From Podarcis vaucheri (lineage: Eukaryota): a DNA stretch of 64,000 bases. The position numbers and the translations under genes were made by a program. The stretch lies in NCBI GenBank assembly GCA_965113315.1, contig OZ220370.1; one strand, given 5' to 3'. The stretch's first letter is position 1; each line of letters opens with the position of its first letter. The notes under the pieces are model-generated. The model searched no databases and was not told the origin of the DNA. It saw only the letters and a program-made list of their open reading frames with translations. This document shows positions 1-64,000 of the stretch, one piece after another.

Positions 1-113
1 AGTATGACAGTGGAGCAAGCAGGACCTGCCAGGGGCTCAGCCACATCTCCTTCCAGCTCTGTCCAGGTTCCGTTCTCAGGACTGTAGCAAATGGTAGAAG
101 ATTTGTAGGCTCC
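1..113 (-). CDS. KLHL14: KLHL14 last coding exon (partial; runs off window)
   Basis: gttacAG| then GAYKSSTICYSPENGTWTELEGDVAEPLAGPACSTVI...; stop codon is outside the window. Confidence 0.95.
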
Positions 114-799
114 CTGTAACACAACATAGTGTTGCTGAGGTAGCAGATAAATGACATCCAAGCAAAATTTGAACAGCTTCAACTAGAAAACAACTGGTCC
201 TTGGTTGCTCTGGAACCTTTACAACTAAGATGCACACACACTGCCCTGATTTAGTCACAACTTCAAAAAAACTATAGTAGAGTCATCTCGAAAGTAGGGC
301 TTTGGGTGAGCCAAGTGCAAGGTAGTGGGAGCTTGAGCTCCTGACAGTCAATTGGGGGGTTCGGCAGGATGCTGGAAGTGATAACAGATAATCTAGTCAG
401 CAACCCTGCTTTCTCTTTGTGAGAGACTCAGAGAGAGAATGCAGGAGGCAACAGCTGCTGCTTCTGCTGATCCTCCTTCTCAGGAGTTGCAATGCATCAT
501 GACAGAGTGCCAGGGGCTTGGTAAAAACCAATCTCTGTCACCAGCCTGGATAATAGCACCCAAGAATAGCCAGATTCCCCCACATCATCTCTTCTCCCCA
601 TGCTTTTGGGGATATACTTAGTCTCTTTCCTCTCAAAGCAGTAAAACTGCTTGATTATAAAGTTCACATCTGGAATAAAGGACAAATTCACCAAGGCAAT
701 AAATAACTGTGGCATAGATTGTTTGCATATTCTGCACATACAACTTGGCATGGTTAGAATCTCACCCTTCAATTCAGAATTTCATTCTCACGTAAATAG

Positions 800-882
800 T
801 ATCATAGTATTTTAATATTCTTTTGGAAGCCGCCCAGAGTGGCTGGGGAAACCCAGCCAGATGGGCGGGGTATAAATAATAA

Positions 883-925
<43 letters not shown>
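800..925 (+). mobile_element. L2-clade LINE extreme 3' end with (ATT)n tail (same family)
   Basis: Near-identical to 46915-47030. Confidence 0.88.
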
Positions 926-926
<1 letters not shown>

Positions 927-1249
927 ATAGCTTTGCAGCCATGTGTCTGGAAACTGGACAAAGGCTGCGGGAAACCAAAGCATGGCTCACCAGTATAAAA
1001 TTCTGACTCTGCCTACATTTCATGTCCGATCCAGCTTCTTTCACTTTCCACATGCTGGCATAAGCCCGCCACTCCAAAAGGCTAGCTTGCATTGAGAGCA
1101 AAATGGGAACCTATGGCCTATCACTTGATAGGCCTATCACCTATCACTTGTGCTCCCACAACTGGAAGCATTCCAGACAATCAAGTGAAGAATTACCGTT
1201 ATAGAGACTGAATTTCAAACCCTTTGCAGTGCAGCCAACAAAACCTGTT

Positions 1250-1733
1250 CCCCATTGGGGTTGGGAATACTACCCTCATTTGGCCAAGACACTCCATATT
1301 CCCTCGCAAGATTTAACATCTTACCACCTGCAGTTTTGCAAAGTAGATTCTCAAAAATCCCATCCTCTGAAATATACTGCCCTTGTGGCACAAAATATGT
1401 CGAATCCATCGCACACATTTTATTTTACTGCCCATTTTATGCAAAAAAATTGATAAGTATTGAATGAGGGGATTTATCGCACTGACACTTCCATGGTGCC
1501 TTATCTGCTGAACAATTGTAGTAATGGCATTGTGGAGAATGTGGCAAGAATTTTGAGTGACACTATGAAATTATGTCACCATGGGTCCTAAGAGCTATCT
1601 TTGTACCTCATGATATCTGGACAGTTTTATCCTAAAGTATCTCCTACTGTATTTTATTAACTGTGTTGTGTTCTGATCCATGTATACGATGCCCTTTTTT
1701 AAGCCAGTAAAGGAGATTGATTGATTGATTGAT
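1250..1733 (+). mobile_element. Non-LTR retrotransposon 3' fragment with CCHC knuckle (RTE-X-like)
   Basis: ORF LARFNILPPAVLQSRF...CPCG...ESIAHILFYCPFY followed by an (ATTG)n tail; clade assignment from memory. Confidence 0.65.
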
Positions 1734-1919
1734 GTTAATAGCTTAAAAAGAAATAATGACTACTGATTTTGCAAAGCAGGTTATAAATCAGCCAGATATT
1801 TTCCATACATCAAAGATTCTGACAGCAATTTATTTAGATATGTATCCTTCCCGCAGAATGGTTGCAGCATGCTCTCAAATGATAACTGAGAGATCCTTGT
1901 ACGGACAAGGGATACATAC

Positions 1920-2077
1920 CATACTCCAGCTGTAGCCTCCTACAAGGTAAATGCTGTCATCAAGAACTGCACAGCCAGGACCACTGCGACCCTCCAAAAT
2001 AGGAGTTTGCAAAATATTCCATTGATCACCTTTTGGGTCATAGCATTCCACGAGCATGACATCAAGATGCGAAAAAC
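1920..2077 (-). CDS. KLHL14: KLHL14 coding exon (158 nt, Kelch)
   Basis: Encodes (G)FSHLDVMLVECYDPKGDQWNILQTPILEGRSGPGCAVLDDSIYLVGGYSWSM; ttgtacAG| acceptor, |GTATGT donor. Confidence 0.97.
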
Positions 2078-2441
2078 CTGTACAACACAATTATCAAATA
2101 ATGTGAAACCACTTATTTTAAGAGAATGAGCACATGGTACTTCATCAATGACATAAAAAACTTCGCCCACCTTAGTAAGTTCATCATTAAAGACTAAATT
2201 GTAAAGAGCAGGAGAAAACCTCTTAAAGTAAGAAAGTGAAATACTTTCCTTTTGTCATCTTCATCACAACCTTCAGCATTGAGCTAACATTTGCTTTTTT
2301 CCTTAATAATAAACAACATATTGGCTGACATTAGTTGCCAAAGAACATTCACGGGGAGTTACTGATATATGAGATTAGAATGTTTTATCTACTTCATGAT
2401 ACCAGGAGTGAAATACCAGGACTGAAATGTGAAGGTACTAT

Positions 2442-3015
2442 GGAATATTTGAGCACTCCCTGCCCTTTATCTCTCTCAAACGAGGCAGCTGAAGAATGGA
2501 AGAAGGAGAAATTAGAGTACAGAGATAAGGGAGAAACAATGAAAGGGAAGAAAGGTGTGTATTTTAGACAATAGTAGACACATGAGTAAAGCAAGAATGG
2601 AGAAATAATGAGAGGGGGAAAGTGGCCATTTTAAACAATGGCAGAAATTTGAGAAGATTAGAGGGTGATACTGAGAGGGGAAAGTAGCAGCTTAAAACAA
2701 GATTTAAGTACAGTGAGAAGGGAGGTGGGAAAGGCTCTATAGCTTCTGTGTTATACCTATCTCCATTTCTCCTTGTTAAAGCTGTTTGTAAAAAATAAAA
2801 CAAAAAACCCTCAATGTTCTCCATCCCTGCTTAACTCAAGCCTCTGCTATTGTTTAAATCTGAAATTTTTCTTCTCAGGGTCTCTCCACCCTTGCTTTAC
2901 TCAAACTTCTTCCATTGCTTAAAACATGCATATTTTCTCTTTTCTCTCTTCTCATTGTACACAAGCTTCTCCTTCCATGTGTGAGAGATAAAGGATGTGG
3001 AGCCATCAAATATCC
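2442..3015. mobile_element. Degenerate foldback-type element
   Basis: Long inverted arms built of ~70-bp subunits (see findings). Confidence 0.6.
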
Positions 3016-3479
3016 TATAACAACCTACACACAATGTATTTCACTTATGGCATCATGTATTGTTGTTTGTTCTTTGTTTATCTTTGTTCCAGATTCAAAG
3101 TAGCAATTTAGAAGAGATAATTTATTAACAAAAAAACCCCAAACACCCATATATGTACAACATCCATCAACTGAACTTAACCTTCTCTAACTGAACAAGC
3201 TCACTTGACAGTCATGTTCTTAAGATTCTGTCATCTTAAAGATACAGTAACATACACCATCATAGCATGTTAGCACAAAGAGGGCTGCTGAAAAGGAGAG
3301 AGCAGGAGGGATAGAAATGGGTGGGTGGGTGTGGCCTGGATGCAAGGGAGAGTTGAAAAAGGAGAAATGAGGTGGTAGGAATGGGGATGAAAGGTGATAA
3401 TGGTGTACAAAGGGAGAGGCAGAATTTAAGAGAGGATTGCTCAGCCCCTGCTCCTGCCAACCTAGCAGTTCAAAAGCAT

Positions 3480-3966
3480 GAAGTGCTTGGGGACTGCAAT
3501 CCCTACACAGATCTGGCTGGCACAAGGCACAAAATCACAGCTCGCCCCTATACACGAAGCCAAGCCAGAGCACAACTAAATGCAGCACAGCCATCTTCTC
3601 AGAAAAACTCTTCACAAGCTCAAGAGGTCAAGACACGAAAGCTTTAGCAACTAATCTACACTTAATGACCCACCCAGTGGTATTCAGAATATCACTCATG
3701 AAATCACCCAAGATATCCCTCAAGTAATTAAGGAACAAAAGAAGAAAAGGCACACTAATCTAGGAACTTCCTCCCTGCCCAGAACGTTGGAGGCTATACA
3801 CCACACCCCTCAACAGTATTTATAGGAACTCAAACACCAGATTCTGCTCTGTTCCAGTAACAAGAAGCCGAAAGCACCAGCCTGAAGATGACGAGTGAGA
3901 CCTCGTCGAAACGTCGCCCAGACACCCCGACTCTTACACGGGAAGACACCCGAAGACACCAAAACC

Positions 3967-3970
<4 letters not shown>
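3480..3970 (+). mobile_element. Probable Penelope-like element 3' end
   Basis: C/A-rich tract that retains CpGs, carries a hammerhead-like motif and ends directly at an (AT)n microsatellite; 5' boundary uncertain. Confidence 0.5.
3880..3917 (+). ncRNA. Second minimal hammerhead-like motif (Penelope-type)
   Basis: gc-CTGAAGA-t-GACGAG tgagac CTCGTC-GAAA-cg-TC-gc: perfect core and 6-bp stem II, palindromic ACGT mini-stem III, but only 2-bp stem I. Confidence 0.6.

Positions 3971-4017
<47 letters not shown>
3970..4017. repeat. (AT)n microsatellite
   Basis: Read directly. Confidence 0.98.
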
Positions 4018-4020
<3 letters not shown>

Positions 4021-4149
4021 TTCAAAGATGCTGGCTCAAGCATCATGCTAAATTGTGTGGCAGGGTTTTAAACTTAGTTAACTAACCTAGCAAAAATAGT
4101 GTTTATCAAAAGACAGAATATTACATTGTTTTGCTATTAAAAATGTGAC

Positions 4150-4308
4150 CTTTCAAATGATTTCCTCCGATTGCATACAGTCGATCATTCATTACAGCCA
4201 ATGCATGGATTGCTCTCTTTGTGTTCATATCTTGTTTTCTAGCCCAGACATCCATTACAGGGTCATAGCAGTACAGCCAGGGAACATATTCACCATTGTG
4301 GACACCTC
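4150..4308 (-). CDS. KLHL14: KLHL14 coding exon (159 nt, Kelch)
   Basis: Encodes (G)GVHNGEYVPWLYCYDPVMDVWARKQDMNTKRAIHALAVMNDRLYAIGGNHLK(G); tttgtAG| acceptor, |GTCACA donor. Confidence 0.96.
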
Positions 4309-4410
4309 CTACAAATCAAATATACATTCATTAGTTAAAGGAAGCACCCCACCTTAAAAGAATAACTGGGTTTTGTTTTGCGATGAAGGGGAGTTTAGAA
4401 AACAACTTGC

Positions 4411-4601
4411 CAGAAATATAGATTTTGCCATTATGTACAGCTCCTGCATGTGCCGCCAAGGGCTGTGGTAGGGAAGATACATAACGCCATTCATTTGTCT
4501 CTAAATTATAGCATTCCACACTTGACAAGTAGCCAGTCTCATTTCTCCCACCTATCACATACAGGTTTTTGTCAAGCCGACAGGCATAAAAACTGGCTCT
4601 C
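4411..4601 (-). CDS. KLHL14: KLHL14 coding exon (191 nt, Kelch) ending in a GC donor
   Basis: Encodes RASFYACRLDKNLYVIGGRNETGYLSSVECYNLETNEWRYVSSLPQPLAAHAGAVHNGKIYIS(G); tttctctAG| acceptor; donor is G|GCAAGT. Confidence 0.95.
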
Positions 4602-4944
4602 CTAGAGAAAAAACAAATAGAGCAGTTAGTTTCTAGTGACTAGAATTAATTCCATCATTCTGTTTTACAGAACTTATCACCTGCTATTCTAACATGAATC
4701 CCCCCACTTATTTATCCCTGAGAATATGGGTGGCTTTCCCCAAAAAGGTTGCAGTGCACTCCCAACTCGGACCACTCCCCACCTCCCCACCCCAAAGTAT
4801 CACCCAAAATTTCCAAAACTATTCACTTGTAATGATTTCTGGATTATCCATTGCAATTTCTTATTTACAAAAAAGGAATCATTAGGAAAAATCAAAATGC
4901 CAACATCATAATGACTTTATGGAGCAGCTACATATGGAATACAA

Positions 4945-5100
4945 AAAAGATAGTGTGGAGTTGGAAAATGTACCAAAAAGGCAACCAAAATGACCAAGGA
5001 GCTGGAGCAACTTTTCTACAAAGGAAAGTTAAGAATTGGGGCTTATTGATTTCAAAAAAATGCAAGCAAGGATGGTGTGTGCAGAAAGGAGACAGAGAGA
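4945..5100 (+). mobile_element. CR1 LINE RT fragment (decayed)
   Basis: Degenerate LEKVQKRATKM.KGLEQL.Y..KL...GL motif across frameshifts. Confidence 0.6.
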
Positions 5101-7841
5101 GGATGTAGAGTGTTTTGCGGGTATTTTGGGAGTTTATCTTACATATAAGTTGCTTGGGCAACAGCATTTGTTAGTCCTGGCAGTTCAGCTTTGGAAAGTG
5201 GACACTTAAAAAGGTCTAGCTGGTGCTTGGTTGAAGGCTATTGTGAACCAGCATCCTCTGTGATATCACAAGGGCTCATGAGGCACACTCCTCCTAGTAT
5301 GCCTGATTAGAGGATCTGTAGGATTCTGGAGTGCATCCCAATGTTCACCCACTATATTGCTCCCCTTACTAGATGTACTAAATGATTAGGTCTAGAATTG
5401 TTCTGCCTCAAGCAACTGCTTGGAATACTTGTCGCATTGGTTCAAGTCAATTCACACCTATACAGGGGGTTCCAGGGCATGCACACACAAAGACATTCAC
5501 ATGAAATGTCTGATTCGTTCTTTTTACTGCAAATGCTCCATACACAAGATGCTGAAGAGAACTCGGGCGCTCCTGCTCATGTTGACCTCAGTGTGTCCAG
5601 TGGCCTATTGGTGAACTGGGGTTTGTGACTGGACTGTGAAACGATTCCCTCTGAGCATTCTGTGTGTAGTCTTTCAGAAGAACAATTTATGTAGTATTGT
5701 CAATTACCACACAATCACTTGGTGAAGCAGAAGTTTAACTTAAAAGCAATTTTATTGGCAGTGAAGATTTAAGCAAGAACTCATTAATGTTTAGGATATT
5801 TGGTTCCATGGAAGGATAACAGCAACTCAGTAAGATAAAGTAAAAAAAAAAGGGGGGAGGGGAAAGATAGATAATGTAACAATAATAAATTATCTTGACA
5901 TTCACTTTCTTTATAGTCCTTCATGGGTCATTGTTCCCAATTTACTAAGAGAACCACATCATCAGATTTTTTTCTTCAATTATCATTTTTTTTCTTTTTT
6001 CTGCACTACTGCAAATAGAACAACTTTCCTTGTATTACATTCTTGCCATCCAACAAAGGTTTATCCGGCTAACTCTCAACCAAGTTTTGAACATTTCCTT
6101 AGTTCCAGGGCAAGGAATCAGTATTTATGGAGACTGTCTTATCATGCTGTGCTTTCAAGTCATTTTTAGTACAGTGCTCCTGAACGATATATTTCTAAAA
6201 AACATAGGAGACACTTCATTTCCCACACAACCATGAAAGCACCTTTGAGCCTTGCAACAAAGTCCATTTTTAGTCCAAATATGTTTTCTAGCAAATGTAG
6301 TATATCTTTCCTTTTTAACAGGATGTTGAGGCGATGAGCACTATCAGGATCACAGCCAACGTGAGGCCACTGAGAAACGCAAGAGAAATCTCAGCATGTT
6401 GTGGGAAAGCCCTGAAAGTTTGCAGAAGCACAAGAAGTCTTTAAAAAAGACAACTTAAGACAAGCAATCCTCACACAAAAAAGCACCCTCCATCTCAATG
6501 AGGAATGATATCAGAATAGGGGAGGAGTGGAATGTCCTAACTGGAGAGTCTAGTTAGCTAGAACCCTGAACAGAAGCACTCCTATTAGGAAGGAAGATAC
6601 ACCTCAACATTTTATTACAGGTTCCACTGGTTACTTCTGCATAGCAGCTTTAAGATTTGCATGTGAACATGCAGGGACCCACTTCCTTGAAAGATAAAGA
6701 GTACTGTTAAAATGCTCTTGGATTCGCAGTGACTCAGGCTCTCTCTCAGAAATGCAAAGTTCTTTTCATGTTATGTGTGTATGCATTACTTTGCACACAT
6801 CAGCGTCAATCATTTATTTGCTCCTTCAGTATGAAAGCTTTACTTAATACCAAGTGAATTTAAAAGGTTATGAATAAAACACTTTATTATCCTGTGAGAA
6901 ATATGTATGTGAGATATATGCTTATTTTTTATATTAAAAAGATATGTTTTAACTATCCAGATTGAGTCAGATTATTTAAAACTTCATCTGATGGAGGTTA
7001 TGTCTGTGTGACTAAGAGAATAAATGGTTGTTTTCCATCTCAGCTATCTTTAGAAACAAGTTTCCTCATAAATGTATCCTCTATGTGCATTCTTGACTTC
7101 ATCCACATAGTGTCACTGTTAGGAGCAGAAATGTAACAGTCAGCCTGTTTCATTCTTCAGATTAAATGTGTATTTTATGGGCAAACTCCCAATAGTAAAG
7201 ATTTTAAGTTTCCCTTATCCTTCTTTTCCACTAAATAAATTACACTTGAGCCATAGAGCTCTAGTTAATTAATGTAAAATTTAATTGCTATAAAAAGTCC
7301 TCCATGATAAAATATTGCACTAAAAATTCAGTTTAGAAAAGAAATCATCCCCTCATATACATCTAGTCCTGAGAAATATATTGCCATCTCTAGTAAAAGA
7401 AATTACATCAAATTACTCTTGTGGATCAGGATATTAGTCCAGCTACAGGTCCTGCAGTGGCTTGTGAAAAGTCTCTGCAATGAACTTAGCTAAATTTTAC
7501 AATGCAGTTACATGGGAAAAGTAAAAGAAATTCTTTCCTGATCCCCAAAGGCAATGAATTTATGCCCTGAATCTTGAAGTTTGATTATCAGTCTTAGATT
7601 GAAAAGCTACCAGAGTTATTACTGATCATACCAATGCCAAGAACCCTTTTAGAGAGACCCTAAAATCAGCTGAAGTGATTTTAATCAAAAAATATATGTT
7701 ATGTAATTTGACAAATTAGTCTTTCTTTGATTTAGCATGAACAATGAAAAGTGGGTATGCTGGAATATAAGAGAATGCACCTGCATAGACTATTGGTGAG
7801 ACTTTCTAGAAAGCCCTGGAAAAAAGACAGCCAAAGAGAGC

Positions 7842-7960
7842 TACCCTCCAGATGTTGTGGACTGCAACTTCCATCAGATCCAGCCAACATAGCCAATGGA
7901 CAGGGGTGGTAGGAGTTGTTGTCCGCAATATCTGAAGGGCACCACATTGGCTACCCCATC
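7842..7960. mobile_element. Short palindromic hAT-like MITE (related copy ~37378-37491)
   Basis: ccctccagatgttgtggactgcaacttccatc ... ggtaggagttgttgtccgcaatatctgaaggg inverted arms. Confidence 0.65.
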
Positions 7961-8389
7961 TCTGGAAGATTAGGAGCACAGGATCCTGCCAGTTGAGTGC
8001 AGTAGCAAGTTTTACATGATGAGAGGGCAGAGACAGCACCTTCCCACTTAGTTCACTTCTCTGACCGTGAGAGAGAACACAACCAAAACCTAGATCATGA
8101 CCTTCTAGACAATCTCCTGCTGTAGGGACAGAAGCCAGGATGTGTTGCTGAACACACACCTGTTACAGGGAAACAAGTCTAAACCCCACATTCAATCTAA
8201 TGGAACTATACTGCTCCACCAGATTAAATAGGAGGATAGGGAAGCTGCTCCTGGAGAAACATCTGGAGAAAATCACAGCTGGAGGAGTCCATGAGGATGC
8301 TTTTGCCTCAAATATCATCTTTAGGACTTTGCCACTGTAGTTTTTGCAGGTATAGCTGTCAAAGTCAGCCAGAGAATATGAGAATCCAT

Positions 8390-9040
8390 TTGAGATTTCA
8401 ATGACATGCTTTATTATCTGGACTTATGGTAAGGGATCACTTGCGCAGTTCCACTAGGACATCACCTCACCATCAACCTGAGTCTAGAACACACTGTGCA
8501 AGAGGTTCACTTTCTGGACATGAATGTGCAACTATTAATGGACATATAAGCACATCCTTATATAGGAAACCTACTGACTGTTACTCATACTTACATGCTT
8601 CCAGCTTCCACCCAGAGCACACTAAAGAGTTCATTGTTTACAGTTGAGCTCTATGATACAACAACATCCATTCAGATTCATAGGACTGGACAGAACCTCA
8701 CAACAAAAATAATTCACATCAGACACCCAAAGTGAAAAATCAGATCAACAAAGCCAAACTGTTCTTAGGTACCAATCTTCTACACAACAGATCTAGAACA
8801 GAAAATGACAAACTACCACTTGATGTCACAACAGCCAAGCCAAAGCCACTCAAGCCTATCATCAATGATCTACAGTTCATCAAGGACAGACACTTCCCAC
8901 ACATAAGCCTTCAGTGGCAGACCTCCAGTTGCTCTCAGACAACCGCCTAAATAGGACAGATACTCAGCAGCAACAGTGGGCCATACAAGAGGTATGGACA
9001 CAGAGGCCAGCTCCCTATTAAAGACCAAGAAGCTGACTCT
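8390..9040 (+). mobile_element. Penelope-like reverse transcriptase fragment (decayed)
   Basis: Frameshifted motifs FIIWT..G, INLSLEH...VHFLD, NGHISTSLYRKPTDCYSYLHASSFHPEHTKEFIVYS are typical of PLE RT. Confidence 0.85.
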
Positions 9041-10157
9041 GTCTACTCCATTTTATCAAACCAACAGTTTTGTGATAGGTCACTGTTAAATATGTAATTA
9101 TCTGCATTACATTTCCTTCTGACCTCACTGTTTACACCCACCCACCCACAAAACCCCCCATGTAACTTGCAATCCAGCAGCCTGTTCTTATGTAGAGGTA
9201 AGCTAGCTCTATGGCAGTCCCTGGAACTGGTGGTGATGAAACAGTAGGAGTCATAGCAGAAGACTTACAATGGATTGAATAAAACAGAGGCCAGGACCCA
9301 TTTTATAACTTAATCTGTGAGACAGTGATAAAGGCGAAGATGGCTTTTGTGTCACCACTGCATCTGCTCATAATCACCCAACATAGCTTTTCTAGGTGGT
9401 CAAAGAGCTATTGCAACGGAGCCTTTCAGGATGAGTTTGCCAAATACTTTGCAGGAAAAATTGTTCCATTCATTCCAATTTACAAGCCACCGTTTGGCCA
9501 GGGCCATATTGTGCCTCTTTTATGCTACTCTATGTTTCTATGTGCTTCTTGATGTTTTGAAATTCTGGATGTAATATTGTGCTGTTTTTAACAACTGAAA
9601 ACTAAATTTATTACATTGTTAGCTTCCTTGAAGGGCTCTTGGAATACAGAAGAGAAACAAATCTTCCAGGGCATGGGAAATCCTATCTGTGTAGGCGCAT
9701 CCCCATGTGTGGGACTGCAGAGAACTCATAAAAGAAAATATAGCCTTTCAAACTGTTCCGTGCTGCTTTAGACAGCCATTTTCTCCGATGTTTCTTTGCT
9801 TCCGCCATGCTTCTTTTCCTGCTTTCATTTTCTGAACCATTTCTTTGGAGGTGGTATAGCTGTGGCCATTGGACTTTCTGAAAGTTCACGGTGGGGAGGC
9901 AGGTCACCACCCTCCATCAACTTCTCAGCAAAGTGGCCCCCCAGGTGAGTGGAGCTGACCACCTGTTACTGCTGGGCTGGCTTTGTATGGAAACTTGCTC
10001 ATGTGCTAAAGTGGGGTACATCTAAGTCACAGATTTTCAGCCTCATCAGCATTGTACCAACTATGTCAATAGCTAGGACTTCAGTGCAAAGGCCAATTTA
10101 CGTCACAAAGAGGATGCAATTGCACTTGAAGTGCAGTACTATAACCATTTTTTTAAA

Positions 10158-10295
10158 AATAAAAAAATTCCTTCCAGTAGCACCTTAAAGACCAACTAAG
10201 TTAGTTCTTGGTATGAGCTTTCGTGTGCATGCACACTTCTTCAGATACCAAGTATTTTGACTATGGCAGACCTAACACGGCTACCTATCTGTAAC
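10158..10295. mobile_element. Penelope-like element terminal (pLTR) remnant with internal inversion
   Basis: ccttccagtagcaccttaaagaccaactaag...cttcttcagatac followed by ttttgactatggcagacc..acacggctacc..ctgtaac resembles reptile Penelope ends; carries the hammerhead motif. Confidence 0.75.
10207..10252 (-). ncRNA. Minimal type I hammerhead ribozyme motif (Penelope-like element pLTR)
   Basis: Minus strand: cttggtat-CTGAAGA-a-GTGTG catg CACAC-GAAA-gc-TC-ataccaag. Conserved core, 8-bp stem I, stem II and palindromic AGCT mini-stem III. Confidence 0.85.
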
Positions 10296-12583
10296 ATTTT
10301 TTTTAAAAAAATGGAAACAATCCAGCAAAAAATAAAGTATTTAATTTAGATTAATTTCAATTGGAGGAAGTTAAATGCATACTTAACCCTCCCGATGAAA
10401 TCAGTAGGACATAAATGGAGCATGTCCCAGTTTTCTTACTAACTAATACTGAATCTTCATTGCAGAGGCCCTTTTTGACTAGCATTCAGCACCCAGTGCA
10501 GTGCTGTGCAGAGGTACAGACTCTGCAATGCCCAACAGATGGTTGGCTGAATACTTATTGGGGAAGAAGTGAATCCATGTTCTCTCCCTCCAGAGAATGA
10601 TTCATGTGGATGGGCTCTCCAGACAGGGTCACAGAATTTTATTCCCTATCATGTTTTAGTGTTACTGAATTTTTCTTGAAGGAGTTTTTATTTGCTATGC
10701 TTTCTGCTGCAGTGGGTCTTGGTTGTATTTGTTTTAGTTTCATACTTGATGTCTGCCTGTCTTATTATTACTGGTTTATTCATTTTTTATTTGCGATTAT
10801 ACTGTATTATCTTTACAATTACTGTTTTTATAGAAGCAATCTTGAGGGAGTTTTGACTTTTTAAGGCAGCATATAAATATTTTAAATAAAATAATAAATG
10901 TATTGTTAAACAAATTCTTAATAGTTTTGTTGTTGTCACTCATCCTGAGAACTTTGTTATAGAGCACTATAAACAAACAAACTATTGCTTCACAGGAGGA
11001 GAAAAAAAACATCCTTACTGCACACATTTTGTCATAAAAAGGAGAGCATAAAAGCTCTTTATTAAAGAATATGAATGACTAAAAACTGTCTTGAAAGGCA
11101 CTTGACTTAATAAATTGGAAGTCTCCAAAGAAGTCACAAGGGACTAGTCAGTAAACAATTCACATATTTTAAAATGTCTAATCACATTTTCAGCAATACT
11201 GTCTTATCCTCAGAGGCTCGTACAACACTGAAATAATTGATCACTGTGAATTATGTAGGCTCAGCTAGGAGGGTGAAGGTTAATTATCTCACTTTAAGAG
11301 CCCGGCAAAGAAGGGTTTTGATAATTAGAACACCATTTTGAAACAGAATTTGGACTTCTAAATACTTCAAATGATATTTTAAATATCAGACAGGCTTATA
11401 AGAAAAATCTAAAGCTGTCCATTTTTTTTTTTAAAAAACCCTCATGGTACAAGCTCTACAGACATTAAATCTGCCTTAAGTTTGAGGCAGTGAGGCTGTG
11501 ACAAGTAGATTTGTTCAACTGGATAACGAGCTGAACATCTTCAATTTTTATGGATGTCCTAGCTAAAGTGTATCCCCAAAAGCTTTATATACTGTGCATC
11601 TGTGTTGTATTAGGAGTTGGATAATGGCTTGCATAATAACTACATATTTATAACCGTTCCCCAACCTAAAATCTAGGGAGTCCCTAATCAAGTCTCTCTC
11701 TATGGAAGAGGTTGAACAACATGGTGTAGAAGTGGATTATACATACCCACTTTAATCTGGTTTAAGGCCCAGTTTAGAAGTGGAACTTTTACTCTTCCAG
11801 GCCCAAATTTTAGAATACACTTTCCATTGCTGTCTGCTGGTGCTCTTCTTCATTCTCCTTTGCAGTTTTGCAAGACATTTTATACATTTAGGTGCTTGAT
11901 TTCTGGTCCTTCACTGTTCCTTATTTTACATTTGGCTTCTTTTTAGTGTGATTACTGAACACCTCCATGCTTACCTGAGGTCTGAACTTTTCACAGTCAC
12001 CCTGACATTGTATTAAACAAGACGATAGATTAAATACATTACTTTAATAAGTAAAATGGCTGGGGAGCAAAGAATGCTTATGGTGGGTGGAGAAGGTTCA
12101 GGACAAAGGGAGAAAGGTACCACCTTTGGTACCTCTCACCTTCCCCAGTGCGCTTCTGCCAGCTTCTTCTACCACCTGATTATATGGAGTGGGCAGGTAC
12201 AGGACCTAGCGGGTGCTGCCATTACCAGCCTAAGTGACCAAAAAGGCAAGGAATGGTTGCTCTGTCAATGCATGCTGAAATTCAATGAAAGCAAAGCAAA
12301 AATATAATAGAAAATAGTAATTGTGAAATAGTTCAGAGATTTGAAAGAAACACTGTTTCTACAATTCTATGAAAAGGATGTAGCAGTTCAGCTTTTACTT
12401 GAAAGTACCTTCTTGTCAGCAGAAAAATAATCTAGCACTATTATATTTTATTTGCTAGTGCAAATCAATTCCAACACTTTCACCATTCGCTTTTTTCACC
12501 GCTAAGTTAAACCCCAACCATCTTCCTCTCTTAGGTAAAACAGCCACCCTTTCCCCAACCCCAAATATATAGCACACATTTAC

Positions 12584-12662
12584 CTCTCTTGCATGGGTGG
12601 AAGTTGTATCCAGCTGTTAAATCTAGGATCATACCGGCTAACAAAGTTTGTACTGTGCTTTC
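12584..12662 (-). CDS. KLHL14: KLHL14 coding exon (79 nt, Kelch)
   Basis: Encodes (G)KHSTNFVSRYDPRFNSWIQLPPMQE(R); ctttacAG| acceptor, |GTAAAT donor. Confidence 0.96.
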
Positions 12663-15600
12663 CTGTAAAGAAATTAGTTTCACATTTAACTCTCTGTTTT
12701 CTGTCATTACAAATCACTGCAATAGTATATTCCTTTCACTTGTCAATCTTTATGGAGGTCTTCTCTCTAGAGCAAAGCACGTAAACACACAAAATCAACA
12801 GCCTCTAACTACAGTTCTTAATAGGTATCTATGGAAGTAGTAAAAAACAAAGTATTTTAGCTCTGTCAAATAAGGTTCCCTACAAGTCTCTCTTTAAGAC
12901 AGAAACCCACTAGCATTTTTTTTTAAAGTGTCATAAATCTTATGACAATAGGAAATTATTGTTCTGAGGGAGATGGGCTTCTCGTGGCATTTCATGAATA
13001 TTTTGTAGCAATCTGTAGAACCATGGGTATATCTGACATTCTTTCTTGTCTCCCCAGTTTGCAGTGGGAAGAGGGTGATGTTGATTGCTTATAGGAAGGT
13101 GAACACATCTTTACTAAGTGCTCAGGCATCCTTACGTTAGGGATTTGATGTTATAATCTTGAAATTTTCCCTTATAGGACAAAGAGGAAAATACATACTG
13201 CCTTTTAGAAGGATTTATATGTGCCATCTAAAAATAATATATTTCTACTGTCCCTAAGTCACAAATAAAGCAAAACAAAGCAAAGGCTAATTGTGGAAGT
13301 CTACATTATCCTGACTACTAACCTCTGGCACTGCATGCCTTCAAGATATTAAGATTGCAGTATATTTTACATACAGATTGACATCAAAGCAAGAAGACTG
13401 GAGCAAGGGAGTGCATGGCAATTTCTGTTTAACACCTGAGCCTTCAGCACACAAGTATCTCAAAAAGCCCTCTTGTTTCTTGTATGTGTGACTAAAAAAA
13501 TTGAATCACAGCTACATGACAACCCAATCATGTATCTCAGAAGGAAATAAATGTGTAGTGGGTAGTGCACCAGGTAAACAATTTTAGTGTAAAGGAACCC
13601 CAAATGCTTACAACCTCTTTCCTTTATACACTGAATTTGCATTAATCAATAAAATACAGTTTTGTCTCTTTGGTGTTTTTTAAATTTCTAACAGAGATTC
13701 TTACCCAACAGGCCTTCAAGGTTTGATCTAAGAAAATGGTTCATAGTGAAATGAAAATTCCACACCTGTGAGGGTGAAAACAGTGTATTCTCCATCCAGC
13801 ATAGGTAGATGCTATTTACGGGACTGAACATGCAAAGCCGACGAGTCCAAACAAGTGGAGAACTTAGTTCCCTTTCAACTTAGCACTGAATGGTGATCTG
13901 CATAGCCGTTTGAAATACATGGTAAATAAGCAGTGCCACATTTAATAGGGAAATCAAGCAGGGCTCCTTTGAATAATAGGAAGCTTGACTGTGCTAGATG
14001 GACCAGTGATCTCACTCAGATGCCCTCTGTTTGGGGAGGCAGGGCTAAGCAGACTCCCACCCCGCTAATATGCTTCCCTGTTAGGCAAACTACCTTGCCG
14101 CTATTAAACTACCTTGTCACTATTAAAATGAGATGGAAGGAAAAGAAGTGGGGCAAAGTAGCTCAGCCGTTAGGTGTTCCTGTACAATGCTTCCCTTTGC
14201 AGGTCAGTGCTCCACATAGCTCTACTCTAGCCATCATGAAAAATCAGAGTGAACTCAAGTGTGAATTCTAAAGCTGGGGAGATACCCCATCCATGCCACT
14301 GTTTCTGTTAAGAGTGCCATCTAATTTTGGGGGGGGGGGTCAAGGGTATTTTAACGTGGGAGAAGGCTTGGGGAGTTGCAACAGAAGTCTTCAAACTAGT
14401 TCTATAGGTTACAGTTCTAGAAGTAATTATTTGCAACCTTTTGTGCAGTAGCATTTCAGGAATAAAGTAGAAAAGCTATTCTTCCAAAACATTGATTTAA
14501 ATAATTTTTGTAAAAACCCCCAAAAAACCTACCGGATACAGGCTCATGGAATGGACTAGTTTATCTCAGTTTTCAAGGAAAGGAACAGATGTAACGCTTC
14601 GATATAATTTGGTTTAGTGCAGATGCTGAAATGGGTCTTTCACAATAAAATATATGCAGTATATGTAATTTCAGCTGGATCTTCTGGCATTTTGAAGTGA
14701 AAATGTGTACCTGCAAGCTGTTTTATAGTTTGCCAGTCATAATTATCTCCGTTACACAGACTGCTACAACTGCAACTCTGTCCTCATGTGCAAGCTCTTC
14801 AACAATGTCTTGACAATATTTTAAATTTTGCAAGGCATACTGTTCTCTTTTGCTTTGTTCAGAAGTCTGTTAAATTGTTTAATTTCTCTCTGCAGAAAAT
14901 TTATGAAGTAATCAAATAAGGAACACATACTACTAGATAATCTCTATGTGAATCCCTTGCACAAGATTAGAAATAAATGTGTAGTGGAACAACCAAACAG
15001 TCTTTTGATACTGCATACATAACATTTTACCTGGAAGGGACTGGCTTGGAACTGGAAGAAAAGCACTGACTGTAAACATTGCTTTACTGCAGTAAGAAAT
15101 ACACAGAGTGTTGAGAAGCCAGGGTCCTCCTTCCATCATGCTGTGGTACAGGATGGAAGAGAAGGGATGCAGGACCTTTTCATCAGCACAGCTGAGACCA
15201 GCACATTTGGCTCTTATTCTCTTTGAACTGTCTCCCTACCAGCTGGTCCTCAGAAGAGCTTGTAACTAAGAACCGCTACCTCATTGTGCTTTTTCTTCCT
15301 CCCTCCTAATCTATTTTCCTTTTGTGTCATGCCTTTTAAATTGCAAGGCTGAGGGCAGGGTTTGATTTGTTTGTATTGATCTGTAAACCAAGATTTTTTT
15401 TTTCAGCTCAAGAGCAGGGTAGAAAAAATTCTAAATAAAATAATATAAAAGCATGAAATGCTGGTTAAAACTCCTAATAGCTGCCATGAAATGCCTTAGT
15501 CTGGAAAACACTGTCTACACATATAAAGAAGATGTGGTAGCTTGAATGACAAAGGCACCAAAGCCTCAAATCAGCAGTTTGGCTGCCCATGGAGAGGAAC

Positions 15601-16790
15601 TAGAACGTGTACACAGAGTTCCTCACATGAAAGCATTCCTCACATGAAAGCATTCATTGCTCCTGTGGAATATTCTCCCACTGTATGTGGAGTTTCTCTG
15701 CTACAGGTGAAGGGCTTGGTATGTCACAGAATGCTGTTGACAGCGTCCTCAAGCTTTTTGGGTAGCACTCAGTTCTCAAGCCCACTTACTGTGTTAGCTG
15801 GCTGGCTGGCTGGCTGGCTGGGTGAGAAAGAACATAGTTAGCTTTTGAAGCATAGGGCCTTCATTTCTGTGTTTCAAAATTTTCACTTTTCAGCTTGAAA
15901 TGGTCTCTAAACATAAAATTGGCCTTAAGTGTAGTATACAAATGGCTTCAGCATGACCTTAAAAATACCTGACTGTGTACATGATGCTGTGTATCTCTTC
16001 TGCATGACATAGCTCTCTAGAACTGCGGCCTTAGAGTTTTAATGGAACTTTGCAAGAACAAAACAAAACTGCTTTAATCAGTTTTATTGATCTTGTTCAG
16101 ATATCACACTAAAACCATAGTTTAACATAACAAGAACAAGCTGCAGCAAGATTCAACTTTGCATGCTCACACTTTGGCATGACCACTAGGAGGAGTTGTT
16201 TTTGCTTAACCACAGCTTATCATACTGTTTGAACCCAATGAACTGTTGTTAATGCTAACAATAGTTTGTTTGAAACAAGCCAACTTCAAATCAAGGATTA
16301 TGAAACTGGCTTATTGAAAACAAACCACTGTTAGCATTAACCACTGTCTGAACTCTGTGGGGACCCGCCAGAGGAGGTGTGAATATGTTAGTCCAGGTTT
16401 GTGGCTCACTCTCATAATGTTCAACTATGGTTTAGCATAATGTCCGAATGTGCCATTGTGAGCTGTTTGACAGTTCACTTCATCCAGGGGTTCTATTGCT
16501 GCAAGTGAATTTAGGGTCACAGCCTAATGGGCAGATTCGCATACTAGATTTTTTTTGCAGATACAGAATATTATTATGTTTGCATACATAAAAAGAGACA
16601 TGAAACTGCAATTCACAAACTCCTTTAAACAGCATCTCACCGGAAGGGCAGCTGACTGTGGGTATATAAGATCTATGGCTGCAGTCATATGACCGAAGAC
16701 AAATAACTTGTGGTACATCTGCAAATGGATATTTTGTACTTCAGTACTATTCACATATTCTTATAGTTCCATTAGTTATTATGTACATAC

Positions 16791-16880
16791 CATTAGGATT
16801 CCACTGGTCTTCTCCTCCCAATACGAACAAGAAATTTTCTACTTCCACAACACAATGGTGGGCACTATTATACGGCATAA
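16791..16880 (-). CDS. KLHL14: KLHL14 coding exon (90 nt, Kelch)
   Basis: Encodes (I)MPYNSAHHCVVEVENFLFVLGGEDQWNPN(G); ttgttcacAG| acceptor, |GTATGT donor. Confidence 0.96.
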
Positions 16881-17230
16881 CTGTGAACAAAACAGGTATT
16901 CTTTATCAAGCTCCATTTCATACAATGGCTGCTTTGAGACATTTACTTCACGAAAGCTCCAAACCATAAATGCAGACATAATATTAGTATGCTTCAGTTC
17001 TAGTACATATGTCAAGTAAACTAAAAGTTGCTGGTATCCCATCTTTATGATATCCCTTTTGGAGAAACTGGAAAAAATAACCAGATTAAATCACCACCAA
17101 TTTCCTTCCCTTGCATCTGCTTGCTGTCATGTTTTGGTGCTCCAGGTGCACTATCCCAAACTGGGCTATGATGTGCTGATCTCTTCAGCATCAACACTTG
17201 TAGCTGAATCCCAGCAAACACAGGCGTACG

Positions 17231-17425
17231 TGGGATCTTAAGACTACACAGCCCAGGGTCTGTTTTAACAGCTGCTAGTGTGATTTATGATACACAGAAG
17301 CTGTCATAACAGCTCCTCCAGGCTTGCAGTTCCTGAGGGGCCGCCGAATGCGACTTCACAAGCCTGTCACAGTTGTGTCGTCAGCTATTGCACAACCTGT
17401 GGGCTGAGTAGTCTTCAAGACCCCA
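17231..17425. mobile_element. MITE with ~24-bp TIRs
   Basis: tgggatcttaagactacacagccc / gggctgagtagtcttcaagacccca. Confidence 0.6.
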
Positions 17426-20400
17426 GGTATGCTGTAGTTGAAGGGGCCAATAATATACTTTGCAACTTTTTTAAAAATGAAAGAGACATGGCTAAACCTG
17501 CAATTGTCAACTGTGTCCTGCAAGTACCATGTAAATAGCAAGAAGGTTAAATAAAAGCAGCACTGCAAAAAAAAACAAAGAAAACACCCTCCACAAGCTT
17601 AGTTCTGTTGGCAACATTTCCATAAGAAGAGTCAAAGTATTCAGCAGCTTTCTCTTACACAGCAACGAGCAAGCTGCATTTCCATACAGTTTTAAGTTTT
17701 TAAATTAAGGTCCTGCTGATTTAATGCCTTCTCCAAATGTATACGCTTAATTTCCTGTACAATGTCATTAGCAGCACAATCAGACATTTTCCATCCATCT
17801 AATCAGGGAGGCCTTTGTTGAAAGATCAAAACTGTTTTACCATAGTTGCAACATCCTTTTTTTCTTTTTTTAAGAGGATGGGATTATTTTGAGGGGATGG
17901 GAGGGGAGAGGCAAGCAGGAAATCTTTTTTTCCTGATTCATCCCCCTCCCCTTCCCAAGGCTAGAGCTGTAAAACAAAAATATGCAATTTTAATGCCATA
18001 ATATGTATTGCTCTGTGGAATGCAACACTATCAAAAATCGTATGTTGAAATGCATACTTACACAGGTTTAGCTATCATACTACATGCAGTAGTTCTGGCC
18101 CGGTGTCACCAGTAGGAAAAATAATGTCCTTGTTCAGCTCATCATATGGGCACCTTAAATCTAGGTGAGGACAAATGGGGAGGTGATGTGCATGTACAGG
18201 CAGGGAACTTATTGCTTGAAACGGATCAACAGAGCACTTAGGAAACCAGTGCAGTGGGAAATCAATATGACTCAGGGCCAGCTTTTACTTTGTGCTCTTT
18301 TGCCAGTGCCAAAAAAAGAGGCAGCCTATCTCACACTTGGATTATTTTGGGTGATATATCTCTCATTTCATTTGTTTTATTATCTTTTATTTTTCTCAAT
18401 GCACTCGAAGCCGTATAGCATATGCAAATAACAATAAGAAATATGTGCAGCTTTCTTGTTGAAGACACATTTTCTTAAAGATCAAGTAGTCTCGTTTAAG
18501 CTTCTTACTGATTTTTATTTTATTTTATTTTATTTATTTTGCCTATGCAATGGTGAATAAGCAAGGTGCAAATTTAGCTTCCAGTAAAGGTCAAACATCA
18601 TTTTCATAGTCTGTGGTTGTGCAGCTGCCTAAGCAAAAGCAATTGTTAGGCAGCTAGGCTAGTGAAAATGCATTAATTAATGTTACTTATTGCTGGTAGA
18701 TCTTATACAGCCATTAAGCAGCCAGACATAGACACTGTTAATTTTCAAATTACTTACACAGTTGTTCCACGTAAGTCAATGAGATATTTTGGAAGATGAA
18801 GCTTAAGAACTATAGCTTTGGAAAATGTATTGATAGGTAGAATGGCTTAATGTCATGTGTAGATTTATATTCGTATTAGTTCACAACAGCCAGTATGTTA
18901 ATTTATAACTCAGGGGCAAGTCGGAGATTTGAGCCCACAGGTAAGCTTTCTTCTGCAAGTTAAATGTAATGCCATCATTCCATGCATTACTAAAACCCTC
19001 TCCCTTAAGAGGCCGCCTGAGCAACTTGTGAGCAGCCCACTAGAAACAAGGCCACAATACACAGGTGGTGATCTGTGCTTGTTTTCTGCCTCACATGTTG
19101 TGGAATCCTTCTTCAGATCACATGAAATCATGAAAAGCAAGTTCTGCCTCTTTTTTTAACTCATGACAAAATACTCACACAAAATTGATCTGGAGACCCT
19201 TCATATTTACTCCAAAGATACTAAGAGCGGATCTGAGGCTCCTTTCCTGTTACATTGCAGCACCTTTCAATTGCATACCCAGAAGCATGGGGGAACCACT
19301 TCATAGTACAGGGATGCCAAATCGTAGAAGTTGGGCAGGGTGGTCACGTGAATAATTGTTTGCTTCCCCACAGGTTGCCAGTTCCATGTGAAATATTCAT
19401 GTGACCACCCCTACCAATGTTCTTATGTTATTTTATTTATACTGCTCTTCAAATAAGCACTTCCTGGTTGGAGTAAGGCAGGTCGCATGCGCACCCCATG
19501 CAGAATGCAGCTGAATCATGCAGAAGTGATTTCCTTGCCGTTGGGCATGCTTCTTAGCATGTAATGTACTAAGGCAGCAAAACTTCTTTAAACATGGCTT
19601 TCAGAGCTAAGTGGCAACAATATATGGCCAGCAGTACTCTGTTTGTTTGATGCCATGTGTAAAAATGGTGGAATATCCGATTTGTAAAATTACTGGTATT
19701 ATGTTCACTCCAATGACACAAGTGAAAGTTGCAATGGAATAAGCAGAAATAAATGTTCTAAAATGTCACTCAGGTTAAAAAAACAACAACGCTCTGGTTC
19801 CAAAATGTAACTTATAAAAGAGCATGTTACAATTCAGAGAACTACATTACTGGCTCTGTTGGGAGTATGTATTTTTCAGACAGAAGCTGCCGCCGTCCCC
19901 CAAAATTTAAAGGTTCCACTAGGCACGTGTGAGCCCTTGGGCACACCTACAATAACTTTCTGTATGATATGACACGTTTCTGCATTCTGAAGGCAGCAAC
20001 TACACTATTTACATTGCCCCTCATCCCTCCTGCCCCAGGATGCCTTTTAGACCAACTTATTACATTCACTAAGAATTCATGGGTGTAAATAATGCAAAGC
20101 ATGGGCCAATGTGTAGTCCACTGATGCAGACAGCTGCTCTTATTAATTGCACACTGTCCTCTGCTTTGCTGATTTATTTTAATATGAGTCTCAGATTCCC
20201 TCATCTTTACATTTCATTTCATCTCAGGTGAGTACCTCTCTTCCCCTCCAAAAAAGGTATTGGAAAAGAAGTTTGTACGCCACNNNNNNNNNNNNNNNNN
20301 NNNNNNNNNNNNNNNNNNNNNNNNNNNNNNNNNNNNNNNNNNNNNNNNNNNNNNNNNNNNNNNNNNNNNNNNNNNNNNNNNNNNNNNNNNNNNNNNNNNN

Positions 20401-23400
20401 NNNNNNNNNNNNNNNNNNNNNNNNNNNNNNNNNNNNNNNNNNNNNNNAGACNNNNNNNNNNNNNNNNNNNNNNNNNNNNNNNNNNNNNNNNNNNNNNNNN
20501 NNNNNNNNNNNNNNNNNNNNNNNNNNNNNNNNNNNNNNNNNNNNNNNNNNNNNNNNNNNNNNNNNNNNNNNNNNNNNNNNNNNNNNNNNNNNNNNNNNNT
20601 AGAGGCACTTTCAAAAGAGGTTTAAAAATCTAATAACATGTGTTTATAAAGCTCTCTGCAAGAACTCTCAGCTTTATTAAACAAACTAGTGGAGTTAAAT
20701 GAAAGGAGAAAACACCAATAAATAAGAGGAAAAAATTGACATCTGAAAAACATGTGCAAGACCCAAGGTCCTAGAAATAAACTGCACCTATATAGACATA
20801 TCGGAGAGGACATGCACAAACCAACAGCTTCTCTTCTGGCCTACCTTCTCCCCCAGATGTTAAAGGCCCAAGATGATGAGAAAGCAGAGTTGTAGTACAG
20901 ATCACTTCTTTAAAATTTCAAAAGAAATCTGATCCACTTAATCTGTGGAGCAGAACCCTATTCTCAGTGGGGGGCGGGGAGCGGGGGGAGTTCGTTTCCT
21001 TCAGTATCTGTGTTTCTGCATTCTAGTGTGTAGATTGTTTGGATTGAACTTGTACAAGTATTTGGTTGTGCATCATCAGCAACCAGTTTGGGAAAGGATT
21101 TATCTTACCAAAATCAGGCAAGGCAAAAGCAAAGAGAGACTTCCCCCTTTCCTGACAGAGAATGAGTGATATCTTCTCTCTCACTGTGCACACCCATCCA
21201 CTTCCAGTTCTGCCCTTCACCACATCTTTCCCCACACTTTACTATGCTTGCACAATATTTGAATTCTTTTTCTTCGTCAGATGCCGTGCCTTGTAAGATT
21301 GTTTCATTGATCTTAACTAATGTGTTTCCACCAACCAGAAAACACACAGGTCCCAGAAAACACCTTGAAAACACAACAGGTTCCATAGGCCTGAATGGCA
21401 GGTATATATTTCTAAACAAACAGTGGGCACAAGCCAAGACACCAGTTTCTCAAATGTTTATGGGTGCCCATCTTTCCTTCACATCATATATGGTTACCGC
21501 AGCAAACCTAAACCACACATAAAGTTTGAGGCAGCTCTAAGTCAGCAATGTATCACCAGGAGAGGCTGTGCAGGCACTAAAAAAGCCTTCCACTGTTTAA
21601 AAATAATTCTATAACCCCTTCCTCAAATTTGCTCATAATTATTCAAAAATTAGCACTTGCCAATAAATTTCAGCATAACAGCTGTCTAGGAGATGTTCAC
21701 TTTGAATGCAAACGCATTCATTATTTGTAATGAATTACTAACTACCCAAAACACAGTAGATTTCTGGTCACAAATATCTGGGTTGGAGAGAGGTGCTTCA
21801 GATGGAAGAGCACCAAATGAAGATAAGTGGACAATGAATACTTTTGTGTTACTGGATGAACTGAAAATCTGCTTTGATTTTTAAAATGCTTGTGAGGTCT
21901 GCTTTGCCAGAGATACAGTCACAGAGACAGAAATCACTTGGAGCAATTCAACAGTAATGTTACACATAGGTGTTAAGTTCTAATGGAGACAGACATACTG
22001 TACAGGGTTCTTTAAAAACTGTATCAACCAATCCAATACCTACCTACTATACTTTTTTAATTGTTTTTTTTTACTTTTTAAGTCTCCTTGAGACAATTTT
22101 GTGAAAAAGTGACAAATTAATATAAATAAATAAATACTTGTAAGTAAGGTTTCCTCTGTTCAATGGGACTTACTACCAGGTATGTGGGTATAAGATTGCA
22201 ACTTCAGTCTGTCAAGTTAGAAATGATGACTGCAGTATCTGTCTGTTTTTAAAAACCAGTCACACACTCATCCTTTACAATTCTAGATGGAGTCACTAGA
22301 TGGTGTTCATAGCTGCCTGCCCTTCTGTGCCCCACCTCAAGATGCTTTGAATTATTATATTAATCAGAATTTGCAGCCAACCACAAACAAAGAAGTGAAA
22401 TGTAACATGAATAGCATAGCTAGTTTTCTCTCCAGCAGTTAACTTCTGTTTGTGTATCCAGTTCAAAGGAAAGAAATCAAATGTCGTGTACAGAAAACAA
22501 ATGCATTTGGTGCCAATCCTGACAAGTGCTGAGTTCCTACAGCTCTCACTGATTGTGACAGATTTGGCACAAAATGTGCCTTGTGTTTTCTTGTCTCAGT
22601 TCCCCAAATCCAAACTGAATGAGAAGCAGTCCATGATTCCACTGGCAGTCCAAAATATAGTTTCCTACTCCATACTTCAGTCCTGGTAAAATAATTGCTT
22701 CTGTTTATTGTTTCATGGCTGCTTTGTGGCTGTGTCTCTGTAGTTCCACCATGGGTTCGCCACATTTTTTCCCTGTAAAGTTTGAAAGCTGTTTTCTCAT
22801 AGTTGTGCTCCATGCTACAGAGGCTCAACTGGCCTCAACCAGAAGTCAGGCATTTAGTGTTACTGTGGGACACTCTTCCAGCAGAGATTCATCAAGCTTT
22901 CCTCACTTTTTGACTTTCAAGCATCTCTTGAATACTTCTTTATGCCAAAAAGCCTATGCAGTTATTTAAAATCTCTTTGAGGAGCCAATCTTCCCTCCAT
23001 TGTCATTCTGGCCTCATCTCTCCCCAAGGCAGATGCTGGAGCCTCTCACTCCCTGTTGTAGACCTTCTTAGTTCTCATGTCAAATGATTTGTGCTTCCAG
23101 GTAGGTATATATTCTTCATCAGTTGCCATACTCTGCTTCTTGCTCTCTCTATGCTTCCTTCTGTCTTCAGGACCACTTTTTAGTCCCTTGCCAATCCTCT
23201 TCAGCCTACCAAAACTTGTCCAAACAGAGTTAAACCTAGTCTTATACAGTACTTTCTTTGGTCACGATCCTCAAGCCAATCAATTTGTTTCTGATGGAAT
23301 TACAAAGCCCATTTGCCTATAAATAAGGACAATGGGATTTGAATGCAATATCCACTAACTGACCAATCATAAACCAATCAGTTCTGAATGCCACTGCTGT

Positions 23401-23801
23401 TAGCATAAAAGGTGAAATGCAGCCAGCAATAGGAAGCAGCTGTGACAGTTTAAATGTCAATTGACTAACAGACCTTGTATAACTATGTATATTCTCTCTG
23501 CTTCTAGCCAGTAGTTAGAGACAATACTTCCTGACAGTTAGCCATTTACAACCCAATAAGTGTTAAAATTGTTAAAACATGGTAAGTTTACCGCACAACA
23601 ATATAGGTTTTCCACACTGTAGGAGCTTCTGCCACCATAGTGCTTTTGAAAGCAACTGTTCATGAGATAAAAGCAGGTGATACAGTATTTGGATTCAACA
23701 GGATGTGATACAGGATTGCTGAATGGTAGCTTAAGTATAGCTCTAATAGCCTGGGTAGATTCAACATTCAGAATTTGCTAACACTGGGTATCTGTCTTTG
23801 A

Positions 23802-24069
23802 TTGTTGTTGTTTAGTCGTGTCCAACTCTTCATGACCCCATGGACCAGAGCACGCCAGGCACTCCTGTCTTCCACTGCCTTCCACAGCTTGGTCAAACTC
23901 ACGTTTGTAGCTTCAAGAACACTGTCCAACCATCTCATCCTCTGTCATCCCTTCTCCTTGTGCCCTATCTTTCCCAACATCAGGGTCTTTTCCAGGGAGT
24001 CTTCTCTTCTCATTAGGTGGCCAAAGTATTGGAGCCTCAGCTTCAGGATCTGTCCTTCCAGTGAGCACT
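23802..24069 (-). mobile_element. BovB (RTE) LINE 3' fragment
   Basis: Minus strand reads ECSLEGQILKLRLQYFGHLMRREDSLEKTLMLGK...RMRWLDSV, then ccatggggtcatgaagagttggacacgactaaac with a (CAA)n tail. Confidence 0.9.
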
Positions 24070-27000
24070 CTCTGATTACCAGATGCTGAATGGAAATCTA
24101 CCAAAAACTGAATATGTATTACTTTGTTGACTGACTCCTCACTTTCATGGATTAGAGTTTCCCCAGATTACATGGATGTGTGGCAGCAATCAATTACATG
24201 TGGAGGATGTCCTCAGTACAGCAATGTACTTTAAGTTCATCAGTCCTTTGGTAATTTTCTTTGTTGCTCCAAATGCATCTGATATTGGAAACAAGAGAAA
24301 ACTTATGTACCTGTAGACTTGACACCTTAACACCTGGAGGATAATATCTGACATCAGAGTTTCTGAGAATTCCATCTTCAGAATTCTGTAACTGCCACCT
24401 TGTCTATAGCATGATTTTGATTCACACCAGAGCAGTAGAAGAAGGCAGAAACTGAAACATCTTGCTATAAAAAGGTCATCTGTTTTATTAAGTAAATTTA
24501 TTTATTTACTTAACAAGATTCATATATCTTTTATCGCAAAAACCTCAAAGAAGTTTATGTATACTGGTAACTATAAATAAATAAATAGCTATGTGAAAAT
24601 ACCAATAAATATTGAACACAAATATAAAATAATCCTGTGCACGCTATCTGTGACAGTTTCTTGCAAATAATTCCCTATCCCCTTAGAAGTGTTATATAAT
24701 AATTTTAGCAATTATTACCAATTTTGTGCCCATTTAACATAGATTTAAACTCTGATTCTCACTGATTGTAATGATTGCATTTCATTACCATTCAACTCCC
24801 ACCTTCCAATTTTCTCCTTTATATACCTGCCTACTAAGAATTCACTTCACGCATCTAACAACGTGGGTTTGGGTCCTCAAAAATGTATGTTACAATGCAT
24901 TTATGACATAAATTTAAGGTGCCACAAGACACATTGATTGTTTTTACTGCAAGAGATTGGCATGCTATCCCTCTGGTGTTTTTTTTTAAAGTGAGATATT
25001 GATGACTTACAAAAATGCTACCCCATACATAATGTATTTCCAATCCTGCATCCTGTGCAGTTTGCTTCTCAAAAGAATATGGTTCCCAAGTTTATTTATG
25101 GCAGGAATTCCTACCTTTAACAGCAGTATGACAAGCAGAAATTCAACAGGTGACAATTTCCGCTTCATTGCACTTCCATGCTCAGAAATGTTTCTCTGGT
25201 ACAATTTTTCCCTGTCATGCAGCTATTAAAGGCTCAAGAGCCCTGCCAGAAAAAGATAGCAACCCCAGGTGGCTGCTATGGTATTTACATTATGCTCAAA
25301 ATTCCTCAACAGGAAACAGCAAAGTATAGTTGTTGTACTACCACTAACTACTACTCCTGATATACTCCTCTATATGCCGATTTTTCTCGCTTAGCTTTAT
25401 CAGTCCATTTGCAGCTAGGATATCACCTAGTTTTGACCCTGTCTTGCTTGCATCAATCCTTTCAGCAGTTTAACTTGCCTTCCCAGCACTGAATCACTGA
25501 CTCATTTTCTTACATTATACTGTACTAGATTTGTTCACTGGCTTTGACTCACTCTTGGTCTTTTCTTCACAATATTTTAAGGTAAAATTAGACAGCAGCA
25601 GATAAGTGTTTCATTTGTATGGTCTGTATGAAGCCTTATTCTACATTATTCCCAACACATGTTCACCGAACTCATGAGAGTTGAGTGAGATCATGCCAGT
25701 AAGCCATGATTCTGGTGGTGTACGCTCAGCTTCAGTGAGAACAGCCCTTATGCATGTAGGGTCAACATGTATAGGACTTCTCCATATAAAGAGAAATCAG
25801 CCAGTCAGGATTCTCTTTATGTAGAGGAGTCCCTACAGAGATTTCAGATAAGGGAGAAACAACTGTAATTATCAAGACATGTTAAATCTCTGTATCACTC
25901 TGTTCTGTACCACCCTATTCCGCCTTGCTATTCCACACCTGGAATACTAAAATGTTGAATCCATCCACAGAAAATGGGCAGTTTTCTGATTTCATGAAGA
26001 GCAATTTTTAAAGAATATCTTGAACTTTAGAGCTTTTGAGGTGTAAAGGTAACTTTTATTTGCATGTGCTAGAAAGCATGCAGAGATTCTCTTAAGGAAC
26101 ACAGGAAGCTGGGAAAATCAGAAAGAAATGAAGCTACAAGATGACCAAAGGCTGAGCATTATGATGTAAGTGCTAAATAGGTGCACTATAACAGGGTACA
26201 CAGAAGATATTGAACAAGTGAAACAGCCCATAACAAAAACTGCATTAGTTTGTGTGTGGAGTATCTTCATCTGCTCTTTGATATATCCAGGGAATAACTG
26301 GGAGTAGAACAGTGCTGCTGACATCATGTCTTACCTATCTAGCAACCATGTGGCTCCCAAGTCTCTGCTACCATCTTGCAATGCTCTCCAAGAAGGACAC
26401 CTGGTTCCACTTCCCCATTCAGTCCCTGCCAATGAATTTGCTCATAAATAAGCACACTAGCCTGCAATTTGACCTAGCAACATAGGCCATTCCATTACTC
26501 TAGTAATTGCTTTGTTGTGAGTACTGCAAATGAACAGAGTTTTCCAAACAAGGAAAGACAGTTTACCTTTTTCTTTCCTGAAAAAAGCAATGAGAGGAAA
26601 TGGTCACAGAAAATTAACACAGCGCATATATCTTGGGAATTTTTGTTTGTGCAAGAAAATCAGAACATGAGGAAACCCCAATCCAAGATATTAAAACATG
26701 TTCAGCTAAATAACAGAGGTATAAAAGCAGCATCCAATAATATTATCATCTAACAAAACACATTTAGGGAAAGCTCTGATTGTTATTGAAAGATATTTCA
26801 AATGGGAAACATAAAATTTCAATCACAAATGCCACTGACGTTGTGACAATCTGGATTTCCATTCTTCCTTAGAACTTTTATCTCTCATTCTTGGATATGC
26901 AGCCATGCATCATTAATAGGAATGCAGCTATACATCATGCTTGCCACAGGCATTGTATAACTAAACTCTACCATAACACACACGCTCTTGCTGCCCTCTT

Positions 27001-27298
27001 TTCTTTCAGAAACACCCCCTGCCATTTTTATGTGAAATGCAAGCCCATGAGTTTTTGGAAATTGGCTTGATTTTCTAATCAATCTTACATTTGCACTTTT
27101 ATTATAATTTGATCCCTTCATCTAATTTTAGCTATATTTGTCTTTTGGCTTTCTGGTTTGCTGGACCAGGTTAAAAAGGAATGCAAGGCAGACTTGGCGT
27201 CCACAATAAAGGATGGTGAGGGAGAATAGGGGCTAATCAGGCTCTATGCTTCTGTCTCTTTTTTGTACTTTTATTTATTTTATCAATATTTTATTCCA

Positions 27299-27465
27299 GG
27301 GAGAGGCCATAGCTCAGCAGTAGGGTACATATTTCCCACCCAAAAGCTCATAGGTTTGATCCCTGACATGTCTAGGTAAGGCTGGGAATATCCACCGTCT
27401 GAAACCCTGGAGAGCTGCTGTTAGCCAGTGTAGACAATACTGAGCTAGATGGACATTATGCCCAT
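27299..27465 (+). mobile_element. Old tRNA-headed SINE (related copies at ~31183-31335 and ~60975-61093)
   Basis: tagctcagcagtag A box, ggtttgatccc B box, shared body ctgaaaccctggagagctgctg...gtagacaatactgagctagatggac. Confidence 0.65.
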
Positions 27466-28673
27466 TTAGGTCAGTGCCTGAAACTTCAAAAGAAGCTTCA
27501 CAGGAGGGATTATGCAAACTGGCTCTGGGCTGGTGCTTAATAGGCATTTTTCATAGGTTATTTTTCAATTAGAAAGGGCTTGTATTGGACCTCGTCATTT
27601 TTTACTGAATTGTGTGTTTCTGCACAATGAGCCATAGAATCATAGAACTGCACAGGTGGAAGGGACCCTGAGGGTCATCTAGTCCAACCCCCTGCAATGC
27701 AAGAATCTCAACACGTGGTCTCCCATCCAATTTGAAACCATACTATTTGGAAATGTGCTAACAGGTTTATTATTATTATTATTGCTGGCCATGATATGCT
27801 TTTGTGTCTTTTTTGATATTATTTTGTTGCTTTCATTTGTTAATGGTTTGTTATTGTTATGAACTGCTTTGAGGTAACTTTGTTGCTGGAAAAGTGGCAT
27901 ACAAATATGAAACCAATGGCCCTGGTAACAAGCAGCTGTCTAAGTTCCTATTTGTTTTGCCATTGTGTGTGCATTTTTATTATGATGTGAGCTGTTTTTG
28001 ATACTTTTTGAGGCAGACATGGTGGATAAGCTTTTAAAACAACAGTTACACGAAGACAGACTGATGTAAATACTGCATTTCTAAGTACAACAATTGCATG
28101 TTCTAGGGGAGTCATTAGTTCTTCAGATATCCAAAGCCTTCATTAAAGCTGTCTAGCACACAGTGTTGAGGCTGCTGCTTTAGTAATGTGCCAGTGCTTG
28201 CTCAAGCTTTACAATGCAGGGCTGAGACCAACCTTAACACAGCACTGAATCAGAAGCCCTGGTGCTTGCAACTGCTGAGTGAATAAAGTGAGATGCAGAG
28301 AATTTATTGGGGCCACTGAGAATTGTTCATCAAATTAAATTTGGGTGTCAAAATGGGTATAGTTTGTGCACAACTATGATAAATGAAAACTGTCAATCTT
28401 CAAACAGTATAATGGGGACATATCAAGAGATTATTCACCCCAATTTCCTCCTTTGTCCCTATTATTCTATGACTAATCAAAGCAATTTGCTGTGCCTTTT
28501 TAACACTAATTTTGAGCAAATGCCTAAAGGATTCATTGGCTCTGTCTCATGTTCAGGAACAGAAATGGCAAAGTATTCAGGAGCTGAAAAATGCACCCTT
28601 ATGGCAGAAAAGCGGCAAGGAGCGGCAAACCAGCAACCCCAATTTAAATACTCTCTTTAAAGAGGTAGCATTA

Positions 28674-28915
28674 CAGTGGTACCTCGGATTAAGTACTTAA
28701 TTTGTTCCGGAGGTACGTTCTTAACCTGAAACCATTCTTAACCTGAAGCACCACTTTAGCTAATGGTGCCTCCTGCTGCCGCTGTGCCGCCAGAGCACGA
28801 TTTCTGTTCTCATCCTGAAGCAAAGTTATTTACCTGTGGTACTATTTCTGGGTTAGCGGAGTCTGTGACCTGAAGCGTATGTAACCTGAAGCGTATGTAA
28901 CCTGAGGTACCACTG
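28674..28915. mobile_element. Tc1/mariner (pogo/Tigger-like) MITE
   Basis: TIR CAGTGGTACCTC...GAGGTACCACTG with TA on both sides; subterminal aacctgaa repeats. Confidence 0.92.
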
Positions 28916-31900
28916 TACAATGCATTTATGCATTTATTTTTTTTAAAAAATAAATGCATATTTTAAACACTTGTCTCATCTAGATGACTGAAAAGAAATG
29001 AGGGAGGGGTGTTGGGATTATATAATCCAGTTGATCCTTGCCTATTTTATAATGTGTAATTTTAAATGTATAATTTTACATGCTGTTTCCATACATGCCA
29101 TAATGCAAACTATCCCTCTGGGGGATAGGCAAGAAATGTACAGGCAACTCCTCATGCATGGAGGGGTTACATTCCAAGGCACCACACATTTATGTGAAAT
29201 CGTGTATATTGGGACCACCACTGAACCCTGTAAACCTCTGGGAACTCTTGAGAAACCCCTTTTAAAAATCAGCAGCACTCCTGGGATAGCACTTGCAAAA
29301 GCTTGTGGGATTGTTAGATGCTGTTTTCATGCCATGTTCGCTCTTTTGGGGGGGGGTGCAATATTGCCCCTTTAAGTGCCACTTCCAGACTGATGGCGAT
29401 GCATGTGTCTCAAACATGTGTAAATGGGGAATTGCCTGTAAATCATCAATCAAGATGTTTTTCTTCCTTAATTTATAACTAGTATCTTGTAAACTTTGGC
29501 TTGACCTTGTGTTTGGCACCGCCTAGCAAAGTGCTCAGCCCAGCTTCATGCAGCCTCGCAGTTTAGGGGAGTTAGAACAATAAAACGAGGAGATAAAACA
29601 ATAAATTAAGACAACAAAAAAGAAGCACTAAAAGGAGTTAAGTAAAATGGAAGAGAGGAGCAGAAACTTGCCTTAGAGTTGGCCTTAGAGCTCAAAACCC
29701 TGCTTCAAGCATTCGGTGGCCATCTTCCTCCCATTAAATTAACAAAAGATTAACTGACTTGAAAAACAACACCTTCTAAACCCTATTCAGGTGTCTCCAT
29801 GCAATCTCAACATGCACTGCCAAAGAATCTACCCTGCTTGGGATAAAACTAGCAAGAGTCCATTTCCCCCCACTGCACAGAATTAGATTGCTCCCCAGTC
29901 TTGCATTAGGGAAGCATGACATTGCACCAGCAAGGATGTGGCAATATCCTTTTGCCTGTGGGATGATGGCAGTATGAGGAAAAACCTGGGTGACTGGGAG
30001 CTTGATGAATGAGAATGTTGGCTTAGTTCATTCCTTGGCAAATATGGCTAGAGTCTTGGTGTAAAATTCAATCTCCTTTGTAGCCACTAATGATATTATA
30101 CAGGTGATATTATTAAAGAAACACCAGTAATAAAACTAACAACCAGTAATGACATCTTCTTTTCAAAATTGCATACTATCAAGAAATCTAATTCCAATTG
30201 GATTCATTTTTTTTAAAGCCCACTAAGATTTTTTTTTTTTAAAAAAAACTCAGCGATATCAGGATAGAACAGCATGTGTTTTAGCCCTGGTTCATCCTCA
30301 TCTTCTTAACCAGTACAACAAGACAAAAGCATTAAAGTAAAATTAATCATGTCAAAAGATTTTAGCAAAAACAAGTGAGACCATGCAGAAAGCATCGCTT
30401 TGTCTAGGGTGAAGTCTCGCTCTGATTAAAAACATATAATGTAAGTAAAAGTAATACATCATTGCCTTGGTGTTAAGGAAATTTTTGGAAGAACTCCACA
30501 ACCAGAAATATAAGAAATCTATATATTCTTTATCTCTTGCAGGTTTATTTCTAACAAGTGAAGCAATACTGTTCATTAAAATTCAGCCAAATATTTTTTT
30601 TAAAGGACTGAACAAAAACATTGTCGTAAATATTACATAATCCGACTACAATATAAACAGCAGCCTCTGCTTTTCATTTGACTGATGTGTAAAAACTCCA
30701 GTGTTAAGCAGATTCCAAACTCAATTTAAAGTATAATGAGAGTATTTATAGTGATAAAGTCACAGTCAACAATGCAAAGCTTTTGCTGCTACTCTGAACC
30801 ACCCAATTTTGCTATATGTCGCAGACAATACTCATTTATTTTAAATGCATGTTTTGTGCAGGCCCTGTGTTTGAGAACAACGTGTGAGTCAGCAAAGAAG
30901 CTTTTTTCTGCATTTAGCATTTTCACTTAACTTGCAGAACACAAATGAGATAAAAACACTTGTTCAAAATAAGATATATTTGCTTGCATCCTTCAGTCTC
31001 CTTTTCCTTTGTTTCCAGATATCCTATGAAAAATACAATCATTTAAAAGTACCATGCATGTGCATTGTGATGTTGCATTGCACACAAAAATCTCAATTCC
31101 TTCAATCTTTCTCCCCTTCCAATATGTCATTTAAAACTGGAAGCAGCCCCATGCTTCTTCCTCTGGTTCCATGACTAAGATTGGGAGGGGCCATATCTCG
31201 GTAGGTTTGATTGCAGAAGGTCCTAAGTTCAGTCACTGGCCTCTACAGATAGATTGCTGTCTGAAACCCCAGAGAACCACTGTGTGTCACAGAAGACAGT
31301 ACAGAGCTAAATTGACTCATCATCTGGCTTCATATGTTTCTATATGTGCCCTGTACTTCTAAGACAGTGCTTCTCAAGCTAGCTGATATGGTGGAACCGC
31401 ATTCCCCCCCCCCCAAATGTGCCAAGTCAAGGTACCATATTTAGTTCCTGAATTATCCCACCCAACCTGGGCTGTGGTGGAGCTGCAGGGGACTGCATCC
31501 TATGGCTCATGGACCAGCACCAGTCTGTGGCCCACCACACTGAGTACTGCTGTTCTAAGAAAAGTGCAATTATTTCTATTGATAGAAATACTTGAGGGAT
31601 GTTGTGTAGCCAACAGTAAGTATAGACGATAACAATAACCTTGGTCAGCATATATTAAAAAATCAAACCAGGCAAAGCAAGAACTTTTCCTTGCAGAGCT
31701 ACCATGCACGACATCCACACTAAGCCTGCAGCTCTCTTCATTTCTTATGGAGACCAGCATTTATGATTTGTTTAACTATTCTATGAAATAAATTAACTGA
31801 TGCAGCCAGATATTGCTTTTCCTCTTAGAAATGGGAAAAAAGATATAGGAAGGATGCACCTCCCCACTCATCCAAAATCTCACATCTGATTCTTTATTTG

Positions 31901-32337
31901 ATTGCATCTCCAAGATCCATAGTTCCAACATAACGTTTTCCTTAGTCCTATGAGAACATCAAAGCATTCATCCAATTATGCTTATGGCTTCTCTCTCACT
32001 ACTGTCCAGTTCTATAGATGCCAAGATGACGCAGCATAAAGAAGATATGGAAATCTAGGAAACTCTCACAGGCACCAATACCCATAGCACTGAAGAAAAG
32101 CTGGTAATGTTCACACAGGCCAAACACCTACATCCCCCAAAGACAGAAGGGCTTCCAGTAGCCCCAGACTCTTTCTTTCCCTTCCTAGGAAGAATGCCTT
32201 TGGGCTCACTTGAGGCTGGATACATTCTGTGGAAATATAAATAAAAATCAGGAGTGGTGGGGCAGGCATGGTGGGCACCACTGGGGGTGTTTAGGAGACT
32301 ACAGTGCCCACAAGTGCCACAGAAGGGATCCCAGATC

Positions 32338-32484
32338 CAGTGGCGTAGCATGGGGGGTGCAGGGGGCCCCGGCCGCACCGGGCACAACATCTGGGGGTTA
32401 GGGTTAGGGGGCGCAAATCCACGGGTTAGGGGGCACAAATTACTTGCCTTGCCCCGGGTGCTGACAACCCACGCTATGCCACTG
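32338..32484. mobile_element. hAT MITE with perfect 8-bp TSD
   Basis: TIR CAGTGGCGTAGC / GCTATGCCACTG; TSD CCCAGATC at 32330-32337 and 32485-32492. Confidence 0.92.
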
Positions 32485-35400
32485 CCCAGATCAAAGGTAT
32501 CCCTCTGGAAGCAGTTTGCTGGGTGGGGCAAAGGCGCTACAGTCGCTTCCTGGCAAGTGGGCTACTGTTGCTTACCAGGAGGGAAGGAGTGAGTCAGTGG
32601 TGGTGAGGTTGACATGGTATCTGGCTTCAATGGTGCATTTGCACTATGCAGACCACTGTGCCGCTTTGCCCTCTCTGTCCCAGTAAGCAACCGTGACCCG
32701 CCTGCCAGGAAGCTACGTAGTGCAGTGGCTCTGCTCCACCCAACGAGCTGCTTCTTGATGCCCCAGAATTTATGTGTTCACTTGCTTGCCACAATGACAC
32801 CGATAATGATCTGATAGAGACACTATACATAACTTCCAGGAGGCCTGGATCCTGGAGGCCTCAAAACATCTCTACAGACAGAATGATTTCAGAGGTGCTC
32901 CACAAACTGTAGCCTCTGTCCATTAGCACCGTGTCCATTAGCACCGTTACAAAAGAAACTTTATAATGGGTTCTAAAACAATGGCCTCAGAAAGCATGTT
33001 TGCAACCTTTTCATGTGGTGAAAATCACATCACCTGAGTGTGTTCTTCCCTTTGGTGTCATGAGAAAACATCGTCTGTTAGAGTAAGTACATTAAATAAA
33101 AGTGCATTTGTTTAAATATTTTATTATATTTTTTTCTTCAGCTGCTTTTTATATTTTTCTTCTACCTAATGTTACTGAGCTGGGTTATTACAGTGTGATT
33201 TAAGAAGTCCTTTAGCGCATATCTGGGGGTGGGGAGAAAGGGTTTTAAAAACTGATTATCAAAGTTTTCTCTGGCAGTGTCTAAGTGAAGCCGTCTCATC
33301 TTCCCTCCAATATACAAGCTGCAGAAAGCTTACAGAACATTGATTGATTCTGTGGCAGCCTTATCTCCCCACTTCCAAAATGCTGTGAACAGCAACTTCC
33401 AGGCTATGTTTAGTCTCTCTTATTTGCCATTCAGAGCCACCTTGGCGAAGAGTCCTACAACCAACACCAAAGGCTACTAGTGTCAGAGGTGACCAAAGAA
33501 GTAAGTTTTGATAAAGATATTAGATCAATATTCTGGTTTGGCGCTTTATTTTCCTTTTGATTGTGCATACTCAGTGCTAGCCACCAACACACCTGCCAAG
33601 TCAGTTATAATTCTTCATACAGCATATATAGAGGGGGGAAAACAGTTGAGTGGTTTTGGGAGACTCCAGTCTGGAAGCACCAAATACTTTTCCTACATTG
33701 TATGAGACCAGTGAATTAAAAGTGACAGTCAAGTCTTTAAAAGCAGTAAGTATGCATTTGATAAATATTTCATTTGGTGCTGCATTGCAAGTGAGATTCC
33801 TGATGTATATATTCCACAGTGAGTTCTCTTTCATTTGCTCCTGCCTGAGAACAACTCTACTGTACAATCAATCTCAGAAGCGCAATCTCAGAAGCAAACT
33901 GAGTCTTTTTTTCAGACTAATATTTTACTGTATATAATTAGTTGTTTTTTTTAAAGAAAGATCTTGCAATGTAAACATACTATGTATACTCTGATATACT
34001 TTCTTTTTACAGATGAAATTCAATTGGTGGTACATCTTGTGTAAGTGAAACACAGCAATTCCTGTAAACCTGAAAGTTATGACACCTTATTTGGTTGTTG
34101 TATAAATCTCTTCTTTTAAACAACTAGAGAAGGAAGGAAAGTATAAACACATACAAATGCGGATAAAAGTGGTATAGAACAATATATTTTGTTAAATGCA
34201 CATTTTCACTCTATGAGAATCTGCATCTGCCAAACATGCCCTCTTCAGTACTATGAAAAATCTGTGACACTGGTCATCCCAAAGGGAGGTAAAAAAATGG
34301 AAGCCAGTAGTAATACATGTATACACACATACACAACTGTGTCCAGTGTTGCAGTTTGAAACTACACTTGAGTCCTGAGAAAAGTGATATAATTTTCTAA
34401 GATACTAAGGAAGATGAGATGGGTCACTAAGGTGTTGTGGGCACAATTAGTACCTTTGAGCACTGGCAGTAGTTGGAGCTATTGTACCGGTGCTGTTCCC
34501 TGCATGGTACATCTCCCCCCCCCCCCCGCACCAAGCTTGTGTTCGCTCCACTGCAGGTAAAGTGGCCTCTTAGGATCAGGCTGCCTGGGAAACAGCATTT
34601 CTGTTAGAAAATCTAAGTTTCACAAGTTGTCCGGCTTTTAAAGTATGGCTTTGATTTATGGATCAGAATTGCTCGTTTATAATTTTATCTGAACAGCTTT
34701 AGGCAATTCTGACAGTTAAAAATGTAGTTTTATTGACCAGTGCAGCTAGTCTGCCCACAAGGGGACCAGTAAATACACAGCCTACTGCACCAGGAAAAAA
34801 CACTATTATTTGATTCCATGACCACGTTAGATTGGAAATCGTAACCACTATAACAATAAGTTCCAAAGCTTAAGACAAAATGCTTGCTGTAAAACATAGT
34901 TGCTGTTGAGAAAGAAGGGGACAGATCTGGATAGAAAACCTGCCAGTACAGTTTACTGAAGCTGACCTGTACCACTGATACCTGGCTGTGTCAGTGAGAG
35001 CTGTGGAAGACCGCAATGGGAGTGAGGGGGCAATTCTCTATGACATGAGTGGTGTAAAAGGGTATGCAGTACAATGCAATATGCCATGAGCTCTAAAGTA
35101 TAATATAAATAGGACACAATCCAATTAGAAAGCTAGGAATTTCCAAGTCGCATCAGTTTCCGTGTGAGTGATCTAGGCATGTTTTGAACTCTCCTACTTA
35201 AATTAGTGGCACTTGGTCTTAACTGGCTGGATTGTGTCCACAGCATATAATATACACTGTAATAAAAGGCAAAGGTACCTAGAGGAGGAGGCAGGTTTAT
35301 TTAAGAAAGCTTTGCCAGTTTTCACTATAAGCGTACTAAAATGATTTTAAGACAGATTTAATTTAGGCTTGTTCTGTTGTACAGGTACTATCTCCTACAA

Positions 35401-35540
35401 TCTCAATTTACTCTTCCATTGTGAAACCTGTGTAATATATAAACAAATCTCTGTAGGGAAGCAAATCAATAAAGTGTCTAATTTGATTAACCATGTTTTA
35501 AAATTCATCAAGGTAATTCAACGTAAAGTAAACTGCTTAC

Positions 35541-35662
35541 TTGTCAGTATTTTCCATGTCTTCTTTTCATCATCATAATACTGAACCAAATTGCTGGGTA
35601 GCCGGTCAGGTCCAGGGGGCAGTCCACCAACCAACAAAAGCATTTTCTTGTTGGAGCGAATT
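35541..35662 (-). CDS. KLHL14: KLHL14 coding exon (122 nt)
   Basis: Encodes (R)IRSNKKMLLLVGGLPPGPDRLPSNLVQYYDDEKKTWKILT; acceptor ttttgggtgaAG|, donor |GTAAGC; phases match both neighbours. Confidence 0.96.
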
Positions 35663-37131
35663 CTTCACCCAAAAGAGAGAGAAGATGAATAACCACATTA
35701 TTGGAGAATATTTTTAGTAGCAACAAAATCATAACCATCATAGGAATGTTCACTGCTTGTAGTTTTCTATTTTACTTTTTTTTTGTTTTGTTTCCTTTCC
35801 CTATCATGTCTCAACAACTTTTTGAATCAAGCAGAAAAAAATAATAAGAAAGCTGCATAGCCCTCTATTTGTGGAATAATAAGTTTCCTTTATGCAATTT
35901 GTTAAAGGTTTTTTCTAGAATGACCTTTTTCTCATATTATCCCTTTAAATCATCACTCTTTACAGCTGAATACACATGAAATGCTCTGGAGTTGTACTAA
36001 GGTTAAACATTAAAGTTGCATGTCTAAAATCGTATTAGTCAAAATCATTATTATAAAGCCATTCTGCACCCAAAGAACCTTGAAAAAATTAAGGCTATGC
36101 AGAGAGATTCTGAACCAATTCTTTAATCACACACTGAAACTTAGATTCCAACACTTCTGGCACAATTAGTAGCAGTGTGCTAACAGGTACAGGCTGAACT
36201 CTACTTACTTACAAAACCCTTTTTTTTGTTTTGTTTAATTTAGCCCTACATTGCCTCCTCCCCCTCCACAGCCCCTCCTTTCTCTGCTCTCCCTCTGAGC
36301 ACCACTGGCTATAGCANNNNNNNNNNNNNNNNNNNNNNNNNNNNNNNNNNNNNNNNNNNNNNNNNNNNNNNNNNNNNNNNNNNNNNNNNNNNNNNNNNNN
36401 NNNNNNNNNNNNNNNNNNNNNNNNNNNNNNNNNNNNNNNNNNNNNNNNNNNNNNNNNNNNNNNNNNNNNNNNNNNNNNNNNNNNNNNNNNNNNNNNNNNN
36501 NNNNNNNNNNNNNNNNNNNNNNNNNNNNNNNNNNNNNNNNNNNNNNNNNNNNTGCCTGGCAGTTCTTAAGAACAGGACTGCAACGTCTCATATGCAGTAA
36601 AAGCTGTAATATGCACCCTGGCCTCCATCGCTATACCTGATGAATGCACGTTTCTTTGTAACACTAATGGCTTTAACACAATTTCAAGAGAAAAGGGGAG
36701 AGGAGACCTAGACCCCTAGATGAGTACTGATGCTTTAATAGTCACTTTACATATAATTGAACATCTATCAGTTACAGAAGCCTGGAAAAGTGATAAAATT
36801 CTAAATAGGGAACCATGGTAAGGCAATTCATCCTACTGTGATGTGAAATTTTAACTATATGCACATGCTATGGACGTATGTTATATGCCTGATGCAACGT
36901 CTCACTGCAGGGTTGCTGACCTACTTGGTTACCCTGCAATCTTTATTGCATTAATCAATGGTTCTGGAAAGCAAAACAGGACTTGTTTCCATTAACCGGT
37001 TTGAATTATTACTGAACCATTTTAGGTACATTAAAAAAGAGGGCAACACTTCTGATGCTGAGATACTCTGTTAATATAAAAGTACTTCAGTAAAGGGAGC
37101 TTTATCACTAATGTCCACACACTGCATTCTT

Positions 37132-37140
37132 ACAACAACA

Positions 37141-37174
<34 letters not shown>
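37132..37174. repeat. (CAA)n(CTA)n microsatellite
   Basis: Read directly. Confidence 0.95.
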
Positions 37175-37968
37175 AAGCCTGTATATGTTTGACCAACTAA
37201 TTATATTAGCATAGTGCTCTAATGGAAACATTCGTGGAAAATGATCTCAGGTGAGTTTGGAATTTTGTCTGTATAGCCTTATTATCTTAATCAAGATATT
37301 GAAGGTGCAATCCTATTCAAGCCTACTCAGAGGTAAGCACCACTTAGTTCAATGGGACTTCAGATGTGTGCGTGCAGCAGATGTAGGGAACCTGTGGCGC
37401 TCCAAATCTTGCTGAAATTGGCCATGCTTGCTGGGGCTGATGGGAATTGTAGTTCAACAACTTCTGGAAGGCCAAAGGTACTACACACTTGGTGTATAGG
37501 ACTGGACCACAAATATTACAATTGCAATTACAACAAACTAAGGCTGCAATCCTAAATGCACTTACTTGCACCCTCCTTCATATACAACTCTTTATTATAA
37601 CACCACAATTCAGTGCTATTCTAATGTGCACATTACAGAACATATACAGCTCACCTCCTGTGCTTGGGTTTTATCTCTAACCTAGTAAATCAGAAGCAGA
37701 TGGCCACACAATGTGGAAGTCACAGGCCAGATGTTATGCCAAAGCTAAGGCCACAGGACCTCCAGTTCTTGTTCAGGCTGCCTGTGCTACTTGTGACTAG
37801 CGGTGGGCAAACTCCTCTTGGTCAGAACTGGGCTCTTAAAAAACACCCCAAGTTTCTCCCAAACTCAGAAAATAGCTTAGTTCTCTCCAACCCAGTTCTG
37901 AGTTTGTTTTGGACTTGGCTGCACCCTGATGATGATGCTGGAGCATGACAGGATGTGATCCATTTACC

Positions 37969-38497
37969 CAGGGCTGTCTTTAGCAGATGCGGCGCCAGGG
38001 TGCAAATATCTGCCCAGCACCCCCAAATTACCACGGATAGTGTTGGGGTGGCTGTAGCTGCGCACTGCCAGCCATTGGGGGGGCAACTCTCCCCCATGCC
38101 ACTGTGAGAGAGCAATCCCCACAGAGGCTTGGGAAGGCAGCTGTGTGCCTGCCAGCCATATGGTTGGTGGGGCGCAGCTTCCATCCTAAGCCTCTGCAGG
38201 GATCGCTCTCCTCCTGAGGAGGCTTGGGAGTGAAGCTGCGCTCTCCTCCTGCAGAGGCTTCGGAGGGGCGCAACTTCACTTCCAAGCCTCTGTGAGGACC
38301 GCTCTCCTACTGAGGAGGCTTGGGAGGGAAGCTGCATGCCCGCCAGCCTTATGGTTGGCGGGGAGCAGCTGGCGGGTATGCAGGGAAAGGGGAGGCTGCT
38401 GGCAAAGCCGCACAGCTCCTCCACTTGCTGGGGCACCCCTGAGAGGCTGGCACCCTGGCGCGACACACCACTAAGCCCTATGGGAAAGACGGCTCTG
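37969..38497. mobile_element. Non-autonomous hAT element with internal GC-rich repeats
   Basis: TIR CAGGGCTGTCTT / AAGACGGCTCTG; degenerate 8-bp TSD CATTTACC / CGTTTACA; repeated gaggcttggga(g)...gaagctgc units. Confidence 0.8.
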
Positions 38498-39963
38498 CGT
38501 TTACACACCAGCTTCATCCCTCACACTTGCCGTTTATGTTGCTCTAGTGACAGCAGTGATGGCAGGGGAAAGGTGGGAACTCTTTCTTCCCTTCTCTAAT
38601 ACCTTGCATGTTACTTAATGCTCAGTGCCAGACACACAGGATTGTGGTTTTCCAGCACTACTGACATGGGAAATGACATTTTGCAGCACTTCTTGCCTCT
38701 AGTACACAGGCATAGCTGCATGCCAGACATCAGTGAGGAGAGCAGGGGGAAAAGGGCTCGCTTCCCATGCTCTTGGTGCCTCACCAAAGCAACAACAAAG
38801 GAAAGGGAATGGGAGGAGACTTGGAGGTGTGGGTGTGGGTGAGTGGGAAGAAAGAGTGGGAGAAAAGCTTAACTTACTTTCTGGCTCAGAATTTTACCCA
38901 TGTTACAGAACTTTTAGGGTTGTAATGCTTGCTTCACATTGAACAGTATCATGTATCTGTTCTAAACTGTGCTCAGATAATGCTTGGAACGATCACTACT
39001 TGTTTTTGTCCCCCTCCCTCATTTTCAAAATTTTATTAATATAACATGACAATATGTAGCAAAAACCATTATACATCAATCACTATTTGTGACATTTGTG
39101 CCGCAGGTAGGCCTCTGGATAGTACATTATTCAAGCAAGGGAAACATTTTATTTACAAAAGGAGTAGCATTGAATATGAAGGAGCTTGCTGCCTAAGTGC
39201 ATGTGCACATGAATCTAGAAATAGGGCTTGGTGTTAGTTTATTTGTCAATTTATATTTAGCCATCATGCCAAGACTGCCTCTTATAGTAAAAGATAGTTA
39301 TTACCTGCTTTAAAAGAAATCAGACACAGAATAGCTAGCAGGCAGTAACAAAGTTAGTAAATTTAAATTCGAGATCCCTTTGACCCATGAGATCAGAATC
39401 AGTTCCACAGTCACTGTCAGCATGGACTACCTTCTGATTCATGCCTGATAGATGAAAATTTCAATAACGCTTCATTCTACCCAATCTCTCCAAAGGGGGA
39501 GTAGAATAAACCATGTTTTAATTTGAGTTAAGGATGGCTGAACACATAACAAGAGACTGAGCAACGTTAAGCCATAAGTCACCTAAGCATGGTCATCCTT
39601 AATGAGAGAGTAAATTGTTTATTCCAACCGCCTTGTGTAGCATGTTCTATTTCTATCACAATCAACTTCACTTGTACTTTAAAATTCTGAAAACCATTGC
39701 AAGTTTGGCCAATAAAGAAGCTTATTTCAATTTTTTATTAGTTTTTGCATTTCACATTCATCTAAAAAACCATCTTCAAGCCTCATAGCACTATGAAGAA
39801 ACAAAAAATAGTAAAAGTTGTCTTGTCTGAGATGCAGGATGGCTGGCGACACTCTGATATGAATTACCAAATAGTGGTAACAGGTAATGTATACTTGGGC
39901 CCAAATTGTACAATGTGAACACGTAGAAACCAGAGCTGTGTATGTGTAGCCCTTTCAAAAACA

Positions 39964-40005
39964 ACAAACAAACAAACAAACAAACAAACAAACAAACAAA
40001 CAAAC
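39964..40005. repeat. (CAAA)n microsatellite
   Basis: Read directly. Confidence 0.95.
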
Positions 40006-40039
40006 CAAACTGCAAGTTATGCCAGTCACCTGTTCAGTG

Positions 40040-40293
40040 AAGAAGAAGAAGAAGAGTTTGGATTTGATATCCCGCCTTTCACTCCCCTTCAGGAGTCTCA
40101 AAGCGGCTAACAATCTCCTTTCCCTTCCTCCCCCACAACAAACACTCTGTGAGGTGAGTGGGGCTAAGAGACTTCAAAGAAGTGTGACTGGCCCAAGGTC
40201 ACCCAGCAGCTGCATGTGGAGGAGCGGAGACGCGAACCCGGTTACCCAGATTACGTGACTACCGCTCTTAACCACTACACCACACTGGCTCTC
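40040..40293 (-). mobile_element. tRNA-derived SINE (Squam3-like) with (CTT)n tail
   Basis: Head gagagccagtgtggtgtagtggttaagagc (A box)...gggttcgcgtc (B box), CORE-like gtgaccttgggccagtcac, tail ctcttcttctt. Confidence 0.8.
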
Positions 40294-40706
40294 GCCAGTG
40301 TGGAGAAAAGAGAAGGTGGGTTGTTGAGACAGACCTCAGTTTCCACTGCCAAAAAACTGATTTGGTGTGATTTTCAGCTTATTTGAGGATTCTACACATG
40401 CACAGATACTGCTGGACTGAGGAATTGCACATCCAGCATAGAATCCCTTTAAAGATGCGTGCAGAAGCCTACTTATGTACATGTTTCACACACCCCAAAA
40501 AAACAATATCCTGAGATTTAAAAAAATGAAAAATGACTAACAGAAATCAGTAAAAATGCAGCATTATTAAAAGCAATCCACAGTTAAATCCTATCAACTA
40601 TTTATGGAAGGCTTTCTGCAGTTTGTGGGGCATCATAACAGAGAAGGAAATTGCTGATACTTCCCCTACAACAAAAAAGAAATAGAAGACAGTTGGACAC
40701 CAAAAG

Positions 40707-40825
40707 TGCTGAATTCAGCGGGTCTACTCTGAATGTGACTTAGCTGGATACCATCCTCAAGAAATTATAACTTGAGGATGGTATCCAACTAAGTCACATT
40801 CAGAGTAGACCCGCTGAATTCAGCA
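40707..40825. repeat. Near-perfect inverted repeat (55-bp arms, 9-nt spacer)
   Basis: Arms 40707-40761 and 40771-40825 are reverse complements with one mismatch. Confidence 0.95.
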
Positions 40826-41612
40826 GACTTAAGCTGATTACATAGTAAAACAGCCCAAGCTGCAAAAGAAAAACAAACAAACCTTTTTTCTGAATGCTGT
40901 ATGGAAAAGCGCATGAATCCAACATTTGAAAGGGAAACTTTGGAAGGAACTTGGAAGGGCATATTTTAAAGGTCTAACAGCCTATATTTCCATGCTATAC
41001 TTTGCTGCATATTTTGTGATTTTAAACATCTGCTGGGATTTTCTCACTACTTGTCCCCAAAGTGGATCTTGGCATCCAATAATTCTTTTATACCTAGTTT
41101 TTTCCCCTTTGTACCAATAGCTTCTTCCTAACAAACTATGGTCGCTAGCCAACATGCATCCATGTAAGGCGAAACAAACTACATTCCAGTTTGGACATAA
41201 TTACAAGACAAGGCTTCATGGCTTGCTGCTCCCACTCACACCAGGGTAGGGGTGAAGTCAAAGCAATCAGATAGTATGAACTACCATGCTGCTTAACCCT
41301 GATAAGCTATTAACCATGGATTAGTATTATGTGCAAACTAGCCATATATACCTCAGCAGTTCTAAACGGCATAGGAGTGATATAGCTGTCCATGCTGAAA
41401 CCTCTAATGATTTCAAAATTCAGGTCCACTTCATATCTTATTAATAAGTCAGGATAAGCCAAAACATTGTTTAGCAAGACTGTGTGAACATGTGGACTCC
41501 TAGAAATGTCTAAACCATGCTTATAATTAAGCTCTCTTCAGACTAACCACAAGCTGCAGCCAATAACAAACCTTTGGTTGGAGCTTGTGTTTAGTCTGGA
41601 CAGTGCTCAACC

Positions 41613-41869
41613 TAGGCTTGCCATACGTCAGGAAAATAACCGACATGTCCTGGTTTTTGAGTGTAAAAATGGCATCGGGGGAATTTTGCCAAATCAGTAA
41701 AATGTCAAGGAAAACCCAGGTGTATGTCAACGTGATGGAAAGAAAAAGCAGCAGAAACAGCTCCAAAAACTCAGCCATTTGGGTTTGTTAAAAAAAAGAG
41801 AGAAAAGAAAAGCTCAACAACATTGCGGCAAGTATCAGAAATTTTACTTTTTGAGATATGGCAACTCTA
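41613..41869. mobile_element. Non-autonomous hAT element
   Basis: TIR TAGGCTTGCCATA / TATGGCAACTCTA; 8-bp TSD GCTCAACC / GCTTAACC. Confidence 0.82.
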
Positions 41870-44589
41870 GCTTAACCACGAGCCTGGATTCAGATGACAT
41901 GCTAAGCCAAATCTTCTCATAACTCCACACAGAAGCAAAAAAAGTGGCTTCAGATCCTCTCCATTAGCCCACACTTTTACACTAAACCACTGTTTGGGTT
42001 AGTGAAATATGAATCAAGCTATTATATTTTAGGTCACTTTTCAAGTGTACCCCTAAAGTTATAAAATATGAATGTCACAAACATGTTTACAAATATGAAC
42101 ATAATATAGGTACATGTGTCTGGGATCCATCATTATCTACAGCTCCCTATTCATAAGCAAAACTGGGTTTGCCTCTGTGTAATATGTGAAATGCTCCAGA
42201 GACCTGGGGGCTCTTGAGATAAATATTTCCAAATTCTGGAGATGGAAAAAATTCATCAGCATAACATAAATATTTGTTCCCCTCAATTTTAATACCTGCC
42301 CAACTGTTTTTGTGTGTGTGGGGGGGTGGCTTCTATGTTCACCTGTTATGTGAAGAATTTGTAAAGAAGGGATTGGATTAATGATTTGGTTTTTCTGCAA
42401 GTCCCCCCCCCCCCAGTTGGAGGTTTATGTGAGGATTCTAAGAGCAGACAAATTAAAGGCAGTATTAAATGCTGAAGTGGAAATCTTACAAAAATGGAAA
42501 AGGAAACAAATAGGAATAATGTGTATCTTGTTCCCAATTCTTCTTGATTTTTCTTTTATATATGTAACTACAGGGTCCTTTCCTCACTTGTTTCTTTGTG
42601 TCTTAAAATTATTTCTTCTTTCACTGTGTGCAGCCACTTCCTTGGTATCCACACTACATTTTTCATTCACCTTTCTTTTCTTTTATGAACATGAAATAGC
42701 CAGGCCAACACAACTGATTTCACCTATTGGTTTGATTATGCTATCCTTGTTAAGTCACTTAACTGTATCCCAAGTGCTTTTGCAACATTTTAAAGTATTT
42801 TCCTTTCATGTTGCTGTATCCCTGCTTCAGATTACTGATACAAACAATGCACCAACATTTGTGTTTGTTTTAAAGCAAAAGCTGCCTCAGGAGGCTGCAA
42901 TTCTGAACACAGAAACAATAAAACCTTGCTTAGTCCTTTGTCCATTGACAGTGCACACCCTGGTCCTACCCCACCCACAGCCACCATCAAATCATCCATA
43001 GAAATGATTTCCTTAGCAAGGTTCTCTTAGAAATATGATCTGGAAACTTGTTCTTGCAGACCTGGAGGTTGCCATTACCTTTAAAAAATGTTTTTTGGGA
43101 AAAGAACCATCAACCATGTCTTTTCTTCACTGTCTTTCTGAGTCACCAGCTTTTGCCTCAGGCCAACAGAAAATTTGTAGCATGTAATCTTGATTTATCA
43201 TTAAATATTTTGTTTAGANNNNNNNNNNNNNNNNNNNNNNNNNNNNNNNNNNNNNNNNNNNNNNNNNNNNNNNNNNNNNNNNNNNNNNNNNNNNNNNNNN
43301 NNNNNNNNNNNNNNNNNNNNNNNNNNNNNNNNNNNNNNNNNNNNNNNNNNNNNGGTAGGTGAATTTAATTTCTTGAACCCTTTCAAATGAATCTCTCACA
43401 CAAATACTGGAGCCAGTTTCATTTTCTTGGCCTCCACAGGCTCAGTGTATCACACTTCATTCAGGGTTTACCCCAGGCAGCATGGTGACCTACTCAGAAA
43501 GCTTTGACAATCCTCTATTTGGAAATTGCAGCTCTAGGCACAGAAGAGTGTACAAAACTCCAGCACTGGTTGGACATTCAAAGTCATGTCATTACAATTA
43601 CATGAAGCTAGAGTGAGGCTGTGGCTGCTCTAGCACAGGCACACACACTGAGGGCATAACTGTAGACGAGAGGCAGCTTTCCAAAGAGTTAGCCATCCCT
43701 TGTTCATCAGAGCTAAGAGCTAAATGGCACCTTAAACCTAGGTTATGGGTGCAAGAAGAGAATGTCTAGGCACACTTTTTTATAACAAGAATTCAAAGCT
43801 GAAAATGAATGAACTGCAGCTAAAATATTATGTTCATTTTTCACATGGTCTAGTCCTTCCTCTGCCCACACCCTTAATACTCCTAACGGGGTCTCTTCTC
43901 CAGTCTTCAGAAAGCAGCTGGAAGTGGGGAGGCAGAAAAATGTCCTCCTTTCCTTCCATCCCGCAGTTTTATTCTGAAATCTTAGGCGCAGTACCACACC
44001 CCGAGTTCAGAAATTGCTCACGCTAATGAATTTTCCTGTTGCAAAGTGTGCCGAGAACAACGGGAGTTTCGAACTCTGCTTGTCATGATGTGGAACCCTG
44101 TGCAATCAGGGAACCATGTCATGGAGAGAGCCTAGGCACACAGAGCTGGCTCCTCACAACAGATGTGCCCTCCCAGGGAATGGGCAGCAGCAGTGTGAGG
44201 GGCTGGCAGAGATGTGATGGCAGAGATGGGCCCACTCCCCAACTCTATATACTGCTAGCTAGACTTGGAAGAGTGTGCCCAGCTTCACAGACATATAACA
44301 GGCTGTATTTATTCATTGTATTGCAACACACTATTTTTATTTGTTATAGCTATTTAGCTAGGATTGGTTCCTAAAGTGCCCTATGACTAAAATCCACAGG
44401 AAGGATTTTTACTATGGATTTTTGCTACCATATTATTACTGATATGTTAGTGTGGTAGGGGCAGTCTCCTCTGGTTCCTGGCAGTTAGTGATAAACTCTG
44501 AATTCCAGGAGGGAGTGGAATCAGAGTTTAGGTGATGCTGGTAACAGATGCCAACCCACAGAAGTTTTCTGGCCCCTCAGTGTGTTATT

Positions 44590-44758
44590 TACTATTCATT
44601 TTATTTCTATATTTATTTATCCTTCCTTTCTTCCAACATGGAATTCCAAGTGGCATAAATGGGGGTTTCCAGACAGCCTCCCATCCAGGAACTGACCAGA
44701 CCCCGACCTGGAACTGCTTTAGCTTTAGCAAGGTGACCGAACTACGTGCCCTGAGGCT
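44590..44758 (-). mobile_element. 5S rRNA-derived SINE-like remnant
   Basis: Minus strand aagctaaagcag..ggtcggggtctggtcagttcctggatgggaggctgtctggaaa resembles the 5S internal control region, followed by an A-rich tail. Confidence 0.6.
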
Positions 44759-46415
44759 ATGCTCTTGTACGTACATATGAGTCGGACAGGTAGGATGTAT
44801 TATACTAACACTATTTACAGTGATGAACAATTCAAAAATTTCTTGGCAAGTTGTCTGCTGTACATTTTCCTTTTAGGAAGTTTAATAGGTTTTTTGTTTT
44901 TTTAAAAAAAACCCCACTTGTGAACTGGATATACAAGTTTTCACTTTCCCTATTAGTCAGATTCTTGCTGATTGTACTGTCTCACCATTACTTCAGGTTT
45001 GTACAGAAAATTCACATCACAGTGTCCTTGAGAAAACACTGTCTTTGATCGTAGTGTCTGAGGTCTGACATCATGGAGAGCTGTGCTTTAAAGAACATGA
45101 ACGCTTCTCTCCTCTCTGTCTGTGAAGGGAGCAAGCTGGTACGTGATCAGAAATTATGCAGTCCTGATTTATCTCCTTAATTTGCTCTATTGAAACACTG
45201 CATATATTGCACCCCAAATCCCATCTTAAGTTTATCCAAGTCTCATAGGAATTCTAAAAGTAATGTTTGTTCCTTTGTTATGGCTGGTTATCCATTTCCC
45301 TCTGAGGCTTCTTAAAAAAAAAAAAAAAGTCTGCTGTCTCAGCCATTACTTTCTCCAGCCTCCCCCTCCAGCCTCCCCCTGATCAGTCAGCTTCTGTTAA
45401 TCTTGGCAGGGTTTATTTGAGCTAAATCAGTTATCTCCCTTCCAATGACACAGCAAGAGATATATGCTACTAGAAATATTTGGAGCCATCTTCCTGAAAA
45501 TGTTCCAGGGTAACAAATAACTTAGCTGCAAATCCAATGCCAAGAAATACTTTTTTGTTCTTTAAAATGACTCCTAGTTTTAAGAACCAGTGACAGAGAT
45601 TATTATTATTTATTGAACAGCTGACAGCATTTCTATGGGGCGTTTCCGCTATGTTTTTGCATATTTGATTACTTTTGATATTTGATTACTCTGCATGGAT
45701 TGTGCCAACCATAAACTGTGGTGCTATTTTGAAGTTAGGGATTTATTATGCCACTGTGACTGCTGTTTCTCCTGATGACCTCCAATGACTATTGCCAAAG
45801 GGTACTGGTTGTTTGGGGGAAAGCTTCAGGGTTGGGGCTGTTATTTTGAATCTGAAGTTTATCTATTCTAGGCGATGTGGATATATGGTGGCCAGAGGAC
45901 AATATTTAATTTATTAAGTCCAAAACAGTTGGATGGCACCTTGTACACCTCCTTCCAGCAGCTCTTGCAGGCAAGCTGGTGCCAAACGTATAGGTCTGCT
46001 TTCCTTTGGACCACATCAGTGAGGCCGAGGGAGGGGTTGTTGACGGGGCAGCCCAGGACCGCTATACATACTGCCCAGGCTTGCACCCAGAGGAGTGCTG
46101 CTAACACAGCAGTTTGACTTCATCCTGGAGGCACATTCCATTGTCTCTTGAGACAGACAGATGCCAACATATAGTAATCATCTTACCAGCTTGCGCCAAC
46201 TTTTTATGCGCAAATTTCCAAATATCTTCCAGTAAATTTTCACAGAACTCAGGCCCTGTTTGATAACTTATACAATTAATAATCAACACAATCAGCACAT
46301 CTTGGCTGGTTTGATGGTCAGTGCAAAGCGGCTAAGAAAGTTCTGGCTAAGGCAATTAGGGATTCACATAAGAATCCATCAGAGGAATCCATGGAAAATT
46401 TGATTAAACTTAGAT

Positions 46416-46995
46416 TGGCTGAGACCCTATCTGCCTGCGGACTGCCTCGCCAGAGTGGTGCATGCTCTGGTTATCTCCTGCTTGGATTACTGCAATGCGC
46501 TCTACGTGGGGCTACCTTTGAAGGTGACCCAGAAACTACAACTAATCCAGAACGCAGCAGCTAGACTGGTGATTGGGAGCGGCCGCAGAGAGCACATAAC
46601 ACCGGTCTTGAAAGACCTACCTTGGCTCCCAGTATGTTTCCGAGCACAATTCAAAGTGTTGGTGCTGACCTTTAAAGCCCTAAACGGCCTTGGTCCAGTA
46701 TATCTGAAGGAGCGTCTCCCCCCCCATCGTTCTACCCGGACACTGAGGTCCAGCACCGAGGGCCTTCTGGCGGTTCTCTCACTGCGAGAAGCCAAGTTAC
46801 AGGGAACCAGGCAGAGGGCCTTCTCGGTAGTGGCGCCTTCCCACTACAACTACCAGGCTTTTAGAAGACATCTGAAGGCAGCCCTGTTTCGGGAAGCTTT
46901 TAATGTTTGATGTATTATAGTATTTTAATATTCTTTTGGAAGCCACCCAGAGTGGCCGGGGAAGCCCAGCCAGATGGGCGGGGTATAAATAATAA

Positions 46996-47062
<67 letters not shown>
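46416..47062 (+). mobile_element. L2-clade LINE 3' fragment with (ATT)n/(GTT)n tail
   Basis: VHALVISCLDYCNALYVGLP...LQLIQNAAARLV...HITPVLKDLPWLPV..RAQFKVLVLTFKALNGLGP is the L2 ORF2 C-terminus, followed by 3'UTR and microsatellite tail. Confidence 0.92.
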
Positions 47063-47063
<1 letters not shown>

Positions 47064-47854
47064 CTGCTCAAAAACAAGAAAGCGGAATATATTAAACCCA
47101 ATGTCAGGAATTGGGACTAGCAGTAATGGAACAGAGGAAAGACAAAATCTGGGAAATGGGTTGTAGCCCTGAGCTCCTCAGGAAAAAATACAAGATACAT
47201 ATATGATTCATAGATAAAATTTATCTCTATGTTTTTTGGTCTACTAGGTAGAGACACATCTCTAAACACTGCACAGCTCACACAAAGAGTACAAAATAGG
47301 AGCAGCAGATAATCCAGGTGGGTTCAGTGGATGATCATAGTGAGGTATTTCATATATACAAGAACTGTGTCAAAATGCTTGTGATAGGTTGCCGGTCACA
47401 TCTCCCACTTTCAGTCCCACAATAATCACCTTACTACTTGACTTATTATGACATATTTATAATACTTGACCTCAGAAGGCAGATGTTGTCTCACATGGTT
47501 CTTTCTCTACACAGAAAAGCAGCCTTCAAATTAATATGTTTGGCAGAAGGCCATCCATTTGATACAGAGTGTTATAGTTCAATAATAAGGGATACTGGCA
47601 GCAAACTAAACAGCAAGCTAAGGTAAGCTGAAGGATCTGAATGTGCTTAGTGAGTTCTTTTTGGCTTGTTTGTTTTACTCCCCCTCTTCACTTGAACAGC
47701 AGGCCTCCATTCAGCTCCATTTCAAAGTTTTGCCTTGTGAGATGGAAGGCAACAAGCATAAGTATGCTGCATAGGGATGAGCAGGGCGGCAAAATGGGGA
47801 AGTGGGAGCATTCAAGTGGGTCCTTAGAGGTTAAAGGAACCTCTAAATATATAT

Positions 47855-47992
47855 AGGAATCATGAAATCATAGAATTGTAGAGATCTAGTCCAGTCCCCT
47901 GAAATGCAAGAATATTTTGCCCAACATGGGGCTCAAACCAATGACCCTAAAATTAAGAAAGTCATATTCTACTTGAATGATCTACCAACTGA
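47855..47992 (-). mobile_element. Decayed tRNA-Lys-like SINE with CR1-type 3' tail
   Basis: Minus strand ...tcttaattttagggtcattggtttgagccccatgttgggc resembles the tRNA-Lys 3' half; ends in ggactagat..attctatgatt (CR1 tail). A related tail lies at 27633-27706. Confidence 0.6.
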
Positions 47993-50900
47993 ACTATGAG
48001 AAACTTGCCTTTTCTTTTTAAAGCAAGCTCAACAGTCTCCAATCCCAGTAGGGCTGAGGTCTGTACCAGGGGATATTTAGGTACTTAAAGGTTTGGAGGG
48101 CATGGACCCCTTGACACAAATTTGCATAAGAGCAGCATATGCTAATGTGTATAGATGCAAATTTAGAATTTAAATGTCAGAGAAGGCAAGTCAGCCTATT
48201 TCCTATCCAAATCGCCCTGTGTAAATTCTTCAATTAATTTGCACCCTACCCAGAGCCCCTAAAATGAGTCCTCCTTCAATTCTTTTACCCCCAATTAATT
48301 TCCCAACATATCTTTATCAAAATCAGTTAAATTCCCTTTCAATTTACCCTCAAATTATCTCTCTAAACACATTTATTCTTCCAAATTAATATCCTACCCA
48401 AATTGACCCTTTACAATTCCATTTCCCCCAAAATCATTACCCACACAGAAACACTTGGGGCACTTAGAAAAAGATTTGGAGCTCAAGCCCCATGAACCCA
48501 ACTCTAGTGGAGCCCCTGGTCTGGACATGCATGTTGCCCACTTACTGCCAGTGAATGTTGCCAGCATGGGAGCAGCTATTGCCTCCAAGACCAATTTCCT
48601 TCCAACAGGAATCTTTAAACAGAGAGGAGGACCCTTTCTGTATGTGTTGTGGGGAAAACACAACTGGCTTGCAAGAACATGCATCTTCAAACCCAATTCC
48701 CTCTCCCCTCACACTTGTACCCAAACCAAACAGGAGAATGGGTCTCCAAAGCCCCTCATCTCAAGCAAGTGCCAGGCGCTCCCCTTCCTTAATTAATATT
48801 TGATTATGGTGCCTATAAAGCGCAGTGAGCATACACAGACTGCAGCTAGGATTTCAACCATACTTATATCTCATAACTACACACAGATAAACAAAGCCTG
48901 CCCCTTGGAAAACAGAGTGGCAAAACTTGATTGAACTTTAGAATGATAAAAATGATTAAAATAGCTTTATTGGTCATCGACAATTATATGCCTTCATGCA
49001 ACGGACTTTGCAGGAAGTCTAACTTGACAAGTATCAATATCTAGCTTTTTAAAAAATATAAAAAAGCACTCTAGTGAAGTCCATTGTGTGAGGGACCCTT
49101 TCAGACAACTAAGTTCTGCTCAGTGGTGAAAGAGGCAAAGAATTACAGAGTTCTGGGTAAACGTGTAAACCATTGTCTTGAAGTATCCAACCTGATTTCC
49201 ACTGCACAGTCACTGTAACTATCAATATGTGAGACATTAAAAAAGAGCTCATGCACCCAGGCAAATGGTAGTGAGCTGCAAAAACAGGTGGGAGGAAGAG
49301 GTATCATAGTCCTTTCTTGCTAAGACTTCCTAGTGAACCAAGATTAGTAGAAAAACCTAAAGAGCCCTTTCAAACACCCAACTTTTCCCATTTGCTGAGA
49401 GGCAAAGGTGATACCACTTGCCTGGAGAGAGCTATTTCATTTTTCTCAGTTTATTGGGAAAGTGTGGAAACAAAGTAAATTTTTATTCCAATTCTTTCAA
49501 TTCACAGCTCTAAAATGTAATTGAAAATGCAAAGGAAATTATCATCTTTAAAACCAGTCACCAAGAAAACCATAAGCTGTAATGCAAGGAAGAGTTTCTG
49601 CCACTAGGACACTGATGACTGGTTGCTAGTCAAATAAGGGGGAAAGCTGAAGTTGATGCTTTATTATTACCTCGAGCAAGCCATATAAACATTACAATCT
49701 CCATATATGCATCTTAGCATTTGCCTCTTCATTCAGCAACTGAGAGTTAACGCAGAAGCCCAATTAAGAAGTAACAAAATCATGGTCTGTCAATACATGC
49801 ATGATCCTCATAACTCTACTTTATCCCTTACTCCTTTGTGTGTAACAAGATTTAGCTTTGATTCACAGTTTGTAACAAACTGCGGTTTCCTATTTCATCT
49901 GAACACAAGAGACTCTTGTTTATAGAAATAATTAGGTAACAAATCAGGATATTGAAACAAAGCATAGTGTGCTATCTTGGTTTGTTAACAAATTGTGGTT
50001 TGAATGAACCACAGTTTCTCATATTCAGACAAAACAGGAAACTGCTGCTTGTTACAAACTGCAAATGGAAACTTTAAATCTCCTCCCCTTGTGTGTAAAG
50101 CAGAGAGGGGAGGGGGCAAATCATGCATGTTATATTCAGCACTTTACAGGGTATAAAGCTGTACTTCTTTATACAATTCTTAGGATTAAATTCCTCTAAA
50201 CTCTGAAAGTTTATGATTTCTTTCTTATGGAAAAATATATTTTCCATAGTTTTTAGAACAAACATTTACATTTTATGGGTGAAAAGTATATCTTACTTTA
50301 CTACTGATTCTCTAGAACTAGCATATTGGTATGATCTATATAATGCATTTGAAATGTAATAAATGTTGGCTATGGTCTTGCATCCATTGAAGGATTTCAT
50401 TTTGAGACAGACCATCATGAAAGGTATTATAGTTTCAAATATGTGCACTTGTTTTGCAGCAGTGATAACAATATTATCTTATTTTAGGGCTGCAATGCAA
50501 AAGAGACATAAAATTACTACTTCCAGAGAGCAACTTGAGAATCATAATTCAGGCTTTTAGCTTTTTACCCTTTCTCTTTAGTGAGAGTTTAAAGTTTGCA
50601 AATAGGGCAAATCCCAAAGCATCTGCATGCAATAGTTTTAAGTAGTGCATTAGGAACAAAAGTGTAATTTTAAGCAAATCAGGAAGACAGTTATCAAATT
50701 ATGCTAAAGGCCTGATACAGCCCCCATTAAAGTAAATGGGAGTCTGCAGCAGGATGTTAATCAGTCTTTAAGAGCAGGTGTGTTAATTCTATGTTACTTC
50801 ATTATAGAGTACTAAGCAGATGTCTATGCCACTTAACTATTTACCTCTCAGAAAGAAACTAGTCTCTTTTAAAAAGAACCATATTCATAAGTATCCCTTA

Positions 50901-51493
50901 TCAACATCTCATAAAACATTTCATGTAGTTCTAATTTACCTATGTCATTATTGCTCCCTGGAAACCAATAATCATGTCTGGAAATCATTCTCTATATTCA
51001 TTTCTATCTATCAGATTACTTTATTCAATAAGTTTTAAATATGCTTTCCCCCAAATAATTCCAAATAATGTTCCCATGCCTTTTAAAGAATCTCTTTCAT
51101 TTAATGTTAAGCTTTCAAGGATCATCATTTGTTTAGTTTAAAATTTTATATTTAATTTCTTCAGTTTTAATTAAGTCATATGGAACAGTTAAAAAACTTT
51201 AATCGGGTGCATATAAAAATTTGCTTTGCTTATGAACATCTTTGATTTATTTATCTTTTTGTGTATATACTAGACAGTATCGTAGAATAATTATGGAATA
51301 TTAAAGAAAGTCAAACTATCAAGATACTAGAGTAGATCATTAATGGAGATCAATGATAACATCTAGAGTAAAGTTTTAATATGACTACAGAGGTTAATTT
51401 GTTTTAATACTCTCAATATGTCCATACAATATTATATGTGCAACAAACAAGTTAAATCAGTATCCACATATGAGTACAAAAGTGAGAAATACT

Positions 51494-51614
51494 GGGTTGT
51501 ATCCAATGTTAGTCCTATTCAGTGTTGACCCATTGAAATTAATGGGCTTGACTAACTTAGGCCCATTAATTTTAATGGGTCTACTTTGAATATAGCATAG
51601 ATGGATTCAACCCA
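51494..51614. mobile_element. Palindromic MITE; related family pieces at ~22140-22203, 35112-35239, 37303-37362, 51625-51718, 53458-53530
   Basis: TGGGTTGTATCCA...TGGATTCAACCCA ends, internal gacccattgaaattaatggg / cccattaattttaatgggtc; the 35112 copy has GGACACAATCCA / TGGATTGTGTCC. Confidence 0.7.
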
Positions 51615-53907
51615 TAGTTCCATAACACTGCAAGCCCATACATATCTACTCTGTAGGAAGTCCCATTTAGTTCAGTGGGCTTTACTCCCAGGTAAGCAGG
51701 TGTAGGATTGCAGCCTTAATGACTACAGAATAAGGTCAGACTATGTCTGTTCTGTGCATTTTTTGCTTAAAGGAAAAAGATAGCTTCCAGCTGCAGAAGT
51801 ATCAGCATCCCTGACACCTGTAAACATTCAGTGGTCAGAACACCACTACATATCCTTCAAATGATATGGACCAGTGAAGCTGGAAGGTATCTGCACTGAA
51901 CCAAACAGCCTGGTATCTCAGCAATCCACCACAACACAAACCCCATCATGTCCCAGGTGGTGTGCAGAATTGAGGCTGAAGTAGGTAATGTAGTCTGTAT
52001 TTCGAAAGCCAAAATATTATCCTAGAGACAGTTGCCAGACATGTTACTGTTAAGGCCTCAAATGTACTTTTATATTTCTTAGTGCTCCTGTTACATTTTT
52101 TCCTAATACTTGATACTAAGATACACTATAGTGTAGCTAGATATTTTACAAAGCCTCTCTAGAAACAAAGAAAGCCAGAAGCTCTGCAGCTATCATCTGC
52201 TAAAGTTAAATGTTTAAGTTAAACATGGAGTTTTTGTTAAGTTCTGAACAGGGAAATAAAACACCATAATATGCAAAACACTATGGATCCCACAACGCTC
52301 TTTTCCATCATGCCACTTTAATAACAATTCACTGTTAACCATATATTAAAAAGACAAAATAAAAGTTTTGTGACATGTGCAGACTTTCAGTTTAATACTG
52401 TATTAATAATAATACATACAACAAAAAGAGGCATAGCTACACACAAAAATGTAATATTAAACACTTCCCATCTCTTTCATTTCCCATAGTAGCAATTTAA
52501 AAGATTTTTATTATGGATTTTGCCCTTTCTTTTCAACATTATGGTTCATTCATTCATTTAACAGGAAAATATATATGATGTCACAAACACAAACAGTATG
52601 ACATCATGACTATTCCTGGGCAATACCATACCTGCATTTTATCAACGACAGTATTATAAGTAAGCATAGAAAGTACTTTAAGAGCTAGATGTAAACCCAG
52701 ACATCTGCACTGTATTTGGATTGTTTTATAAAACAGGTGAAACATTAAACTGGGAATAATGTGAAGCATGTTAATGATTAACACATTTTAAGTTGTACTT
52801 TTTGCTGTTAAATATAACTTGTACGTTGCATTGTAGTATCATGGGAACAGAGCATTATATCAGAAAGAATTGTGGTAACTTCCACAGTAGAAAGATGAGG
52901 AGCTGGCAAGATACTATCCCTGTAGAAAGGGCCCAAGGAGATCATAATGGGATTTAAAACTGATGCTACTAAGCCATGGCTGTTTGCCCATCCAATTTTC
53001 TCCCCATATTGTATTTTAAGAGACATCTCTTAAATTATCCAGCACATTCCACTTTCCCTTGACACCAGTCTTGCTTGCTGTGCCCTGCACCTCTAACAAG
53101 TACTGTAGTTCAGTGACTGGGCAGCTTAACACTTAAGGAGAACATCACAACCTGTTACTGAAGTTTTCCTTTCCTTTTTCAAAACTGTGTTCTCCTTTTG
53201 TCCTCCCCTCCCCTAAATCAAACAAATTTAAATAAATTTAAAAAGTACTTTGCTTTCTTCAAAACACCTCACCATGGGCTGTATCAACAAAGCATCTTCC
53301 AGAAAAGTGTGGGTGCAATTCCTCATACATTTTGACAGGACTCGAACAGGGCAAGCTATTTGCTCGAACTTTCCCTACAGCCCGAACTTTCATCCAAGTG
53401 GGACTGACCTGTATCCTTTATCACAAGCTCACTCACAAGAGCACAAGCAGAAATCTACAGCACAATCCTATATAGGTCTACTGAGTAATAAGTCCCCATG
53501 TAACTTCCTTCCACATAAGGGTTCAGCTTTAGTTGTGTGCAAACTTTCTGCACGTGTTATTGATGCAGTAGGAAGTGACTATCCAAAACAGCTGCATCAT
53601 CTTTAAAGGGCCCTAAATATCTAAGCCATGGCTCCTTTTTGAGCCATGATATCCCTGTGGCTGTTGCTATAGTGTCCCCCCCCCCCAATATATATTTCCT
53701 CTCTATTTTCATCCAGTGCCTATGGGAGGGTGTGTTCAAGCCACCGCCTCAGCCAGGCGCTGTCCCTGTTTTGCTCACAGCTCTGTAGTGCTGAAGTCAA
53801 CTTTTGAACCTCAAGTTTCATGTACACACGCAGCTAACCCAATGCAAAGTATGAGGCTTTATCTGAGTTGGACCCCCCGCCCGCCCGCTTCGCCTTCTCT
53901 TACTTAC

Positions 53908-54896
53908 CTGCTGGCCAGGCTCTGCCTGCAGTGCTGCCTGAAGGGCATCAGGTGGTAGTTCATGGCGTCCAGAAGCAGCTTCTGGCAGACGGGGTCGGTC
54001 CGCATGAAATCCACCGACTGGACCCGCTCGACGAGCTCCGGGGCCGGGATGAGCGCGAAGCGCAGGCGCTTCATGAGGTCCGGCGCGTACTGCATGNNNN
54101 NNNNNNNNNNNNNNNNNNNNNNNNNNNNNNNNNNNNNNNNNNNNNNNNNNNNNNNNNNNNNNNNNNNNNNNNNNNNNNNNNNNNNNNNNNNNNNNNNNNN
54201 NNNNNNNNNNNNNNNNNNNNNNNNNNNNNNNNNNNNNNNNNNNNNNNNNNNNNNNNNNNNNNNNNNNNGCAAGGCGGCGATCTTGCACACCTGCTTGTAG
54301 TTCTGCACCGAGATCTGGTCGTTGAGGAACTGCACGCACAGCTTGGTGACCTGCGGGATGTGCAGGATCTTGCTGACCGACAGCACCTCCTCCACCGTGT
54401 CCAGGGACAGGGTCACGTTGGCCGTGTACAGGTACTCGAGCACCAGGCGCAGTCCGATCGACGAGCAGCCCTGCAGCACCAGGTTGTTGATGGCCCGCGG
54501 GCTGGCCAGCAGCTTGTCCTCCGGGGACGAGGAGGGCGTGCCGCCGGACTCTTCCTGCTGCTGCTGCTGCTGCTGCTGCTCTTTGGAGGTTAGGCCGTCC
54601 TGAGCACCTGGTCCGACGCCCAGCGGGTGGTGGTGGTGGTGGNNNNNNNNNNNNNNNNNNNNNNNNNNNNNNNNNNNNNNNNNNNNNNNNNNNNNNNNNN
54701 NNNNNNNNNNNNNNNNNNNNNNNNNNNNNNNNNNNNNNNNNNNNNNNNNNNNNNNNNNNNNNNNNNNNNNNNNNNNNNNNNNNNNNNNNNTCACGTCGCA
54801 GAAGAGCTGCTTCCTCCACAGCAGGTTGAGGCCGTGGAGCAGGTTGTCGCTATGGCTCGGGTCGAAGGTAGACGTTCGGTCCCCGGACCTGGACAT
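53908..54896 (-). CDS. KLHL14: KLHL14 first coding exon (BTB + BACK; two internal N-gaps)
   Basis: Translation MSRSGDRTSTFDPSHSDNLLHGLNLLWRKQLFCDV...AINNLVLQGCSSIGLRLVLEYLYTANVTLSLDTVEEVLSVSKILHIPQV...MPFRQHCRQSLASR matches recalled vertebrate KLHL14. Start context cccgccATG; donor CAG|GTAAGT at 53908/53907; likely acceptor CAG| at 54940/54939, giving 43 nt of 5'UTR in this exon. Confidence 0.97.
54555..54578 (-). repeat. KLHL14: Coding (CAG)8 polyglutamine tract in KLHL14
   Basis: Eight uninterrupted CAG codons (KE-Q8-EES). Confidence 0.95.
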
Positions 54897-56500
54897 GGCG
54901 GGCAACCTCAGCGCACCGGACTGGGAAGCCTCCTCCGACCTGGGCAAAGAGGGGGCAAGGCGGGGTGGGGTGGGGTGGGGTGAGGAGACGAGTGGTTGAG
55001 AGGCTGGGGCTGAAGGGGGCCACACAAGAACAAACGCGGAGCTTTCACAGGCCTGGCGCGTCCATCCTTAGCGCAAGCAGCGAGACGCGTCCTGCTCAGC
55101 CGCCCCCGCCGCCGCCGCCGCCACGGCGGGCTTGGGGCTGCTTAAAACTCTCGGTGTGCTGCCCTCCCCCCGCCATGGGGCTGGGGCTTTCATCTCCAGC
55201 AAGCGCTGCTGCTTCCCTCCCCAAATGGCGGGGTGGGGGGGTGGGGGTGGGACACGGCTCGCGGGCAACTACTTTCTTTCAGCCCGGGAGGAGCGGAGGA
55301 GGCGCGCGCGCCACTTGCGCGCCACACTGCTGCTGCTGCTGCTGCTCCCTTCGCAGGAGGCGGGAAAGGAAGGTGGGGTAGAGTTTGGGCTTGTACGGCA
55401 AGCGGCGGAAACTCTCCGAGAAACTATCGAGACGAAAGAGAGGGCGGGTGGAAAAACCACGCAGCCCCCTTGCCAAAGTCGAGGGCGGCCAGGCCGCTCT
55501 TTCAGACAGCCTGCCTGAAGATGCCCCTGTCGGATGCCCCTCCCCTTCCCCAAACTGCGCCTTTCCCGCCTTCGCGAGGGACGGCGTCTGCAGAACCGCC
55601 AGACGCTTCGCCTTGAAGCAGCACCGCGAGGGGGGGGGGGAGAGGAAGGAATGTCCTCGTCTGAGGGAGAGGAGGAGGAGAGGAGAGGGGGCAGCGGTGT
55701 GCACCCAAGTCCGGCCGCCCCTCGCTGCGCGTGCTGCACTGCACTGGGCAAAGCGGGGAGAGAGGCAGGCCGGGCCGAGTCCCCCCGCGGTCTGGCGTTG
55801 ATTCTGCGCGGGTTGCTTTTCCTGTGGGCGGAAGGCGGCGCCGCTTTAACTCCGGCAACTCTGGGAAGTTCGAGTGGGGAGGTGGGTGGATGTGGAGGGG
55901 GGAGAGAGAGAGACTGGGGGGCATGAGGGAAGGAGAAGGAAGAGGCGAGCGGGCGGGGAAAAGTGCCCCTGCGCCGCCAGGAGCCGGAGCTCCCCAAGCC
56001 AAAGTCGCCTGGACTCTGAGGGCGGCGGTGGCGGCGGCTGAGGGGAATCAATACACCGAGCCTTAACCTGGGAGTTGCACCTGCTGGCGCTGAGGGGAAA
56101 GAGACCCGCGCTGGCCGTCGCCCGCCTCCGGCAGAGCCGAGCCCTCCGCGGCAACAGCCAGCGCCGCCGCCGCCGCCACGGCTTCTCTGCGGGATCCCGG
56201 CGAGGGCTGCTACTTCCATTGTAGCTTCCCCTTCTGGTGGGCAGCGCTTGCCGTCTTCGCCTGTGGCCAGGTGGCAGGCAGGGAGGTCCCCTTCCCCGGT
56301 CACTTCCCTTGCCTCCCAACAGAGCCTCTCCCTTTAAGTGGACCCGGTCATTCCTCCCCCCCCACCCACACCTCTCATCCGCCCTCCCCTTCTTTCTTCC
56401 CCCTTTGACCATTTCTTGCAATCGGAGTTTATTCTCCAAAGACGTGCGTGTAACACAAGTGCCCCCCCCGATCGCCACATACTTCTAAGCCCACGGAAAC

Positions 56501-56510
<10 letters not shown>

Positions 56511-56543
<33 letters not shown>

Positions 56544-56591
56544 CCCGTTTTCACGACAATAAACAAGCCACGAGAGAGAGAGAGAGAGAGA
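56511..56591. repeat. (CA)n and (GA)n microsatellites near the intron 1 donor
   Basis: Read directly. Confidence 0.95.
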
Positions 56592-56630
56592 AAATACTCA
56601 AGACGGATAGACCGAAGGCCAGAAACTTAC

Positions 56631-56677
56631 CTGCTCCACAACCAGCTGCCAAAGTAAAGGTTCACTTAAGCTCCCCC
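56631..56677 (-). other. KLHL14: Probable 3' end of KLHL14 non-coding first exon
   Basis: Consensus donor CAG|GTAAGT at 56631/56630 at the upstream edge of the CpG island; upstream part lost in the N-gap. Inferred, no transcript evidence. Confidence 0.6.
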
Positions 56678-59419
56678 NNNNNNNNNNNNNNNNNNNNNNN
56701 NNNNNNNNNNNNNNNNNNNNNNNNNNNNNNNNNNNNNNNNNNNNNNNNNNNNNNNNNNNNNNNNNNNNNNNNNNNNNNNNNNNNNNNNNNNNNNNNNNNN
56801 NNNNNNNNNNNNNNNNNNNNNNNNNNNNNNNNNNNNNNNNNNNNNNNNNNNNNNNNNNNNNNNNNNNNNNNNNNNNNNNNNNNNNNNNNNNNNNNNNNNN
56901 NNNNNNNNNNNNNNNNNNNNNNNNNNNNNNNNNNNNNNNNNNNNNNNNNNNNNNNNNNNNNNNNNNNNNNNNNNNNNNNNNNNNNNNNNNNNNNNNNNNN
57001 NNNNNNNNNNNNNNNNNNNNNNNNNNNNNNNNNNNNNNNNNNNNNNNNNNNNNNNNNNNNNNNNNNNNNNNNNNNNNNNNNNNNNNNNNNNNNNNNNNNN
57101 NNNNNNNNNNNNNNNNNNNNNNNNNNNNNNNNNNNNNNNNNNNNNNNNNNNNNNNNNNNNNNNNNNNNNNNNNNNNNNNNNNNNNNNNNNNNNNNNNNNN
57201 NNNNNNNNNNNNNNNNNNNNNNNNNNNNNNNNNNNNNNNNNNNNNNNNNNNNNNNNNNNNNNNNNNNNNNNNNNNNNNNNNNNNNNNNNNNNNNNNNNNN
57301 NNNNNNNNNNNNNNNNNNNNNNNNNNNNNNNNNNNNNNNNNNNNNNNNNNNNNNNNNNNNNNNNNNNNNNNNNNNNNNNNNNNNNNNNNNNNNNNNNNNN
57401 NNNNNNNNNNNNNNNNNNNNNNNNNNNNNNNNNNNNNNNNNNNNNNNNNNNNNNNNNNNNNNNNNNNNNNNNNNNNNNNNNNNNNNNNNNCAATATGCAA
57501 ACTTTTGTGTCTGCACAGAATGGTGTTGGATTCATACTGCACTATATTTGTTTTCTGCCTCCCCTCCCCTCCCTAGCTGCCCCATGTGATGGAAATGTCT
57601 GGTCTCAGTACAAGAGATATTGTCACCCCCCAACCCTCTGTTATTAGTTTGACAGGGTACACCCTCCATTCATGCATATGTGAAGGAGAGAGATGAAGAA
57701 GCAGAGGTAAAGTGAGGCTAGTGCATAATATTAGTACTATAGCTGTTGCTTTTTCTTTGATTCATCTGCACCACCTACAATTTATGCTCTTGTTTGGAAG
57801 CATATTTTCTCTGTCATTTTGTCTGGTTAGACAACTGTCTCTGTACTTCACTGTCAGCTCCTCAGCAGAGAAAAGGTTCAGAAGTCACTTTTTATTGTCA
57901 GATTAGCATATTGCCAGATTCGCCTTCCAGTTTAGAGACTTTGCAGTGCAGAAGCCTAACCCAAACCGCAGGAAAACAACTACCTACTCTTTAGCAAGCA
58001 GAGCCTTTCCACTTTTTGCCTGATCTAGAGATACTTATGAACTTGCACCACTCATTTCCTAGGGCGAGGTAGGAGGTGGTGGTGGTTTGGTGCAGGTTTT
58101 GTGGGTGCTTTATTAAATTGAGTCATAGGACTTTGAAGAAATTTTGGTGTATTCCTCCCACCAACAGGCACTGGAGTAGTGGACAAATTGTCCACACTTT
58201 ATCCTGTGATATATTACATCCTCACTTTTATAGCTCTGTTCTTCTGTTGTCAAATCTCCAAATGCCCAAAAAGGAATATATGACCTTGAATAAAAATCCC
58301 ATTAAAGGAGACTTGAGGAGAAGCACTTCACAGAAAGTTGGAGCTGGGATAAAATCTTAAGATTCCCAACTAATAAGGCTCTAGTAATTAAAATGCATGC
58401 CAGGGGGTTTATCTGGAACACTAGCCCTTATTTTCTTCCTTCTTAGTTTACAAAAGAATGCAAAAACATCTGCTGATGGAAGGAAACCAGCTGGAAATCA
58501 AATTTTACAGGAAATGGGGAGACCCACTTTGCAGTGCAGCAACTGATATCATAAAGAAAATGAAGGTGCCAAATGATTCAGATTAATTTACACTTTTTGC
58601 AATGTAATTTATACAAGAGTACATTTTCTTAATGTAGCATTACGTGTCTTGGCATATTGCATTGACAGGCTAAGGGCATAGTCTGCATTGGACAGGGGAG
58701 TATTCAGTGCACCCTGTCCTCACAAACCACCTAGTGACCCCACACTGATACACCAGAGACCTTTATAGAAGAGCGCAGCTAGCAGAAAGATGGAGATAAC
58801 CCCATGCAAAATGATCAGTTTTGTGTTACTGAATGTTTGGTGTGTGCTAAAGATGTGCCAAAACAGGAGCACAGAATGCTCGTTTACACACACATACACA
58901 TCAATAGCAACAGCTGTGGAATGTTACTAAGGCCCTTGGGAATAGCAGTTTTTCTGTCATTCCATTGCTGTTGAACTTTACTGTATTACTTTCTTTTATA
59001 GCTGTAAATAACCCCTGAAGGCCATTTTGCATTATATTACATTAAATAATTAAATAACAAATTATGTGTCACACAATCTTATACTGCCTTAAGTTGTGAA
59101 GAGGTCCCTCTGGAAGTTCTGTCAGACGTAGCAATTTTTCATTGCATTCTTGGTGCTGAGAAATGAGAGTTCCCTATTCATTAATGGAAAATAGTTGTTT
59201 TGTTTGCTATCCAGATTGATCCCCAAAGTTAGGTTTTATGTCCATATGCCAACGAATGATGCGTGTTCAGTGTCACTGCAAAAGTAAACATGATGTGGCC
59301 TGAAGTGCAAAGTTTACCCTCCACACTTTGATCACCATCGTTCCTTTTGGGGGCAATGTTATATGAAGCAACCACTGTGGGTTCATTAAAATCCCATGGA
59401 GTTTTATTTATGGACCTGA

Positions 59420-59834
59420 TATAAATAATAATATAATAATAATTTATTATTTCTACCCTGCCCATCTGGCTGGGTTTCCCCAGCCACTCTGGGCGGCTTC
59501 CAACAGAAGGTTAAAAATATATTAAAACATCAGTCATTAAAAACTTCCCTAAACAGGGCTGCCTTCAGATGTCTTCTAAATGTCATATAGTTGTTTATTT
59601 CTTTGACATCTGATGGAAGGGCGTTCCACAGGGCAGGCACCACTACCGAGAAGGCCCTCTGCCTGGTTCCCTGTAACTTCGCTTCTCGCAGTGAGGGAAC
59701 CGCCAGAAGGTCCTCGGCACTGGATCTCAGTGTCTGGGTTGGACGATGCGGGTGGAGACACTCCTTCAGGTATACTGCCGAGGCTGTTTAGGGCTTTAAA
59801 TGTCAGCACCAACACTTTGAATTGTGCTCGGAAA
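59420..59834 (-). mobile_element. L2-clade LINE 3' fragment (same family)
   Basis: Reverse complement matches 46640-47000 (FRAQFKVLVLTFKALN..., gccgcccagagtggctggggaaacccagccagatgggc). Confidence 0.9.
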
Positions 59835-61372
59835 TGTACTATCAAGAAGGGTTTCAGAACCAATAGAGCCCCTCACTCACATATATAGGTTCTCCACGCT
59901 TACTACTTGTCTGTTTGCTTTCAGCTGTAGAGTAGTCCCCCCCCAAAGATAGCAATTTCATAAATAGAACGTCAACAATGAATTTCACCCTTCCACTTTA
60001 AAAACAAAACAAAAACACACACCCATGACATACTTTGTGCAAAACAGAGTTACAGGTTCATGAGCTCTCTATCTTATATGTTTAACAATCTGGGAGTTAT
60101 GGCAGGGCTATATAGTGAGGTACACATTTAATAAATAATAACATGTTTCTAGTGAAACATCATAAATCTAATATCATGCCAAACATGTTGCATAAAGATG
60201 TATATTTTACATATGAGTACCAATCAGAAAAATTGGTTCACAAGTTTCTGTAACCCCAAACTTTGCCTAAAGCTTGCTAACAGGAGAATGGTTGGTTTTC
60301 TCCAATTCTTTGTTCCCACTGTAGCCCATGTGTCCTGGAAAATCCTGGCTCAGAGAGACCAACCATAACAGCAATAAAGTGGAACAGAGGGCTGCAGGGG
60401 CAAAGTGGAATTGGAACACAATCTTCTCTAGTTCTTGTACATTAGAGGACACCTCTATTGGAACACCCCAAATTTGTCTTCAAATAGAAAGATAGCAGTA
60501 GATTAATTTTAGCACAACTTGTCCAGGGTGCAGAAATCTGTTCCTGTGTTTGGTCTATTCAACTGAGCACTATCAGCAGTTTTAATCTCTGCTGCTTTTA
60601 CATTTTAGGTGGAAGACAAAGTATAACAAGTAGCATTCAGTATGGGGAATGTGTAAATGTATTTTTGTGATAGCAAATTTATATATAAACATAATACCGA
60701 AATACAAATACATGCTGAGTGAAGGGTTCTCAGCAACTGTCCATCAAATAGTTTGTATCAGTTAGACAATTTTTTTCTTTCGACTTCTAGATCCCAACTT
60801 TTTCCTGACCACCAGTGCAAATGACCAGATATCAAATGGGTTCAGTAGAAATTAAAGGAATTATTCTCTTCTGTTTTACTACAGGCAGTATCACATTTGT
60901 GAGAGCTGTTGACCAAGAGTAGAGTGGAGTGTATACTTTACATTCAGAAGATTACATATGCCATATCTATGTTTATCCAGGTATTGCTGGGAAAGGCTCC
61001 TGTTTGAAGCCTTGGAAAACTATGTTCACAGTCAGTATAGATGATACTGGATGGACCAGTTCTCTGGCTCAGTGTGAGGCACCTTCATAGGTTTCTGGGC
61101 TGTTTTTCTTCTAGAGATATAGGGCATATTTGCACAGTATGTGGAAGAGAGCACCTTTGGACTCCTAATTAGAAAGACACAAAATATGGAAGTGATGTTT
61201 CACCTATTTATGGGGAGTTGAGAGCAGTAAAAGCTGGTCCCTTGACAGAGAAGGAGTAGTGATGAGTTGTGCTCCATCCCTGATGTCACTGGTCTCTATG
61301 ACTTGGAAGAGTTGGAAAAAAATTATGCAGGTTCCTGCTTGCTGGCTCATTCTCACTATCCTTCTCCTCACA

Positions 61373-61582
61373 TTAGGAGCTTGATCTGACTAGTCCCTCC
61401 AGCTCTTCAAAAGTCAATACCTGTTGGCCCTCAATTAACTTTTCCACTTCTTTCTGGATGGGATCAACAAAGCCATCACCACCCACTTGCCTGGCCATCT
61501 GCACAATGTCCTCCACCTCAGTGGCAATGTTTGGAAATCTCTTGAAATCGTGCACACATATTCCTTCCACAAGTTCTGCCAT
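61373..61582 (-). mobile_element. Tigger/pogo transposase C-terminal fragment
   Basis: VHDFKRFP...EDIVQMARQVGGDGF.D....EVEKLIE...LTFEELEGL resembles the Tigger transposase tail. Confidence 0.7.
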
Positions 61583-62388
61583 TTACGAACACCTGAAATC
61601 TATTAATTTCTTTGTTTCGAATAAAAGACGGCAACAGCATGCTGAGCTAGATACTACTTACTCAGGGCCAAGCCATGGGTGATGCAGCAGGTTCATGATG
61701 GAATTGTCTTGCATTGTGTCATTAATTTCTTAAAAAAAAAAAAAAACAGGTTCAGGGAGTTCAAAATTGATCCCTTCTTCATTTATCCAATCTTAATGAC
61801 ACATATCACAAGATTCCACTAGCTCTACATGGGGGTAGGGTGTTTTTAAAAAATCAAAACATATCTCCACTTATGTATGGCTTATTCCTTTGCACTATCT
61901 TGATTTGACCCCTCTTGGAGTTTTTTCCCCACCCCAAATTGCCGAGGAAAATAAAATGTTTGCTTTATGGAGGGTTTTCCCCCTAGTTCTTACCATTGCA
62001 GGAAATCACACAAGCAGAGAGGAAGTTATCTTCTTTTTTTATGCTGAAGCACTCGACTTTCATGGGATTCTTTAAAAAGCTAAATTACATAAAGAAACTG
62101 TGGGGGAACTGAACGCCTTAGGCAGTTGATAATGGTTTATGGAACCTTTCATGTTCCAATCATCAGTTGAAATCGGACTTAGGTCAGAAGAGACTGAAAA
62201 TAATTACCGTCCTATGGCAGCTGTGAGCTTGGATGTGATGAATTGGTGGCTTCAATAGCTGTACTTCACATTACAAAGACAACTTCAAAACAAACCACTA
62301 CTGTAATTTGTACTAATAGTTGATGTCCACTTGCCATTCCAAACTGAGGAACCACTTACTTATCCACTATATATTTTGGAAAATGGTT

Positions 62389-62420
62389 TGTCTGTCTGTC
62401 TGTCTGTCTGTCTATCTGTC
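62389..62420. repeat. (TCTG)n microsatellite
   Basis: Read directly. Confidence 0.9.
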
Positions 62421-63430
62421 CGTTCTCTGTGCTTTCAAATGCTTCTAGAGATATTGTTCCCCAATCTGACATGATTGTTCTCGAGGTAGAGACAGTTTTC
62501 ATCCACATTTGGACACCATCAGATGCAATTTTGAATCAAGATGTCAGACCAAAATGTTGCAAAACACCACACCAAATTCCCACTTGAGGGTAAGGCCTGT
62601 TACAGTGAGGTGGTGAAGGCAGGGCCACATTGCACAACCACCGTCAAGGCAACAAGTATCACTGCCATTTATGGAGAGGGTAAATTAATTTAAAACAAAT
62701 TTTAATTCATCAATTGAAACACAGAACAAGGGTCAGCTATCGTAGCTTACCAGGGGCTCCAAAAGCCTGTTTTTGCTGCTTTTGTGGTACTGCAAAAACA
62801 GGGTATGTCAAGTGTCTAAAAGACCCTGGTTGTTAGACTGTGGTTGGATTGCTGGGTCTCAATTTCTGTAGACCTGTTTTAAACTTTCATGGCTTGGTGA
62901 TACCCTGTGGCAATAAGTTCCTTGGTCTAAAATAAGTATAATAAAAATGTTTCCACCATGATGTTTACATGGCTTATAATGGAGGTGAGGGGATCATGGT
63001 TAATATCTTCATCTTGATTACGTCCTTCTAAAAGAGTAATGAAGAATGTCAATCTTCAGGATTGCTAACTGCTATGATTAAGAAAAGTCAGCATTAAGGC
63101 ACAGTATTATTAATTTGGTAGTTTTCTTAAGCACATCACATCTTTCAGCCTCTAATACCATCTTGTTGCTAAAATTCAACATTAAATTAAGCATGTTAAA
63201 GAACTGAGGACTGACACTGGGACAAAGTCCACATATATTAACCATGCAGGACAGATGTAAGCAAAAATGGGTGGTTTGTATGCATTTTGTAATGGAATAT
63301 AAGGGATAGAAGCAATCTTTGTGGGAGGTGGATGAATTCACCACTAGTAAATTTGACCCATTGATGAACTTTATGCTGATAATATAACAAAAGGACAGGG
63401 TGTAGAAAACAAGATCCATCTGCTGTGAAA

Positions 63431-63467
63431 TTCCTTCCTTCCTTCCTTCATTCCTTCCTTCCTTCCT
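63431..63467. repeat. (TTCC)n microsatellite
   Basis: Read directly. Confidence 0.9.
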
Positions 63468-64000
63468 GTCTTTCTTTTTAAAATGGCTGTAATTTAGGTA
63501 TATGAATGTGCAAAATATATCTGAAATAATAAAAAATGTTGGATTTCTGCTGTTGCATAATAAATGCACAATGAAAATATGCATTTATTTCATTTTAATT
63601 TATTTAAATCTTATATCTTATGTTCTTCCATCATGAAACTTTAAGGAGACATACACAGGGTTTCCAGGAACTGACTAGACATAGGCTTACTTAGCTTCAG
63701 CAATGTTGCTATTGCACTCTATTATTGTTAATACCACCACTACTACTTACTAGTCTTTTTTACTTACAAATATAACTCAGAGTGATTTACAGCCACAAAT
63801 AAATAACACATACATTAAAATATGACTTCAGAACATACTCTGGGACCATAGATAGAAAGATAAGAGTGCTTCTCTTTCCATTGGTTGTGTTGATGTGATA
63901 TAAGAGGTATGTTAAGTTTAATCATTCCATTTACAATAAGGATGGGATACCTGTAGCAAAATGTTGCTGAACTCTGCATCATCCCTGACCATTGCCCATG

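What the first reader, a model, noticed from the sequence alone, without database searches (positions are those of the whole stretch)
10207..10252. Well-formed hammerhead ribozyme sense to the KLHL14 pre-mRNA
Seen on the minus strand: cuugguau CUGAAGA a GUGUG caug CACAC GAAA gc UC^ auaccaag. All core nucleotides are present, stem I is 8 bp, and predicted cleavage is between 10215 and 10214. It lies in the intron between the 12.6-kb and 4.6-kb exons and would be transcribed with KLHL14. Established: minimal PLE hammerheads have palindromic stem III and cleave best as dimers. Inference: the long stem I may come from the inversion junction of the insertion, producing a more stable ribozyme inside a host intron that could cut nascent RNA.
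Basis: partly seen in the sequence, partly recalled or inferred. Interest (0 to 1): 0.7.

Follow-up and report, generated by a model that had tools for sequence, protein, structure and literature searches.

The report
Penelope retroelement stub with hammerhead motif
The ribozyme motif is real, but it is one of over 9,000 identical copies of a jumping-gene end, in a recent insertion that two related species lack, and alone it is predicted not to cut RNA, so it is most likely an ordinary neutral insertion rather than a regulator of the host gene.

Summary
Letters, coordinates, cut site and host-sense orientation are confirmed. 'Well-formed' is overstated: stem III is absent, because A15.1 and U16.1 are two bases apart and can pair only in a dimer. 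The motif sits in a 140-bp insertion with a 9-bp target-site duplication. It is a twin-armed stub of a Neptune-type Penelope-like element (RT + GIY-YIG; intact copy L151). The 34-nt core has 9,164 exact copies in this genome. Native stem I is 4 bp. They are likely copied when the cDNA end primes on the stem I complement. A longer stem I does not supply stem III, and no partner copy lies nearby. Published minimal Penelope hammerheads show no cleavage as monomers or without element protein. Verdict: a likely neutral young stub of a known kind. The scan found the same kind before in this genome (e1-9567838, e1-9831424) and in other DNA (e1-9867701).

The parts
10146..10154 (+). target-site duplication, left copy (9 bp, T-rich)
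   Evidence: identical to 10295-10303; run X3 joins 10145 to 10295 with 9 letters of ambiguity
10155..10294 (.). whole insertion, 140 bp (149 bp with one duplication copy)
   Evidence: empty site in contigs of runs X3 and X4; both junctions present in run X1
10156..10248 (-). arm A: element leader from the start of stem I to the first common 3' end, 89 nt after C3; equals L151:1785-1877
   Evidence: 93 nt at 96.8% to both pLTRs of full-length copy L151; 100% to many short copies
10207..10252 (-). minimal type I hammerhead motif: stem I 8 bp, core, extra A after A9, stem II 5 bp, 4-nt palindrome in place of stem III; predicted cut 10215/10214
10249..10252 (+). 4-nt junction filler that extends stem I from 4 to 8 bp; a copy of the 4 nt that follow the native stem I 3' strand; not in the element's own upstream sequence
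   Evidence: native upstream differs; same filler at 144 sites genome-wide
10253..10295 (+). arm B: inverted 'tail', the 42 nt between the two common 3' ends, just before the element's start codon; equals L151:1872-1913; one private extra base at 10273
   Evidence: extra base seen against family reads
10295..10303 (+). target-site duplication, right copy; first base shared with arm B
12584..12662 (-). host Kelch exon upstream of the intron
4411..4601 (-). host Kelch exon downstream of the intron

Best explanation
This is a recent 140-bp insertion of the leader of a Neptune-type Penelope-like retrotransposon into the host intron, and its hammerhead motif is predicted to be inactive as a lone copy and likely neutral. 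How it was likely made (inferred). The element's GIY-YIG endonuclease nicked a T-rich target on both strands 9 nt apart. The reverse transcriptase started at the two fixed internal sites of an uncut element RNA, one from each nick. One cDNA ran 89 nt past C3 to the start of stem I, the likely 5' end of the RNA; the other copied only the 42-nt tail. The first cDNA end, which carries the complement of the 4-nt stem I 5' strand, paired briefly with the complementary stretch on itself or on the second cDNA. It gained 4 templated bases before the arms were joined, which is why stem I is 8 bp. In the host pre-mRNA it would fold into stems I and II but could not form stem III without a second copy, so the intron would be spliced uncut.
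For: Shown: 9,164 exact 34-nt cores, control 0. Both arms map to full-length L151, which has an 897-aa ORF with RT (E 3e-12) and GIY-YIG (E 3e-5) and a CX4CxxC linker motif, the Neptune/Nematis mark in PMC8557442. 9-bp duplication and empty site in runs X3 and X4. In 100 unselected copies, 3' ends cluster at 85-97 nt (45) and 120-135 nt (43) after C3; this copy's arms end at 89 and 125. That matches the two internal start sites, the tail and the two-strand extension shown for the anole element (PMC11167929). Filler enrichment: 144 of 1,839 sites that have the first filler base have all four (29-32 expected); 144 of 339 that have three have the fourth (p 2e-12 against 0.25). In 4 of 30 such sites the copied stretch runs on for 30-55 nt. 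No monomer stem III. Published: a single Schistosoma minimal motif showed no cleavage and dimers little (PMC4209133); the anole motif did not cut without element protein, and no RNA-seq reads began or ended at its cut site (PMC11167929). In three raw RNA runs of related organism E, family reads cover the cut site in both directions at peak depth, with no pile-up of ends there.
Against: No cleavage assay was run. The published negatives are for other elements (Schistosoma, and a Poseidon-clade anole element), not this family. The RNA runs are from another species, show other copies, and ordinary RNA-seq shows ends poorly. The 4-bp fold-back is not stable in the DNA fold model, so it needs the enzyme or the second cDNA. 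Cis fold-back cannot be told from joining to the second cDNA. The filler test counts sites, and a few sites lie in one insertion. Whether the insertion is fixed in its species is unknown: X1 may be the window's own sample. The third relative (X6) gave no contig across the site.
Confidence: 0.87

Rival explanations
1. Assisted cleavage: the lone motif cuts part of the host pre-mRNA when the element's protein, or abundant element RNA as dimer partner, is present, for example in germline.
For: The anole hammerhead cuts in vitro when element protein is added (PMC11167929). An intact ORF exists in this genome. The core is intact and sense to the host. Stems I and II are predicted at 0.86-1.0 pair probability in the intron context. 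Retrozyme-related copies are under-represented in Xenopus introns (bioRxiv 10.64898/2026.07.22.740005).
Against: The stub's protein-binding region is rearranged: the tail is inverted in the host transcript and no ORF sequence follows; the anole protein needed 172 nt of ORF RNA. An active dimer needs stem I strand exchange, and an 8-bp cis stem would likely resist this. ORF reads were near zero in the RNA runs laid (another species).
Confidence: 0.08
2. Co-opted regulatory ribozyme of the host gene, like the conserved intronic hammerheads of amniotes.
For: Sense orientation in an intron; conserved intronic hammerheads are thought to derive from retroelements (PMC6155905 passage).
Against: Absent in two relatives whose flanks differ at only 13 and 19 of about 950-990 aligned letters. 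100% identical to many dispersed copies over 98-99 nt. No stem III. The same 8-bp stem arises at 144 sites.
Confidence: 0.02
3. The insertion is as described, but the 4 extra stem I pairs are a chance match of untemplated or otherwise templated junction bases.
For: Junction fillers are varied: 6 of the first 30 sites with the first filler base have all four, and others copy stem II or the tail. For one site a chance 4-nt match cannot be excluded.
Against: 4-5-fold genome-wide excess and 30-55-nt run-ons from the same register. The chance share of the 144 is about one fifth.
Confidence: 0.03

Closest known systems
Minimal hammerheads (min-HHR) of metazoan Penelope-like elements (Cervera and De la Pena 2014, PMC4209133; read parts 1-2 of 4: abstract, results, discussion, start of methods; supplements not seen)
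   Same: Type I; short native helix I (4 bp); unpaired base between positions 9 and 10.1; G10.1-C11.1; palindromic 15.2-16.2; thousands of dispersed single copies from truncated elements; reported in reptiles.
   Different: Helix II is 5 bp plus a self-complementary loop (a perfect 14-nt palindrome), not 7-8 bp; this copy has a junction-made 8-bp helix I.
PAc / Poseidon_Ac of Anolis carolinensis (Frangieh et al. 2024, PMC11167929; read parts 1-2 of 4 and passages; supplements not seen)
   Same: Lizard EN+ element; hammerhead in the leader; two 3' ends about 40 nt apart defining a tail; AT-rich target; both strands extended; uncut RNA as template.
   Different: PAc is Poseidon-clade, with its start codon at stem II and the RT start sites inside the ORF. 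Here the start codon is 132 nt after C3, both 3' ends lie before it, and the protein has the Neptune-type zinc-finger linker.
Neptune/Nematis EN+ Penelope-like elements and their tandem/inverted insertions (Craig et al. 2021, PMC8557442; passages only)
   Same: RT then GIY-YIG, CX2-5CxxC linker, pLTRs, inverted truncated arm, 30-40-bp tail.
   Different: No tree was built, so Neptune versus Nematis rests on the linker motif and on recalled host range; the window copy has no coding sequence.
Conserved intronic hammerheads of amniotes, such as the RECK intron (PMC6155905, passage only)
   Same: Type I motif in an intron.
   Different: Those are conserved across classes of amniotes. This one is species-restricted, multicopy and lacks helix III.

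Membership tests
Hammerhead ribozyme, monomer-competent type I | core C3-U4-G5-A6-N7-G8-A9, G12-A13-A14, A15.1, U16.1, H17 | tested here: met
Hammerhead ribozyme, monomer-competent type I | stems I and II | tested here: met
   pair probabilities 0.86-1.0 in intron context; z -4.31
Hammerhead ribozyme, monomer-competent type I | intramolecular stem III | tested here: not met
   2 nt between A15.1 and U16.1; pair probability 0.0; no Rfam hit
Hammerhead ribozyme, monomer-competent type I | self-cleavage | not testable with these tools
   bench assay needed
PLE minimal hammerhead | extra base after A9, G10.1-C11.1, palindromic 15-16 segment, short native helix I | tested here: met
   definition
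PLE minimal hammerhead | located in the pLTRs of an RT + GIY-YIG element | tested here: met
   two copies flank the 897-aa ORF in L151
EN+ PLE insertion | inverted truncated arm, 30-40-bp tail, AT-rich target | tested here: met
Neptune clade | CX2-5CxxC linker before GIY-YIG (shared with Nematis) | tested here: met
   CX4CxxC in the L151 ORF; definition
Neptune clade | RT phylogenetic placement | not tested
   no reference set held; no tree built
Domesticated intronic hammerheads of amniotes | orthologous presence across species | tested here: not met
   empty site in X3 and X4; X6 unresolved
Non-LTR retrozyme | head-to-tail tandem units each with a hammerhead | tested here: not met
   single unit in the window; a 5-unit array exists elsewhere (L098)

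The most novel reading that the evidence does not exclude
Penelope integration itself builds stabilised hammerheads. The RNA starts at stem I, a TATA box and initiator lie just upstream, and the stem I complement primes the joining step, leaving about 150 copies per genome with 8-bp or longer stems. Those in sense introns, this one included, are cut whenever the element's protein is expressed, so retroelement activity would sever host pre-mRNAs. The building step alone (stem-I-primed joining at the transcript's 5' end) I put near 0.5; the cutting of host RNA is the unlikely part.
Probability: 0.05. Interest if true: 0.6.

Novelty: new member of a known kind. Interest (0 to 1): 0.15.

Why it matters
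As a feature of the host gene it likely does not matter. The family-level by-products have modest value for the open question of how Penelope-like elements finish an insertion. Of 60 copies without the long native upstream, 34 stop exactly 4 or 6 nt before C3, next to a TATA box 30 nt before an initiator-like motif. Junction fillers are often copied from the stem I complement. Both observations give simple predictions for the existing in vitro system. I did not find the stem-I-primed filler described in the papers returned by searches or in the passages; those cover open-access text only and I did not see supplements.

Tried and rejected
Rfam scan of the window: no match at gathering score; expected for a motif without helix III, so no evidence either way. 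Sequencing-run search: no RNA holder listed for window:9500-11000; no evidence on expression. Run X6 (organism E) gave no listed contig across the site, and 8 joints were not shown. Search for a dimer partner: none in the window apart from N-masked stretches, and none with an intact core in the 60 kb to the left. Idea that the longer stem I favours the active dimer: rejected. The active dimer scores -27.9 against 2 x -14.4 for monomers; the native form scores -12.7 against 2 x -6.8; an inactive extended duplex scores -47.4 kcal/mol (nearest-neighbour model, no tertiary terms). Idea that the 8-bp stem is the element's native form: rejected; the top BLAST hits were enriched for it only because the query held it. 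Idea that the 5' boundary is a splice acceptor, as in Drosophila virilis Penelope: not settled. A donor-like site lies 154 nt before C3 and an acceptor-like site 5 nt before it, but only 2 of 60 stubs break at -5 and neither carries the donor-side sequence; no spliced joint was listed. Orientation bias of intronic copies could not be tested because no gene annotation is held.

Full report
Observation. All core positions are present, an extra A follows A9, stem II has 5 bp, stem I has 8 bp, and the scissile bond is 10215/10214. The 61-nt region folds at z = -4.31. It is the only one of 14 loose core-pattern hits in the window with stem I over 3 bp. What is missing is stem III. A15.1 and U16.1 are separated by two bases and have pair probability 0.0 with 50, 100 or 200 nt of flank. 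The 4-nt palindrome there can pair only with a second copy. Rfam has no hit in the window.

What it belongs to. The 34-nt core occurs exactly 4,592 + 4,572 = 9,164 times in the 1.6-Gb genome, with control 0, or about once per 176 kb, so a copy in a long gene is expected. A frame found beside one copy led to a full-length element. L151 has two pLTRs with the hammerhead, 3,019 nt apart, around an 897-aa ORF with RT and GIY-YIG domains. It carries a CX4CxxC motif before the endonuclease, the linker described for Neptune and Nematis clades (PMC8557442 passages). Window 10156-10248 matches the leader in reverse at 96.8%, and 10253-10295 matches the following 42-nt tail in the opposite orientation.

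Age. Contigs of four DNA-type runs were laid on 9700-10800. X3 (organism B) joins 10145 to 10295, skipping 149 nt with 9 letters of ambiguity. One X4 contig (organism C) runs on without a gap from 10154 to 10306. X1 (organism A, possibly the window's own sample) has both junctions. X6 (organism E) is unresolved. The insertion is thus 140 bp plus a 9-bp T-rich duplication, and it is younger than the split from relatives whose flanks differ at 13 (X3) and 19 (X4) of about 950-990 aligned letters. Arm A is 100% identical to many dispersed copies.

Origin of the long stem I. I took the first 100 exact-core copies listed on contig C1, out of 9,164. Stem I is 4 bp in 78 (49 with the native upstream letters), under 4 bp in 13, 5-6 bp in 7, and 8 bp or more in 2. 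So 4 bp is native and the extra 4 bp here are junction filler. The filler repeats the 4 nt that follow the native stem I 3' strand. Genome-wide, 1,839 sites have the first filler base, 339 the first three and 144 all four. Chance gives 29-32 for all four, and the last step is 42% against 25% (p 2e-12). In the first 30 of the 144, the copied stretch is 4-6 nt in 26 and 30-55 nt in 4. This points to templated extension primed by the 4-nt stem I complement, on the same cDNA or on the second one (inference). Against a simple version: that pairing is not stable in the DNA model by itself, and other fillers copy stem II or the tail.

How the stub was likely made. In the same 100 copies the 3' ends cluster 85-97 nt (45) and 120-135 nt (43) after C3, and reads of related organism E show loose ends at the matching places of L151 (1872 and 1913-1915). 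This copy uses both ends, one per arm. The anole element PAc nicks and extends both strands, starts at two internal RNA sites that define the tail, prefers AT-rich targets and uses uncut RNA (PMC11167929, parts 1-2 read). A two-nick, two-primer event explains the anatomy (inference). On the 5' side, 34 of the 60 copies without long native upstream stop 4 or 6 nt before C3. A TATA box lies 30 nt before an initiator-like motif whose A is 7 nt before C3. The stubs therefore likely end at the RNA's 5' end. A splice-acceptor reading, as in Drosophila virilis Penelope, whose promoter is TATA-less and whose intron ends at helix I, is not excluded.

Does it cut? Not tested at the bench. Cervera and De la Pena saw no cleavage from a single Schistosoma minimal motif and low cleavage from dimers and trimers (PMC4209133, parts 1-2 read). 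The PAc motif did not cut without protein, and no RNA-seq reads ended at its site. Here no intact partner lies in the window (N stretches excepted) or in the next 60 kb. In the folding model the active double hammerhead (-27.9 kcal/mol) is not better than two monomers (2 x -14.4). The native 4-bp form shows the same gap (-12.7 against 2 x -6.8). An inactive duplex through the 14-nt stem II palindrome is far lower (-47.4). The active dimer needs stem I to swap strands, so a longer cis stem would if anything slow it (inference). In three raw RNA runs of organism E laid on L151:1640-2400, 89-96% of reads run on into unrelated sequence, as expected for stubs inside host transcripts. Depth peaks across the cut site (1818/1819) in both read directions, and the only listed pile-up of ends is at 1770 in one run. 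This is weak evidence: another species, other copies, 6-12% of each run read. For assisted cleavage: an intact ORF exists, and retrozyme-related copies are under-represented in Xenopus introns (bioRxiv 10.64898/2026.07.22.740005, abstract and results part 1 of 2).

Comparison and verdict. It works like, and passes the tested features of, a minimal hammerhead of an EN+ Penelope-like element. It fails the stem III test for a monomer-competent hammerhead and the conservation test for domesticated intronic hammerheads (PMC6155905 passage). Earlier notes of this scan reached the same kind of reading for other copies in this genome and elsewhere; they are not independent support, and my reading was fixed before I saw them. 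Supplements of the cited papers were not seen and may hold lizard alignments or junction analyses. Verdict: real motif, ordinary origin, likely neutral; new member of a known kind; interest 0.15.

Noticed in passing
L098 (G000:C1:5631954-5632397, minus): Five head-to-tail units of about 101-104 nt, each with an exact hammerhead core: a mini-array where a double hammerhead could form in cis, and a better candidate for real cleavage than the window copy.
   Followed up: no
L151:1590-4900 (G000:C25 near 3.432 Mb): Full-length Neptune-type element with an open 897-aa frame and two pLTRs, preceded by a partial tandem copy; position 17 of its hammerhead is U, where most short copies have C.
   Followed up: partly
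window 10223-10236: Stem II plus loop is a perfect 14-nt palindrome, so two copies are predicted to form an extended inactive duplex; it could also nucleate RNA pairing or arm joining.
   Followed up: partly
L151:1750-1790: TATA box 30 nt before an initiator-like motif, 7 nt before C3; the same spot also reads as a splice acceptor, with a donor-like site 154 nt upstream.
   Followed up: partly
window 8462-8874: Old fragment, 65% identical to the element's coding region, in the same intron.
   Followed up: no
L183 (G000:C27 about 52,270,100-52,274,300): Older rearranged family copy, 82-90% identical to L151, about 65 kb left of the insertion; no intact core found.
   Followed up: partly
window 4410-4409 (minus): The 4.6-kb Kelch exon appears to end at a GC splice donor.
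   Followed up: no
window 10114, 10677, 10725, 10743: All four DNA-type runs, including organism A, agree on other letters than the window at these sites: assembly errors or another haplotype.
   Followed up: no
L152: A near-complete family copy (880-aa frame) lies beside a LINE with endonuclease and RT frames on the other strand.
   Followed up: no
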